Shown one piece after another: positions 1 through 64,000 of a DNA stretch of 64,000 nucleotides. Position numbers and translations under genes: made by a program. The stretch comes from Hyphochytrium catenoides (taxonomy: Eukaryota; Protista; Hyphochytriomycota), in the NCBI GenBank assembly GCA_900088475.1, contig FLMG01003337.1, forward strand, positions 1 through 64,000, given 5' to 3'. Position 1 is the first letter of the stretch; each line of letters begins with the position of its first letter. The notes under the pieces are model-generated. The model worked only from the letters and a program-made list of their open reading frames with translations, did no database searches and was not told where the DNA came from.

Positions 1-50
1 AAGGAGGAGGGGGAGGTGAACCACCAGCAGCCATGTCGTCACCAACTACT

Positions 51-203
51 TAATAAGAAGTAAAAGAAGAAGTAAAAGATGAAGCTAAGAAGAAGTAAGA
101 AGAAGTAAAAGGATGAAGCTAAGAAGGAGTAAAAGAAGAAGAAGAAGACAGAGGGGAAATTTGAAAACGGAGATGAAGAAGAGAATAGAAGAGGAGAGGA
201 GAG
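51..203. repeat. Purine-rich low-complexity repeat (agaagaagtaaaag-like units)
   Basis: Repeated aagaagtaaaag / gatgaagctaagaag units are visible directly. Confidence 0.7.
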
Positions 204-830
204 CTACAGAGCCCTGGACTCTACAACGCGTTCTCCTCTACCACCCTCGCCATCAATGTCGGAAAAGGAAGAAGATCCATAGTTGAACTCTTCCGCAGCA
301 ATAATGATAGGAGACGGAGGAGGAGAGGAAGAAAGGGGCGTGGAGCCGAGACCTTCATCGTCATCGCGCTCAATCAGGCAAGCTAGAGCGGGGTCCACCT
401 GCTGAACACAAATACGCTTCAGAATTTGAATCGCAGTCTCTTCATGGATGGTGAAAGTGATACTGGTACGGAGAGTCAGAACCTTTGCCAAGCGAGACCA
501 GTGAACAAGAGGACGGGCAGCCTCAAGAGCGGCACAATCACACTGATGAAGCTTGACTAGCTGATACACTGACTCCAGGACATGTGGCATAGCACCACCA
601 AAAGACTCCCAGACAAGCGGCACGAACCGTCGCCCCACAGCCTGGCAGAGACCCTCATGCTTTCTCATCACCTTCGCTTTCTCCTCATCAGACAAACGAC
701 CTTGATAACCGGCATTTATAAGAAAGTTATTATCAGGCGTTACCCAGTGCCATAATTGTCAACGTAATGATGTCTTCAGAGAGATTACATGAACCTCCGT
801 CCTCTGGGAAGTCCGCCCTCTGGTCAGTGA
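204..830 (-). mobile_element. Degenerate C-terminal restriction-like endonuclease (RLE) region of a CRE/R2-type non-LTR retrotransposon (fragment)
   Basis: Minus frame reads HYVDNYGHWVTPDNNFLINAGYQGRLSDEEKAKVMRKHEGLCQAVGRRFVPLVWESFGG. This resembles the RLE pattern D..E..K..KY...C...G..F.P...ESFG. The upstream 'DQRAD' lies in another frame beyond a stop, there are no introns, and the flanks are low-complexity. Confidence 0.45.
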
Positions 831-1935
831 ACCCCACTGGTCTTGCCACCACCATAAGCAAGATAGTCGTAAGTCGTAACAGATAGTGGCGTTGGTCATC
901 CTCCTATTTGCTGCAATTCAATTGATAATAGGGCCCTTTATTTATTTATGGTGCTTCAAACTCAGCTGAATGACGACATCTTCTTCATCAGGTCCCGCCA
1001 GAGATAAGGAAGAAGGAGGAGCAGCCAGACAGAAGATTGACAGAGCTCTGCTGCTTGCTGAGGCAAAACAAGTACTCCTCCTCCTAGTACTCATAATAGT
1101 AGATTCTACTCGAACGAGTTCGTCCATCCTCCCGGGCTGCTGGTTCTTTCTTCCTTTCTTCTCTGATGAATGGTGGTGGAAGAAGGCTTCTACAGTACTG
1201 TAGAACTAGTAGAACTACAAGTACAACTGTATAGTAGAAGAGAGAGAGAGAGAGAGTTGACGTGAACAGCATTGGGAGCTGGGAGCACATTGAAGATTGA
1301 AGAACTGTATCTCGAAGGAAAGGGTTCTGATCAGGAATAAGGGCGAAGTTGTCGTTGAATCGGTCTTCCCTTGGTCAATCCCAGAATTCGATCTGTCGAT
1401 CGGTTGGTTTGACATTGGTGCCATCAAAAGGTGTTTTGTGGGTGATCATGTGATCACCCCTTCACTCTTGCAGTTCTGTGCTTGAATGTGTCAAAGCAGA
1501 GGGGGCCAACAGATGGGTGACGCCTCGCGCCTTTGCAGTTGAAGAAGGCTCTTTCGGTAACCTCCTCTTCTACAGACTGCAACTTTCTAGGCAGGAAGCA
1601 GGCTAACGCCGTGCGGCAGTCTTAGCTCTGCAGGGCAGGAAGACGGAAGAACAAGGTCACGAACCTCGAGGAAAGCAGATAATGTGGGACCAGGAAGCTT
1701 GCACTGCGTAGCAAGATAAAGTTAGTGCTTGTTGGATAATGGGTCAGCGCAGGATGGCGCTCAGTAGTTGCCTTGGGAAATTCCTTATGCTGTCAAGAAG
1801 ACGGCACGCATGATCGAGGTTACCCACAGCCAAAAGATAGGACTACTTATAGGTGCAGAACTAATAAGCTGTCACCTCATCAGTAGCAGCCCGTATATCT
1901 CCCTTCTATTCCGGGACTTCTTGCGCTGGTTCAGA

Positions 1936-4286
1936 ATGACGCTGATGAGACGGGGACGTCTCGACCACTCGTCTAAGCAAAATGTTGGAAGAACTTCCGA
2001 CTTTCACTTACCATCGCCACTAGGTGGCACATCGAATTCGGATAAGTTCTTCTGCAGACGTCGATTGCTCTTGCCAACCTGCGCACTAGTCCTTGGCATC
2101 ATGATAGGGAATATGCTTTACAGCTTGGGCAGTGTTGATGTCCTGTTTCTCTTTAAAGTTCCGTCTAATGAGCAATATTCTCGACATCGGCATTGGGAGA
2201 GAATAGCTGAGCACAAGGTATCAAGCAGCGCAGTTCGAGAGTCCCTGGGGTTTTGTAGTTGTTGTTGTTTTCTTTATATTATCCCCGTGCTTTCTCCATC
2301 CCATTCCTCACCACTTGCGTAGCGCTCCGTGTTCGCTCTGTTCCAGCTCCACTATCTCCTCCTTCCCAAGCCTTTAGCGTTTGGTGGCTCAGTAGAGTAC
2401 TCACGGGCCGCTCTTGGCCTAGGAATACCCCTTTGGGCTTGTAACAGATTTGGATATGGCCTCCCGAGACTCTCATACGCTTCTTTGGAAGTCTTACCTC
2501 CAGCGCGGGGTCCTGGTGAGAAAGGAATCCGGTAACTTCACGGTCAGGTGAGACGGTCGCGGAGTCCTAGCAAAGCGCACAAAGGAGGAAGGTGTGAGGT
2601 GAGCTGGACTTATGCGGTTCCCCTCACTTTCAAGCAGGTGGGAGGCAAAGATACAGCTGCAATCTCACACGGCTACCAAGAACCGGTCTATGGAACTTTC
2701 GGAATTGGTGAGACGAAAAAATGAGCAATGGCTAGCTGTCACGCTAACCTCTTCCATAACTCAATGGAAATTCACAGGTCAAGTTTTACTGCCCGCGGTA
2801 TAGCAAGACTCGTCTCTACGCCATGTGTGACATCACGGGCTTAGTAATGAAGATTGATTTGGAGAACCATGTGGCCATACCTCGCTTGGCCTTGGCAGAC
2901 GGTGATATTGAATCCTACTTTCTCTTCTGGCGAGAACCGAACTAAGTATGTTTGGTGCTATTTTCGACTCAGGCGATGGTCAGAAGTCAAAACCGTTCAA
3001 GATAGAGTGGGCAACACAGAAGGTAAGCCAAAGATGAAGCTGCCTAGCCAGAAGACGCCTGTATGGATCCCCCCAACCCTTCCACTCCCTAATGCCCAAC
3101 TACTAAATCTATATGCCCATTTATCAGGATGACCTACTCTATGTCGGTTCCATTGGCAAAGAATGGGTCAACAGCGACGGGATGATCATTCATCATGACT
3201 CGAAGTGGGTCAAAACGGTAGACTGCGAAGGAAGAGTGAGAAACCATGATTGGACCAGGGTACGACAATTTAGTTGGTTTCGCAATCTGCGAGTCATAAT
3301 GAACAAAGTACCGGCTGTATCTCGCTCTGACAGACTCCGCGTTTTCATTCTTACCTACTGCGCGCTAATGGACATAGACAAACTCTCCTCATGTTCCGTC
3401 TGCTATCTTTCCCTTTATCGAAGCAGATATACGACAGGCTTCGAATAGCGACAAATTGCACAGCTCCATCCGGATACCTATGGCACGAGGTAGTGACCTT
3501 CAGTCAGCTGCTGTAGTAGCGGTGGGTAGACCTGCAAAACCTTCGTTATTCATACAATTCGCCCCATTTAGGCAATTGAATGGGACCCGTTCAAGCGAAG
3601 GTGGATTATACTTCCGCGTAAGGCTAGTTCATCCACTCCATACACACCGGAGGATGATGAGACAAAGGGGACCAACCTCCTCATTATCGCCGACGAGAGC
3701 TTTGAGGACATTAAGGTGTTGCCTTGACGCCATTCAAAATCTTGTCTGCTCAAGAGTCGTGCCTTGACTTCTGTTCCGTATAGGTTACGCGGTTGGGTCC
3801 TTTGGATAACACGTATGGCTTCACGTCCGTCAGAAGTAAGCCGCCTACCGTCAGCATTTGGATCCTAGGGTCACAAAGAAGTTGATTCTCTCGCGTTAAA
3901 GTGCGCATTAGTTCGTGATATAACGATGACGTTTTTGGTCCAGCTCACCGTACAAGTGGCTTCCACATCCTTTGGCGTGCAATAACTGGTTTCTATTCCG
4001 TCTCCCCCTTTTTACTAAACCTAAAACCCTTCTCTTGCTGCTTCATCCGTCTAAGGATTGCCTGGCAGCGATCGCCTTTTCGCGGTGCTGAAAGTGCTAG
4101 AGATAGGCAACGTCACTCGGACGGTAAGTTTTACCAGTCAGTAACCCAGAACTTCACTTCTAACGCTACATCCAGACGCTAGGAGTCTTCGATGTCGAAA
4201 GCCGTGAATTTTTGACGGAGGGCGAGGCTGATTCTCCTTTCCTATTTGTCTCCTCACATAAGTATGAAGGGATTTCTTTTTTATAG
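1936..4286 (+). CDS. CANT1: Calcium-activated nucleotidase / apyrase (CANT1-like), multi-exon, N-terminal signal-anchor
   Basis: Spliced exons give NRSMELSEL, GDGQKSKPFKIEWATQK, LYVGSIGKEW, WVKTVD..GRV..HDW, GYLWHEAIEWD..RRWIILPRKAS, DDETKGTN and a C-terminal KYEGISFL*. All are hallmark CANT1/apyrase motifs. Confidence 0.9.
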
Positions 4287-4525
4287 TTACGACTGAGTGA
4301 GAAGGAAGAGATCGCTGAACAGCTTCCTCCGGCATATGATGGGCCAACTACCTCCCTTATTTGCCCGCGTTGGTATGTGTGGCTAAGATAATCATAGAGC
4401 GCCCTCCGATGTGTGCTACTTGACCTTTTTAAGTTGTATAAGCAGTGAAAAGGAGGGGGTTTCCCAGCACATCTGTGACAGGTATCCCTCCTTGTCCCCA
4501 CCATCTGCCAAAACTTCCACTATCG

Positions 4526-7500
4526 TCACTTCCTTCTTCTTGTGATGGTCACCTTGTGCTTATCTTGCTTATTTGAGTGCCAGTACTTCAAGGTCTGTTT
4601 TTGCTCGTCCCACTCGTAGGATCCATCCGATACCCTAATCGTCGCACCATCGGGGTACTGGTACTGAGGTATATAGACCTCGGTGGGCTCAGAAATTGAG
4701 TTATCCCCTATGAATTCAAAAGAAAACTTCCTTCCCTATTTTGCATGAAAGGAAGAGTGTAATTTTAGAGTTGCTCCACTGACGTTCACATAATTCACGC
4801 ATTCTCCGGACTCTACCAAGGTACTTGACGAAACCTCATAGAAGGTTCTAAAGCGGTTTTACCTCAGAAAGGGCTCTGAAGCGGATTCGAAGGGGTTCTC
4901 CTGCAATTTTTATAGGAAAGGGGCGGACTATCGCGGGAAGTGCCCTACCTCCCGAGTGTGCGTCATCTGGATCGGTCTAGAGTATGTGAAAGAAAAGTAA
5001 CCGTCTGAGCGTCAATGACTTAGAGATACTAAATAAACGAAGGACCCAGGTCCAAAGACAAGACAAGAGAACTCTCCATGGAAATAGAAGATAGGATGGA
5101 GTCAATAGCATCAACCCGCTCCAAAGTATTCACGGAAATAGCGATGAGGCCTTACGATTTGGTCCCGGCTGAAGATGCTGAGGTCTTCATCATTCCACAT
5201 ATCTCCTCTCTGGTTCGTATTGTCCGGTGTGTAGTTCCACCCTATACGAATTGAAAGTTCCATTAGCAGGTGCGATACAGCCCAAACAGTTTGCTTAAAG
5301 CTGGCGCCAAAAGAGAGCATTTACATGTGAAAGAGAGGAGACAGCGCTCAATCGCCCGCATTATAGTGTCGGCTGCCATAATATGAGAGGAAAAATCTCC
5401 TGTCTTGAAGGCTTGCTTGTCAGACATATCGAAAGCAATGCCAACCTCGCCGAGAAGCGTGGGAGCGCCTTTGGCCGAAATATCCTTAGCATCTTCCTGT
5501 CAGTCATGTAGGGCAAGGCAACGTTAGAAAGGGTGGAGCGAGAACTGCTCTCAAACAAGAGTCTCGGCAAGGCAACAACTAGGTGAGTGTTATTTAAGAG
5601 CTGTAAGGAAGCTGGAGTGATATGCATCGTCCAAGACCAAACAGTGCTTGGAACCAAGGAACTTCCTTCGGTAAACTCTAAGATCTCGTTTTGTTCAAAC
5701 CTTGAGGTGGTTCATCATCCCACTAAAAGCTAAGATTTGCGCTGCATGTCCAAAGACGGGAACCTCATTGAGGTAGTCCAGAGAAAGGTACGAGCGGAAA
5801 GACTTGGTCATCAGCTGCACACCATCATACCAGTGTGGAGCCCAAGCGAAGTTCTGTGACATAGAGGTTTGCACGGTGATATCTCAGTTGGCGCCACTAA
5901 TCTACCCTGGTACCCTTCCCTATTGCTAAAGAACAACACAGATTGAACCATCGCGTCATTACATATAGCACACCTGTACCCTACCTAGCTTTCTTCCACC
6001 TGCCACTGTCTGGGTACCTCCAATCGACCTACCTTAACATCTCTCATCAGCGCGCGATCGTGACGCAAAGGTTTCTCCATATCGACATGTGGTTCAGCAA
6101 AGACTATCGCGTTCGGCATAACCTCTCGTATGGCCTTAAGGAAAGAGAGCGTGTCCTAGAATTCAGTAGTTCTTTTCCTCTTCAGTTATCGTGGGAACAG
6201 GCCTACCTCGGCGTACTTCCTAAAAAACGGTGCCATATAGTCTGACAAAAGCAATTGAGTATAGTAAGTGTTCTTAGAGATTAGCTGTAATGGAGTGCAT
6301 TGAAGTGAGGATGGACGAGAGCAATAGAGCAAGACCTCAGGAACTTCAGCAAAGGATAGGACAGGGCTTGAATAGGAATACAGCCAGTGAAGCTGAAGAA
6401 ATTGGGGACTGTCGCTAGCCAGGTGCTACAAACGAGCCTAGTTAGCTAAAAAACTCAGGGCCACAAATATACAACTAACCGTTGACGAAACGTATCTTCT
6501 CCCCATTAGGACGTCTAGCGAAGTGATTGGGTCTGACTAGAACGGGTCGTCCACTCGTCTGATCGACATCCCAAACACCGTTCTCCCTCCAGACACATTG
6601 CTTCCCAGGAATAAAGAGTGACACCATTTGAGGGTTCAAAGTCTCCATTCCAATAAGAACAAAAGGAAGTGAAAAGCGCTCCACAGTCTGCGGGAAACCA
6701 GAAGCTACGGAGATAGCCTGGAAAGACGACATCGACCATCCTTACAGTGAAAGCAAACCGAAATGTCTAGGCGTAAGCGAATTACCAAATCAATGGAACA
6801 GACGCAACAGAAAATTTGACCATTCTGACCAAATCAGTGTTGTTTGCAGTATGCTTTCTCGTTCATGGATACTTACCTAGCCTTATCTCTGCCATATCAC
6901 TAAGATCCTGAATTCCCACAAATCCCGCTGAAGGTTCATTGAGGGTATCGAAACCTATGACATTCTTCTCGTCCTTGAGATGCTCTGCCACCTTCACCAT
7001 GGCTTTTATGTAGTGGTCCTGTAGAAATCCCTGGACAGGCTTGCCGTGAATCCTAGTTCTCGGTGCAAAGTCATCGCCAGCAAAAAAAAGGCTAAACATA
7101 GTTGCAGTGGCGTAGCGAAAATAGTTGGTCCCCCACACCATCTTCGGGAAGGGGTCTCCGAGCTGTCGAGAGGGGGGACAAACAGGGAAAGGCTTCTAGG
7201 TTAGCTAAGAGCCAGAACAAAATGTAGGAAGTTGCTCAACCGTGTTCTCAGATGGCAAGCTTTCTCCTCACCTCCTGATGAGTCACGGCTGCGCCAGATG
7301 CGTAAAGCTTCCTGATGTCCATGCCAAGCAGCTCTAACGTCCAAGCCGGAGCCCCATCCCCACCAGTCCATCTTGACCACACATCCTGATGGGGGTCCTA
7401 TATGTTGTTAGGGTAAGTTAAGAAGCGGACGGGGCAATATTGGTAGAAGTCAACAGAAAAAAAAAGCATATTCGGCGACCGGGGTGAAACTAGATCTTGC

Positions 7501-8631
7501 GCCAGAATAACACAATGGTGATGTTGCATTCCTACAATGAAGCAAATGATGCCGTATTCGCCAGCCTTCCTAACGATCTTCCTGAGGTATTCCAGATACT
7601 CCACATCGTACAGTCCTGGTCCGGCGTGCTCTACCGCCTCCCAGGTTACAATCAGTCTCAAAACCGTCAGACCCCACCTGCCAGGCAGTGTTAAGCAACA
7701 GCTCTTGATATCTGTTTGCGAAAGATCCAACCCGAAAGCTGACTACATCTTCCCCGCCCACTATTACTGCCCGCGATAGTCTAGTCCTAACCCTCTCTGA
7801 ACACTGAGCAATATATCGAAGAATAAGCTGGACGCTCGTCAGCCGTAGCCGTAACCTTAGGCAAACGCACATCTGCCTGGCTGAAGATCCTCTAATCCCT
7901 CCTTGCTCAAGGCTTCCCTTCATCTTTTCCTTCCATGGTACTATGGATGCGACATCTACCCCGATCTCCCGTTATCTCAGCCACAAGAAAAGTGACATCT
8001 TACAGGTAGGCACTCACATTCTAAGTCTGCTGAAATGCTCGTCGGCTTCTTCAAGTGGGAAAGGTCTACCGACGAAGGACACATTCTTAGTGTCGAAAAA
8101 GCCTTCTATCTTATATGTGGACCCATCTGGAGTCCGAGGAAGTTTGGACGTTCCTGCAAGGTTGACGCCTCGAAGAAGTAGCGTGCGGCCAAACTGATCT
8201 TTGAACCATGGGCCGTCGGCTCGTACTTGCAGGCCAGCAAGATTAGGCGCAGAAGGTAGCTGGCTCCACTCAGAGGGTATCTTCAAGGCCTGGTAGCCAG
8301 AGACATCGATGATTGGCGGGCTCAGAAGTATCTGCAAGTCAAAACAAAGCTCAGATCTCATACTAGTGTCGAGTAGCTCTGTTTGATTTCCTGGCAGACG
8401 CGCAATGCTTACCTTTACATATAACGCAAAGCTTAAGCACACCAATGAGGCGGAGCGAGTACTCCATCTAAAGCGTGTTCCCATACCCTTCTTTCGAAAA
8501 GCCAATTCGCCAAAAGCCAAGGTAGCGACAGATATGCCAACAGCGTTCGCAGCGAGGACATCTTCAAGAGAATAGTCCTTCAGGATAGCCGCCATGGGCG
8601 TAAAAATCGCGGTAAGTAGCCTGGCTCTCAT
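4526..8631 (-). CDS. Glycoside hydrolase family 5 endoglycoceramidase/glucosylceramidase/steryl-beta-glucosidase-like enzyme, multi-exon
   Basis: FKDQFGRTLLLRGVNLAGTSKLP, SFVGRPFPLEEADEHFSRL, WGLTVLRLIVTWEAVEHAGPG.YD.EYL, DPHQDVWSRWTGGDGAPAW, GFDTLNEP (acid/base) and WNYTPDNTNQRGDMWNDEDLSIFS match the EGCrP/GH5_12-type enzymes. Confidence 0.9.
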
Positions 8632-9590
8632 TCTTTAGCACTTGACGAGCTAAATCCCCTTAGACCAGAATCAATCGCCCAGCCCTTGGCTGAGGGTGGC
8701 AAAATTCGAACTATGATGGTTCTTTCCCGGCGGGACGTGAAGGAGGAGCAACAGTGCTAATAATAGGAAAGCTAGTTGTATAGAGTGATCGATGCGGGGG
8801 AGGCCCACGACTGGAGGAATGGAGATGCAAGCGGTTTAAAGTTCCTTCTTTCCTTTGCTTCAGCTTCCCTGCTACAGCAGAGATAGTTCTATGGCGGCCT
8901 GCCTTGTCCTGAATACCGCTTCTAATAAGTCTAGCGAAAATGCTGCTTCAGGTAGTTGGAACCAAAAGTCAACTCCATAGACAGGCGTTCAGCTACTTCG
9001 TGCTCTGCCTGTTCCTAACCATGCCCTTGAAATGCCTTTGTGCAACTTTGAGAAAGCAGGAACATGGTCAAGAAGCAGTTCTGAGCATGCAAATGATCTC
9101 ATTTGACCTCTTCGAAAAAGCGAAGAGCTCAGAGGTGAGATCTATCATTCCAAGGCCCAAGAACGCACTGTGATTGTTGGAATTACATACGCTTATTTTA
9201 GAACTAGGGCATTTTGTACTTGTACATACGGCAAGTACTTGTATAAGTTTCAACCTCTCTCAAAGCTCATGAATAATGAGAAAAGCTGACAAAGAAGGGA
9301 GGTTTGTCTTCTGCAGTACGAAAGCCGTCTGAAGTACGCCGGTATGACCTGCTGGATGCAGACGAGTTTTCCTGAAGGTTCTGGTTTGCCATCATGCTCC
9401 CGTTGGTCCTAGCTATACGAAGCCCATAAAAGGAAGAGCAGATCCATCTGAAGTCGAAGGTGTTGTTTATAGGGACCGAAGAAACTTAACACCGGAATTA
9501 GGACATTGTCACTTTTCTTAGTAGTGTCGGAGCAAACTTGCTTGTAGGTGTCGGTGCAACTTCACTCCTGGTTGCCTCTATTTTATACTA

Positions 9591-11065
9591 ATGGCTACTA
9601 GGAGAGGAAATGACTATCATTGGCAGAACAGATTTCCCCACAGCACTGCCCCGGCGCCGCGACCTCTTCTGAGGGGAGCACGATCCATCCTGGTCAAGAT
9701 AGGAACAGAAGTCATCACCGATCCTGAAGGACAAATTTCGATGGGCAGGATTGGAAATATTGTTGAACAAATTAGCAAGCTGAAACTTCTGGGCCTCAAC
9801 TTTATCATGGTGACAAGTGGCGCTGTAGGCATTGGAAAAGTCCAGCTTAGGAAACAGCATATGCTGTGCGGCACTTTGCAGGTACTTCGCGGAATGTGGT
9901 CAGCTATATGACTTTGAGTCATTAGAGATCTTACAAGCATCGGCAGGAGCATATGTCAAAGCGGAGTAAGAACTACGGCGAATGGGATCTTCGAGCTTGT
10001 GCAGCAGCAGGTAAGGTCGTCATGTGGATAACATTGGGACTACATCTAAGCCAAAGACAAGGTCAAAGCGGGATGCAACGGTTTTACGAGACACTTTTCC
10101 AGCAGTATGACGTCGCCTGCGCGCAGATCCTAGTGACAGACAACGACTTCCGAGTTCCAGAGGTCGGCCCTTCGATACTCTGTACTATTTTCCCCATAGA
10201 TCAAGAATAAGCGCTTCTCCGTGTCCTGCGTATTGCAACTTCTCCTTTCCGAGTAAAAGTAAAGCCCGAAGGTAGCGAAGGCTCATCCACCTCACCCCAA
10301 GAACTGTGTCTTGCCATGTAGAGCCGGGATAACCTGAAGCGAACCCTCTTTCAACTGCTGGACCTCCAAATAGTCCCAATTATAAACGAGAATGATGTGA
10401 TATCGACAAGGATGACTCCTCTAGTTGATGACAAAGTATTTGCAGCAAAGCTAACTGTGAAGCAGTGGTCCACAATGAGCTAATACATTGTCACGAACAG
10501 GGTCGAGTGCTATGGGACAATGACTCATTGGCGGCTCTTGTCGCCAGCGAAATGGGAGTTGACGCTATCATCAACTTGACTGACGTAGACGGCTTTCTGT
10601 CAGTGTGCGATGACGGCCAACGATTTGCGGTTGAACGGACATGGGGCCCGCATTCGAAGCTTGTGGTAAATGATCAAAGTAGAGTTGGACCGGAAGGGCA
10701 GCTGGACAAGTTTCAGGCAGTGGTACAAGCAGTCCAAAGCGGCACGGTAAAGGTAACCTGTAGAGACCAACCTGACTCCGTCACGTCCGCTTCCATTATG
10801 CCTAAACACGCAATTGTCCCTTGCTTTCTGACGCACACCTCTAAGTCTCTCTGATGAATTCTTGCAACAAGGAATTAATGAGTTTGGTTTACCTCCACTA
10901 CAGGCCGCGGTGGTGGTGAATGCCAACGAGTCGTATGGCATTTTAGACCGAGTACTGGCAGGAGAAGAAGTCGGAACATACGTAATACGCCGGCCTGGCG
11001 AGGAGCTTAGCTTGGTTGTGGCCACCAATGTGGAGCACAGGGCTTTATTGGCCTCAAACTTGTAA
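9591..11065 (+). CDS. proB: Glutamate 5-kinase (amino-acid kinase family, P5CS-type kinase domain only), multi-exon
   Basis: ILVKIGT, MVTSGAVGIG, RACAAAGQSG, CAQILVTDNDF, VPIINENDV, WDNDSLAALVA, NLTDVDG. The gene ends at ALLASNL* with no PUA or reductase domain. Confidence 0.85.
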
Positions 11066-11250
11066 CACGTCGTAACAGCTCTTTCATTATGGCTCGCCTT
11101 GGTCAGGGTAGCATATGCTAGGGAACTATGCACAGAGGAACAGTGGGGGCCAGGGCAAAGGTAGAATTGTCCGGGTGATAGCAGTCGGAAAAGCCAAGTG
11201 AAACCCGTCCATGGCTCCTCCTTTGACGAGAACATGAGGCTTGGGTGCTC

Positions 11251-11971
11251 CTATCGGCCCATTCTTCGCGATTGTGCTGTTTTCAGGCAATTACTTAGTG
11301 ACAGGCAAAGACAGAGCCATGAATTGGAACGGAGAAGCCAAAGACGTGGTTGTCTAAGCAAAAGCAAGACCAAAAGATAGCTCATATCACCTTTTCTGAC
11401 AATAGCAGCAGCCTGCCCACGTGGAGCGAGATCTCCAGCTCCGACCGTGAGAGCACCCTTCTGCTTCTTCCACAAGAGAACCCTCCGAAACATAGGGGCC
11501 TTCTTCAGCGTAAAGAAAGAGTTAAGGATAGGGCTCGATGGCATATTTAGAGAGGGAAAGTAAGCGCGAGGCATCTTGCCAATCGTGTCAGAGTCGAAGT
11601 GCTACACAAGACAAAGTCGGTTTGAGGATGAGAAGGATATATGTCAGGAAGCACAATCATCAGGATCTGGCCTCCCCTGATATAAATCTGTTCTACTTGC
11701 GATTGTCTTCCGAATGAATCTGTCCTTATGGCGTCGCGTAGAGTACAGTTCATGTTGTCCTCGCTCTCGTCTAGGGTACCTCTGTATACATCCCCTAACG
11801 GTCCATGTTCAGTAACAGTGCCTCCAACAATAGAAGACGAGGCCATAATGCATAATGCGGTGAAATGGCCTCATACTCACCTGACTTGAGCTCTATCGTC
11901 ACCAATGTTCCTTCTGCATCATGGAGCAAGATAGTAGGGATCCCGATCCCTCGCTTTCCGGTGACTGACAT
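11251..11971 (-). CDS. SNRPD3: Small nuclear ribonucleoprotein Sm D3-like, 4 exons
   Basis: Spliced product is [47 protein letters not shown]...QVEQIYIRGGQILMIVLPDMLKKAPMF...AQSRRMGR*. It has Sm1/Sm2 motifs and the SmD3 PDMLK.APMF signature. Confidence 0.9.
11510..11640 (-). other. U12-type (minor spliceosome) AT-AC intron in SmD3
   Basis: The 5' end is ATATCCTTCT, the branch site TCCTTAAC lies 11 nt before the terminal AC, and removal restores ...LPD-M-LKKAPMF (codon AT|G). Confidence 0.93.
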
Positions 11972-12749
11972 CCTCTAGTCCGCCTTATGTTGCACTAAAA
12001 GCACCTATCTATTATAGCTAGCCCGTAGAAAGCGAAGTTCAATAACCCACGGGTGCCTTTGGAGAGGACCTTGTCTGGGTAAGATCGGGTTCCTTGTACT
12101 ATGGCATCAACAGATGGTCACGTAGTGCGCAGAATGGAAAAGCTTTCTACTTCAGGTCTGGTTCTAATGGTCTGAGGTTCTGCATGTATTGGCCGGCTTC
12201 GTAGGATGCTTCCAGCCAAAAGAGTTCGCGCCTTTATTACTTTCCAAGTACTCCTTTTGTGTGTGAAGTGGGAATGAGTGAGCAATGTTCATGAGGTGCC
12301 AATAATCTTCACTTCCGTTCAATCTCGGCAGGTCAGGTCATAGTAGTAGGGTATTCAATCACAAGGGTTTGTACTCTTAAGTGCTACGTTCATGCAGTAG
12401 TAATACTGTGAGGCAAGACTTGCTTCAACCGTACAATTGGCATTGCTCTCCAATTATTAGAGGGCCTTATTGCTTTCCACTTGCTTCCTAGAAGAACGAC
12501 ATAGAATGACATTGCGCAACTCATCATGAAGTTGCCCTAATCCTATTTTCCAACATACTTCTGGTTGTAAGCGCAGACCAAGAAGCGGAGCCACAGCAAG
12601 TCAACAAAGCTCTTGATTAGAGTTTACCTTTAGCAAACACCTTTGTACCTAAATATACAATCAATAAATATCTGTCTGTACACGGATCGCTGTGTCGACT
12701 CTCACAAGTATATATGGTGCGCATTGTATTGCACAGACGCACACAGAGT

Positions 12750-12855
12750 ACCCTGGCAAGCAGGATGCACTAGGTTCGAACGTCGGACAAGACCCGTCGC
12801 TCACCCTGGCAAGCAGGATGCACTAGGTTCGAACGTCGGACAAGACTCGTTGCTC
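12750..12855. repeat. 53-bp imperfect tandem duplication overlapping the stop codon of the phosphatase gene
   Basis: accctggcaagcaggatgcactaggttcgaacgtcggacaagac(c/t)cgt(c/t)gctc occurs twice, with 2 mismatches. Confidence 0.9.
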
Positions 12856-14213
12856 AGCCCCGTAGCGGCGATGAAGCTCGTCCCTATGTAAAAGTAAAAA
12901 TATCGCAGTAAGGAGAGCAGTGCGAAGTATATTAGTCGTCTGGTGGAGAGGACAGGACAATGCCAGTGAAGCTCGTGGGCTATCTCTTACTTATAATGCT
13001 GGTGTCGAATGCCAGGAGGTCTTGTCTCGGCAAATTTATCAATAGCTTCCTGTACACTATAATTTAGCCTCTCGATCAGATAGGAGCAGATCTGGAAGCC
13101 CGTGCGGTTATACCTAACAAAGAAGGCATCGTTCAGCGGGTAAGCAAATCAGGGAGATTTTGTATACTACATCATGTCATCATGATGTGTCTGAAAATGA
13201 GGAGAGCAGACTCCTGTAGAGACCTGTGGCGTCTTACCCATAGTGACAGTGCACTCCTGCAAGACCAGTCTCATCCTCCCTGAAAAATGCGTCGGCCACC
13301 TGCTGGAAAGCTCTCACTTCATCCAAGGTCTGCATATGCAGTATAACATTAGAGTAGTAGTTTAGAGGTGCATCATTGATGTCAAGAAGGGAAAGAGCAC
13401 AGCACACGTTGAGCTCACCGGGAAAGCTTTGGACTCCATTCGGACCCGGATATGTCTAATGTTAAGTCCATCGACTTCGTACTTATCGTCCTGGTTCTGC
13501 ACTATGTAGTTTTATGAGGAGGAGGATGTGACATGACAATGCGTAGCGGACACGGAAACAGCCATTAGAACATGGATCCGATCTCTATGTCTCACTGTTG
13601 CTTACAGTCAATGATGAGTCTCACGGTCGGCCAGGCGGCAGCAATTGTCTACAACGTAAAGAATGGAGAGGCGTCACGAGTGATCGTACATACAAAAGAG
13701 CTAAGGCAGCCCCTCTGACCCTCAACAATGTACTTATTTGAACGAACGCACCATTACTGTCTCAAAAAGGTCAACATCATCACCGATAGGTAGACCAGGA
13801 GGAATAGGTGAGCTCATACACAATTGACCAGCCGAATGCAGCAAAGTAAGGTATGTTCTATTGTCGAATCGTACCTGGATGTCGTGCGGCGGATCTGCTA
13901 AGCCATCAAAAGGTAGCTTCATAGGGAGAAACCTATATACTATACCATTGAAGTTGGGGGTCTCCTGCCATTTTTTGAAGTTCTTGAGCACCAAACTACC
14001 AGTTCGTGTTAGTCTTGGAGGAAAGACGATGGAGGAGGACGATCTCTCTCTCTGCAAGCAATGACAGAATTGTTAACACCACTTCCACGTTTGCTAGCAC
14101 CAAACGGATGGGGAAAACGTAAGTACACTCACGGATAACTCATGAAGTTCTCGAGAGTTATCCGCCTGGTCAGCAACAGCTTCCGGTGGATTCTCGGAAA
14201 GCGCAACCTCCAT
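12823..14213 (-). CDS. Cysteine-based dual-specificity / RNA 5'-triphosphatase-like phosphatase (DUSP11/capping-enzyme TPase-like), multi-exon
   Basis: KKWQETPNF..RFLPMKLP, VRLIID, RVRMESK, active-site GVHCHYGYNRTGFQICSYL (HCX5R), and EAIDKFAETRPPGIRHQHYKDELHRRY. The start codon is uncertain. Confidence 0.8.
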
Positions 14214-15074
14214 GCTCAGCAATTGGGGCCGGTTTATGGACCATATGTAGCCTCTTAACGGGTGTAAAGCCTGGCACCGCCGCAGCAATCCTTAGCTCCG
14301 ACTGATTAATCTGCTCTTCAGCTAGGGGAGATTGATAGCGGATTGTTACCAGCACGACGAAAGTAGCATAGCTCCATAGATTCACCTCGGAGTAGCGAAG
14401 GTACAATGAGGAAGTTTCAGAAGTGGCCTGGACTCTGGAACTCTTTGGCCAATGCATCTGTTCCTCGATGATCGCCCCTCGTACAAGAGCCCAAACCGTA
14501 AAGCCGCTTGTTCGGTTTGGCGAAAACAGTTGTGTTCATAGCTCCCGGGGGAGCTCTGGAAATGATAAGCACAACCTGCACCTTTGCCACTGCTCATGAT
14601 CTGCCAACGAACGAAACGATGTGCTATCAGCCAGGTTGATGGCATCTTGTCGCGCCTCCAGAACTAGTTCCTACCTCCAAGAGAAGAGGTGACGCCCATG
14701 AAAAAGTGTCCCAAGCGCTGGTATCATTGGCCATTGGAGTGATGTCTATTATATATATCCACCTTTTCCTTACTTTCCAGGACTCATGCAATGATGGAGC
14801 AGCTGTACAGGCTGATCAGGCAAGGAGTAAGAAGTACCCAGAAGGCCTTGCTAGTGAAGACTAGTAAGGAAGATCGTATCCATAAAAGGATGCGTTTGGG
14901 GCCCTGTAAAGCATTAGAAAGATAACTTGTAACAAAAATAGGACCAAGGATACATCTAGTGATGGGTTGGATCACCATGAACCCAGAGCTGAACGCTCAG
15001 GAGAGATTGCTGCGGCACGATTGCATTCCAAACACGAGGCTACCTGTCTCCTATCATAATTATAGAGAAGTCCA

Positions 15075-16865
15075 TCACTCCCTACCAGATCCTTGAAGGA
15101 TAGTCAAAACCGCTGTTTGGATCTTGTCTGGTAACTCTCTGAAGAGCGGTGAATCCTCGTAAAACTTGTCCTTAACAGCTTCCTGAAGAAGTGTAAGGCT
15201 TTCTTTTGCTTTCCAGGAAGACCGACGAGGTTCATCCTTTGGATGGTCTACAGAGCCTGGCTTTACAAGGGGCTTCTCTGGCCCTGCGCTGACTGTTTCT
15301 TCAGTGAAAGTGGTGGGCGGATGAGTTACTGGCGCGGCGTTGGCTGCAAGCTGACGGGCAAAGAGTTGCTCTCCAAAACTTCCTCCCCCACCTCCGCTTG
15401 GTCTTTTGGTCTGGGCAGTAACACTACTTGCCTCTTTGGTAGGAGAAACTGAAGGCACAGAAGGCGGATTTAACTTTGAAGTCCCTGAGGGCGAGCTATC
15501 CTCTGAGGAGACATTAGACCTAGTCCAGTTAGGCCGTTGGCCCGCCGGTGGCGGATCTGAGCCTCTGGAGGACCCCCGTGGTCTTCCCCACGTGGGCCCG
15601 GATAAGGACACCGGGTCCGGCCCTGAATCGGACGAGTGGGTAATGTTTACTGATTTTGCTGGGCTTGGCTGCTCGGAAGCGTATAACTCCTTGCTACGGG
15701 CTATGTTGGGACCTGGAGCCATGTCTGACGTATCCTTTATCCATGATGGCTTGGTGACTGAATTTATAGCCCGCTCATCCCTGGCCCATGAAGGCCGGGA
15801 ACCTGAATTTGTTTCTGGACCGTCCTTCACCCAGGAAGGTTTACTGGATGCCGTGGAACTGTCTCGGCGATCCTTAACCCAGGATGGCTTGTTGGAGCTA
15901 GAGGAGGTAGTAGACGGTTGCTCTTTCACCCATGAAGGCTTGCTTGACGATCCTGCTTGACTCTTTGCCCAAGATGGTCTATCAGAAGTATTAGTAGGTC
16001 TCTGATCCTTCTCAGTTTGACTTCTTGCCCAGGACGGTTTAATTAGACTGGCGTTGGTGTTCTCTGAGGGTTTGATAGAGTCCGTTTCATTGTCCTCCTG
16101 TTGAATATTGAAACCTTTAGCTTGAGTCTATTGCAAGAGCTAGAACTGTAATGAGGACGCCTTTCAGACCTCTCTTTGCCCATGGCTAGCGGATGAATCG
16201 GGTGGTACTTCAGCTTCGGCCTGTTGCTGTTGCCGACGCAAGCGCTCTCCAAAGCTCCCTCCTCCAAGCGATTTCAGCTGCGTGCCATATGTTCCCGGAA
16301 TAGATTGGGCTGCAAATAGGTGGTTATTGGCATGGGTCTCGTATAACTGGGCGGTTATGTCCGGTCGACGTCGGAGTTTTGCCTTTACCAGACCAACAGG
16401 CTCAGTTCTTACCTTCCGGGCTAATCGAGAGAGTGGATGCAGCGAGAGGCGCCGGTGATGATACGGGCTGTTGCGCTGGCTGTTGCGCTGGCTGTTGCGT
16501 CGGTTTGTCCCAGGACCGGTTCCAAGCGCTGGAAGACTCCGTGGCTGATGTCTGAGGATGTTCGCGGCTTAAAGGCTCCTGGGACAAAGAGACCTTGAAT
16601 GAGTTACACAACGCAATAAAGAAAGTGTCAGTCTTATGTCTACGAAGCTTCTCTAACCCGTACTTGGGCCAGCGCTTGGCGGTCGTCTACGGTATTGTCC
16701 AGCAATCCCAGCTGCTTGTAAGAAGTCCTCCTCTTCGTATCTTGTGTCTCATAGTTGACGTAGTCATCACCTGAAAGAACAACATGTCATCCTACTCGCG
16801 CACTCAAGACCTGTAGTAATCTAAAAAGGCATACCAGTCTCCCAATCGCCATCGGCCTTATACAT
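15075..16865 (-). CDS. Unknown low-complexity protein with acidic DWET N-terminus and [KR]PSW repeats
   Basis: Short GT-AG exons give MYKADGDWETGDDYVNYETQ..., followed by a long Ser/Pro-rich exon that includes ORF 15075-15929. Confidence 0.65.
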
Positions 16866-17685
16866 AGTCAGTGGTGAGCCGATACGTTGATACAGGGGGC
16901 GGACGATGGATCAAGGATGAGTCTGGTGGTTACCGATTGACAAGGGGAAAATAGTGTGTACCATTGTTATGTTCTTCTCCTTGACGTTCCCTAGACTCGT
17001 TTCCCAATGAGGAGTCAAACGAATCGCAAAGGCTTGGGTGCTGCTGTCAGGCCGGGAAGGGACACCCTGCAAATCCAAAAAGCGACGATGAACCGATTCG
17101 CACAGTTCTGTTGCCAGGAGGAGTAGGAGCTGTTGTGTTTCCGGGGACGGTCCTCCTAGGACCTACTAAAAAGGTTGTTGAGCCTTTACTGCAGGATTAT
17201 TACTTATGAGCTTTCTGGAAGAATCTTCCCCACTGTTGTAAGGCCTTCAAGTTCTATTGTGCTCTTTGAGATCTTCATTTGCACTGTGTACAGTATAAAT
17301 CCAACTCTCTGTACGATGACGCCCCCCGTAAACAGTGTGTTTCTGAATGTACATGCACGTACGCACTCATATCGCAGTACATTATCGCGTATTGAAAAGG
17401 GGTCATCAGACACTGTCCTCTACAGTACTGTACAAGCTTCCAAGAGGTGTGCGGTTGTCTTGGGTTCTTATGATGGCGAAGCTGACAACGGAGTCTCAGC
17501 GATATCAGAAGAGGCGCACAGCTCAGTGTGTAGTTCCTAGCAGCTACGATGGCACCATGACCCACAAAATGATGAGCTAATGCTTGTGCGCAGTGGGCTC
17601 CAGAATGCTCGCATAGGTGATGTGACTATGCAACATCCTGACATTGGTGCTGCCTAGATGGTCTGCGTACCTTTGAGACTGAAGA

Positions 17686-20600
17686 ATGGCATTAGCACTG
17701 ATCCAGCCCGCTGACGGAAGGTCTGACTGGTCTCCAACTGACCAGGGGCAGGCGCAGGATTTAATTGTACCAGGCAACCCAATTGTCCTTCGGTCTTTCA
17801 CGAAAAAGAGTCGGAGAGGAAAACCGGGAGGCTTGAAGGTAGGACCAAGTATTAACTCTGCGAGTTTGCGTCAGTTACTGGGCACCTAAAACTCATGAAT
17901 GTGGCTCAGGTCAAGGAGTGCTATCTTCGAAACGATATTCCCTGCTACAGTCGTGCTTGCGGTCTCTGCCAGTCGCCTCCCAGTGGATCACAGAATCTTC
18001 TTGCAGCTGATGCTGACGCCTATGTTGTTCTCGATGACGTCTCTCTTCTGTGTTACTTGGATATCCTTGAGATGCCGGAGCTGCGGTGCCAGGATGTAAT
18101 CCTGTTGCAATCGGTTTTGGATAATGCTCTTCATCTTGCTACGCAAAAGGAGGCCTCGAGGCTGCATAACCTATTTGACCCTACGAAGGGTTCGCGGTTA
18201 CGTAATGTCATCGTTTTTCCCAATCAGTACTCCCAAGAGGTAACGCCAACGGATGGAAAACCCCTATGCTGGCTTTGCTAACAAGAGAGCACCAAAACAA
18301 CTCTTTGCCACTGATGCCCTATTATTTGCCGCTGCTCCTTCGTGTTTTTCACGTTTTTACCCTCGCCAATGAGCTCTCGCCTGTCTCTAATGTCTACGTG
18401 CCACACTAAGTATTATTCCTTTAGACTTCAAGTGTTACACTACCACCTAGCGAGGTGTCAAAGGAAGAGGAACTTACTTTGAAGCCTTTTAAAGTGGGAG
18501 CTACCAAAAATACAGCTGTTCTTGTCAAAACCTGCTTGTGGTTTTGGCAGCACCTGCAGGTATGACCCCAGCGCCTACAACGCCGTATCTGCTCTAGTTC
18601 CCAGGCAACTTTGGTTTACTTGATTACTCCAGATTCTTGGTGTGCTTTCTTACCGAACGTGATGTAAGCGACTGAAGGAAGCTAACGCTCCATCGGCAGT
18701 GCCAAGGCATCCAAATTCCAGTTATCGTGGTCAGTGACGCCAAAGCCATACGAACACGTTTGGAAGAAGAGGGAGGCAAAGGGGTGGAATGCCTATCGTT
18801 CATGCAATTTGTGGATCGATGGGGTAGCACAGGGCTCGCGTCCCTTTGTGAGGATTTGAAGCATGGTACTTCAGTCATCATCTGTTCTTGCCTGTACACC
18901 TTCTTGTTGCTCTTTTTTTGTAACCCTCTGTACGCCAGGTTCTGTCAGCGCTGTGGGACTATCTTAAAGCCGTGCCTGACGATGTAATGGACATTCAGCC
19001 CAGCTGCTGAATCTGACTTATCCCTTCGTCCCGATGTATTTCTTTTCCAGCCTTTGAAACAAGAGTAAATGATGGGCAGGAGGATCCGTCTGCAGTCTAC
19101 ACAGCGCACCTGAACCCTGCTGTCTTAAAGAGAGAACATGAAGAGGGGAGAATCTTTAGGGCCAAGTTGAAGATTAGCAGCCACAATGCCTGGGAAGGTA
19201 CAGGGTTGCTACAGGTATGAGTAATCTTGTGTATTTACAAGAATAGGGTAAATGATCGCCGAGACCCATGGCTTAGCTTTGTGAACGTAAGGTTTCCCTG
19301 AACTCGGCACAGAAATAATTGAAGCGTTACATCTCTGTTTACTTAGGGTAAGAACCCAGGTACCAGTTTGGAAGAAGTATATCTCTACGGTCGTAAATGC
19401 ATCAATCGGGCCATTCATGGAGACATCGTGGGTATTAGGCTTCTTCCGAAGGAGGACTGGCTTTCTCCTCCGAGTGCAGTCAAGCTAATTCATGAAGCAG
19501 GTTGGGCGCCCTTGAGCTATTGTTTTGCCATGCTTTTTCGTTTTGGTTTGTTTTCTAAATAGTTTTGCGTTGCCCTACCAAGTGCTTAAGATCTCTGGAC
19601 GCGTTTGGAGCCAATGCCTTCATGTGAACATCCTTTAGTTCCACAACTACTTTTTGCAGGTGTAGGTGGACCTTTTAAACTCGCTCTCTCTTGACGTCAT
19701 TCCGTCGAACTTACATGACGAATGAAACCTTTCTTGCAGTTGATGAGGATGAGGCTGCATCGACGCAATCTGCTTCCGTCAGAGTTCCTACCGGAGTCGT
19801 GGTTGGTATCTTTTCCCGCTCGCTGCACCACGTAGTAGCTACTCTTCCTTCCAAAGACCTGGGGACGGGCACGACGGGGGACGAGTACCTATTAGCAGGT
19901 AGGCCACTTGATTTGAACGGGCGAAAGTGCCACGTTATGCATCATTAGACAGGCCCCTATCCTTGTCAGGTTTCAATCTTGAATATTCTTGCCACGTCCT
20001 TAATTTTTGTTTATTGAGGCCACGTCCGTGAATATCACGTCTCACCTGGCTGTGGTCCATTACCTTATCGCCTATGTCCACGTGCTTCTCGACAAGAAAG
20101 CAATACAGAGTTGGGTTGAAAAAAACGTCGCTCATCTCTAATCGTCAACAGTTCCTATGGACATTCGTATACCAAAAATTAGGATTCGGACGCGCAAAGG
20201 CAACCTTTTGGCTGGCAAGAGAATAACAGTTGCACTGGATACGTGGCCCTTGGACAGTCTTTATCCCCATGGGCATTATATTCGGACGATAGGTACCTGC
20301 AGTTGCTGCTTTCAACTCCTTGCAGGCATTTTCGTTTGACCTGTTCTTGGAAGTTTGCGGCCGACGTGTTATATATCTCCGCGAACCTTTCGTCTATTGG
20401 CTTCGGTCACATGCCTCATCGGTGTTACTATTTATCAACGATAAACCACTTGCCGAACCTCCTCCATTCTAGTCCTTGTCCTGCTCTAACGTTACCTTTT
20501 GCGTATTCCAATCAGGCTCACCTGGAGTGCTTGAGACTGAAGTGGAAGCCCTTTTGGAGGAATATTCTGTTGTTGCTGCCCCTTTTGGTGAAGGAGCCCT

Positions 20601-23600
20601 CGCCTGCTTGCCTCCTGTGAAGGTGGACCCCGACTTCACTAAGGAGTCAGATAACACCGCGCAGGGGACCGGTGAGGGAGAGCATAGTAATAAGAGGAGA
20701 AGACTGAGTAACTGGACACCATCTTCAACGGATTTGGACGGTAGAAGAGATATAAGAAGGTAAAGAGTCAGGGCTCCCAATTGCATCCCGGTTGCCCACT
20801 ATGGACGTAACCATTCCCCATATTCTCTGCAAACGTTACCTCTGTTGGGTTCGATTTTATATAATATCCCGTATCTGTCTGCTGACTCTAAGCTCTAAGT
20901 TGGCTTATACCTCTCATCCATGTATTTTTATCGCCTTTCCAGCACGCACCGCGTCTTTAGCGTAGACCCCCCTGGATGTCAGGATATTGACGATGCAATG
21001 TCAGTGCGAGCTCTGGCGGACGGAGCGATAGAGTTGGGAGTGCATATTGCAGACGTCACGCACTTTGTGCAACATAAATCACCCCTAGACATGGAGGCAA
21101 GGTGGGGCCAAATGATGTCTCTCCACGCTTCGTGTTCTTGAAATCCCGGTTGAAGGCTATTGCATTGTCTATTAGCAAATTGTTCCTCCTGTATCCATTA
21201 TCATCATCAGATAAACTCTAGATAAACACAAGAGTACCAGTCTACTAAGCTGCATCTTCGCTATTGACCACTGCATGACTGCTACCTGTCACATTCTCCC
21301 AGACTGCGCGCCACCACTGTGTATTTGGTCCATAAGCGGTAAAGTTGACATCAAGTTTGGCACTTCCTCTCATCTGCATTATTAGCTGATTAGGTCAATT
21401 GATACAGGTTTGACATGCTCCCCTCACTCTTAAGCTCTGATATATGCTCTCTGCTCGGAGGAAGAGAGCGTCTTGCTGTTTCAGTGTTCTGGGAATTGGA
21501 TCCTATCACCTTTAGACCTCGCCCAGGTAAAACCTGGTTTGGTCGCACTGTTATCCACTCCGTGGCGGCTATGACCTATGATCAAGCCAATAGGTAGGAA
21601 ATTTTCTTCCGCCGCCATTAGTTGTGTCGTTTTTTAGATAAAGGGAACGGGGTAGAACGTGTGCGAAGGAGAATTCAGGACTCAGCTTTCAACCGAGGAA
21701 ATGACCACATGGTGCCACTGGAAGGGAGAATGTTGACGAGCTTACGCAGCATAGAGAGATTGGGCCTATCCATTGAAAATTGCATATTGTTATGCCTATC
21801 TACTTGGGTTGGGGCGCCGTCTACCTGAACGTTGCAAGTACGTTCCTCTAAGCTATTGCTGGATAGACTGCTGCAAGGACGGCCTGCTGACCTTCCAGGC
21901 TCCAGGGAAGTGCCAGATGGCGAGGCCGGAGGAAGAGTGAACGAGGGGCTCCATGAGCCCTTGAGAAAAGACTTGAGGCTCCTCACCGCAATTGCACATG
22001 CGGTAAGGGACAGACGACTTAGAAACGGAGCAGTGGAGGTAAGCCTAAACACCAGTCTATATTTCAATAGGGTTGCACAGCCGTGTTTCCTCCGTGGTAT
22101 ATCCTTCTCGCAGCCGTGTTCTGGCATATCATCTGCTTGACTCTGTGCCGTTGGAAGCTCAAACCTCTACGCCCTCACGACTTCACCTTGATTATTCTCT
22201 CGACAACAGCTCTCTCAGGGAGATGAGCTAAAGTTCGAGCTGACTGCCAATGGAGAGCCAGTATATCTATCTTCCAAGGGGCACTTAGAGGTGCATGACG
22301 TCATCGCAGAGCTTATGATCATGGCAAACAGTAGTGTGGCTAAAAAAATGTAAGTACCCCTTGACACTTGCGGAGCATACGAAGTTACAGGGAGTGAAGG
22401 GTTTACGACAAAAGATCTAGCGACGGCTTCATTACACGGGTGTCTTTACTTTTTCCTTTCGATTAAGTATTCCTTCGTATAACGTGGGCTTTCAACCGGG
22501 CAGCGCCGATAAATTTCCTTCAGGAAGCGTTCTTAGACGGCACTTAGCCCCATCCCCCGACCGCTTAAAGTCACTTGAGGAGGTTGCAAAATCGCGCGGT
22601 CTGGCACTGCGTTCAAGCAGCAACAAAGATCTTCAGGCTCTGCTTGATGAAGTCAGGAGAACTTGTGACAAGGAGACAACCTCTCTTGTTAAGGTACTCT
22701 GGAGCTCCTTGGGATGTTTACCCTTCATATGTTTATCCGGTTTATGTGGTTTTTTGACTTAATGTCCGTCTCTTTTCTACCACATCTTGGGGTTGCCACT
22801 TAGTATTGCCTTAACTGCACAGTCATTGACGACGCGAGCAATGCAAGAAGCAGAATACTATTGCTTCAAAGGATCAGGAGAAGATAAGGAAAATGAGATG
22901 GACTTCTCTTTTCGTGGGCACTATGGACTGGGACTAGACTTCTACACGCATTTTACCTCTCCCATTCGGCGGTGAGTTGTCCGATCGAGGGTCATTGAGT
23001 GATCAGCTAGTATTGCTTGAAGTCGTCCGTTCTTCCAGCGCTAAAATTGCCTCATCTGGGTGACTTGGGTACATTTTGCGGCTGCTATCTGTGAAGTTTT
23101 GCAAGGTCCTTCGCAGTTTCTCCAGACAGCGTCCATCTGACTGTCGTCTGCCCGCATTATGCTGACCAGGTATCCCGACATCATAGTCCACCGCATGCTT
23201 CTTAGTCCAGAATTAGAGAGGTCAAGAACTACAGCAGAGTCTGTCCAACCGACGCATCCATCTCGCCTGAGACTGCCCTTGTCGCTTACGCCATCAATTC
23301 TTACACTTGGGCTTGGAGTTGCTAAAAGTGATCCCAACTTTGCTGCTGACAATATTTCTAAGGCACGGTCGTCCTCCGTTAGGTCGTTGTTCTACTATTG
23401 TCCACGTGTGATTTCCGAGATGCCTTAAAGTCCACATATGCATTGCTTAAGTGTGATGACTTAGCTTCCGACTTTGATTTGGAGTTGCACCTGGTTCAGC
23501 CCACTAATCTGTTTCTGTCATCCTGTCCCTCATTTATCTCATTCGTGCTCCTGAATATGACCATCTAGGTATTTGTGCAAACGCAAGAGAGACGTGACTT

Positions 23601-25821
23601 CGACGATGATGACGCCTTGCTTGATGAGCTGTTGGCATCTAGTCCTGTCACTAGCGCATCCCCTCCTCAGAAACCCAGTCTGGGAAAAGAAAACACCCTC
23701 GGCTTCGAAGGCTTACATTCCACAGTTGTTGAGGGCCACACCGAAGAAAGACAGAAGGAGTATAAAGTAGATGCACAATTCGCATCTCGAGAGCTAAGTG
23801 ACCTCTGTGAACATATGAATGAGAGGCATCGTAGTGCGAAGCTAGTATCAAAAGCTTGTGAGGAACTCTTTCTCACTCTATTCCTGAGAAATAACCCTCA
23901 GGTAGTGTACATTACGAAGGTTTCGCCACTCAACCTACATTCTTTCACATTCCTTTCAGCCTCACATGCAAGCATAGACTAGTTTGTTACCCTGCTGTCA
24001 TCTAGAGGCGTATTAGCGACCTGCTGCCTGTTACAGGGACGCCATAATCTGTGGCTAACTCCGCTCTTTGTGCTAAAAGGTGGAGCCAGCAATCATTACC
24101 AGTGTGAAGAGCAATGGTGTGATTGCTTATGTACCCAAGTTTGATTTTAGAGGCCCTGTCTATGTCCGCGACAAATATGGGGATATACAGATAGACCCTG
24201 CCTTACTTGGACTTGATACACAGGTATATAACCCAGCTATGACCGTCCAGGTTGCTTTTGGCTTTGGTCCGGTTTGTTTGGAGCTCGTGACATTCTGACG
24301 GTTAGAATTGCGCTGAACACTCCACAGGATTTTCCGTCTGCCACGTCGGGCTTCGAAGCTCATCCACGCATAAAAAGGCTTCCCGGAGCCACCTTAACGC
24401 TGAAGGAAGATGAAAGGGTAAGCAGTGAGCCAACGTTAGTGACAGCTGCCAAACCGGCTTAGTAATTTAAGCAGTCAACCTCATTGCTCTTTTAACATCG
24501 CCTGCCTTTTGCAGCTTTTGATTCTCGCGCACAAAGATGCTCCACGTCCGATGACACTACGCGTCTTTGACAGAATTCTTCTCCAATTGTCATGCGACTT
24601 CTCAACTGCCATGGCGCGGTTGCCAACCATTCGGTGCCATCTGGTAGGAGTAGGCCAAGGGACTACCAAGCATGGCAGCACCGTTGAAGGTAGTGTCAGA
24701 ATGTTACCTCTCGCATTTGGCACTGAGCTTCTTCCCCGTTCTCCTTTCCCCGAACTTTCCTGTCTTGACTTTGAGTATGGCTCTGCCATTACTCAGTTAA
24801 TTTGGAACTTTGATTGGCTACGTCCCCGATTTGGCCAAGGCCCCAAAGTGGCCAATGGCTCTGAACCAAGGGGTATCCTTGTCAATCGTTATCTTACTTT
24901 GTAACGTGGCAACAAGACCGTCACACGCAAATGAGTAGTACCTATGAAACCTTGCAAGACCTCTCGCTACCCATTCAGTGTCCCCTCCCTCAAAAGTAAA
25001 CAGGAGGTTGATCTAAGTCGCCTTTCTTGCTCTTCTAATCAGGCGAGAAGTTCAATGTCTACAAAGGAATAAGAAACGCCTTGACATTGCAGAACTGGCA
25101 GGAGGAGGCAGCAAGTTCGCGACATCCGATCTCTGCCTTTAATACAGGGACATTGGTTCGGCCTATGTCAGCTTACTTCGCTTGCCCGCCACAAAAACAC
25201 GATGGAAGGTCAGGAGGCACGACCAGTATGAGGTTTGCCCTTGATGCTGCCAGAGCGAAATCCGCAGAAAGCAATGGAATCAGATCCAAGGAGCCCAAGC
25301 CTAAGAGCATCCAGGTCAATGCCAGCGGCACCAGGTACGTACTGTAGCAAAGTGTGGAATTGAGCAACCCTATTGTTATAGGAGAGGTCGGGGGTTCGGC
25401 CCAAGGGATGATGTGAGTTCAAAATCAAAATGGACTGGACGGGGTTCCCTGGGCAACGCGTTTGGGAAAAGAAGGAGCCGATTTGTTTACCAAAGCAGCA
25501 CGGCAACTGATTCAAGGACGTCTTTTCTTCAACCCGTGTAAAAGGATTAGCTTTGGAGGTTTCCGTACTCCCAACCCTACTCAGTGGAGGCGATCAAAGT
25601 ACCAAGAACTAGACCGAATGAATTCAGATGCTATAGATTATGGCGCCAGCGATGGTTTACTTGTATCATCGACTAGCAGCTCAAGGACTTCGCAGGCTCT
25701 ATCCCAAGCATCCAATCCAGATGCAATGAGAAGGTTAGAGCGAGAAGCGGTACGGAGAACTGAGAAGCTACTGGCGGCGAAAAGACATGATAAAATCAAC
25801 AAAAAGCTGAGGCAAAAATAG
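17686..25821 (+). CDS. DIS3L: DIS3/Rrp44-family 3'-5' exoribonuclease (RNB domain), ~24 exons, DIS3L-like
   Basis: CR3 motif [49 protein letters not shown], catalytic [53 protein letters not shown]. The exact paralog assignment is tentative. Confidence 0.88.
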
Positions 25822-25912
25822 TACTGTACGCTGATTAGAACAATGTCGGTGGCTCTTTGCCTTTGCTGCCCAGTGAAATACCACCTGGGTCACTTATACT
25901 CTGTAAATTAAT

Positions 25913-28900
25913 CTATTGTTCATACATCCGCGCAGTATACTCGACCAGGTAGCAAGGAGAACACTCCTTAACCAAACTATCGGATAGGGGAATGATAACT
26001 TGGTCCCTAAGATTATCAAGGGCTTCTTCTTTCTGGAAATCGTCACATTCTTCAGTAGGGTTTAGCTCTGTCTCACTAGACCCACAGAATATTACAGCTT
26101 CATAGCCCATCATCTTCCATTCCTCTCGTACCCGATCAGCCTCATAGCTTCTTTCGAAATCTTCTTTTGTCCAAGGCGCATAGTAGACCTGCCCGAGGTC
26201 AACTAAAGTAAGCAGCACCCTCCAGGTATAAAAGATGGGGATTTCACTCTCGATGGCTTTGTCCTTGCAAACACACACGGAGAAGATTAGATTGGAGTTG
26301 ATGAGGGGCAAGCGTGAATCAATGGGAGTCGGCAGTCCATTATAGCTGAAAAGCAGATTACGGCAACCACTGGTAAGCTGTAAGACGCGTGGAAAAGAAG
26401 CATTGAAAAGAAAAACAGCCCTACAGATCTTTAGAGAAAATGGGAGCTTAAGCAAAAGCACAGCGAGATAGAAAAGAACCTCACTGACTGCCAGGGTAAC
26501 CGTGTGGACTCGTATCTTACCGTTCGTGAGCGTCGAAAATGTTTATCTGCTATACAAATATTGGTGCTGAACTCCGCCACTTCAGCCCTCTCCTCCAGAG
26601 TCCCGGAGTTTACAGCCTCCGAAAGCGACCCCGGGGCCGCACCATAGAATAGAAGCTTGAGCTTCCTGCCTTCCTTTGCCTTTTCCACAAGAGTCTTCAT
26701 CTTCTCTCGGTTATAAATCTGAAATGGTGTGTTTGTCCACATGGGCAGGAACGGAAAATAGGTGTGGAGATTTGTTTACTGAGTGATATGCCAAGTGCAG
26801 TAGGTTGATCGTGGACCTAGCTCACGCTCTCACTCACCTTCAGAACGCGAGAGCACTTGTAACGCGCAAGAGATGAGGACGTCTGCAAAAGAATCAAAGC
26901 CTCGACGGCCTAACCAGCAAAAGCTAAGAATTGGGGAGATTCATGGACCAATATTTTTAAAGTAATGCCGAACTTCCCGGTTGACAGAACTCGCTCCAGA
27001 GATGATTGGGAATAACTTCACAAAGAACATAAGCGTGAACACACACACACCAGGGCACCCCGTGATGCTGAATGGCGGCACAGATCGGTTTTGCCGGTGG
27101 CCGTACTCACCTTCAATTCCAGGCTGTCATTCAATAAGTCTTGAATCAGGACGTTTCCTACTTCGCCCTAGTGTGATCAGATAGTTAGTCAGTCTATCCA
27201 GTGAACAGAGACACAAGGCATACGATTAGCAGGGGAGAAAATTGGAATCACTTACTTCCTCGTTGACCCAAGATGTCGGAGAGCGCAATGCGAAACTAAC
27301 CAGCTTTGTAATGGAATGGTCAAGTTTATGTACGTGTGCAGGGCAGTAGAAGTGAGCAGGCAAAAAGTTAGAAAACAGTCTATGGACTCCGGGCGTAAAA
27401 CTAGGCATGGGCATTATGAAGATAAGGTAGCAGAACAATTGAAGTTTGCGAGGCTTAGCACTATAATATTGACATAGGTGGGCCTCCCTGTGCGATAAAG
27501 AAGGATTATCGCGAGAGAGAATGAGCGCCGGTTCAGAGAGAACCATTACCCGAAAACAACACCCTCGACCAAATTTCGTACCTGTTCAAGAACAACCTCC
27601 TTTCTTTGACGCAGTATCGAGTCTACATAGTTGGTGCCGAAGAGGGAGAACGATGGAGGAACAAAGTCCGTTACTTCTATGACCGAGTCGTCCAAAGACC
27701 TACACGTTGAATGGACATGTCAAAAATCCAGAAGCTTTCGTTTTAGCGCCCCAAGAGGATCCAACAGGACCGAGATCGACCACAAACATGTCCCAATCGG
27801 TCCATCTCTCTATGCAGCAGTTTCAAGAATGTAGCAGAGGCTTAGGTACAGCTGACGCTGGAGAATAGGAAGGAGACTTGCCCATAGAGATCCCCTTGTA
27901 CCAATACCTTTCTGGCACCAGCTCTTCTCCCTCAAACGCTTTGGTTTCGTCGCCTACCGTATACCGGTAGAATAGGGTTTGGTCCCCACCACCCTTAACA
28001 GGACTAAGGTCCGCGCTGAATCGCGTTTCTTCGAGCCGCTTGCTTCTTGATGTTCTGTCCCTGCTCCTAGCAAAAGGAGATTGATATCCGTATGTGGTTC
28101 GTCCACCAGCTTCAGTATTAGGCGCCTCGATATAGTCGTCCCTTTCGATTGAAGCATTGTCCGGAAGGGTAATCCCAAGTCCTACCGTCCTTTTGCCTTG
28201 CTTTCTCCCAATAGATGTGTCGTCCTTTTTGGCGGTCCGCTTGTGCGTGACATCTCTAGTGGTAGCTGACATGGTGCTCGCCTTTTTCCCCCTGAGTGGC
28301 CTTTCTTTCTTCTTTTGCGAGTGATCGTCTTTCTTTCTGAAAGCCTCTTCACTCTGCGGACGAACTTAGCATATAAAAGGTAGTCAGACAGTTCTGGCCA
28401 GGCTTTCTTTGCCTTCCATGTAACAGCGTACCGAGGGTCGCACTCTGAGGCCTGTCAGGGTTCCGACTGTATTTTCCATACTGACGTTTCGGCTGTCGTT
28501 CAGCAAACCTAGTGATAACGGAAAGGTGAAAGGCTCATAAGGCTCATTTCCAGCTTCAGAAGATAAGATCTCCACAAATACTGGTGTTATAAATTTTCTA
28601 GACCCGCCCTCAAGCTATCGGTACAACCTCTCTTGGCGTTGCCTTTCTTTCGCGTTCCATGCTCATCAAGTGGTGGCCGAGGCGGTACTTGAACAACAGT
28701 AAACTTCATCACTTACCGAAGTTGCTTCATAAGCAGCGAATAGGAAAGCTTGTCTCTTTTCCTCAGCTCCTCGTCCTCTTTCGCTTTCTCTTTCTTCCGC
28801 TTGGCTGTTTCCCTTGCTATGGCCCTCCGGCGAAGAAGCTCCTGTTGCTCTCTTTCTGCTTGAAGCTTCCTTCTTTCTGCTTCTAATTGCCTTAAGGCCG

Positions 28901-30447
28901 ACTCGTAGCTCTTTTGCTCTTTTCGCGCTTCTCTGGGTTCTTGAGTTTTGTGTCCTACATAGCCAATCCCTAGTGCGCACCTTCTCAGACCGCTGGTCTC
29001 TTGAGATTTTGCCATCGCATTAGAGGAGGACTTTTTTTGATAGACCTTCAGTCTAGACGATAAGAGGGGCTGAATGGCCCTGCCCCAAGAAGATGATTGA
29101 TTGGGCATACTCGTCTCCATGCCATTCCTTCTTTTCTTCTTTTCCTGGCCTTCATTTTGCTTTTCCTTTCCGCTTCTTTGTGTAGGCTTATCGTTCGCTT
29201 GAGTCACTGAAAGCTTCGGTCGAACTAGCGAGACCTCATTCTTCCGTTTCTAGGGTGCGAGAGGTTAGGACCAGTCGAGCGCAAGGCTAAAGCTATCCTA
29301 TGTCCTGGAGCTAAGTGACTGGAAGGGCTGATCAAGGGACCATGGCCAGGAAGTATGTCAACCAACCTGAGCACTATCCTTCCAACCTAGTAAAGACTCT
29401 CCGTATACCCAGGCGATGCCGCCCGAAGCCTCTCGAGCAGTGTCCTCCGCTTTGAGGTGGTTTTCTCCACCGGAAGTGCTGGTAGCGCAGAAAGTCTTCG
29501 CAACCGGCGAAACCTGCGGTGTGTGCTGCATTTCACTTTCCTCTTCCTGGGCCCCCGGAGTCGCTTTCTTTTGGAGCCTTTCGTTGGCTTTATCCCGATC
29601 TGCGACGAACGACTTATAAAGGTTATAAAACTCATTCCTTGCAGCCTGACCAGATTGTCCTTGATTGCCATAGTCTGTGGGACGTAGAGAAGAGGAAGGA
29701 GGGGATACGATGAGACGTTAAGGATAGCTGATGGCGGTAGGGGTTTACACTCACGTTTGCCCTCCCCCACTGCATCAAGGTCCGCCATAAGGCTGCTAAC
29801 TTGCTCTCGGTAGAATCGCAAGAAGTCTCTACACTTGCGCTCAGCTTCTCCTCTTTCATCCTGAATATGATGAGTCCACCTACTTCAAACGGCATGAACA
29901 TCGCTTGTCAACGTGGACTCATGGAGAGACGAAGCAAAAGGGACCAACAGCGAGAACGTGTGTGGTGATCGGCAGACGCTTACCTGTGCAGTAAATCTCC
30001 CTTTATGGTCTGTGAAGAGACTAATCAGCACTGAGGGTCATTACACAGGGTCTGTCCAGACTTATCTATGGTCTGTACTCTCACCTGAGGAGGATAGTCT
30101 GACTTGGCGGCAGCGTTTCTCTCATGAGGAAGGAAAGAGGGTGACGTGTTGAGACCAGGTGCTTCTTAATGATAGTTCTGGTGAGAGACCATCAACGAAA
30201 GGTCAGATTCAATAGACGACTTACCTCTTGATTCGGGGTCATTCATGGACTCGAAAGACTCCTGGCTGGAAAAAAGTTCCCTCTCTATCAAGGTTGAGTC
30301 CGACCGCGCGTGGTCGTCACTGTCTGTTTTGAGAGAAAATTCCCTTTGGGACTCGCCTGGGATTCGGGGCCCAGTGACCTGAAAGTCAACTTGGTCTCCT
30401 CGAACCTTCTGAGGAGGAACCTTCCTACCCAACAGCATCTCTGCCAT
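25913..30447 (-). CDS. Unknown multi-exon protein with central charged coiled-coil (may be more than one gene)
   Basis: A chain of minus-strand ORFs is flanked by GT/AG sites, with an E/K/R-rich coiled coil (ESALRQLEAERRKLQAEREQQELLRRR) and a globular-looking C-terminus. No family recognised. Confidence 0.5.
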
Positions 30448-31091
30448 GAAGTTAGCTGTCGCCTATGCTTTCTGCCATGCGGAGCGGAATGCTCGCTTCG
30501 CTTGTCCTGCGCATTCTCCAACAACACTATTCAAGGTGTTGTCATTCAGGTGCCCTTGCACCCGTCTTCCTCTTGTGCTTGACAATGAAGCTCGCAGTTG
30601 TAAGAGCGGCCGTATCACCAACAAGCAAGGCTCTACTCTCTACATCCTCTCCTCTCCATGTAGCATAGTGCTTCATCCTTCGTCTACTGCTGTGTCTACT
30701 TCAATCACAACATCACAACAAATAAATCTTCTGTCTTCCCGCCTCTTTCTTTCGTCCTTCTTCGTCTTCTATCTTTGGAATTTGATGTAGTAGACTGATT
30801 ATCTCTTTTGGCATGCCTCTGATTATCTAGGTGGGCTTCCCGCGACTTTCTTCAGTTTTCAATAGTTCGCTTCATGAAGCAGCTTGACCGGTACAATCTC
30901 CGGATTTGGGTCCTGGAGTTCCGTCCTTGAGTGAAGCAGTGAAGCACTTGCTCTTTGGTTCCAGACGACAGATGATGAGACGCTAGGCTCCGTAAACCGC
31001 CAAAGGTCAAACCTTGAAGACTGGCGCCAGGAAGACTTTAACTCGCCCAGCACCGGCAGAATCATGCTCTGAAGCCGAATTTTGGAGCATA

Positions 31092-34000
31092 ATGAAGAAG
31101 GACCTGCTGTATGCCCTGGTGGGCATTACCGGAGACATCATTGTGGAAGATGGCCAGAGCTTTAGAGTTCATCCAGGCAGGTGAAGTGCCGTGCCCCACG
31201 GTGGGACACACCGGCTGACAATACTCGCGTAGGAATTCCCTTCATTTCGGATTCGGAAAAGGTCATCATCAACAGTATCGTGAAACTGGGCTTTCTCTAT
31301 AAAAAGCTCCTCGAATTTTGCCGTCAAACAAGTGGATGGACCAATACTGAAGGCAATGAGAAGTGCTGTACTTCACTGAGATCTATTATCTGATAAGCTT
31401 CTTTTTCTCCAGGAACCGCAGCCTCAAATTTACAGGGCGGCGTCTACCTTAGGGCGGTCGCGGCAGGTATTCAAGAAGCTCTTGACCAGTACCGTCAGGA
31501 GTTAATACAGCTGGAAAAGGTGAGAGTACTCTCTCTCTGGACAAGTTCTCTCGTTACTAAGCGTCTTACACGCAGGACCTGAACAAGGATGGTGAAAAAG
31601 TTCAATTAGCAAGATTTCTTCGGCTGCGAAATCCCTACGAAATAGTTCTCTCATCTATGGTTGCCACGGTGGATACCGTGCAACGCAAGGGCCTCAAGGG
31701 AGGTAGGCCGAGGCCTCCTATCGATGGCTACTTCTCTTTTTGCAAATATGATAGGCCTCTAACACAGCTCCATAGCTGCCATCATAGATCTTGTTTATGC
31801 TAGAAGCCGATGTGGAATTAGGGCTGTTCAAGATTGCTTCGAGCGGTTGCACTTCTTCTGTACAAGGTAGGCAGATGTAGAAATCTACACAGTACCAGGA
31901 AGCTTTTCAATTCTGCCATCTGTTCTGCCTTTTCTTACCTCCCCTCGCTCAGCTGGGTACAAGCAGACAGTACTATTAGGATGCTGGCGACGAAAGCCTT
32001 ACCTGGACATTGCTCACAAACAACTCTTGGGTGCTTTATAAATCCCTCACGCAGAGTATTTATAAGCCAAGTCATTTCTTGGACGCTGGACGGCCTACTG
32101 AACGACCCGTTCGACGAATTTTTTATTAAAGAGCGGGCGGATGGCAAATCTAGCACAAGAAAAGCTTTTAGAAGATCCAAGCTTGGTCTGCTTGCTAAGG
32201 GTTAGTGTTCCATTGTGTGTGCTTGCGCAATGTGCTCATTGTGTGTGCTTGCGCAATGTGCTCTCTGGACTCATTATTCCCTTTCCCTTGCTGACCTCAT
32301 CCCTTTTCCCTTCTTGACCTTGTAATTTGGGTGATTAAGACGTTTTAGATGAAGAAGAAGCCAGATTTGCAGAATACTTGTGGAATAGCGCATACTACGT
32401 CGCTCTCGATAAGATTCCGTCGTCTATTATACCAGCAGAAATTGCTGAGAAGATCTTATTTATTGGCAAGGCCATCCAGGTACAGGAAAAGGAATGGAGG
32501 TCAAGGGATTCGCCTAAAGTGTTACCATGGCGAGAAGCACCTAGTGTTTTAAGATTTTTGCCCATAAAGTTGCGGTTGAGAAGGCGGCAATTCTGTAAGC
32601 CCTCACCAGATGCATGCAGGTGCTAGCCCAACATGAAGATGATCATCTGTCTTCAAGAGAATCGAATGCTCATCTAACCGTAGAGGAAATAGATATATTT
32701 CGTAGCACTTTCCGGACGTTGATGGACCACAAGTATCACCTGCTTTCCTTCCAGTGCGCCGTAGACAACCTAAAAGGTACCTCTTCCGTAGACTGGGCTC
32801 TATCCCTTATCACCACTTCCCTTGGGTCCATTGAGGTCCTGGTCCTGAGGACTGTGAGGATTTGACGCAATCGCTTTCCTTCGTTGCGTACTCCATGGGC
32901 ATCTCGAGTCTTCAGTTCTAGAATGACTCACCTTATCTCTTCTTGGATCACGTCCCATGGAAGAAACGGTGGCGCGGAAGCTTCAAACGCTCATTGTGCG
33001 AGAGGCTGACTTTATAGGCAATCTCACAGACTTAAGGGAGTTCTATTTGCTTTCCAAGGTAATAAGAGTAATGGTAACGATATAAGGCACTGAACGTGCT
33101 TAGGTCGCCCTTTGGTTACTATAGGGTGACTTTTACCAGACCTTTATCGAAGAAAGCCTCTCATTGCTCCAGAATCCCCCTTCTGCAAAGTCGGAAAGCG
33201 ACCTCAACTACGTAAGTGAATGTATGCTGTCAAAGCAGAATGGTTTGAGATGCCGGATGGGATGGAAAAGTTAAGCCCCTTCAGTGTCAAATAAATACTT
33301 GCACGTACAGGGGCCATTCCAGACAGCCGCACGGAAATGTCTTGTCAATGACGACTCCTTTCTGAAAAGATTTCGGATGAAGGTAACTAATTCTATGGGT
33401 ACTTCTGCCGATCTGAGAACATCCATTTAGCAATCTCACCCAATACAAGTTTAACGGTGGCGTTTGCAGGTATCTGTTCCAGCATTTTGCTACAAGGACT
33501 TTGAAGAACGACAGGGGCTGCAATTCACGGGTCTGGCTAGCTACCAAGAGAGTGCCAAGGTACCTGATCTGTCTTTTTGTTACCGCACTTTTAATTCCGT
33601 CGGAATGACTATAGTGAGCTGGAGCTTAAACTTTTTTACAGGCCATGCAGCTTTCGGCTCCCCAGAACTTAGACGGGGAGGTCATTGGAGAGTGGCCAGG
33701 AGGAGGACTATGGTGTGCTGATAAGAAGCCCATAGCAAATGTACGGGAGGACTTCTACTCCTCTACACGATATTACTCCCTCACTGGCACCGTCTTCTTT
33801 GGGTCGTTTCCACTCTGATCGCCTGCGTAGTTCTCGGTCTCTATAGAATCCAATCTCAGACCCAGGTTGAGCTAATAGTCTTGTCAGTAGGATTTCAACC
33901 TTTCTCTGGACTTTGAGTTCCCACTTGACCACAGCAGTCCCGGCTTCGCTGTAGTTTTCCATACCCATCGCAATGCTACAGGAGCAGGAGGAAGCGGAGG

Positions 34001-35933
34001 ATTACTTGGCTACGAGGGGCTGGGTTCATGCTTGGTGGTTGAAGTGAGAGATCCAAAGAGCGAGGAAGAGTCCAAGGATAACTCTTCACTGATAATTGCA
34101 GTGCGGAGAGTGAAGCTAGACGTGTCACGATTATCCACCACCAAGCCAGACGAGACAAAGCGGTCAGCGTCATCAGACGTCATTATGGAGCATGTGGAGG
34201 CAGTCTCCGCAGCGAGGGGTCTTAGGCACTGTCTCAGTCTTGCCTACAACTCCTACGAAGAAAAGTTGAATATTTATTTAGACAAAGATGCGAAACAGCG
34301 GTAAGTAGGTTATATGTATGTTTGTAGGATGCCCTTATCACAAAGCTATAAAATGATGGAGCACTAATCATATACTGTACCTACTGCTCAGGTGCCAATG
34401 TACTGCTGCGGTGGACCTTGGTAAAGAGCTAGACATTCGGTCACATTATCTGGAAGGATGGATTGGCTTAACCACCAGGGCGCTGACCCGTAAGTGACAT
34501 TATTGTGGTAGCGATAAGTGGCGATTCAGTCGCCATCAGTTATCCTTACACGCCAAGCCCTTTTTCGGACCTGGCTTAATGATTATGGATCGTTCCTTCT
34601 CCTCCTATCATGTAACACTTGCAGCGCAAGGGCCAGGTCCAATCATCTACTCATGGTCCTTCTCGGCGAAGAATCCGCCAGAGCTAAACTCTATGCTGAG
34701 TAGCTGGCGTTGTCTCGGCCTAAATTACTCGGTCTCCTGGCCTCTGCACCTCATGATCACGCAGGTGGGCCGCTGTTCAAGTTCATGACCTCTCACCTCG
34801 GGTACAACTACCTTTGAGACATGACCTACCTCGGGGCCTTTCTATCTATACTAGTACTGTACCCCAAAATCCCCATTATGCTCCATTCCTTCTCTAAGTG
34901 CGTGTTCTCTTCTGTATTCTTTGACATTAGGACTCCCTGCGGCAGTACAATCGCCTATTCTCCTTTCTCTTCACTGTTAAGCGAATCCAAGTTGAGCTCC
35001 AGGTAGTCTGGGCAGCTTTGATGGAGGTGAGCTTATTGGCTGCGGTCATCTATTGAAATCCTACGCTCCCCTCCTCCATGCCAAAATACGTGCATAGTCC
35101 TTTCTTTAACAGCTCGCCTTGCCTCAGCACAAACATGACGTCGCAGCAAAGGATAAATGGGGTGCTGTAGCTCCGATATGGCTCCTTCGGGCGAAGATGG
35201 CATTTTTTCTCGATAACTTGCAATACTATCTCCAGGTATACTTCCGTGGCTTATCAGCTGCATTGGAACTTACGTTCTCAACATCCTCCTGCTCTATACT
35301 TCTTCCACCTTGAACTAGGTCGATGTCATAGATTCCTCTTTCACCATACTGCTGAGGGACATCGAGACCTCGTCGGATTTTGAAAGTGTCAAAAGGGCGC
35401 ATGAGGACTATTTATCCTCTCTTGCGTATCGCGGTCAAATCACTTCCAGAACAGCCTACAATGCTATTATGGAGGTATGACGCTATCTGTGTCCTTGGTT
35501 TGCCCCTTCCTCGACTTCGCATACTGCACCTGGGAAATGGCGATATGCTCCTTTTTGCGGTGCTTGTCTAGTTGACAGCACCCTTTCTGTCCGCTAGCGG
35601 CATCGATGATGGTTTTGCTAGCTCTCCTCAGGGCGAGAGTGCGCTTTTGGTTCCCTGATGAAATAGGCTGTCTACATATTCTGAACAATTTTTCAGGTTC
35701 TGGGTTGCTGTCACTCCTTCTGTCGGACATTCTCTCCCTCCGCGCTGAAAGAGCTGGCTCAGTCCTCCTCGAACTGGAAAGAGAAGGCCCAGAAGGAAGA
35801 GGACAAGTTCGACAAACTGACTCTCTATCTCTTTACAGTCCTCCAACGGTCCAACGCCCGAGAGCTCATACTCCGGTTGGACTACAGTGGTAGCTTTAGC
35901 GAATCTGCGCTTAGATTAATGAGTTCAAGCTGA
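31092..35933 (+). CDS. TUBGCP4: Gamma-tubulin complex component 4 (Spc97/Spc98 family) with inserted lectin-like domain, multi-exon
   Basis: MKKDLLYALVGITGD..PFISDSE, VYLRAVAAG..LDQYRQELIQLEK, WTLDGLLNDPFDEFFI, AEKILFIGKAI, EFYLLSKGDFYQTFI, LGLNYSVSWPLHL, MAFFLDNLQYYLQVDVI, LILRLDY. Confidence 0.88.
32211..32262. repeat. 26-bp perfect tandem duplication in a GCP4 intron
   Basis: cattgtgtgtgcttgcgcaatgtgct occurs twice. Confidence 0.9.
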
Positions 35934-36197
35934 AGCTGAACTAAAATTTGCACATTTGCATCGTTGGTAGTCCTTTATCGAGACCGATCTTTTCTTGCTA
36001 TGCCTTGCTAAACGGAGGCGGTTATAAAGTGAACAGTATCCGCTAAGGTCCTGCGCCTCCTCGCAAGAAGAGGTAATGTACATCCAAAGAAAGGGAGCAG
36101 CTTAGCAGTATCATCTACGCTTGATATAGTGATAGTATTGATGGTCGATTGGTAACCAGTAGGAGGGATCTCTCTTTTAAAGCTCTTTTGTTAGATC

Positions 36198-39100
36198 CTA
36201 TCTTCTAGCCAGGCGGTTCTTGAAAAGTGTGGAGCGCTGTTTTGCTGCTGTAGAGTATTCCANNNNNNNNNNNNNNNNNNNNNNNNNNNNNNNNNNNNNN
36301 NNNNNNNNNNNNCCCCTCTAAATAGAAGAAATTCTAGCTCTTGAAACTGAGGAGAGGACTGAGTTGCCGAGTGATAGATCCGTATGATGAGGGGGATCGA
36401 AGGAGAAGTACATAAACTGCTCACTAATCCAATAGCGGAAAAGGGAGAGAAAACCCGGGCCGTCACCAAATGAAGGAAAGGATGTCCTCTCTAGAGTAAA
36501 TATAATGGCAATGCTTACACAGAGTCTCCGGCTCCTGATAGCGCTCCCATGGTACCGCTCTTTCTCTTCGCTTTGTTTCCAGCTGCATTGAGTCCTATGA
36601 TGCTCTCTCGATCCTCCACCGCCATATTCTCTGCCTGATCCTCGCCTATTAGATCTGCTAGCTTTATATCCTCTAATAATTGCAGCTGGAGAAGACAGAC
36701 AGTCGTTAAGGCACAGAGCAGATAAGTTTGACCAAGAGGTGCATGCGGTTGACCACTACAAGTGACGAGAGAGCGAGAGCCCAGGCAACCGCACAGAGGG
36801 GTAAACAGGAGGGCAAGGATACCTGTGCCTCTCTTGAGTTGAAGTATCCCCCGTCAAATTCATCATCATCTAAGAAGTCTGTCTCCACTTTAAACGTATA
36901 ACCCTGGTCTACCAAATATTGCTGGCGCTTGTTAGAGTAGTACATCTCCTAAAAATAGCATTGGGTGAGCTTCAGAATCAGATCTCCAGACCAAATGCTC
37001 AACCTGTGTATCCGTAGACACCATGGTGTAGAAATATGCGTTAAAGCCCTCGCCAGCTGAGTGCTTAGGTCTTAAAATTCTGCCTAGTCGTTGGGCCTCC
37101 TGACGCCGAGAGCCAAAGTGTGAAGAAACCTGACACAGCCACATTTTCAGTTCCTATTTGTACAGGATCATCGATTCTGAAGGAGGCCCAGAGCAAGGTA
37201 ACACTGTCCAAAACAGTAGAGAAATACGAGGAGACCAGAGGCATTCGCAACCCGTCGGTAGAAGGTTATACAACGCACAGACTGACGGGACACAGAGCGG
37301 GATGCAGACGACTGCTTTTCTAGTCGCTAGCTTGACGAAGATAGACGAAACCGGCATAGGAGCAACCATATCACCTGCACAATAACGTTTGCCTCGGGAA
37401 GATCTATAGAAGTGTCCCCGACTTTAGATATACAAATCACATTCATTGTCGGATTAACACGGAACTGATGGAGAATCCGCATTCTTTCAACCTGTGGGGA
37501 CAAAATTAGCGGCAATTTGTCGGAAACTTGAAGAATAGTTATTACTGGCGACGATGCAAGTCACAATGGAAAGAAGTAAAAAATAGGAGTGCAGAGAGCC
37601 TAGTGAAAGAAGCCGAAGACCATAGCCCTGCGAGTGACGAAATCTGCCACATCCTACGAAGTTCGTAACAATCAAAAACAGATGGATATCATCCTTGGAG
37701 TCCATTTGTCGTCGCTTTTACCTCTCCAGTGCCTCCATAGATATAGGGCTTATGCAGAATTGTGGCGTATTTCTTCAAAGCAAAGACGTCGTCACTGAAG
37801 ATAAGTATCTTATCCCTGCCATAGAATTACAGACATTTAGTATCCTCTTCGGTGGTTTACGTATGATTCAGTTGAGGTTACCCTTTGCGCTCATGCTGTC
37901 TAATGAGCAGTTCCGTGGCCTTGAATTTATTCGGATTCATGACGTAGAGGAGGGACCGTTTGCGCGCGTTTTTCTGCACAAAAGAAAGAAGTTGAAGTAG
38001 AGAGGCAGCAGCGTGTTAATCATTAAGCAATCGTTGGGTGGTAAGTTGGCAGCCAGGGTCTTCCCAAGAAGCATTATGCTCTACATCAGCTCAATTTTGC
38101 TCAACCCATAATACATGCTCGCGTTCCCTCCTTCGGAACACTTGCTTTCCTCCAACAAGGGCGGTCTAAATTATCTTGATACCTCTCGTAAGTACTCCCT
38201 ATAGAACTCTGGCGTCATGGGGCACCAAACTTCCCGACAGGACACATTGGCCAGGTAGCCTTGCTGAGTCAGATCCATCCAGTTTGCCTGCACGAACTCA
38301 AGTTAGTTAGACTTTAGAGCTTCTCTTACCCTGTCTATCCTTGAAGATCTACTCTCAAGTACCAAGGGCTAGCAGAAAGGGAGACAAGAAGTCTCTACAA
38401 TTGACATGCTATACACAAATGACGCCACGCTTGGAGCCCATTTGCGTTCTCTTCTTGCTTAGAATGGAGTTTGAGGCTATGAATCTTATCTGTACTCGAA
38501 ACTCCACCAGACTGTCCTTTTCCCTTTTGGTAGCGCAAAGGTTTATGCCACAGCACAGATGGTGTTCGCTTACCTCGTAAAGCTTTGGGCCGATAAGGAA
38601 GTTTAAATCACCTATAAGATCATCTTCTCTCACCAGCGTAGCGGTAAGTCCAAGCTTACAATGCGCAGCCACAGAGCTAATAACCTGTGAGTGGTGATAG
38701 ATGGGACAGCACATAAGGACAGGAGCGTATTCAGGAAAAGTAATGGACTGAGACAAGGGTATGAACGATAAAGCCTTTACAACGAAGATATTCTAAAACA
38801 CTCAAATTGCACAATGTGCTTAGCCATGAAAGACGGAGGAAGAAACACTAACAGGACGAAGAGGGAGGCCAGGTAGCAGCTACTTGTGCTGAAACTTATG
38901 GGCTGACTAGTGGTAGGAGGGCTAGATTGACCCAAGCGTACCTTTCGAAACATTTTTGCTGGAACGACGTGTACCTCATCTAGTAGTAGCGTTCCCCATT
39001 CTCTTCCCTCAATTATTTTCATCACCTTCTCGCTCTCTGCACTCCGCTTCCCTCCGAAGGAAATCATGGTGTAAGTGGTCACGAGCACGCCGCAATCCGG

Positions 39101-41775
39101 GTGTATTTCATCCTAGATAGTAATGACAGTCAGTGGCCGACAGGCACGAAAATCCTCCAGAGCCTCATCATCATAAGCACATCTTTGGTAACCACAACTC
39201 TACAGTGGTTGAGGATGTCACCGTCATGGTCAGTCCGAAACAGCAAATCTACCGAGAACATCTGCTGACAACTTATTGCGAAAGAGATGCATAGAGAATT
39301 GAGCGGCCTCCAGTACCTTCACGACAGAGGTAAATCTTGCAATATGTTTGGAGTCAATGTTGGTCCACATTCTGAACTGTGCGGCCCACTGCTCGACTGA
39401 AACGGCCGACGTACAGAGGCACAAGCAGCTCTTTTTTATCGTCGAGGCGCCAGTCACTCCTGTTAGCGTCTTGCCTGCGCCACACGGAAGAACTATGATG
39501 CCTGACCTAATAGAACAGAAGAATCAGTATGATGTTGCTTGCTTCCTCGCGGTTCGCAAAGCAAGAGGCTAGCAACAACATGCCTGGACCCAGCGAGAAC
39601 AGAGGATATGTGCAACGCGAAAGGGGTCCATAGCAACGTAATAAAGTTAGGAAGCAGAGGACTGTTAAGATGACCTCGCCCTTCCGTTTCCGAACATCTT
39701 GCTGAGGCTCTTTTCTTGGTAAACCCTAATCCGCGTTGTGGGTTTCAGATCCATTTTTAGGTTTGGAATGGATGTGTCGTTCCTAAGGTCCAAGAAGAAG
39801 ACCCGAAGTGGAAGCAGGGAGCAACTCTCGTCAGGATCAGGCCTTTCAAAGCCTGAGATATCTTTCTATTACCTGAAATCGTACTCCTCCATTAGCGGGT
39901 AGTCCATGTCCACGCAAGCTTTTTTCACGTGCTCAACCATTTCCTTTCGAACCTGGAATGATACCGTCGAGAGCTTGCTGTTTTGTGTAGGAAGAGATTC
40001 CGACGTCTGATGATAGGTAGCAAAATGTTACTCACTAAACGGTAGGCACGGCAAAAGAGGTCGAAGAGTGGTTCGGGATAGGAGTGATAAAAATCAACTG
40101 CCATGGGAATAACCAGCAGGGGGGATCAAGTCTTAAAAGAGATCACGTAAAGACTTCATAGCAATGAGGTAAATGAGAGGAAAGCAAGGACAATACCTCC
40201 TCATCTTCATCCTCGTCATTAACGAGCTTCAAATATTCCAAGTTAGCAACATCTTCTTTCTCGGTCTCAGATATGATAAACTCTCCGGCCGCACCGCTTC
40301 CTTCGGTGTTCTCTTTCTGCACTCTAGCCTTGCTAATGATTTCATTTTCTAGAAGCTTTTTCAGAACGTCTGGATGTTGAGACTCTACGTAGAAATCGTT
40401 CTTTTTTAACACCTATTTGTGCAAGTATAATCTATCAGCCACACATCGAGGGGACGAGAAGAATAAGAGCTCCAATAATGCAACCACATCTCCACAAATA
40501 GATACACACATCATCGAGAAGAGATTTGTTGCTTATAGAGCGATTGAGAACTTTTGACAAGGACCTCAAAGGTGAGCTACCGCGAATTCACGAGATGGGA
40601 AGACACACGAGAAATAGTTGACAAAGTAACCAAGAACGCCATGGGTGAGACGGGCTCATCAAATGCCCATGTGGTCAGGGGAGGCGAAGAACTACGAGGA
40701 AGTAACGGCAGCATGGCTTGTCAGCCACTCCAATGCAAGATAAATCCTACCAACTTGGCTTTGCCATACGTCGCTGTGCACCTCCTAATGAATTCCTTGA
40801 TGGTGGGGGGAACATACACCTTGGAGAGCCGCTCTAGCACTGTGATGATGCTTTCGGTCTCCAGAGATACAGAGACGGCAGCATATAACGAATATGGCGT
40901 CAGCTTGTACTCATGAATGGACTCTATGGATAAGCATTCCACGTGACATATTATAGGTCAGTCTTAGAGGTCCGAAGCAGATGCTCAGATAATTACGAGG
41001 TCGGAAATCAAGTTTAGCCTAAGCTATCCACAGTCATTGTTTTGCTTTCAGAAGTAAAGAACGGACCGAACCCCAACAGTTGCATCACCAGAAATCCCTT
41101 AACTGTGACAGCCATTGACAGCTTAGACTTTCTGGAGACAATTATTCGTAGACAGCATGATATAAAAGAGTGATGTCATTGAAGGGAGGGAGGAGGAGAA
41201 ATGAGCGAGATAGGCATCTAATGGCACTCTCTCTACCTGGTCTAGAAACTGGTTCTGCAATGGCAACTAAGAAGTCGTAGGCTTGCTGGTAGAGAGTGGA
41301 GAAGGCTTCTAGAAAGATTGAGCCATTAGGGCAGACCCAGCAGGGTCGCGCAGCGTGGTCAGGCTTCAGCTGTAGCTTTGAGAAATCCATATAGCCTACT
41401 TCCTCGACACCTTGATAGGGGAAATAGGAGCAAGATAGCAACAGCAGATAAGGGATGTGCGGATTAAGAAAGCTTGTTGTCCAGCTAGGCAAGCAAAGAA
41501 GTCTTGTCAACACAGACAGAAGAGCACCAAGCCGAGATTACCAGGCTCCTCGAAGGGCTAGAAAGTCACTAACCGGGGACATCTAGCAGCGCCATTCTGT
41601 CTTGCACCGTATTCGCCAGCTTGACCTCAGGGGCTTTAAAATCGCCAACACCGTCATCTTCATCCTCTTCAAGATACTCAAGGACTTCTTCCGAGACCGC
41701 ACCGCTATAATAGCCCACTCGCTTCCTCTTACTCTTCACCGCAGAAGAAGGCGGTAGCTTTTGTCTTTTCATCAT
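36198..41775 (-). CDS. ERCC3: TFIIH helicase/translocase subunit XPB (ERCC3/Ssl2), multi-exon
   Basis: [58 protein letters not shown] (Walker A), [44 protein letters not shown] and a terminal [20 protein letters not shown]. The last acceptor is hidden in the N gap. Confidence 0.95.
36263..36312. other. Assembly gap (50 N)
   Basis: Run of N. Confidence 1.
36686..36822 (-). other. Probable U12-type GT-AG intron in XPB
   Basis: The 5' end is GTATCCTTG and GCCTTAAC ends 19 nt before the terminal AG. The phase-0 join gives REAQ|LQLLEDI. Confidence 0.75.
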
Positions 41776-42397
41776 CCTGTTCGCGATCTAAGTCTTCTCG
41801 TGCCTCGACCTTTCTGTCTCTTCGCCTGCAAAACAGCTGTGGGGTCAAGAATGTCCAACAAGGCGCTAGTGTCTGAGACAAAAAAACGAAGATGTGGCCC
41901 TGGCTATGTGATACGTAGAGTGGTGCAGCCAAAGCACGACAAAAAATCTTTCGTACAGATTGACCGCTGAGGGCCGAGAACGGCAATAAATTACAGGAGA
42001 GACAGAGCTCAGGCTTCAAGTCTCAATCAGAACACGATCGCCTTCACATCTACGAGATGGGTTTCTACATTCGGCAAGCTCCAGAATAGCCAAGTTCAAA
42101 TAATAATCAAGCGTAGATCAAAGCTTTGATCCCAGTTCTCCAATCTAATGTCTGATCAGAACTGAGACTTTACAAACTTCAGAACTGCAGAAACACAAAA
42201 TCTCGGCCATCACAGATCATGAGAAGGACCGTCAAAAGCTCACTCACTCCTTGGTCATGGTGTCATGGTGCTGGTCTACAGACTGTAGGACTGTCCGCGC
42301 CCCCTATGGAGTTTAAAAGCAGACGGTGCTTTTGCTAGTTCCTATTCTTGCTCTGTGCTCGCTTGAGGCTGTATCACGGGTGGAGTCCCTGCTAGGA

Positions 42398-45300
42398 ATG
42401 TTAAGTCGGGCTTTCCTTCGCAAAGGGTTTCTATTGAGAATCCATTCATTCGGAAGAATGCCAGTCTCCACCTGTCAATATCAAGGAGTAAGCACTGAAC
42501 TGGGCTTGGAGTGCTTCACGGGTGATGCTTTGAATGAGACCACCGACTCAAGATTGAAGGGATTTTACTGCACCATCAAGGAGAAGTAAGTGGGACGAGG
42601 CAGCAAGTGTAGAGCGGAGAGCAGAAGTAAATTGACATAACTGGAAACAGACAGGAGTGCCGTGAGATTCCTCCATTTTAACCTTGACATAACCGTAGAC
42701 CCAGTGACTTCCGCGTGAATGAGATCGATCTGGACGGCAATGTAGTGGAGCTATCGAAGCAAGACAAGTCCTTAAGTATTAGCGAGGAGGTAAGCTCATT
42801 AGATATGAAGGAGGAAGGAGCTAATGCCAACTTCGTAGCGAAAGAGACACCATTGATAGACTGCTTGGCCTTCAGATGCTGTCGTCCGGTGTTGCTGGGA
42901 AATAGCAAGGATAAAAGAGGGGCGGAAGAAGGTTATAGGTGTTGTTGGAGGACGAAGACGAGGAAGGCACGGGCACTAACACTGGCTTTAGGAGATGGCA
43001 GTTCTGAAGAGTGCAATACATTTTGTGCAACGCGACAAGAGAGAGAAAAAGGAAGAGGCGCGAAGGGACTTGGTTTACCAGTACCAGAGCAAAGCTGGAG
43101 AGATGGAGGGCGGCTACAGAGAAAGGCTTCTCGAGCTGTTGAATGGAGACACGTCGCTGCTCGAAAAGTTGGAGAAGCTGCATCGCGAAGCCCGACAGCA
43201 GAAAAGCGATTCCGAGAAGGAAAAGGAGCTAAGAATACCTCTCTCCCTTCCGTTAGAAGAACGAGTTTTGCTATATAGGTCGATGGCGGTAATGCAATCG
43301 TTCACTTTCTGCTTTCCTTCAATTCACATTTGTGCTTGGAAGTAGGCGTTCTGTCGTCCGCTGCCAGAGCACAAGCTCATTCCATCCTCCGCCAGCCTGG
43401 GTGTCAGAGTCTCCTCCTCTCCGTTTTCTGTGACGTCTTTTACTACTTTCCTTTTGAGGCGATTTGTGCGCTGGGCTTAAGGTTCAATTGAGAAAAGCTT
43501 CGAATCTCACAGAGTTTATTGGTGTAGGAGACGTTCCCGTTCTTGCGCTCTTTCATGGCTAAAAGACCACTAATTAAGGACCATCCAAATCGGAAATACA
43601 CGGATGCAGAACAACTAGATGTGTCGCAATCTCAATCAATGGCTAGTAGCTTGACGGAGGACTCGACACCTGGTAAGTGTGCTGAAGCCATTTATCCCCG
43701 GCGATATAGAGCAAAGACAACCGTAATCAGGAGCCGTCCTTTGCCTAGTGGATAGCAAGGATGCAGTGCGGAATGTTCCCTACGTAAAGCATTATCTAAC
43801 GTTGTCGTTAGTCCTCATTGTAACGCCAAACCTTCCAATTTGCAGGCTCATTTCTCTGCTAGGGGAAGACAAAGCAGCAGAGATCTCTCGATTCATTACC
43901 AGAGGTCCCGACGACAGGAGCAGCAGAGATGGTCAGAATGTGCTCTCGTTATCCCTTATAGTATTGAGGCCATTGTAATGACTTCTGCTCGTGGCGGATT
44001 GATCCTTATACTTTGCTTCGCTACATATTGTTATTACCTCTTATGGACCACACCTACCCTCTGCCACATGCTCTTAACACCTCAGCTAATCGTGGTTACA
44101 CTACCCTCCAGGTGTAGAGATTGTGGGAAAGTATGATAAGGCAAAGCGAAAGGAAATCCACAATGCGATAACCGGCATCCGCGCCCTCGATAGCAAAACT
44201 GTAGAAACTGCCGCTGGTGAGACCGCTACCTGGTGTTGCGTGAGCAGGCATTCCAGGACCTCGTGGTTAGCGATCTTGAGGAGCTTCGTCGTTCGAAAAC
44301 TTAGCCTTCTTTCTCTTTTGGTAACGTGTCGTCACTTCCCTCCGTTTCCACTCCCACAGAGAGTGGTCAAACCACCATTCAGGTTAGGTGGCGCAGAAAG
44401 GTTTGGAACAAAAGGAAGCGCAATGACGTCAATAAGTCTTCGGATGAGAGTAGTCAACCTTGGACGACAAAAGAACAGTTTAAGGGCTACTTGGGCTTCA
44501 CACTGCGCAAATGCGGTCAGTTTGTCAGCTGGAGCATCGGATATACTCTTCTTGAAGTGCCACAACTAATACGATGCCTTTTGAACTGTTGTTGTACTGT
44601 CACGAATGGACGCTTTATCTTCTCCTACGGGGGCTGAACTTCACTCAGGCTTTCAGTTCTCGCTTTCTTTCCGTGTTCTGGCTTGTACTACAAAACTGCA
44701 ACTTTCTACGTTTTGGGCCTATGAAAGCCAATGGCGTTTAAATGGCTGACGCAGGAATGGAGCACCACGACCTCGTGCACCGGCTCAGCAAATTGCTGCG
44801 GGTTGGACCTGACGCCTTCTCTTTTGCGGGCATGAAGGACAAGCGTGCAGTGACGGTACAAAGGTGCAGTTAGACTGATGACTCGCCTCTGTTCTTACGC
44901 TTGTCTACCTTGCTATTATACGGTTGCGCTATTTCTTTTCGTCGGGCACTACTCGTCTAGTGAAGTGCTCTTCACTGGTGCAACTAACGTCGGCATATCC
45001 TTACTCTTCACAAAGGGGGACAGTCAAGGACGTTCATCCGCGTGCGCTCATTGCTGCCGTCCGACAATTTGGAGAGGTAGCGGTGGGCCAGTTCAAGCTC
45101 GCACCCAAGCACTTGGTAAGGTGGTATCGCGGTCTGGCTGGCATAACTATCAGATATCTCGTTTAAACTTGTAGCTTCAGATCTCTAGACTTTTGGAAGA
45201 AACGACTGCACTGCACGTTTATCGTCCAATACCCTAATGACCAGAGAAGAATGTTTGCTATAAGTCCGCATCCTTCAACCTTTCCCTATTATAACTTCTT

Positions 45301-47397
45301 ATGCTTTCTCTCTCCTAGGAACGTGGAGAGTCTTTGGGCAACAGGTAAAGGAGGGAAGTTTGCAATGGGGCTTCCACATGCAGTAGCATGTTCGCTGTGT
45401 CTAGCGGTCACCACAGGCATCGCTGCAAGCGCTTGACTTTCAAGCTGAGGTGTACTCTTTCTTTGTAGATTTCGTATAGTTCTTCGAAGCATAGATCCTG
45501 CATTGTCACTAGAGATCCTAGAATCTTGCCTACGAGGGGTTCAGGAGCGCGGCTTCATAAACTATTATGGACTTCAGAGAGTCGGCTTACCGGGAAGGTA
45601 TCAATTCTAGCATGTCTCTGCACCCTTCTATGACTATCATCTGTCGGTCAACCAGTTATTTTCGAGAGATCTCTACTTACATCTGTGCAACTTCCATTCT
45701 GCACTGCTTGCCTGGCGGATCCTGTGACCTTTTCCATATGTAGGCACTCCTTACAAAACCATCTTGAATTTAGGCCTGTTTCTGTTCGTGTTCTATTTCT
45801 CTTTTGTTACTCTCCTACTGTACCGATCTGCCATCTTTCGACTCCGAACTCAGTAACGTCAGGCGCATGGTATCTTTCGATCGGCATCTCTAAGGCATGA
45901 GTACCCGTTCCTAGGGCTACCCTATTCTTACTGGCGATTTAATCGCTTCTTGTGTGTCCTTCCTCTTACTTCGATGGCCTCTCCCAGTCCCCTTCAACCC
46001 CGTGATATAGGGCTTCGGCTATTGAAAGAGGACTATGAGGGTATTATAGATTCTCTGTTGTCTCCGCGAGAAGGCGACCAGGATCGATTTCTTAGAGCCA
46101 AACAGAGCTACCAGGACTCAGGAAATGCTTCTCAAGCAGGGAGCATCATTCGGCCCTTCTTCTCTTTGCAAAAGTTCATTTTCCAGGTCATTAGGGGTCC
46201 TCTCCTGTTGGCGGGCTTTCGTCATGGATTAACATTCAGCACTTCCTGCGCCTGTCCATCTAAGGCGCATTCAAAGGGTTCTCGAATGTTATCATGTCCC
46301 CTAGTCCTTGTCATCTCATTAAGTGATGAAGACTAGTCTTTAGGACTTTATGACTCATGCCGCCGTTGCATTAGGGCATTACCCGACATGGAAGGGATGA
46401 CCCCGTTCGAGTGGTCAATACAATTCCTTTCGGTCTCAGGTTACTCTTGGTGCAGAGCTACCAATCGCTAGTTTTCAACAAGGTAACCGTATCTATCGCT
46501 CGGATTGTTGTCTTCCGGTCTTATCCATAAAGAGACGCTCCATGAAATGCTCTTATGTCAGTTTTTAGGTCTGCCTACACCTCTCTCCGACCCTGCGTCG
46601 CATCCTCTCTAATACCGCCTTTCCAGTGAGTCTTTTTTCGGCGGCCTACGACCTTCATGAACTCCCTGTTGCCTAAATCGGTTTTAGCCCCTCGTCAGCA
46701 GGCTTCTATTGCAAAAAGCTATGCTACGCTTGATATGCCTTGCCTTTATTCCGACTATAACCCTCTGTTTTGGCCGCCGCTATCTTGCCAAGCCCTATCG
46801 CTCAGTTGCTCTTCTCACTAACTCGCCAAATAGGCTGCGTCCGTTCGATGGAAACGATATGGTCCTCGTGTAGTAGTTGGAGACCTTGTGCGCGCCCCTA
46901 GAACTGGTCAATTCCCTGGCCAGAAAGGGCATCAAAGACAAGGAGACAGTTCTAACTTAGAAACCACTGAGAATGAGAGTCTTTTTGAGGTCAAACTGCT
47001 TGAGACACAGGAAGAGATCGAGAAAGGAGGCTTCTCCTTTTTGGATGTTGTCCTTCCGCTTCCCGGTACCGGTGCTCTTTTCCCTGCCAATGGTATGGAA
47101 GACGTCTACGCGCAACTCTTAGAAAAGGATGGAGTAGATTTTGCCGCTCTCAGGATAGGCGAGACACGCTACAAATTGAAGGGCTCCTACCGCCATCTGG
47201 TGGTCAAACCGAAGGACTTCACATGGAGGAAGCTCTCAGAGAGGGAAATCGGATCAGGAGAAGGAAGTCTAGAAGAAACAGAGCTCGGAGGGATGGTCAA
47301 AAGTGAGGCTACCCAGAGTGTCGAAGTTGCTTTTTCCCTCCCGCCCGGGTCTTTTGCAACTATGTGTCTCAGAGAGGCAAGCAGAGTCCTCCTTTAA
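42398..47397 (+). CDS. PUS7: TruD/PUS7-family pseudouridine synthase, multi-exon, possible organelle presequence
   Basis: IKEKPSDFRVNEIDLDG, FAGMKDKRAVTVQ (catalytic Asp), FRIVLR, GFINYYGLQRVG, VQSYQSLVFNK, DVVLPLPG, LKGSYRHLVVKP, FSLPPGSFATMCLRE. Confidence 0.9.
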
Positions 47398-48009
47398 TAA
47401 TTGGGAATAGCCATTCAATTGAGCTTTTTGGCTGGCTAAATAGTATGCTATTTCACTGCTTTCCTATCTCATAAGGCGCCCTCGGCCGGGTTTTATCCCA
47501 TCCCGGATGGTGGGGCAAGGTAGCTGAGGATTATGCCCAAGAGCGTTTGAGAGCAAGGTCGGGGGGCCAGCTCTGGGCCAATATAGAGAAAGCTTGATGA
47601 TACTTAGGCATCTGGTCGCAATGGGCCAATCGCCCCAAACAGTATGAGAAAGGGAAAGGATCAACTGGGCTATGGCCGGGATAGTCAAACGTCATCATAC
47701 AGCTTCATGAAGGATCCACCTTTGCCATAGTACTCCTTTGCGAGTCCCAGTAATGAAAGCTGTCTGACAAACCGATTCCCTATAGACCTAGATGCTCTAA
47801 AGACACTGAAGGTAGCGTAGCCGACTAATGAGAGAAAGGTAGGGTGAGGACCTAGAGAGACATTCAAGAGCGACGGAGTGCAGGGTTGCCAACCACCTTT
47901 ACTTATAGCAAGCACAACATGTCATTTTTTTTTAGTACTTGGAGCTGGTAGAGAATCAAGCGGGACGTCTCTTGCCTCTCTCTCTCTCTCTTCTTCCCTC
48001 TCTTTCAAA

Positions 48010-49132
48010 CTAGAGAGAGCCCACGGCCCACACTCTGATGATGCTGTCAGTGTACCCTGCGAAAAGGGTCTGTCCGTCAGCACTCCAGGATAGAGAAACG
48101 CAGTAAGGGGTCTGCGCCAGCTTGCCAGTTACTGGCTCGAACTCTGGGCGGAGTTCATCGATTACAACCTTGGACTCAAGATCCCAGATCTTGATGCAAG
48201 AGGAGGTGGCAGCACATAGCCAGTATCTGTTTTCAAAAGGACAAAGTCAGTAACAGGAAGAAATAAAAGAGATTTTTAGTGCATAGATCGCATCATTCAC
48301 CTGTTGGGGGAGAAGACAAGGGCATGGATGATGTCGCCACCCTCAAGGGAGTACAGTCTCTTGCCCTCAGTCAGATCCCACAGCATAGCAATGCCGTCCT
48401 TGCCTCCAGAGGCACACAGAGAACCATCAGGAGACACCGTTACGGTGTTCAGATAGCCGGTGTGGCCAGGAAGATTGGTCCTGAGCTTGCAGTTGCTGAG
48501 GTTCCAAACCTTGACAAGCTTGTCCCAGCCGCATGAGACAATGAGAGGATTCTCCGTGGAGGGAGAGAAACGAACACAGGATACCCACTCGGTGTGGCCG
48601 TCCTCGTGGATGGTGAACTTGCACTCGCCCAAAGTGTTCCACAGCTTGATGGTTCTATCCCTGGATCCGCTGACAATCTGTCTGTTGTCGGTGGAGAAAG
48701 CTACAGAGAGGACATCCTTGGTGTGGCCAACAAATCTGCGGGTGGTGACACCAGCATTGAGGTCCCAGAGACGAAGGGTAGCGTCCCAAGAAGCAGACAG
48801 AGCGAACTGGCCATCAGAAGAGATGATGACTTCCTCTACGAAGTGGTTGTGGCCGTGCAGGGCCTTGCGGGCATAACCTGAGATGATCCCACAGGAAAGG
48901 AGGGAGAAAAAAAGGTAGAAATCATCAACAACCTCCACTTCCTCTTATGTTGGTCGATTAGCATGCACTCACCGTAGTTGCCCTCCTCGTGAAGAAGTTG
49001 CCATACGATGACACTCTTGTCCCTAGAGGACGAGATGATCATGTTGGGGTCCGCATGAGTGGTATCAATGGAGGTGACCCAGCCGCTGTGGCCCTTGAGC
49101 TCACCGCGCAGAGTCAGAGTCTCACCGCTCAT
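48010..49132 (-). CDS. RACK1: RACK1 (WD40 ribosome-associated scaffold), 3 exons
   Basis: [22 protein letters not shown]..., [66 protein letters not shown]. Confidence 0.97.
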
Positions 49133-49299
49133 CTTTATAGAGATTTCAGACACGTTATGTGTAGCTTGCCTGCAAGTTCCCAAGTACTTTGAGAGAGAGG
49201 GAGAGAGTGCTCAAGCTTCTTCCACGCCGCTAGAGCCCGTCACCTCGAGTCATTGCCATCCGCGCCACCGCCGCCGCCGCCAGTTCCCTGCTACACATA

Positions 49300-49352
49300 G
49301 TTTCTCTCTCTCTCTCTTTCTCTCTTCCTCTCTCTTTCTCTGTCTCTCTCAA
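49300..49352. repeat. CT/GA-rich microsatellite tract upstream of RACK1
   Basis: tttctctctctctctctttctctcttcctctctctttctctgtctctctc. Confidence 0.7.
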
Positions 49353-50349
49353 CCAATGAGTGGTGCCAGCCACCAACACCAAACCCCCTTTCTCTAGAAA
49401 TAAGATACGAGAGCTATTGTTAACCTTCCAGTCAAAACCCCCCCACTTCGTCGTGTCCCTCAACAAAATACCGTTAGCGCCACTATTTCCCGTTACCGGA
49501 CCCTTACATAAGAGCCGGTACCGGCCATTAGCCTTTAGCTGGAAGGAGAGGGCAATAATGAAACGGCGTGATGTGGAAAGTGATACACATTGGCAAAGAG
49601 AGGAGGAGGAAGAGGGGGGACATGCAGCGGAATGATCCAATGTTCAGATTGGAAGGAAGATCATTAAGCTGAGCCATCAGATAACAGCCGTGCGTGCGAC
49701 TCTACACTGTGAAGGGAGGATCAGAGTCTTCTCTTCCTCCTTTTGGCGCACTCTCCTCGCCCTGCTGCTGCTGGATGCTGCTGCTTCTTGTTTGGCCTTT
49801 ATTGTTTCCTTTTTTTCTAATGTCTTACTCTTCTACTCGTACTGTCTTCTTCCTCCTCCATTTATCATCCCCGTCCTTTGCTTCCTCCATCCGCGGTTGC
49901 TCGGTGCGAGCTCTTCTCGTTCTTCGTTGAAGTTTCCTCATGCCAAAAGCTCATCTGGCTACCTTTATCACCGTCGTGACCCCCTCTTAATTAGACCATT
50001 GATCCTCTGGGCCCTCAATTATCACAACTAAGCTGGCTTGCCACACCACACACCCTGGTCACAGGTGTGCTTAAGTCTTCCAAGCATTAAATGCTCCTTC
50101 TGCTTGCTGGCACAGTGACCCTGATGAATACTACTCTTCTCCTCCCCTCGTCGTCTCAGCTATCCCTAATCATTATTCCGATCAGATCAGCGTCGTCGGA
50201 CCTAGCATAGAGCTGCTCTCTCGTGGTGTCGAGTACTACTGCATTTTCCTACTCTGTGGCGCAGTACGGAGAATAAAATAAGCTGCGAGAGCTAAAGTGC
50301 ATTAAGGACTAAAAAGCGAGGAGACATCACGAGTGGAAGACCCAACAAT

Positions 50350-52419
50350 ATGTCCTACTCTCCTCTTTCTTGCCCCGTGAGGATGCTCCTTTATTGTGTG
50401 GTTGGCTTCATGGCCGTTTCTTTGTGTCACGGTGAGTAAACGAACTTCGCCGTTTATGTCCTCACTTCCCCGTCCCAAAACTCCATTCATTCCTGCTTAT
50501 CACTTCCCTCCGTTCCGCCCTATCCCGAGAACTTATGTTCTTTGATCACCACTAATAATCGTCACGTGGTCCGCCTCTCGTTGGCGCCACCGTTTGTTGC
50601 CGCCTCGCTTCCATCCTATCACACGTCTATTGCTCCAGCCTGTGAGCTTCAGGGCCATGACTCTGGAGTCTGTACTCCTTTTGATGAACGCTTCTTTGGG
50701 GAGACGATGCCATTCTGTAGCGAGGTAGTCCAATACACTGCTTGCCTCCCTAAAGATGATCAGGTGAGAAGAGTTCACGAAGGAACAAATAGAATTCTAG
50801 AACTCCGTCAGCCACAAGGAAGTTCTTTCGGTCTCACGGGGCCGGTGGCCCTACTAGCACAACCCTCAGAGCAAGGACAAATGGATTGAAGACGCGTTTT
50901 GGCGCATAGGCATGGAAGATTTTCAGATAGAGATCGATGAATAGCTGGCGCAGAAAGTCACAATGGGTCCAATCACCTTTAATCGCCTTTCTTGTCTTAT
51001 CACGACATCTCTTTCTCGCAGGGCCTGTGGCCCCATCACAACCCTCAGAGCAAGGACAAGTGGATTAACGAGACCTTTTGGCGGATAGTCTATGAAAGAT
51101 TTCGGATAGAGATCGATGAGAAGCTGGCGGACAAAAGTCAGATGGCACAAGTTTACGTCTTCTTTGCTCTTCTAGGGAATCGCCTTTCTATCTTTGCTCT
51201 TATAGAGGGGTCCATCAATGTTCCACTTCTATTATTGCTCTGACAACATGTTCCACACTGATCTTTGCAATCCTTGGGCTTACACTATCGTGTTGTTGAG
51301 TTGACAATAGGTCCCTTCTCATTTGTCCACACATTTCGCTGATCCAAAGTCTTGCCCCGCTCTGTACGTTGACCAAGTCTTCTTCACCGTCCCTATTCCT
51401 TCAACGCCCCTATTTCTTCCAAGCTTTCAGAAAAAACGTTCTCATCATGCTTCCTGTCCGCAGACGTAAATGAAGTGGGAGACCCGGGCAAAATAGCGTT
51501 GCGATTTACTGATAACCCAGACTGTGTCCGCGCCTTCAAGAACTTCTTCTGTTGGATCAACTTCCCGCGCTGTGATCCTCAGGGTCGTTCCCTGCTTCTT
51601 TGTAAATCTGTTTGTGAGAACTTCTTCACATCCTGCAAGGTGCGTTTCAACTAAAAAACGATAATGTGCGGAACAATAGAGGGCAGATTCGGAGCATAAG
51701 AAGTCGTGGCTCAAGGGCTATGATTACTGGATCTGGAGTACTGGACAGTAACAAAGTCAGAGGAAAGGACACCATCAATTGGCAGGATCTAATATTCAGA
51801 AAGATGCAGAGGCAACATGGCTGTCACTTCCTTCTTTTATCCTACCAAGTCCCTGCTCCCTCCAATTCCTCCCTGCCTTACAATATTTCATGCAGTATGA
51901 TGAAGATCTCTGGCGCTGTGGACGGCCAGAGTACTACGGAGGAGAGGCTGGAGAGGACCCCGACACCCTGGACAGAGTACGTGGGAACTAGTGTCTATGC
52001 AAAAAGGGAATCCATTCTTTCTTCTCGAGGGCTTCCCTCGGCACAGGGCGAGGGACAAAGCGCTCGTTCTCTCTGCAGTTCCTCTCTTCGACCACCTCAT
52101 CCTTTAGGCTGACCTCGCTCTTCTTCAGTAGAGTTCACACCTACCTCGTTGCCGTTTATTGCTGTCAGTCTCGGTTTCCTTATGATCTCTCTCTATGCCT
52201 TCTGCCTTGCCTCGCCAGTTTGGAGATAAGGTGTTCCATCGAGCGCCATTTATGGGCTCTCCTTTCCGTGACAACCAGTTTGATCCAGAATCAGAGCAGC
52301 CACTTCCTGTCTGCACTCCCTCTCTTCTAAATGGAGCGAAGAGGACTTCTCAGCCAAAACTAGCAATTTTCTTTGTTTTACTCCTTCACCTATATGTGGT
52401 GGTCCTGCAGAGTGTGTGA
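50350..52419 (+). CDS. Secreted, probably GPI-anchored Cys-rich protein with a Frizzled-CRD-like module
   Basis: Signal peptide MLLYCVVGFMAVSLCHA, then MPFCSEVVQYTACLP and DCVRAFKNFFCWINFPRCD...LLCKSVCENFFTSCK, with a hydrophobic C-terminus after NGA. Confidence 0.7.
50825..51000 (+). pseudogene. Decayed tandem copy of an exon of the Cys-rich gene
   Basis: It parallels exon 51022-51150, but the acceptor AG is changed to GG and it carries two in-frame TAG stops. Confidence 0.8.
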
Positions 52420-52710
52420 CAGACTATGTACTACCGGGAGGCACTATTGGATGGTATTATAGAGCACCATTTCGTGCCGAAAAAAGCATACGGACATTGG
52501 ATTCAAGGTAATCCTTACGGCCAAGAAGTGGCTTAAAAGGAACCTTGCGGACCGTGACGATGCCAGTGACGCTTAAGAGGGCAGCGCTCTACGAAGTAGG
52601 GGTGACCTTTATTCTACATTAACGCACATTGAGCTATGTACAATCACAATCAACACTATTTACAGCGGTTCCTTTTTGACAATGCTTTCCGCTTATTGCG
52701 GTGAACACAG

Positions 52711-53862
52711 TCAGTCATCATCCACGTCACTCATATCCGACAGGTCACTGATGTCGTCTTGGTTGTCACTATCCATCTCCGAATCCTCCTCTGCCTTCAC
52801 CCCCTTCAGCTTGGGCTCGGCTTCCTCCTCCTTAAGATTCACTCTCCTTGAGGCATAGTTCTTCACGTACTCTGCAGTTGCGAAAGTAAGCCACAAGATC
52901 GTTTGCAGAGGGAAAAGAGTGACTCATCATTTAAAATGAGAATGTAAAGCTACCAACATCACCAAAAGATGCTTCTAAGGAGCTATGAGAGCTTGCCTTG
53001 GCAACAACACCCGCATCTAAACACCGATACACCAGGATGGAGCGCCAGAACAGGGAGGTAAAAGTTGAACCGGCATAGATGATCTTTTGATCTCCATTCG
53101 TACCTTTCACTTTGCGGTTATAAGCTTCTGGGTCCTTGAGTAGCATTCTTGCCGCCTCCCCGTTCAGAGGGTCGGAAGGGTTTGGGTAGCGCAGCAATTG
53201 TGGAAGAAAGTGGTCAAAGATGTTGAGAAGATCTGTGAAGCAGCTAGTTAGTCAGGCAAAAGAAGGGCTTACGAGCCATCAGCTTTTATGGCTTAATCTG
53301 GGAAGCTTTTGACGTACCAAACATTGGGCTCCACGTCTGGTTTATGACATCTAGACAAACAGAGCCAGATCTACGGAGAACCAATAAGATATTGATCCGG
53401 TCGCGCAAAGAAAGGAGAGCGTAGATTCAAAGTGACGGAAACTCTATAGAACGGTCACACATACTCGTCATCAACGTTGGGATGATAAAGCCGGTTAATG
53501 AAACCAATGGACGGAGACTTGAAAGGGTAATCCTTGGGCAGCGAGACGTGAATCTTCCACTGGCCGTCCTCGTAGGGAGCTGCATAGCAACAGGTAAGGT
53601 CAAACGTAACTTATCAATGGCGGGAATGTAGGGTTGAAACAATACGGATGACATACTCCCGCTAGGTCCATTGAACTTGACACAGAACTCTGTGAGAAGG
53701 GCTTCATTCGGGATGTGAACCTCGTAGTCGCTCATCATTCTGCATAATTAGCGACAAAAAAGAAAATAAAGGTCTAACGTCACGATATGCACTTGTGGGC
53801 AAGGGATCAACGTCGACTCACAGCTTCATGACGTCCTGCCTCTGTCGCTTGTTGGTCGTCAT
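52711..53862 (-). CDS. UBE2H: Ubiquitin-conjugating enzyme E2 H / Ubc8 class, multi-exon
   Basis: [79 protein letters not shown], and an acidic tail. Confidence 0.93.
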
Positions 53863-55194
53863 GTTTCCACTTTTCACTCAGCTAGCATCCACCTACAGCC
53901 TGCTCAACAAAGTTCTGCCGCACAAGATTAGGCAAGCGGCTTTCCCGCCTTTCTATGCAGGATGCTTCCCTATTGATGTGTCTCCAAAAGGACTAGCGAC
54001 AAGAAGCTTGAGCGGAGCTTGTGCGCAGAAAAATTTGCCAGGCGCGCCAAGCGGTTCTTCGCTCTCTTTATTGGGCTCTGCAATTGTGTGAATGACAGAC
54101 AGAGGCAAAAAAGTACTGTCAAGGCAAGCGTCAAGGTCTTTTCCCTCACTTCAGCCTGGACTACACTACCGCGCCTATTACTACAGAGACACATAGCCCG
54201 CTTAATAATACTTTGACCCAATTGGGGCTTATTGCCTATATCCGGCCGTAGTAATACAAAAAAGGCAAAGCGCTGAAGCTATGGAGTTCTGACAGGGGAA
54301 TGAAGGATTCATATTTATTTCAAAATTGAAAGAAACATTGTCAAGGTAAATGCTACCACTTTACTCATTCTTCCAGGTTTAGGGAATAGCTTTCCAGGGG
54401 TTAAGTTGTAAGGTAACTGCTGAGTATTATTACTACATCCTGCCAAGAGCATAGAGAAGCTACAACACTTCAAAGCCCTGTGTTATGTACCGTAGTAAGG
54501 CTTTGGGGTGAAAGAGGCAAAGATTCTTTGACAGAGCTTCTGACTGCTACGAAGCCCCTATATTACTACGCCACAACCGTGGGATTAAATGCATAACACT
54601 GAGGGTTCAACTTAGGCATACTACCACACAGAGCGGGGAGAAATTTCTTCTTGCTTGTTGTTCTCTTCCTTTAATTCTCTATGGGCACCTTTACCTTTCG
54701 CGTCCTGCCTTTGCCTGCGGCAGAGCTCTGTCACCACTTTGTTCCTACCAAGAGCGCTGAGGCCTGCAGAATAGCTTCAGGGTCTCAATCAGCGCAGATG
54801 TCCCAAGTTCACGGTGCCTTGCCTAAGTCAAACGGGCTTTCGCGAGGCTTGTAAAAAGCCAACCAGCAGTGTCTAGGTTTTTGATGGGGATAGGCATTCC
54901 GGATGTACTGAAGTCAAGGACTGGGCCAAATAAGAGAGGTAGAAAAGTATAGCAGAGCAAATATGCATGTACTTCTTCAGTGAGAAAAATGTTCCATGGC
55001 TCCTGTTATCTAGCTGTCATCTAGGTAGCAGTTGCTTTCGCTCCGAGCACTGGGTCCCAAGACTGTTCTTGCTATCTAAGTCTACGTGCAGACGAAATGA
55101 AAACACTAATCCAGACTTTGAAGAACGTATGCATTCGTCCTGGGTCTGCTACTCTACTTTGGAGCTCAAAACTCACTCTTGTTCGCTAGCAGAA

Positions 55195-56519
55195 TCACGA
55201 TCTCTCCTGCCGCAATTGCGCGTTCGTCTTTTTGGCATATTTCTCATGCGCCTTAATGTAAACTTCAGAATCCTGTGACGTTGGCTTGAAAGCGGGCCGC
55301 TCCCTTACAGCTTCCATGAGGGAGCGCAACCTTGGATAGCCTCCATGGTTAGATGGAAGCATCTCGAACTCCCTAAAGTGCTTCAGCGTTCGCTCAAATC
55401 TTTCCAAGATTGTGACGATTGATACGTCCGCAAGGGAGAGGCGCTCCCCCAAGAAGTAAGGTCCGTTCTTACTAGCCTGCTCGTACTTCTTATTGAGCCG
55501 TTCCAGCTCCTGGAAAACGCCTTCCTTGGCCTTTTCTTGTTCACCAAGGTCCGTAGTCCTATTAATGAGGCCTTGCGTTAGAGTCGAGTGAACGAGGTAT
55601 ACTAGAACTCGTCCGATCAAGAGCAAAGACTATGTGGAATACAGGGGAGGCCAATTGGATGTAATGATGGCCATAAGGAGGGAATACTTTCCACGATTGA
55701 CCGTATGTGGTTGAGGAGGGGTTGGTAGCAACAGAGCTAAGAAGAGTAGCAGACATATGAAGCGCTAAAGAATCAAGCCAAAGAGACGGACTTTATAAGA
55801 TTGAAGAGCAGTAGATCACTCGGAGAAAGACAAAGCGGCCTGGTAGATCAGCGAGTATCCGTACATGAGAAGGGTCAGAAAGGGCTTCGCCTCAACCTTG
55901 GAGATGAACTCCCGAACTAGTGCCCTCTCCCATGGGTCTGTGGGCATGAGAGGAGTACCCTGATCTGGGAATCGCTCGTGAACGTACTCAGCGACGTTGA
56001 TGGATTCAAAGACGGGCTTGCCATGATCGTAGAGGCAAGGCGTAGAGCCATAAGGATTCACCTCCCTTTGGTACCAATCGGGCTTCGTGGCACCAAGGTC
56101 GATGTGAATATAGTCAAAGTCCACCTCCTTCTCAAGCAAACTCCACCAGGCGCGGTGAGCGAAGGGGCATGTGCGATTGCCAAAGAACTTAATGCCCTCA
56201 TGCAGATCGGGGGTGTGATCGACACTGAAGAGATCGCGGTGAGGTGATGTTAGCTACTGGCCCCAAAAAAGCAATGTAGGGGGTAAAGAAGGGTTTCCAT
56301 GTGCAGACATCTAACAAAGACCAACCCTGCTTGGTTGAAGGTTCCCAAGCCTAAGTAAACTTACATTCTGCCCTCTGGACCTTTCTGTTCGCTCATCGTA
56401 TGGCGATAAGAAGCGAAAGCGTCTCGTTTGCTTGAGCTGCTTGAAGAAGTAACTCTGACGACGGAGAGCTCTCGTGTCGATAAGACTACTGGTCGGATGA
56501 GCTTTAGATAGCGCTGCAT
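55195..56519 (-). CDS. Omega-class-like glutathione S-transferase, copy 1 (3 exons)
   Basis: NRTCPFAHRAWWSLLEK, KPDWY..VNPYGSTPCL, VFESINVAEY, GPYFLGERLSLADVSI. There are two in-frame ATGs (56519 and 56396). Confidence 0.88.
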
Positions 56520-57430
56520 ACACTGAAAGGAACGTCAACGCAGACGCAACTACCGCAAAGAATGGGTTCAAATGACCAACAATACAATCCCCTACAACCG
56601 TAAAAGCTGTAGGTCGTGAGACTCATACAAACATTATCTAGCCAGTCTGCACTTCACCTGTTCTATCACTCGAGCTTCATCAGCCGCTGCAGCAGGAAGC
56701 TGAGACTATTGTAGTAGGTTCTGTATGACCACTGTGAAAGAAGAAGAGCTCCTACAATGATTAGATGAAGCTATGGCAAAAAGGAGTTAAGGAAGTCTGC
56801 TGTACGAGTAGGCTGTACGATGGAATAATCGCAGCTGTTCTTATCACCCTTGGAAAGATTCTCTTCTTACTACTCCCTGAAGTGTGTGTCCCCGCCATAC
56901 CGCGGCCAAAGATATGAGGTCGTACTATTACAGAACCTAGTTTGACACTATCGCTGGTTCATAATAATCAGTGAACATCTCATCCTGCATCATCCTCTGG
57001 ACGACCGAAAAGTCACTGCGACAGAATGAGCTCATCAAGAAACTCAGATATAGACTCTCATCATCATGATCAGATAGAGGGACGGGCCATTCATTGCTTT
57101 GCTCCCAAAGCCACTGTCAACCTTTACTTCCTGCAATCGTCCCTGTCATCCAGGGTAGAGCCAAACATTCAATGCAATTGAGGCTTGTCGTATTTATAAA
57201 GCTAAGTTACCTATATTATCAATGACACAGTCGCTAACTTCTTATCAATCCTCATCACTTCCCAGTGGCTGAAGGACGGCGTGAGCAATCGTCCCTCCGT
57301 CGCCGTCGTAGACTCGTACCCCCAGGAACCACAGCTCTGGCTAATCCCTACGCTGCCGAGCAACTAGAAGGTAACGCACACTTGGTTGCGGCCTGCTCTC
57401 ACACTTGGCAGGCCCTAGGTTGGTGGGCTA

Positions 57431-58822
57431 CTACAGCTGTGCTCGGAGCTCCTTGTTGGTCTTCTGGGCGTAGCCAACATAACCTTGAATGAAAAACTCA
57501 GCTGTTTGAGTGGTAGCCCTAAACGCCGATCTGGTATTTGCTGTCTCCAGCGCACCACGAAGTCGGGCAACCTTGGAATCTCCTTCGGGCAGAATGTCGA
57601 AGTCCCGATAATGGGAAAGTATTTTGTCCATACGGTCTAAGAATGGAATGATTGCGATATCCGCCAGCGAAAGACTCTCCCCAAGAAAGTAAGGTCCGCT
57701 CTTGCTGCCTTTGGAGTATCTTGCATTTAGCTTCTCCAATTCCTCGCGGAGCTTTGTCTTGAGAGTCTCCTGCTCCTGGAAATCGGTGCATCTGAAAATA
57801 GCAGAATATGTGAGATAATAACCAGATGAGATGAGGAAGGCACTGACAAGGTAAAGGCCAAGAGGCTAATAAATAGACGCAGAAACAGGAGGGCCGAGGT
57901 GAAGAAGGCTCCTCTTCCATCTATAGGAACGGGTCAAGTCGGGAGCGCAACGGTTTGTGGCAACACATGAGAAACATGACAGCTGAATTGGCAACCTCAG
58001 GAGAGTATAGAAGAGCCCAATCTCTATTTTTGAGGTAAATTCTCTAACTAGCGCCCTCTCCCATGGATCCTTAGGCATAAGTTGGGTGCCTTGGTCTGGG
58101 TACTTGTCCTCAAGGTATTCTGCCACGTTCAGCGATTCAAAAACGGGTTTTCCATTGTCGTAGATGCAAGGCACTGTTCCGTAGCTGTTGACATCGTCAA
58201 CATACCATTGGGGCTTTCCCGTTCCCAGGTCAATGTGAATGTAATCTGCTTCTAGACCCTTCTCAAGAAGAGACCACCATGCACGATGCCCAAAAGGGCA
58301 TACTCTATTGTTGAAGAATTTTCTGCCTTCATAAAGGTCACTAGGAGTTTTGTCGACCCTTCATAACAGAATGAGAAAGACCATTATTAGGACAGCAGTA
58401 ATAGGGACTGGCATCGCGGCGAATACCGCTCCCACAAGAAGCATACTTAGAGAACAGCGCACGCAACAACAATCAAGAGTTAGTCGGTACGGCAATTCCT
58501 CTTTCTTACAACCCACTATATAGTCGCAACTTCCCCGAATGCGCCGGGTCAACAGCGACACCTACCTGCGACCTTCCGGTCCCATCTGCTCAAAGTTTGC
58601 GCCGATCATGCTTCTGGCCGTAGTACTGTTGGATAGCTCCCTCCTGAATGGAACAACAAGCTGTCCGACAGAAGAATATGGCGTCTTCCAGACCGCACAA
58701 ATGAGACGTTGCTCCCTTCTTGCTGGCCGACAGAGACCTCCACTACCAGATAACAGCGCTCCTCTTGCCAAACTTCTGACAATCAAGTCTGGACGGCGCA
58801 GGCTGCTGCCAAAGGAGGGCAT
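57431..58822 (-). CDS. Omega-class-like glutathione S-transferase, copy 2 (3 exons)
   Basis: NRVCPFGHRAWWSLLEK, GTVPCI, VFESLNVAEYL, GPYFLGESLSLADIAIIPFLDR. Intron positions match copy 1, and there are in-frame ATGs at 58822 and 58609. Confidence 0.88.
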
Positions 58823-59003
58823 CCTTCTTCCCTTGATGAGCTATGATGATGTGTGCTAGCACCTTCCTAGTTTTATTAGAAGAAAAGATAGGAGAATAAT
58901 GATGTCAGATGGTGGAAGGTCATGGAACTATGAGAACCCTCATCCCAAGCCGTCAACACAGGAGAATTCGTCACAAACTCTTCGTTGAAAAAAGCAAAAG
59001 AGA

Positions 59004-59076
59004 TACTCCAGGTGGGATTCGAACCCACGATCTCCTCCTTAGGAGGGAGGCGCCTTATCCACTGGGCCACAGGAGC
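59004..59076 (-). tRNA. tRNA-Arg(CCT)
   Basis: GCTCCTGTGGCCCAGTGGATAAGGCGCCTCCCTCCTAAGGAGGAGATCGTGGGTTCGAATCCCACCTGGAGTA forms a cloverleaf with anticodon loop CT-CCT-AA and a downstream T-run terminator. Confidence 0.95.
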
Positions 59077-59162
59077 TCAGACGATGTAATATCAGCTCAA
59101 TGAGGATCTATATACCCTCGTTACATCTGCGGGTCCTTCTGCTCCTGCTCGAAACAAAAACA

Positions 59163-59235
59163 TACTCCAGGTGGGATTCGAACCCACGATCTCCTCCTTA
59201 GGAGGGAGGCGCCTTATCCACTGGGCCACAGGAGC
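59163..59235 (-). tRNA. tRNA-Arg(CCT), identical second copy
   Basis: Same 73-nt sequence, followed by TTTTT. Confidence 0.95.
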
Positions 59236-59644
59236 GAGATTTTGCCGGTTTTTTTGCGACACGACCTATAATTCATCATGGCATCCTACTGTACAGAGTA
59301 CAGCTAACGGTAGTCTAGACAACCGACTTACCTTACTGACCCTACGACTCGTACTACTTGAACAAGATTCTGATCTCGGCGAACTACAAACTATTTCCTC
59401 AAATACTGCAGCATGCACTGTGTTATTCTTAGAAGGTTGAGAACAGACGTTTCTTGCGCTCTGTCAATCAGCTTGGATCTTTCTCTTGTAGAACTAGAAG
59501 ATGGCCATAATAAGAGAAGAGTTGGTGCTTCTCAACTTCTCAATCAACGCTTCCTTTGACCGCAGACTAACACCCTGCTCAACGTCGCCATCGTCATCCT
59601 TTTAGCCTCATCCACACCATAATAGTGCTGGTTAGAGAACAGAC

Positions 59645-60990
59645 ATGAAGCTGCCCTGGCAGGGTAGTAGCGATGATGCACAATCACAAAACGGAAGGAG
59701 GAGTGACCTATCGTCTTCTGGAAGTGACGATAAAAACCGCAGCGAGGATGAGAGACAAGGATCCACGCTGAGCCTACATCCTAACGGCCCATCTGCAACA
59801 GGACAAGCCGGTTCAAATCTACCTCCGCGGTACTGTCCTGTCTGCGTTGATGATGGTTCTGTTAATGCTTATTCTTGCTTTGGCCTTTAACAGCTACTTA
59901 CTACCTTGTACCTTTCCCCCATCACTGTTCTGACACAGCATCCCACAACCCAGGTCTGGTCTAGCAAGGCTACTTTTACCAGAACAAGACAATGGACGTC
60001 CAGAGTACCTGGATGACAAAGATCGCGGCAGGATGCTAGCCTTTCGCCAGTCCGTCTACGTGGCGGGCATAGAAGGCTTTCTATATGGAATGCTTGCTGG
60101 TTCGGTTATCTACTCCGTCAATAGTAAGGCAGATTGACTGCTTTGGAGTGTTCGTCCCTCGCATTAATGGAAGTACCCCCCTACCGCATGGCTCCATTCG
60201 TGCACCGCTTGTCACGCGGGCATTTGTGGTCTCTTTAGCCAAGTACTCCCGTTACATGCCTTACAAGATTCCCAGAACAAGCTCACACGCCATGCTTGTA
60301 ATCCTGTGTAAGTGGAGGTTTATCTTTTTCCTGTGTGCTGATCTGTCCTTATGGCCTCCCAGAGGTCGGAACTCGCTTTGAAGATAAATTTTCAATGGTT
60401 GCAAGGCCCACTTCATCTGCACCAAGTGTTCTCTCCATTTCGCGAGATTCTTGGTTAGCTTGCCCCTATCAGCTTGCCTTGTTTTATACTGAATGCGCCC
60501 ATCTGTGCCTGGGGTGTCGACGTGCTTACCCTGCTATAATTGTAGTGGCGGGCTCAGCAGGATCATTCTTTAACTCTCTTTTGGCGGGCAGAAGGAACAT
60601 TTCTACCATCGACTACAGTGAGTACACCTCGACAGCAACCGTCTGGCCCTACTACCGTCTCAGCCATTGATATTTCCCCTAGTGCATCAGTCTACTACAC
60701 GTCGTCCTGCTTCACTTTGGTGTGCTCAATCCTACCTCCTGGCGTCCCTCTTAGCGCTCCTGGACCCTCCGATCAGAGCACAGGGCATCTCTTGGCACTT
60801 CTACTAACTACCAACCCTCTTAATGTCCACTCTCTCTGGCTCTCTAGTATTCGAAAAGAACCGGAGGCCACCTCCCGCAAGCAGGTACAGTCAGCTCCGC
60901 TTGGAATCGCAGCATAGGCTGCCTGCCGCACCATCCGTCCCGCAACAAAGAGGAGATTGGCATGATGACGATGAAGAGGAAGACTACTAG
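59645..60990 (+). CDS. Small unknown membrane protein (two hydrophobic segments), multi-exon
   Basis: Exons give ...GRMLAFRQSVYVAGIEGFLYGMLAGSVIYSVN..., HAMLVIL.AGSAGSFFNSLLAG and an acidic end HDDDEEEDY*. Confidence 0.55.
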
Positions 60991-61206
60991 CGGTCACATG
61001 CCGACCTGATTCTGATAGCCAATTGGCAGAGGAGTAAGCTAACCGATGCCATCCCTTAAGAAAGTCGACGTGAAAATAGTAGCGATAGGCGATAAAATGC
61101 AGGAAGCAAAGCAACTCGTATTTCACTATTTACATAGCAGTCTGCGATGAGTCCCAGACTAGGGAATGGGGAAAGAAAGGAAGTCGAGAAAGAGTGCCTA
61201 CAAAGG

Positions 61207-63451
61207 TCACCAGCTTCCTCCAGCACCGCCCCCTCCCACACTACTTCCTCCTCCAAAGCCGCTGAATCGGGCCCCATTTCCTCCTGAAGCCGCGCCGTTT
61301 GCTGGATTCCTTGCTAGGAAGCTCGGATCATTGATGAGACTGCCAGTATAATCCCCGCGAGACCAAGACCGAATGAGTTCCGTAGTAATAAAATCAGGAT
61401 ACATACGGCGTAGCATTTCTAACCGGAACATATTCTCCGCTGCTCTCCTCTCTTCCTGCCGTCTCCTCTCCTCGTCTTCTCTTATCTCCTCTTCTGTCTG
61501 AGGAGCCGGTGCTGCCATGCTATCTCGTTCTCCCGCTGCACTCTTCTCAGTATGGCTTCGCCTCTCATTGCTTCTATGGCGATTACGAAGTGTGGACGGT
61601 GCTTCGGTAGGCTCTATCCCTCCTGTCGCAGGCGGGAGAGGACGTTCTCGTGTGGTTCTACTTTGAGGTTCTTGATCATCATCGCCCTTGTCCTCGCCTG
61701 TGTCCCTACAGATTGGACACATCACCTTCTTGTCCAGCCAGGACATGATGCATTCTTTGCAAAAGCGATGGCCTAGAGAGATGTTGCGATAAGCTCGGGA
61801 TTGAAAACGTGATACAGCTCAAGGCGGCTTATGTTCTGGACATTGGATTGATCACACGCAGATATAAGGTACATCACAAGGCGAGGTAGGTATTATACCC
61901 AAGACGGAGTCAAGATGGACGGGAGAGGAATGGACAATAATGAAAGAACAAATAAAGTTGAAAGGTAAGTTCCCAAGGTAAGGTGGATCGATAAATCCCA
62001 AGCAAGGAAAATGGCATCCCGGCTAACGCTACCAAACTTGTCTAGCTTACCACATCGAAGGGTAATAGTGTCCTTGGAGGGCTCCGCTGCTTGGGCATCT
62101 TTGGGCCTCAAGGACCCTGTAACCCACGCCTTCATTTTTGATAACTTACTCGGTCCACCGGGCTTCTTCGATGTCTGCCCAATCAGCTTTTGTTCCTCAC
62201 CATCCCCCTCTAGATCCGGGCTCCTTTGTCCTTCCTTCTTGGACTGATTGATCTCGCTGGCAGATGGAGAAGCGACTGAGGCTTCTGCCTCCTGCTCCTT
62301 GTCTGAGCCTTCTTCGAAGTCTTCTAGACATATGGGGCAGCTCTTCGACTCATAGCGCTGATTGTTCTGATTCTCTTTTTCCTTGTCTATTCTCATCAGC
62401 TTCTTCTTGCAATCGTTAAAACGCCGTCTCTTCTTATAATCTCCGTAGATACCGTAAGCGAAAACAGCTAGGAAGAAGGTGATGATTGCTGCTTCAACGT
62501 AAAAATCCTCTTCGTAGGCTAGCGAATGGCCCTGAAGAACATACCTACGAAGGCAATTGTATAGTCAACAAACAGGATGTGCATAGTCAGGATACAATGA
62601 GGCCCTTCTTCCTCAACAGAGGCATCCATCTATATATGTATCCAGTTCCGCCCACATCGCAATCTACTTCTTGACACCTACAGCTGTTTTGTCCGCTAGG
62701 CCTTCAAGCCATATTCTGGCATATCTTCTCCAACTATTCTTTGGAGAACACTGCCATCACGACAAAGAGAAGGACCAGTACTTACTGAATGTCCAGCGCA
62801 GCCTGAAGTAGTGCTTCATCATACTCTCCATTGCGTAGCGGCTCCTTCATCCTTTCGATGATCGCTGAAGCGTTGGCATCGGTCAAGATGCCCATGACAC
62901 CGGCTCCTGTGGATATATACATGACCCGATCGTGCATAGAGATGGCTAGTACGATCCCCGTCAGTTCCTCTTTATCGCCAACCCCCCAACTGTCATGGAG
63001 GTATCGGGCAAAATCTTGGATCTGGTCTCGCTCATGAACTCCGCTCTCTAGCTGCATCTTGCCCATTATTGCGAAAGCAACTTCATAAGGGGCGCGGCGT
63101 CCTGTCAGAATAAAGTCAGAACATCTTCTATAGTGAGACGGGAACAAACAACTACAACACTCCACCTATTTCGTCCCCATTGTTACGAGGGAACTCGGTA
63201 ATGTTGGTCAGCACAAGGTCAATCGCATCTGCCGCTCGATCGGAGAGGATCTGATCGGGATCACAAAGTAGAGACGGTTTCCCTCCTCGTCCACATCGAT
63301 CAAGATCAACTTGCGGGTTGGGATAGTCTATAGGAAGCCATCCAGTCCTCCGTACAGCGCTAATCCAGCCTGGTCCACTAGAGACAAAGAGCAACCCTAG
63401 GAGGACAAGCGCCAAGCTCGTCCTTCGTCTGAGGTGCAGATCGATGTTCAT
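61207..63451 (-). CDS. TPM (DUF477/MOLO-1-like) domain - transmembrane helix - RING-HC finger protein
   Basis: Signal peptide, YPNPQVDLDRCGR..SLLCDPDQILS, FARYLHDSWGVGD..GIVLAISMHDR.MYISTG, TM segment AAIITFFLAVFAYGIY, CPIC...CGHRFCKEC...CPIC, and a Gly-rich tail FGGGSSVGGGGAGGSW*. Confidence 0.82.
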
Positions 63452-64000
63452 TCCTAGACACGACCTTACAAGATCATAGACCACGAGGAGACAGATCTCT
63501 CACTTTCACTTGTAAAGAGTAATAAGGACGGCAGAGTGCTATTGCTAGGCCAGATCGGAGTGGTGGATCACAACGAGCCTTCGAAAGCTGATGTGACCCT
63601 GATCCCAGTATCATCGGATTCTGATCTGACCTGGTCTCACTGACGATGGGGGCGGATTGTACAGCACTTCCTCCTTCAGAACTGTAGAACTACCAGGCCC
63701 TATTCTTCCACGTGGATCTCCTCCTGCTGGGTAGAAAAACGAAAAACAGAGTGTGGGACATTTGTCTCACTCTTCAATCGTCATGGTCATCATGATGCCG
63801 TATAGAGGAACACTATTCTAAATAAGGCTCTAAAGTGTTGTGAATACAGGAGTATACTGTATCATGTACGCTACTGTAACAAGGAGCCAGCACATTGTTG
63901 CGTGACCAGGTACAAGGTTAGTACTTGTACAGTACTTGTAGGACAAACTTCAATCAGAACGCATGCATGATTTCGTTGTTGGTCTGTACAAGTATTGGGG

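What the first reader, a model, noticed from the sequence alone, without database searches (positions are those of the whole stretch)
33470..34690. Legume (L-type) lectin-like domain inserted inside gamma-tubulin complex protein GCP4
Seen: between the GCP4 segments FLKRFRMK and SSWRCLGLNYSVSWPLHL, several in-frame exons encode FCYKDF..GLQFTGLASY..MQLSAP..GGLWCADKKPIANDFNLSLDFEFPLDHSSPGFAVVF..GGSGGLLGYEGLGSCLVVEVRD..HCLSLAYNSYEEKLNIYLD..AVDLGKEL..GWIGL..PIIYSWSF. Known: this order matches the L-lectin/ConA jelly-roll motifs (F.F..DGFAF, GG.LG, VAVEFD, H.V.I.Y, VDL, VGF, I.SWSF), and animal GCP4 has only a short loop here. The sugar/metal residues are altered (DG to PG, EFD to EVR). Inference: a repurposed interaction module on the microtubule-nucleating ring.
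Basis: partly seen in the sequence, partly recalled or inferred. Interest (0 to 1): 0.72.

Follow-up and report, generated by a model that had tools for sequence, protein, structure and literature searches.

The report
Lectin-like domain inserted in GCP4
In this water-mould relative, the smallest scaffold protein of the ring that starts microtubules (GCP4) carries an extra domain of about 240 residues, related to legume-type sugar-binding lectins but without their sugar and metal sites; no other GCP4 examined has it.

Summary
A 20-exon gene (31092-35933, + strand, 879 codons) encodes a GCP4-type gamma-tubulin complex protein. About 254 residues lie between its RFRMK and SSWRC segments, on four whole exons plus the start of a fifth (33470-34689). 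Other GCP4s have 15-25 residues there.

The largest insert exon (136 aa) is homologous to L-type lectins:
- Pfam PF18483, E 0.0065.
- An all-against-1.84-billion-protein phmmer search gave five hits. The two that are real lectins score E 6e-7 and 7e-6.
- hhalign against a lectin profile gives 91% probability.
- The first and last insert pieces map to the N- and C-terminal ends of the same profile.

The sugar-binding Asp and most metal ligands are replaced.

No GCP protein in that library carries the insert. Neither do five environmental GCP4 genes or the 120 best database GCP4s.

The fold evidence rests on one exon and a lectin-seeded alignment. No RNA data and no close relative were available.

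Best reading: a divergent lectin-fold domain that probably no longer binds sugar and serves as a protein-binding or structural module on the gamma-tubulin ring. The function is inferred. This is a new variant of a known kind, of moderate interest.

The parts
31092..35933 (+). GCP4-type gene: 20 exons, 879 codons plus stop; 18 GT-AG introns and one GC-AG intron, 56-222 nt long
   Evidence: Exon table with phases, splice dinucleotides and no internal stops. Collinear Pfam GCP_N_terminal and GCP_C_terminal hits. Alignment to full-length GCP4s.
33311..33382 (+). Exon 11, the last GRIP2 exon before the insert; it ends in RFRMK at phase 0
   Evidence: Aligns to the segment just before the short loop in four intronless GCP4s.
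33470..33559 (+). Exon 12, insert piece 1 (30 aa): presumed N-terminal strands of the lectin fold
   Evidence: hhalign places residues 13-25 on lectin profile columns 18-30. E 0.21, so not significant alone, but the position is the expected one. A local HMM maps it to positions 11-27.
33642..33740 (+). Exon 13, insert piece 2 (33 aa)
   Evidence: In frame with GT-AG borders. No significant match of its own. It is assigned to the domain by position only.
33891..34300 (+). Exon 14, insert core (136 codons plus 2 nt). It holds the PGFAV, GGSGGLLGY and VVEVRD motifs, a loop of about 35 residues with low model confidence, and the strands around LSLAYN and LNIYLD
   Evidence: PF18483 at E 0.0065, profile positions 67-177 of 215. 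phmmer hits to L-type lectins at E 6e-7 and 7e-6. hhalign 91%, E 1e-6. Atlas features score 0.91 to L-type lectin clusters. The AF2 model is all-beta. Top Foldseek hits are legume lectins.
34392..34489 (+). Exon 15, insert piece 4 (VDLGKEL ... GWIGLT)
   Evidence: In frame with GT-AG borders. By eye it matches the V-x-V-G-F-S/T strand of lectins seen in A6 and in this genome's own C208 lectin-like ORF. No significant score alone.
34625..34689 (+). First part of exon 16: the last lectin strand (IIYSWSFS) and a short linker
   Evidence: hhalign places residues 6-19 on lectin profile columns 211-224 of 230, E 6e-4. A local HMM maps it to positions 207-216 of 220.
34690..34764 (+). Rest of exon 16: GRIP2 resumes (SSWRCLGLNY..WPLHL)
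   Evidence: PF04130 positions 87-110. Matches GCP4 chains at residues 445-468, E 0.0018.

Best explanation
The gene encodes an otherwise ordinary GCP4 whose GRIP2 (C-terminal) domain carries a divergent L-type (legume-type) lectin domain of about 240 residues. The domain sits in the surface loop that corresponds to roughly residues 419-444 of human GCP4.

The core sequence motifs of the lectin beta-sandwich are kept. The Asp that holds the sugar is replaced (DG to PG), as are most Ca/Mn ligands (EFD to EVR, Asn to Ser, Asp to Ser).

Shown:
- the exon structure;
- the position of the insert;
- homology of the insert core to L-type lectins;
- loss of the ligand residues;
- absence of the insert from every other GCP4 examined.

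Inferred:
- The domain no longer binds carbohydrate. The gamma-tubulin ring complex is cytoplasmic or nuclear and does not meet N-glycans.
- It works as a protein-binding or structural module on the ring. It could tether the ring to a lineage-specific organising-centre component, or contact a neighbouring spoke as the yeast Spc98 GRIP2 insertion does.

My confidence by part: about 0.85 that an L-type-lectin-derived domain is encoded in the GCP4 mRNA, about 0.65 that it does not bind sugar, and about 0.35 for the protein-binding or structural role specifically.
For: Gene and frame: 20 exons, 2640 nt, no internal stops; collinear GCP Pfam hits.

GCP4 identity: only GCP4 chains of the PDB match; hits named GCP4; four other GCP loci in the genome, so this is one paralogue of a full set.

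Insert position.

Lectin homology:
- PF18483, E 0.0065;
- Atlas features, 0.91;
- E 6e-7 and 7e-6 to proteins with strong PF00139/PF18483 domains;
- the only PDB sequence hit is a legume lectin;
- hhalign 91%;
- the end pieces map to the profile ends.

Fold of the core exon.

Ligand loss.

Precedent for a functional GRIP2 insertion that bridges spokes: PMC7658347.
Against: There is no transcript evidence.

The whole domain was never searched or folded, because the exons were not joined. Pfam's gathering score is therefore far from met (16.8 against 78.3 bits).

Exons 13 and 15 give no match of their own.

The structure model was built on an alignment of lectins, so its lectin-like hits are partly circular. 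The single-sequence control was uninformative (pLDDT 50).

No orthologue with the insert exists to show purifying selection.

Which way the loop faces in the ring was not determined.

GCP4s of oomycetes, the nearest sequenced relatives, were not individually inspected.
Confidence: 0.6

Rival explanations
1. The lectin-like exons belong to a separate lectin gene, or a remnant of one, lying inside a long GCP4 intron. They are not translated as part of GCP4.
For: No RNA data were available. Exons 12 and 13 are phase 0-0 and could be skipped without breaking the frame. An AG at 34670-34671 could in principle act as a phase-0 acceptor and give a short-loop isoform; this is my own reading and is untested.
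Against: The insert has no start codon with a signal peptide and no stop codon. Its last strand and the GRIP2 segment share one open exon. With the annotated acceptor at 34625, skipping exons 12-15 breaks the frame, because phase 0 would meet phase 1. All five borders are canonical, and the total length is a multiple of three.
Confidence: 0.1
2. The domain is still a working lectin. It binds a cytoplasmic or nuclear glycan such as O-GlcNAc-type modifications, or another small ligand, and so couples microtubule nucleation to glycosylated partners.
For: The fold family is carbohydrate-binding. The Glu of the EFD motif and the GG-x-LGY loop are kept. Cytoplasmic lectins of other families exist (my own knowledge).
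Against: The Asp of the conserved DG is Pro. The Asp of EFD is Arg. The Asn and the second Asp that bind Ca and sugar align with Ser. L-type lectins normally work in the secretory pathway.
Confidence: 0.12
3. The insert is a decaying, functionally neutral passenger: a domain captured once in this lineage and tolerated in a permissive surface loop.
For: The loop is variable in length and sequence among GCP4s. No orthologue carries the insert. The ligand residues are lost. One stretch of about 35 residues has low model confidence.
Against: All 254 codons are open across five exons with intact splice sites. Core structural motifs of the fold are still recognisable at both ends and in the centre.
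Confidence: 0.15
4. The insert has a ConA-like sandwich of another family (laminin-G, pentraxin, galectin or SPRY type) rather than an L-type lectin.
Against: Every sequence-based signal points to L-type lectin families only. The Foldseek top ten are all legume-type lectins.
Confidence: 0.03

Closest known systems
L-type (legume-type) lectin domains: Pfam PF18483, PF00139 and PF03388 (ERGIC-53/VIP36 type)
   Same: The size is about 240 aa. The motif order is the same: an N-terminal strand, F-x-F, G-F-A, GG-x-LGY, V-E-x-D, an L-x-V-Y-L strand, a V-G-L/F strand and S-W-S-F at the end. Sequence matches to real lectins are significant.
   Different: It is embedded in a cytoskeletal protein instead of a secreted or membrane protein. 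There is no signal peptide. The sugar-binding Asp and most Ca/Mn ligands are replaced. It has an extra loop of about 35 residues. It is not close to the genome's own canonical lectin genes.
GCP4 (TUBGCP4; human crystal structure 3RIP; positions in gamma-TuRC structures such as 6V6S)
   Same: There is no N-terminal extension. The GRIP1 and GRIP2 domains are collinear. Identity in conserved exons is 40-60%. The length without the insert is about 642 aa.
   Different: About 254 residues replace a loop of 15-25 residues within GRIP2. All 120 listed database GCP4s are 642-703 aa and carry only the two GCP Pfam domains.
Lineage-specific insertions in other GCPs: the yeast Spc98 GRIP2 insertion and the human GCP6 central insertion
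   Same: These are precedents showing that GCP loops accept insertions that contribute to ring stability. The Spc98 insertion bridges to the neighbouring spoke and is needed for normal spindles (PMC7658347). Part of the GCP6 insertion is needed for stable rings (bioRxiv 10.1101/2020.01.21.914036).
   Different: Those insertions are short or largely unstructured or helical, not a recognisable globular domain of an unrelated family. Coordinate arithmetic suggests that the GCP6 insertion ends some 80 residues upstream of this site; that is an inference. I could not test whether the Spc98 insertion uses the same loop.
ConA-like sandwiches used for protein binding in cytoplasmic proteins (SPRY/B30.2 domains; the ConA-like domain of BEACH proteins). 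Cited from my own knowledge.
   Same: The fold superfamily is the same. They work in a cytoplasmic setting and do not bind sugar.
   Different: They are different families within the superfamily, and no sequence relationship to them was detected here.

Membership tests
L-type lectin domain (PF00139 / PF03388 / PF18483) | Significant profile or sequence match to the family | tested here: inconclusive
   Homology is supported: phmmer E 6e-7 and 7e-6 to proteins with strong PF00139/PF18483 domains, and hhalign 91%. Pfam's own cut-off is not reached (16.8 against 78.3 bits), because only one exon, about half the domain, could be scored.
L-type lectin domain (PF00139 / PF03388 / PF18483) | ConA-like beta-sandwich fold over the whole domain | tested here: inconclusive
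   Only the core exon was folded: pLDDT 65, seven strands. The Foldseek top ten are legume lectins at E 1e-3 to 3e-2. The VIA top 50 rows appear to be nearly all ConA-like sandwiches, with Z no higher than 8.2. The alignment consisted of lectins, and the single-sequence control failed. The complete domain was not folded.
L-type lectin domain (PF00139 / PF03388 / PF18483) | Sugar-binding Asp of the conserved (A)DG motif | tested here: not met
   This Asp-Gly (D78, G79) is invariant in the six full lectin domains of A6, and in A5 Asp is present in every lectin row where the insert has Pro (PGFAV).
L-type lectin domain (PF00139 / PF03388 / PF18483) | Ca2+/Mn2+ ligands (Glu and Asp of EFD, the following Asn and Asp, and a His in legume lectins) | tested here: not met
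   Glu is kept. The Asp of EFD aligns with Arg, Asn with Ser, and the next Asp with Ser. This rests on a seven-row alignment of one exon.
L-type lectin domain (PF00139 / PF03388 / PF18483) | Secretory-pathway context (signal peptide; luminal or extracellular location) | tested here: not met
   The domain lies inside GCP4, with GRIP sequence on both sides and no start codon or signal peptide of its own.
GCP4 (gamma-tubulin complex component 4) | GRIP1 (PF17681) followed by GRIP2 (PF04130) | tested here: met
   Exon-by-exon hits run from PF17681 positions 34 to 243 and PF04130 positions 87 to 217, in genomic order.
GCP4 (gamma-tubulin complex component 4) | No N-terminal extension before GRIP1; total length near 650-700 aa | tested here: met
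   The first exon aligns with residues 1-20 of full-length GCP4s. The length is 879 aa, or about 642 aa without the insert.
GCP4 (gamma-tubulin complex component 4) | Closer to GCP4 than to GCP2, 3, 5 or 6 | tested here: met
   Three exons match only GCP4 chains in the PDB. One exon, a motif shared by all GCPs, scores Spc-type chains higher. The genome holds four other GCP loci. No tree was built.

The most novel reading that the evidence does not exclude
[quoted passage not shown] In hyphochytrids GCP4, elsewhere the bare minimal spoke, would then carry a globular adaptor. That adaptor would either tether the ring to an organising-centre component or contact the neighbouring spoke or gamma-tubulin to set ring geometry. 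It would be a new way of regulating or anchoring the nucleator.
Probability: 0.3. Interest if true: 0.7.

Novelty: new variant of a known kind. Interest (0 to 1): 0.48.

Why it matters
GCP4 is the structural archetype of the GCP family. It consists of just the two GRIP domains and has no known accessory module. A folded domain of an unrelated family in its GRIP2 loop shows that this loop can hold a globular module of about 25 kDa.

It also gives a natural handle for asking how rings are anchored or shaped in a little-studied stramenopile lineage. If the domain binds a partner, it would identify a lineage-specific component of the organising centre.

In addition, it is an example of an L-type lectin fold recruited to the cytoplasm after losing its sugar site.

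The finding rests on one genome and has no expression or functional data, so its weight is moderate.

Tried and rejected
- **Metagenome scan with the insert core.** 212 pattern hits, none confirmed. No environmental relative of the insert was found.
- **Word search with a full-length environmental GCP4, L008, and with a profile of it plus the window's exons.** Both were swamped by GC-rich, low-complexity relatives and did not reach stramenopile GCP4s.
- **Third word search with a cleaner profile, A4.** It found 472 GCP4s, but the 120 listed are animals or unnamed sequences, so oomycete GCP4s could not be inspected one by one.
- **Single-sequence AlphaFold control.** pLDDT 50, useless.
- **hhalign of exons 13 and 15 against the lectin profile.** No alignment.
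- **phmmer of the core exon against PDB sequences.** Only a legume lectin, at E 1.4.
- **Search for a donor gene in the same genome.** There is no paralogue of the insert. The genome's own lectin-like loci are no closer than bacterial lectins, at 38% over 39 residues.
- **Literature.** No paper combines GCP4 or the gamma-tubulin complex with a lectin or ConA-like domain.
- **Idea rejected: the insert sits at the same site as the GCP6 central insertion.** Coordinate arithmetic puts that insertion about 80 residues upstream.
Full report
**What is there**

The region is an intron-rich eukaryotic gene on the + strand. I read it exon by exon and checked each exon for phase, splice dinucleotides and internal stops. 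This gave a 20-exon model from 31092 to 35933. It totals 2640 nt, which is 879 codons plus the stop. It has 18 GT-AG introns and one GC-AG intron, all 56-222 nt long.

The exons hit Pfam GCP_N_terminal (PF17681, positions 34 to 243) and GCP_C_terminal (PF04130, positions 87 to 217) in genomic order.

**The host gene is GCP4**

- Exons searched against all PDB sequences match only GCP4 chains in three of four cases. They map to human residues 334-364, 445-468 and 472-500. The fourth exon covers a motif shared by all GCPs and scores Spc-type chains higher.
- The first exon aligns with residue 1 onward of full-length GCP4s, so there is no N-terminal extension.
- A profile made of four environmental GCP4 genes plus the window's exons as separate rows retrieves 472 proteins. 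The 120 listed are 642-703 aa, hold only the two GCP Pfam domains, and are named GCP4 wherever a source names them.
- The genome has four further GCP loci, so this is one member of a full set.

**The insert**

Exon 11 ends in RFRMK, and GRIP2 resumes inside exon 16 at SSWRCLGLNY. Between them lie exons 12-15 and the first 65 nt of exon 16 (33470-34689), about 254 residues in all.

In four intronless environmental GCP4 genes (L009, L015, L016, L026; 645-681 aa) the same interval is about 17 alignment columns. In a GC-rich one (L008, 671 aa) it is also short.

The frame argument is strong:
- All five borders are canonical.
- Each intron would give a stop or a frameshift if retained.
- The last lectin-like strand and the GRIP2 segment share one open exon.
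- With the acceptor at 34625, skipping exons 12-15 would break the frame.

**What the insert is**

The 136-aa core exon gives the following:
- PF18483 (L-type lectin domain) at E 0.0065, over profile positions 67-177 of 215.
- L-type lectin clusters as nearest neighbours by language-model features, 0.91.
- Five hits in a filter-only HMMER pass over 1.84 billion representative proteins. Two of them (E 6e-7 and 7e-6) are proteins with very strong PF00139/PF18483 domains, and the match falls inside those domains. One is an autotransporter with a repeated Gly-rich unit. Two match the charged loop and look like low-complexity matches.
- A legume lectin (E 1.4) as the only PDB sequence hit under E 10, with both halves of the exon aligned in order.
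- 91% probability (E 1e-6) by hhalign against a six-domain lectin profile, on columns 59-119. The first insert exon maps to columns 18-30 (not significant). The start of exon 16 maps to columns 211-224 of 230 (E 6e-4). The pieces are therefore collinear with a complete lectin domain, and the residue budget on either side of the core fits.

Exons 13 and 15 give no score of their own.

**Fold**

With an alignment of lectin domains, the model is all-beta (seven strands, pLDDT 65, pTM 0.60). Its ten best Foldseek matches in the PDB are legume-type lectins (E 1e-3 to 3e-2). In the search that does not use Foldseek, the top 50 rows appear to be nearly all ConA-like sandwiches, with Z no higher than 8.2, which is middling.

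This evidence is partly circular, because the alignment rows were lectins. The single-sequence control was too poor to use (pLDDT 50).

The joined search and fold of the whole domain and the whole protein were left out.

**Ligand sites**

The alignment with six lectin domains shows these changes:
- the Asp of the conserved DG is Pro;
- the Glu of EFD is kept, but its Asp aligns with Arg;
- the following Asn and Asp align with Ser.

A stretch of about 35 residues rich in Ser, Thr and basic residues has low confidence in the model.

I infer that carbohydrate and metal binding are lost.

**Distribution**

- No GCP protein in the 1.84-billion-protein library matches the insert core.
- None of 20 environmental GCP4 loci does.
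- None of the listed database GCP4s carries a lectin Pfam domain.
- The genome has no paralogue of the insert. Its own lectin-like genes (C718, C2453, C1525, C208) are no closer than bacterial ones.
- Oomycete GCP4s could not be listed individually. Their lack of the insert rests on the library search and is an inference.

**Organism**

Earlier notes of this scan call the genome oomycete kin.

The assembly has 4759 contigs and 61.0 Mb. This fits the published Hyphochytrium catenoides assembly of 4758 scaffolds plus a mitochondrial genome, 65.7 Mbp, with 3.64 introns per gene (PMC5795050).

The identification is probable, not proven. That paper also reports transcriptome data, which could settle the exon model.

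**Mechanism**

Precedents exist for functional insertions in GCP loops. The Spc98 GRIP2 insertion reaches across to the neighbouring spoke and is needed for normal spindles (PMC7658347). Part of the GCP6 central insertion is needed for stable rings.

I therefore favour a protein-binding or bracing role for a sugar-blind lectin fold. This is inference. The direction in which the loop faces in the ring was not determined.

**Verdict**

This is a new variant of a known kind, with interest about 0.5.

Noticed in passing
window 31177-31232: The first intron of the GCP4 gene appears to be a GC-AG intron (CAG|GCAGGT ... GTAG|). The nearby canonical GT at 31181 gives no usable frame with any acceptor. 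The GC donor restores HPG-IPF, which matches other GCP4s.
   Followed up: partly
window 34104-34205 (within exon 14): Inside the lectin-like domain there is a loop of about 35 residues rich in Ser, Thr and basic residues (around RLSTTKPDETKRSASSD). It has low model confidence and no counterpart in the aligned lectins. It might be a phosphorylation or regulatory loop.
   Followed up: no
window 34670-34672: An AG inside exon 16 is followed by a phase-0 codon. If it were used as an acceptor after exon 11, it would give an in-frame GCP4 with a loop of about 9 residues and no lectin domain. This is purely hypothetical and needs RNA data.
   Followed up: no
G000 C718:11864-12553 (L002); C2453:33498-34132 (L003/L004); C1525:3402-3605 (L006); C208:5148-6248 (L005): The genome has canonical L-type lectin genes: an ERGIC-53-like gene with a coiled coil and a C-terminal membrane anchor in one 388-aa open frame, a second ERGIC-53/VIP36-type (PF03388) gene split by introns, and two PF18483-like loci with intact GDGFAF / EFD motifs. 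None is a close relative of the GCP4 insert.
   Followed up: partly
window 36265-36313: A run of about 50 N marks a scaffold gap, just downstream of the GCP4 gene and before the XPB-type helicase gene on the opposite strand.
   Followed up: no
L008:6444-8459: An environmental, very GC-rich, intronless GCP4 (671 aa). Its relatives (P0008-P0021, 643-1134 aa) carry long Ala/Gly/Pro-rich low-complexity expansions at other GCP4 loops, which shows how freely GCP4 loops vary in length.
   Followed up: partly
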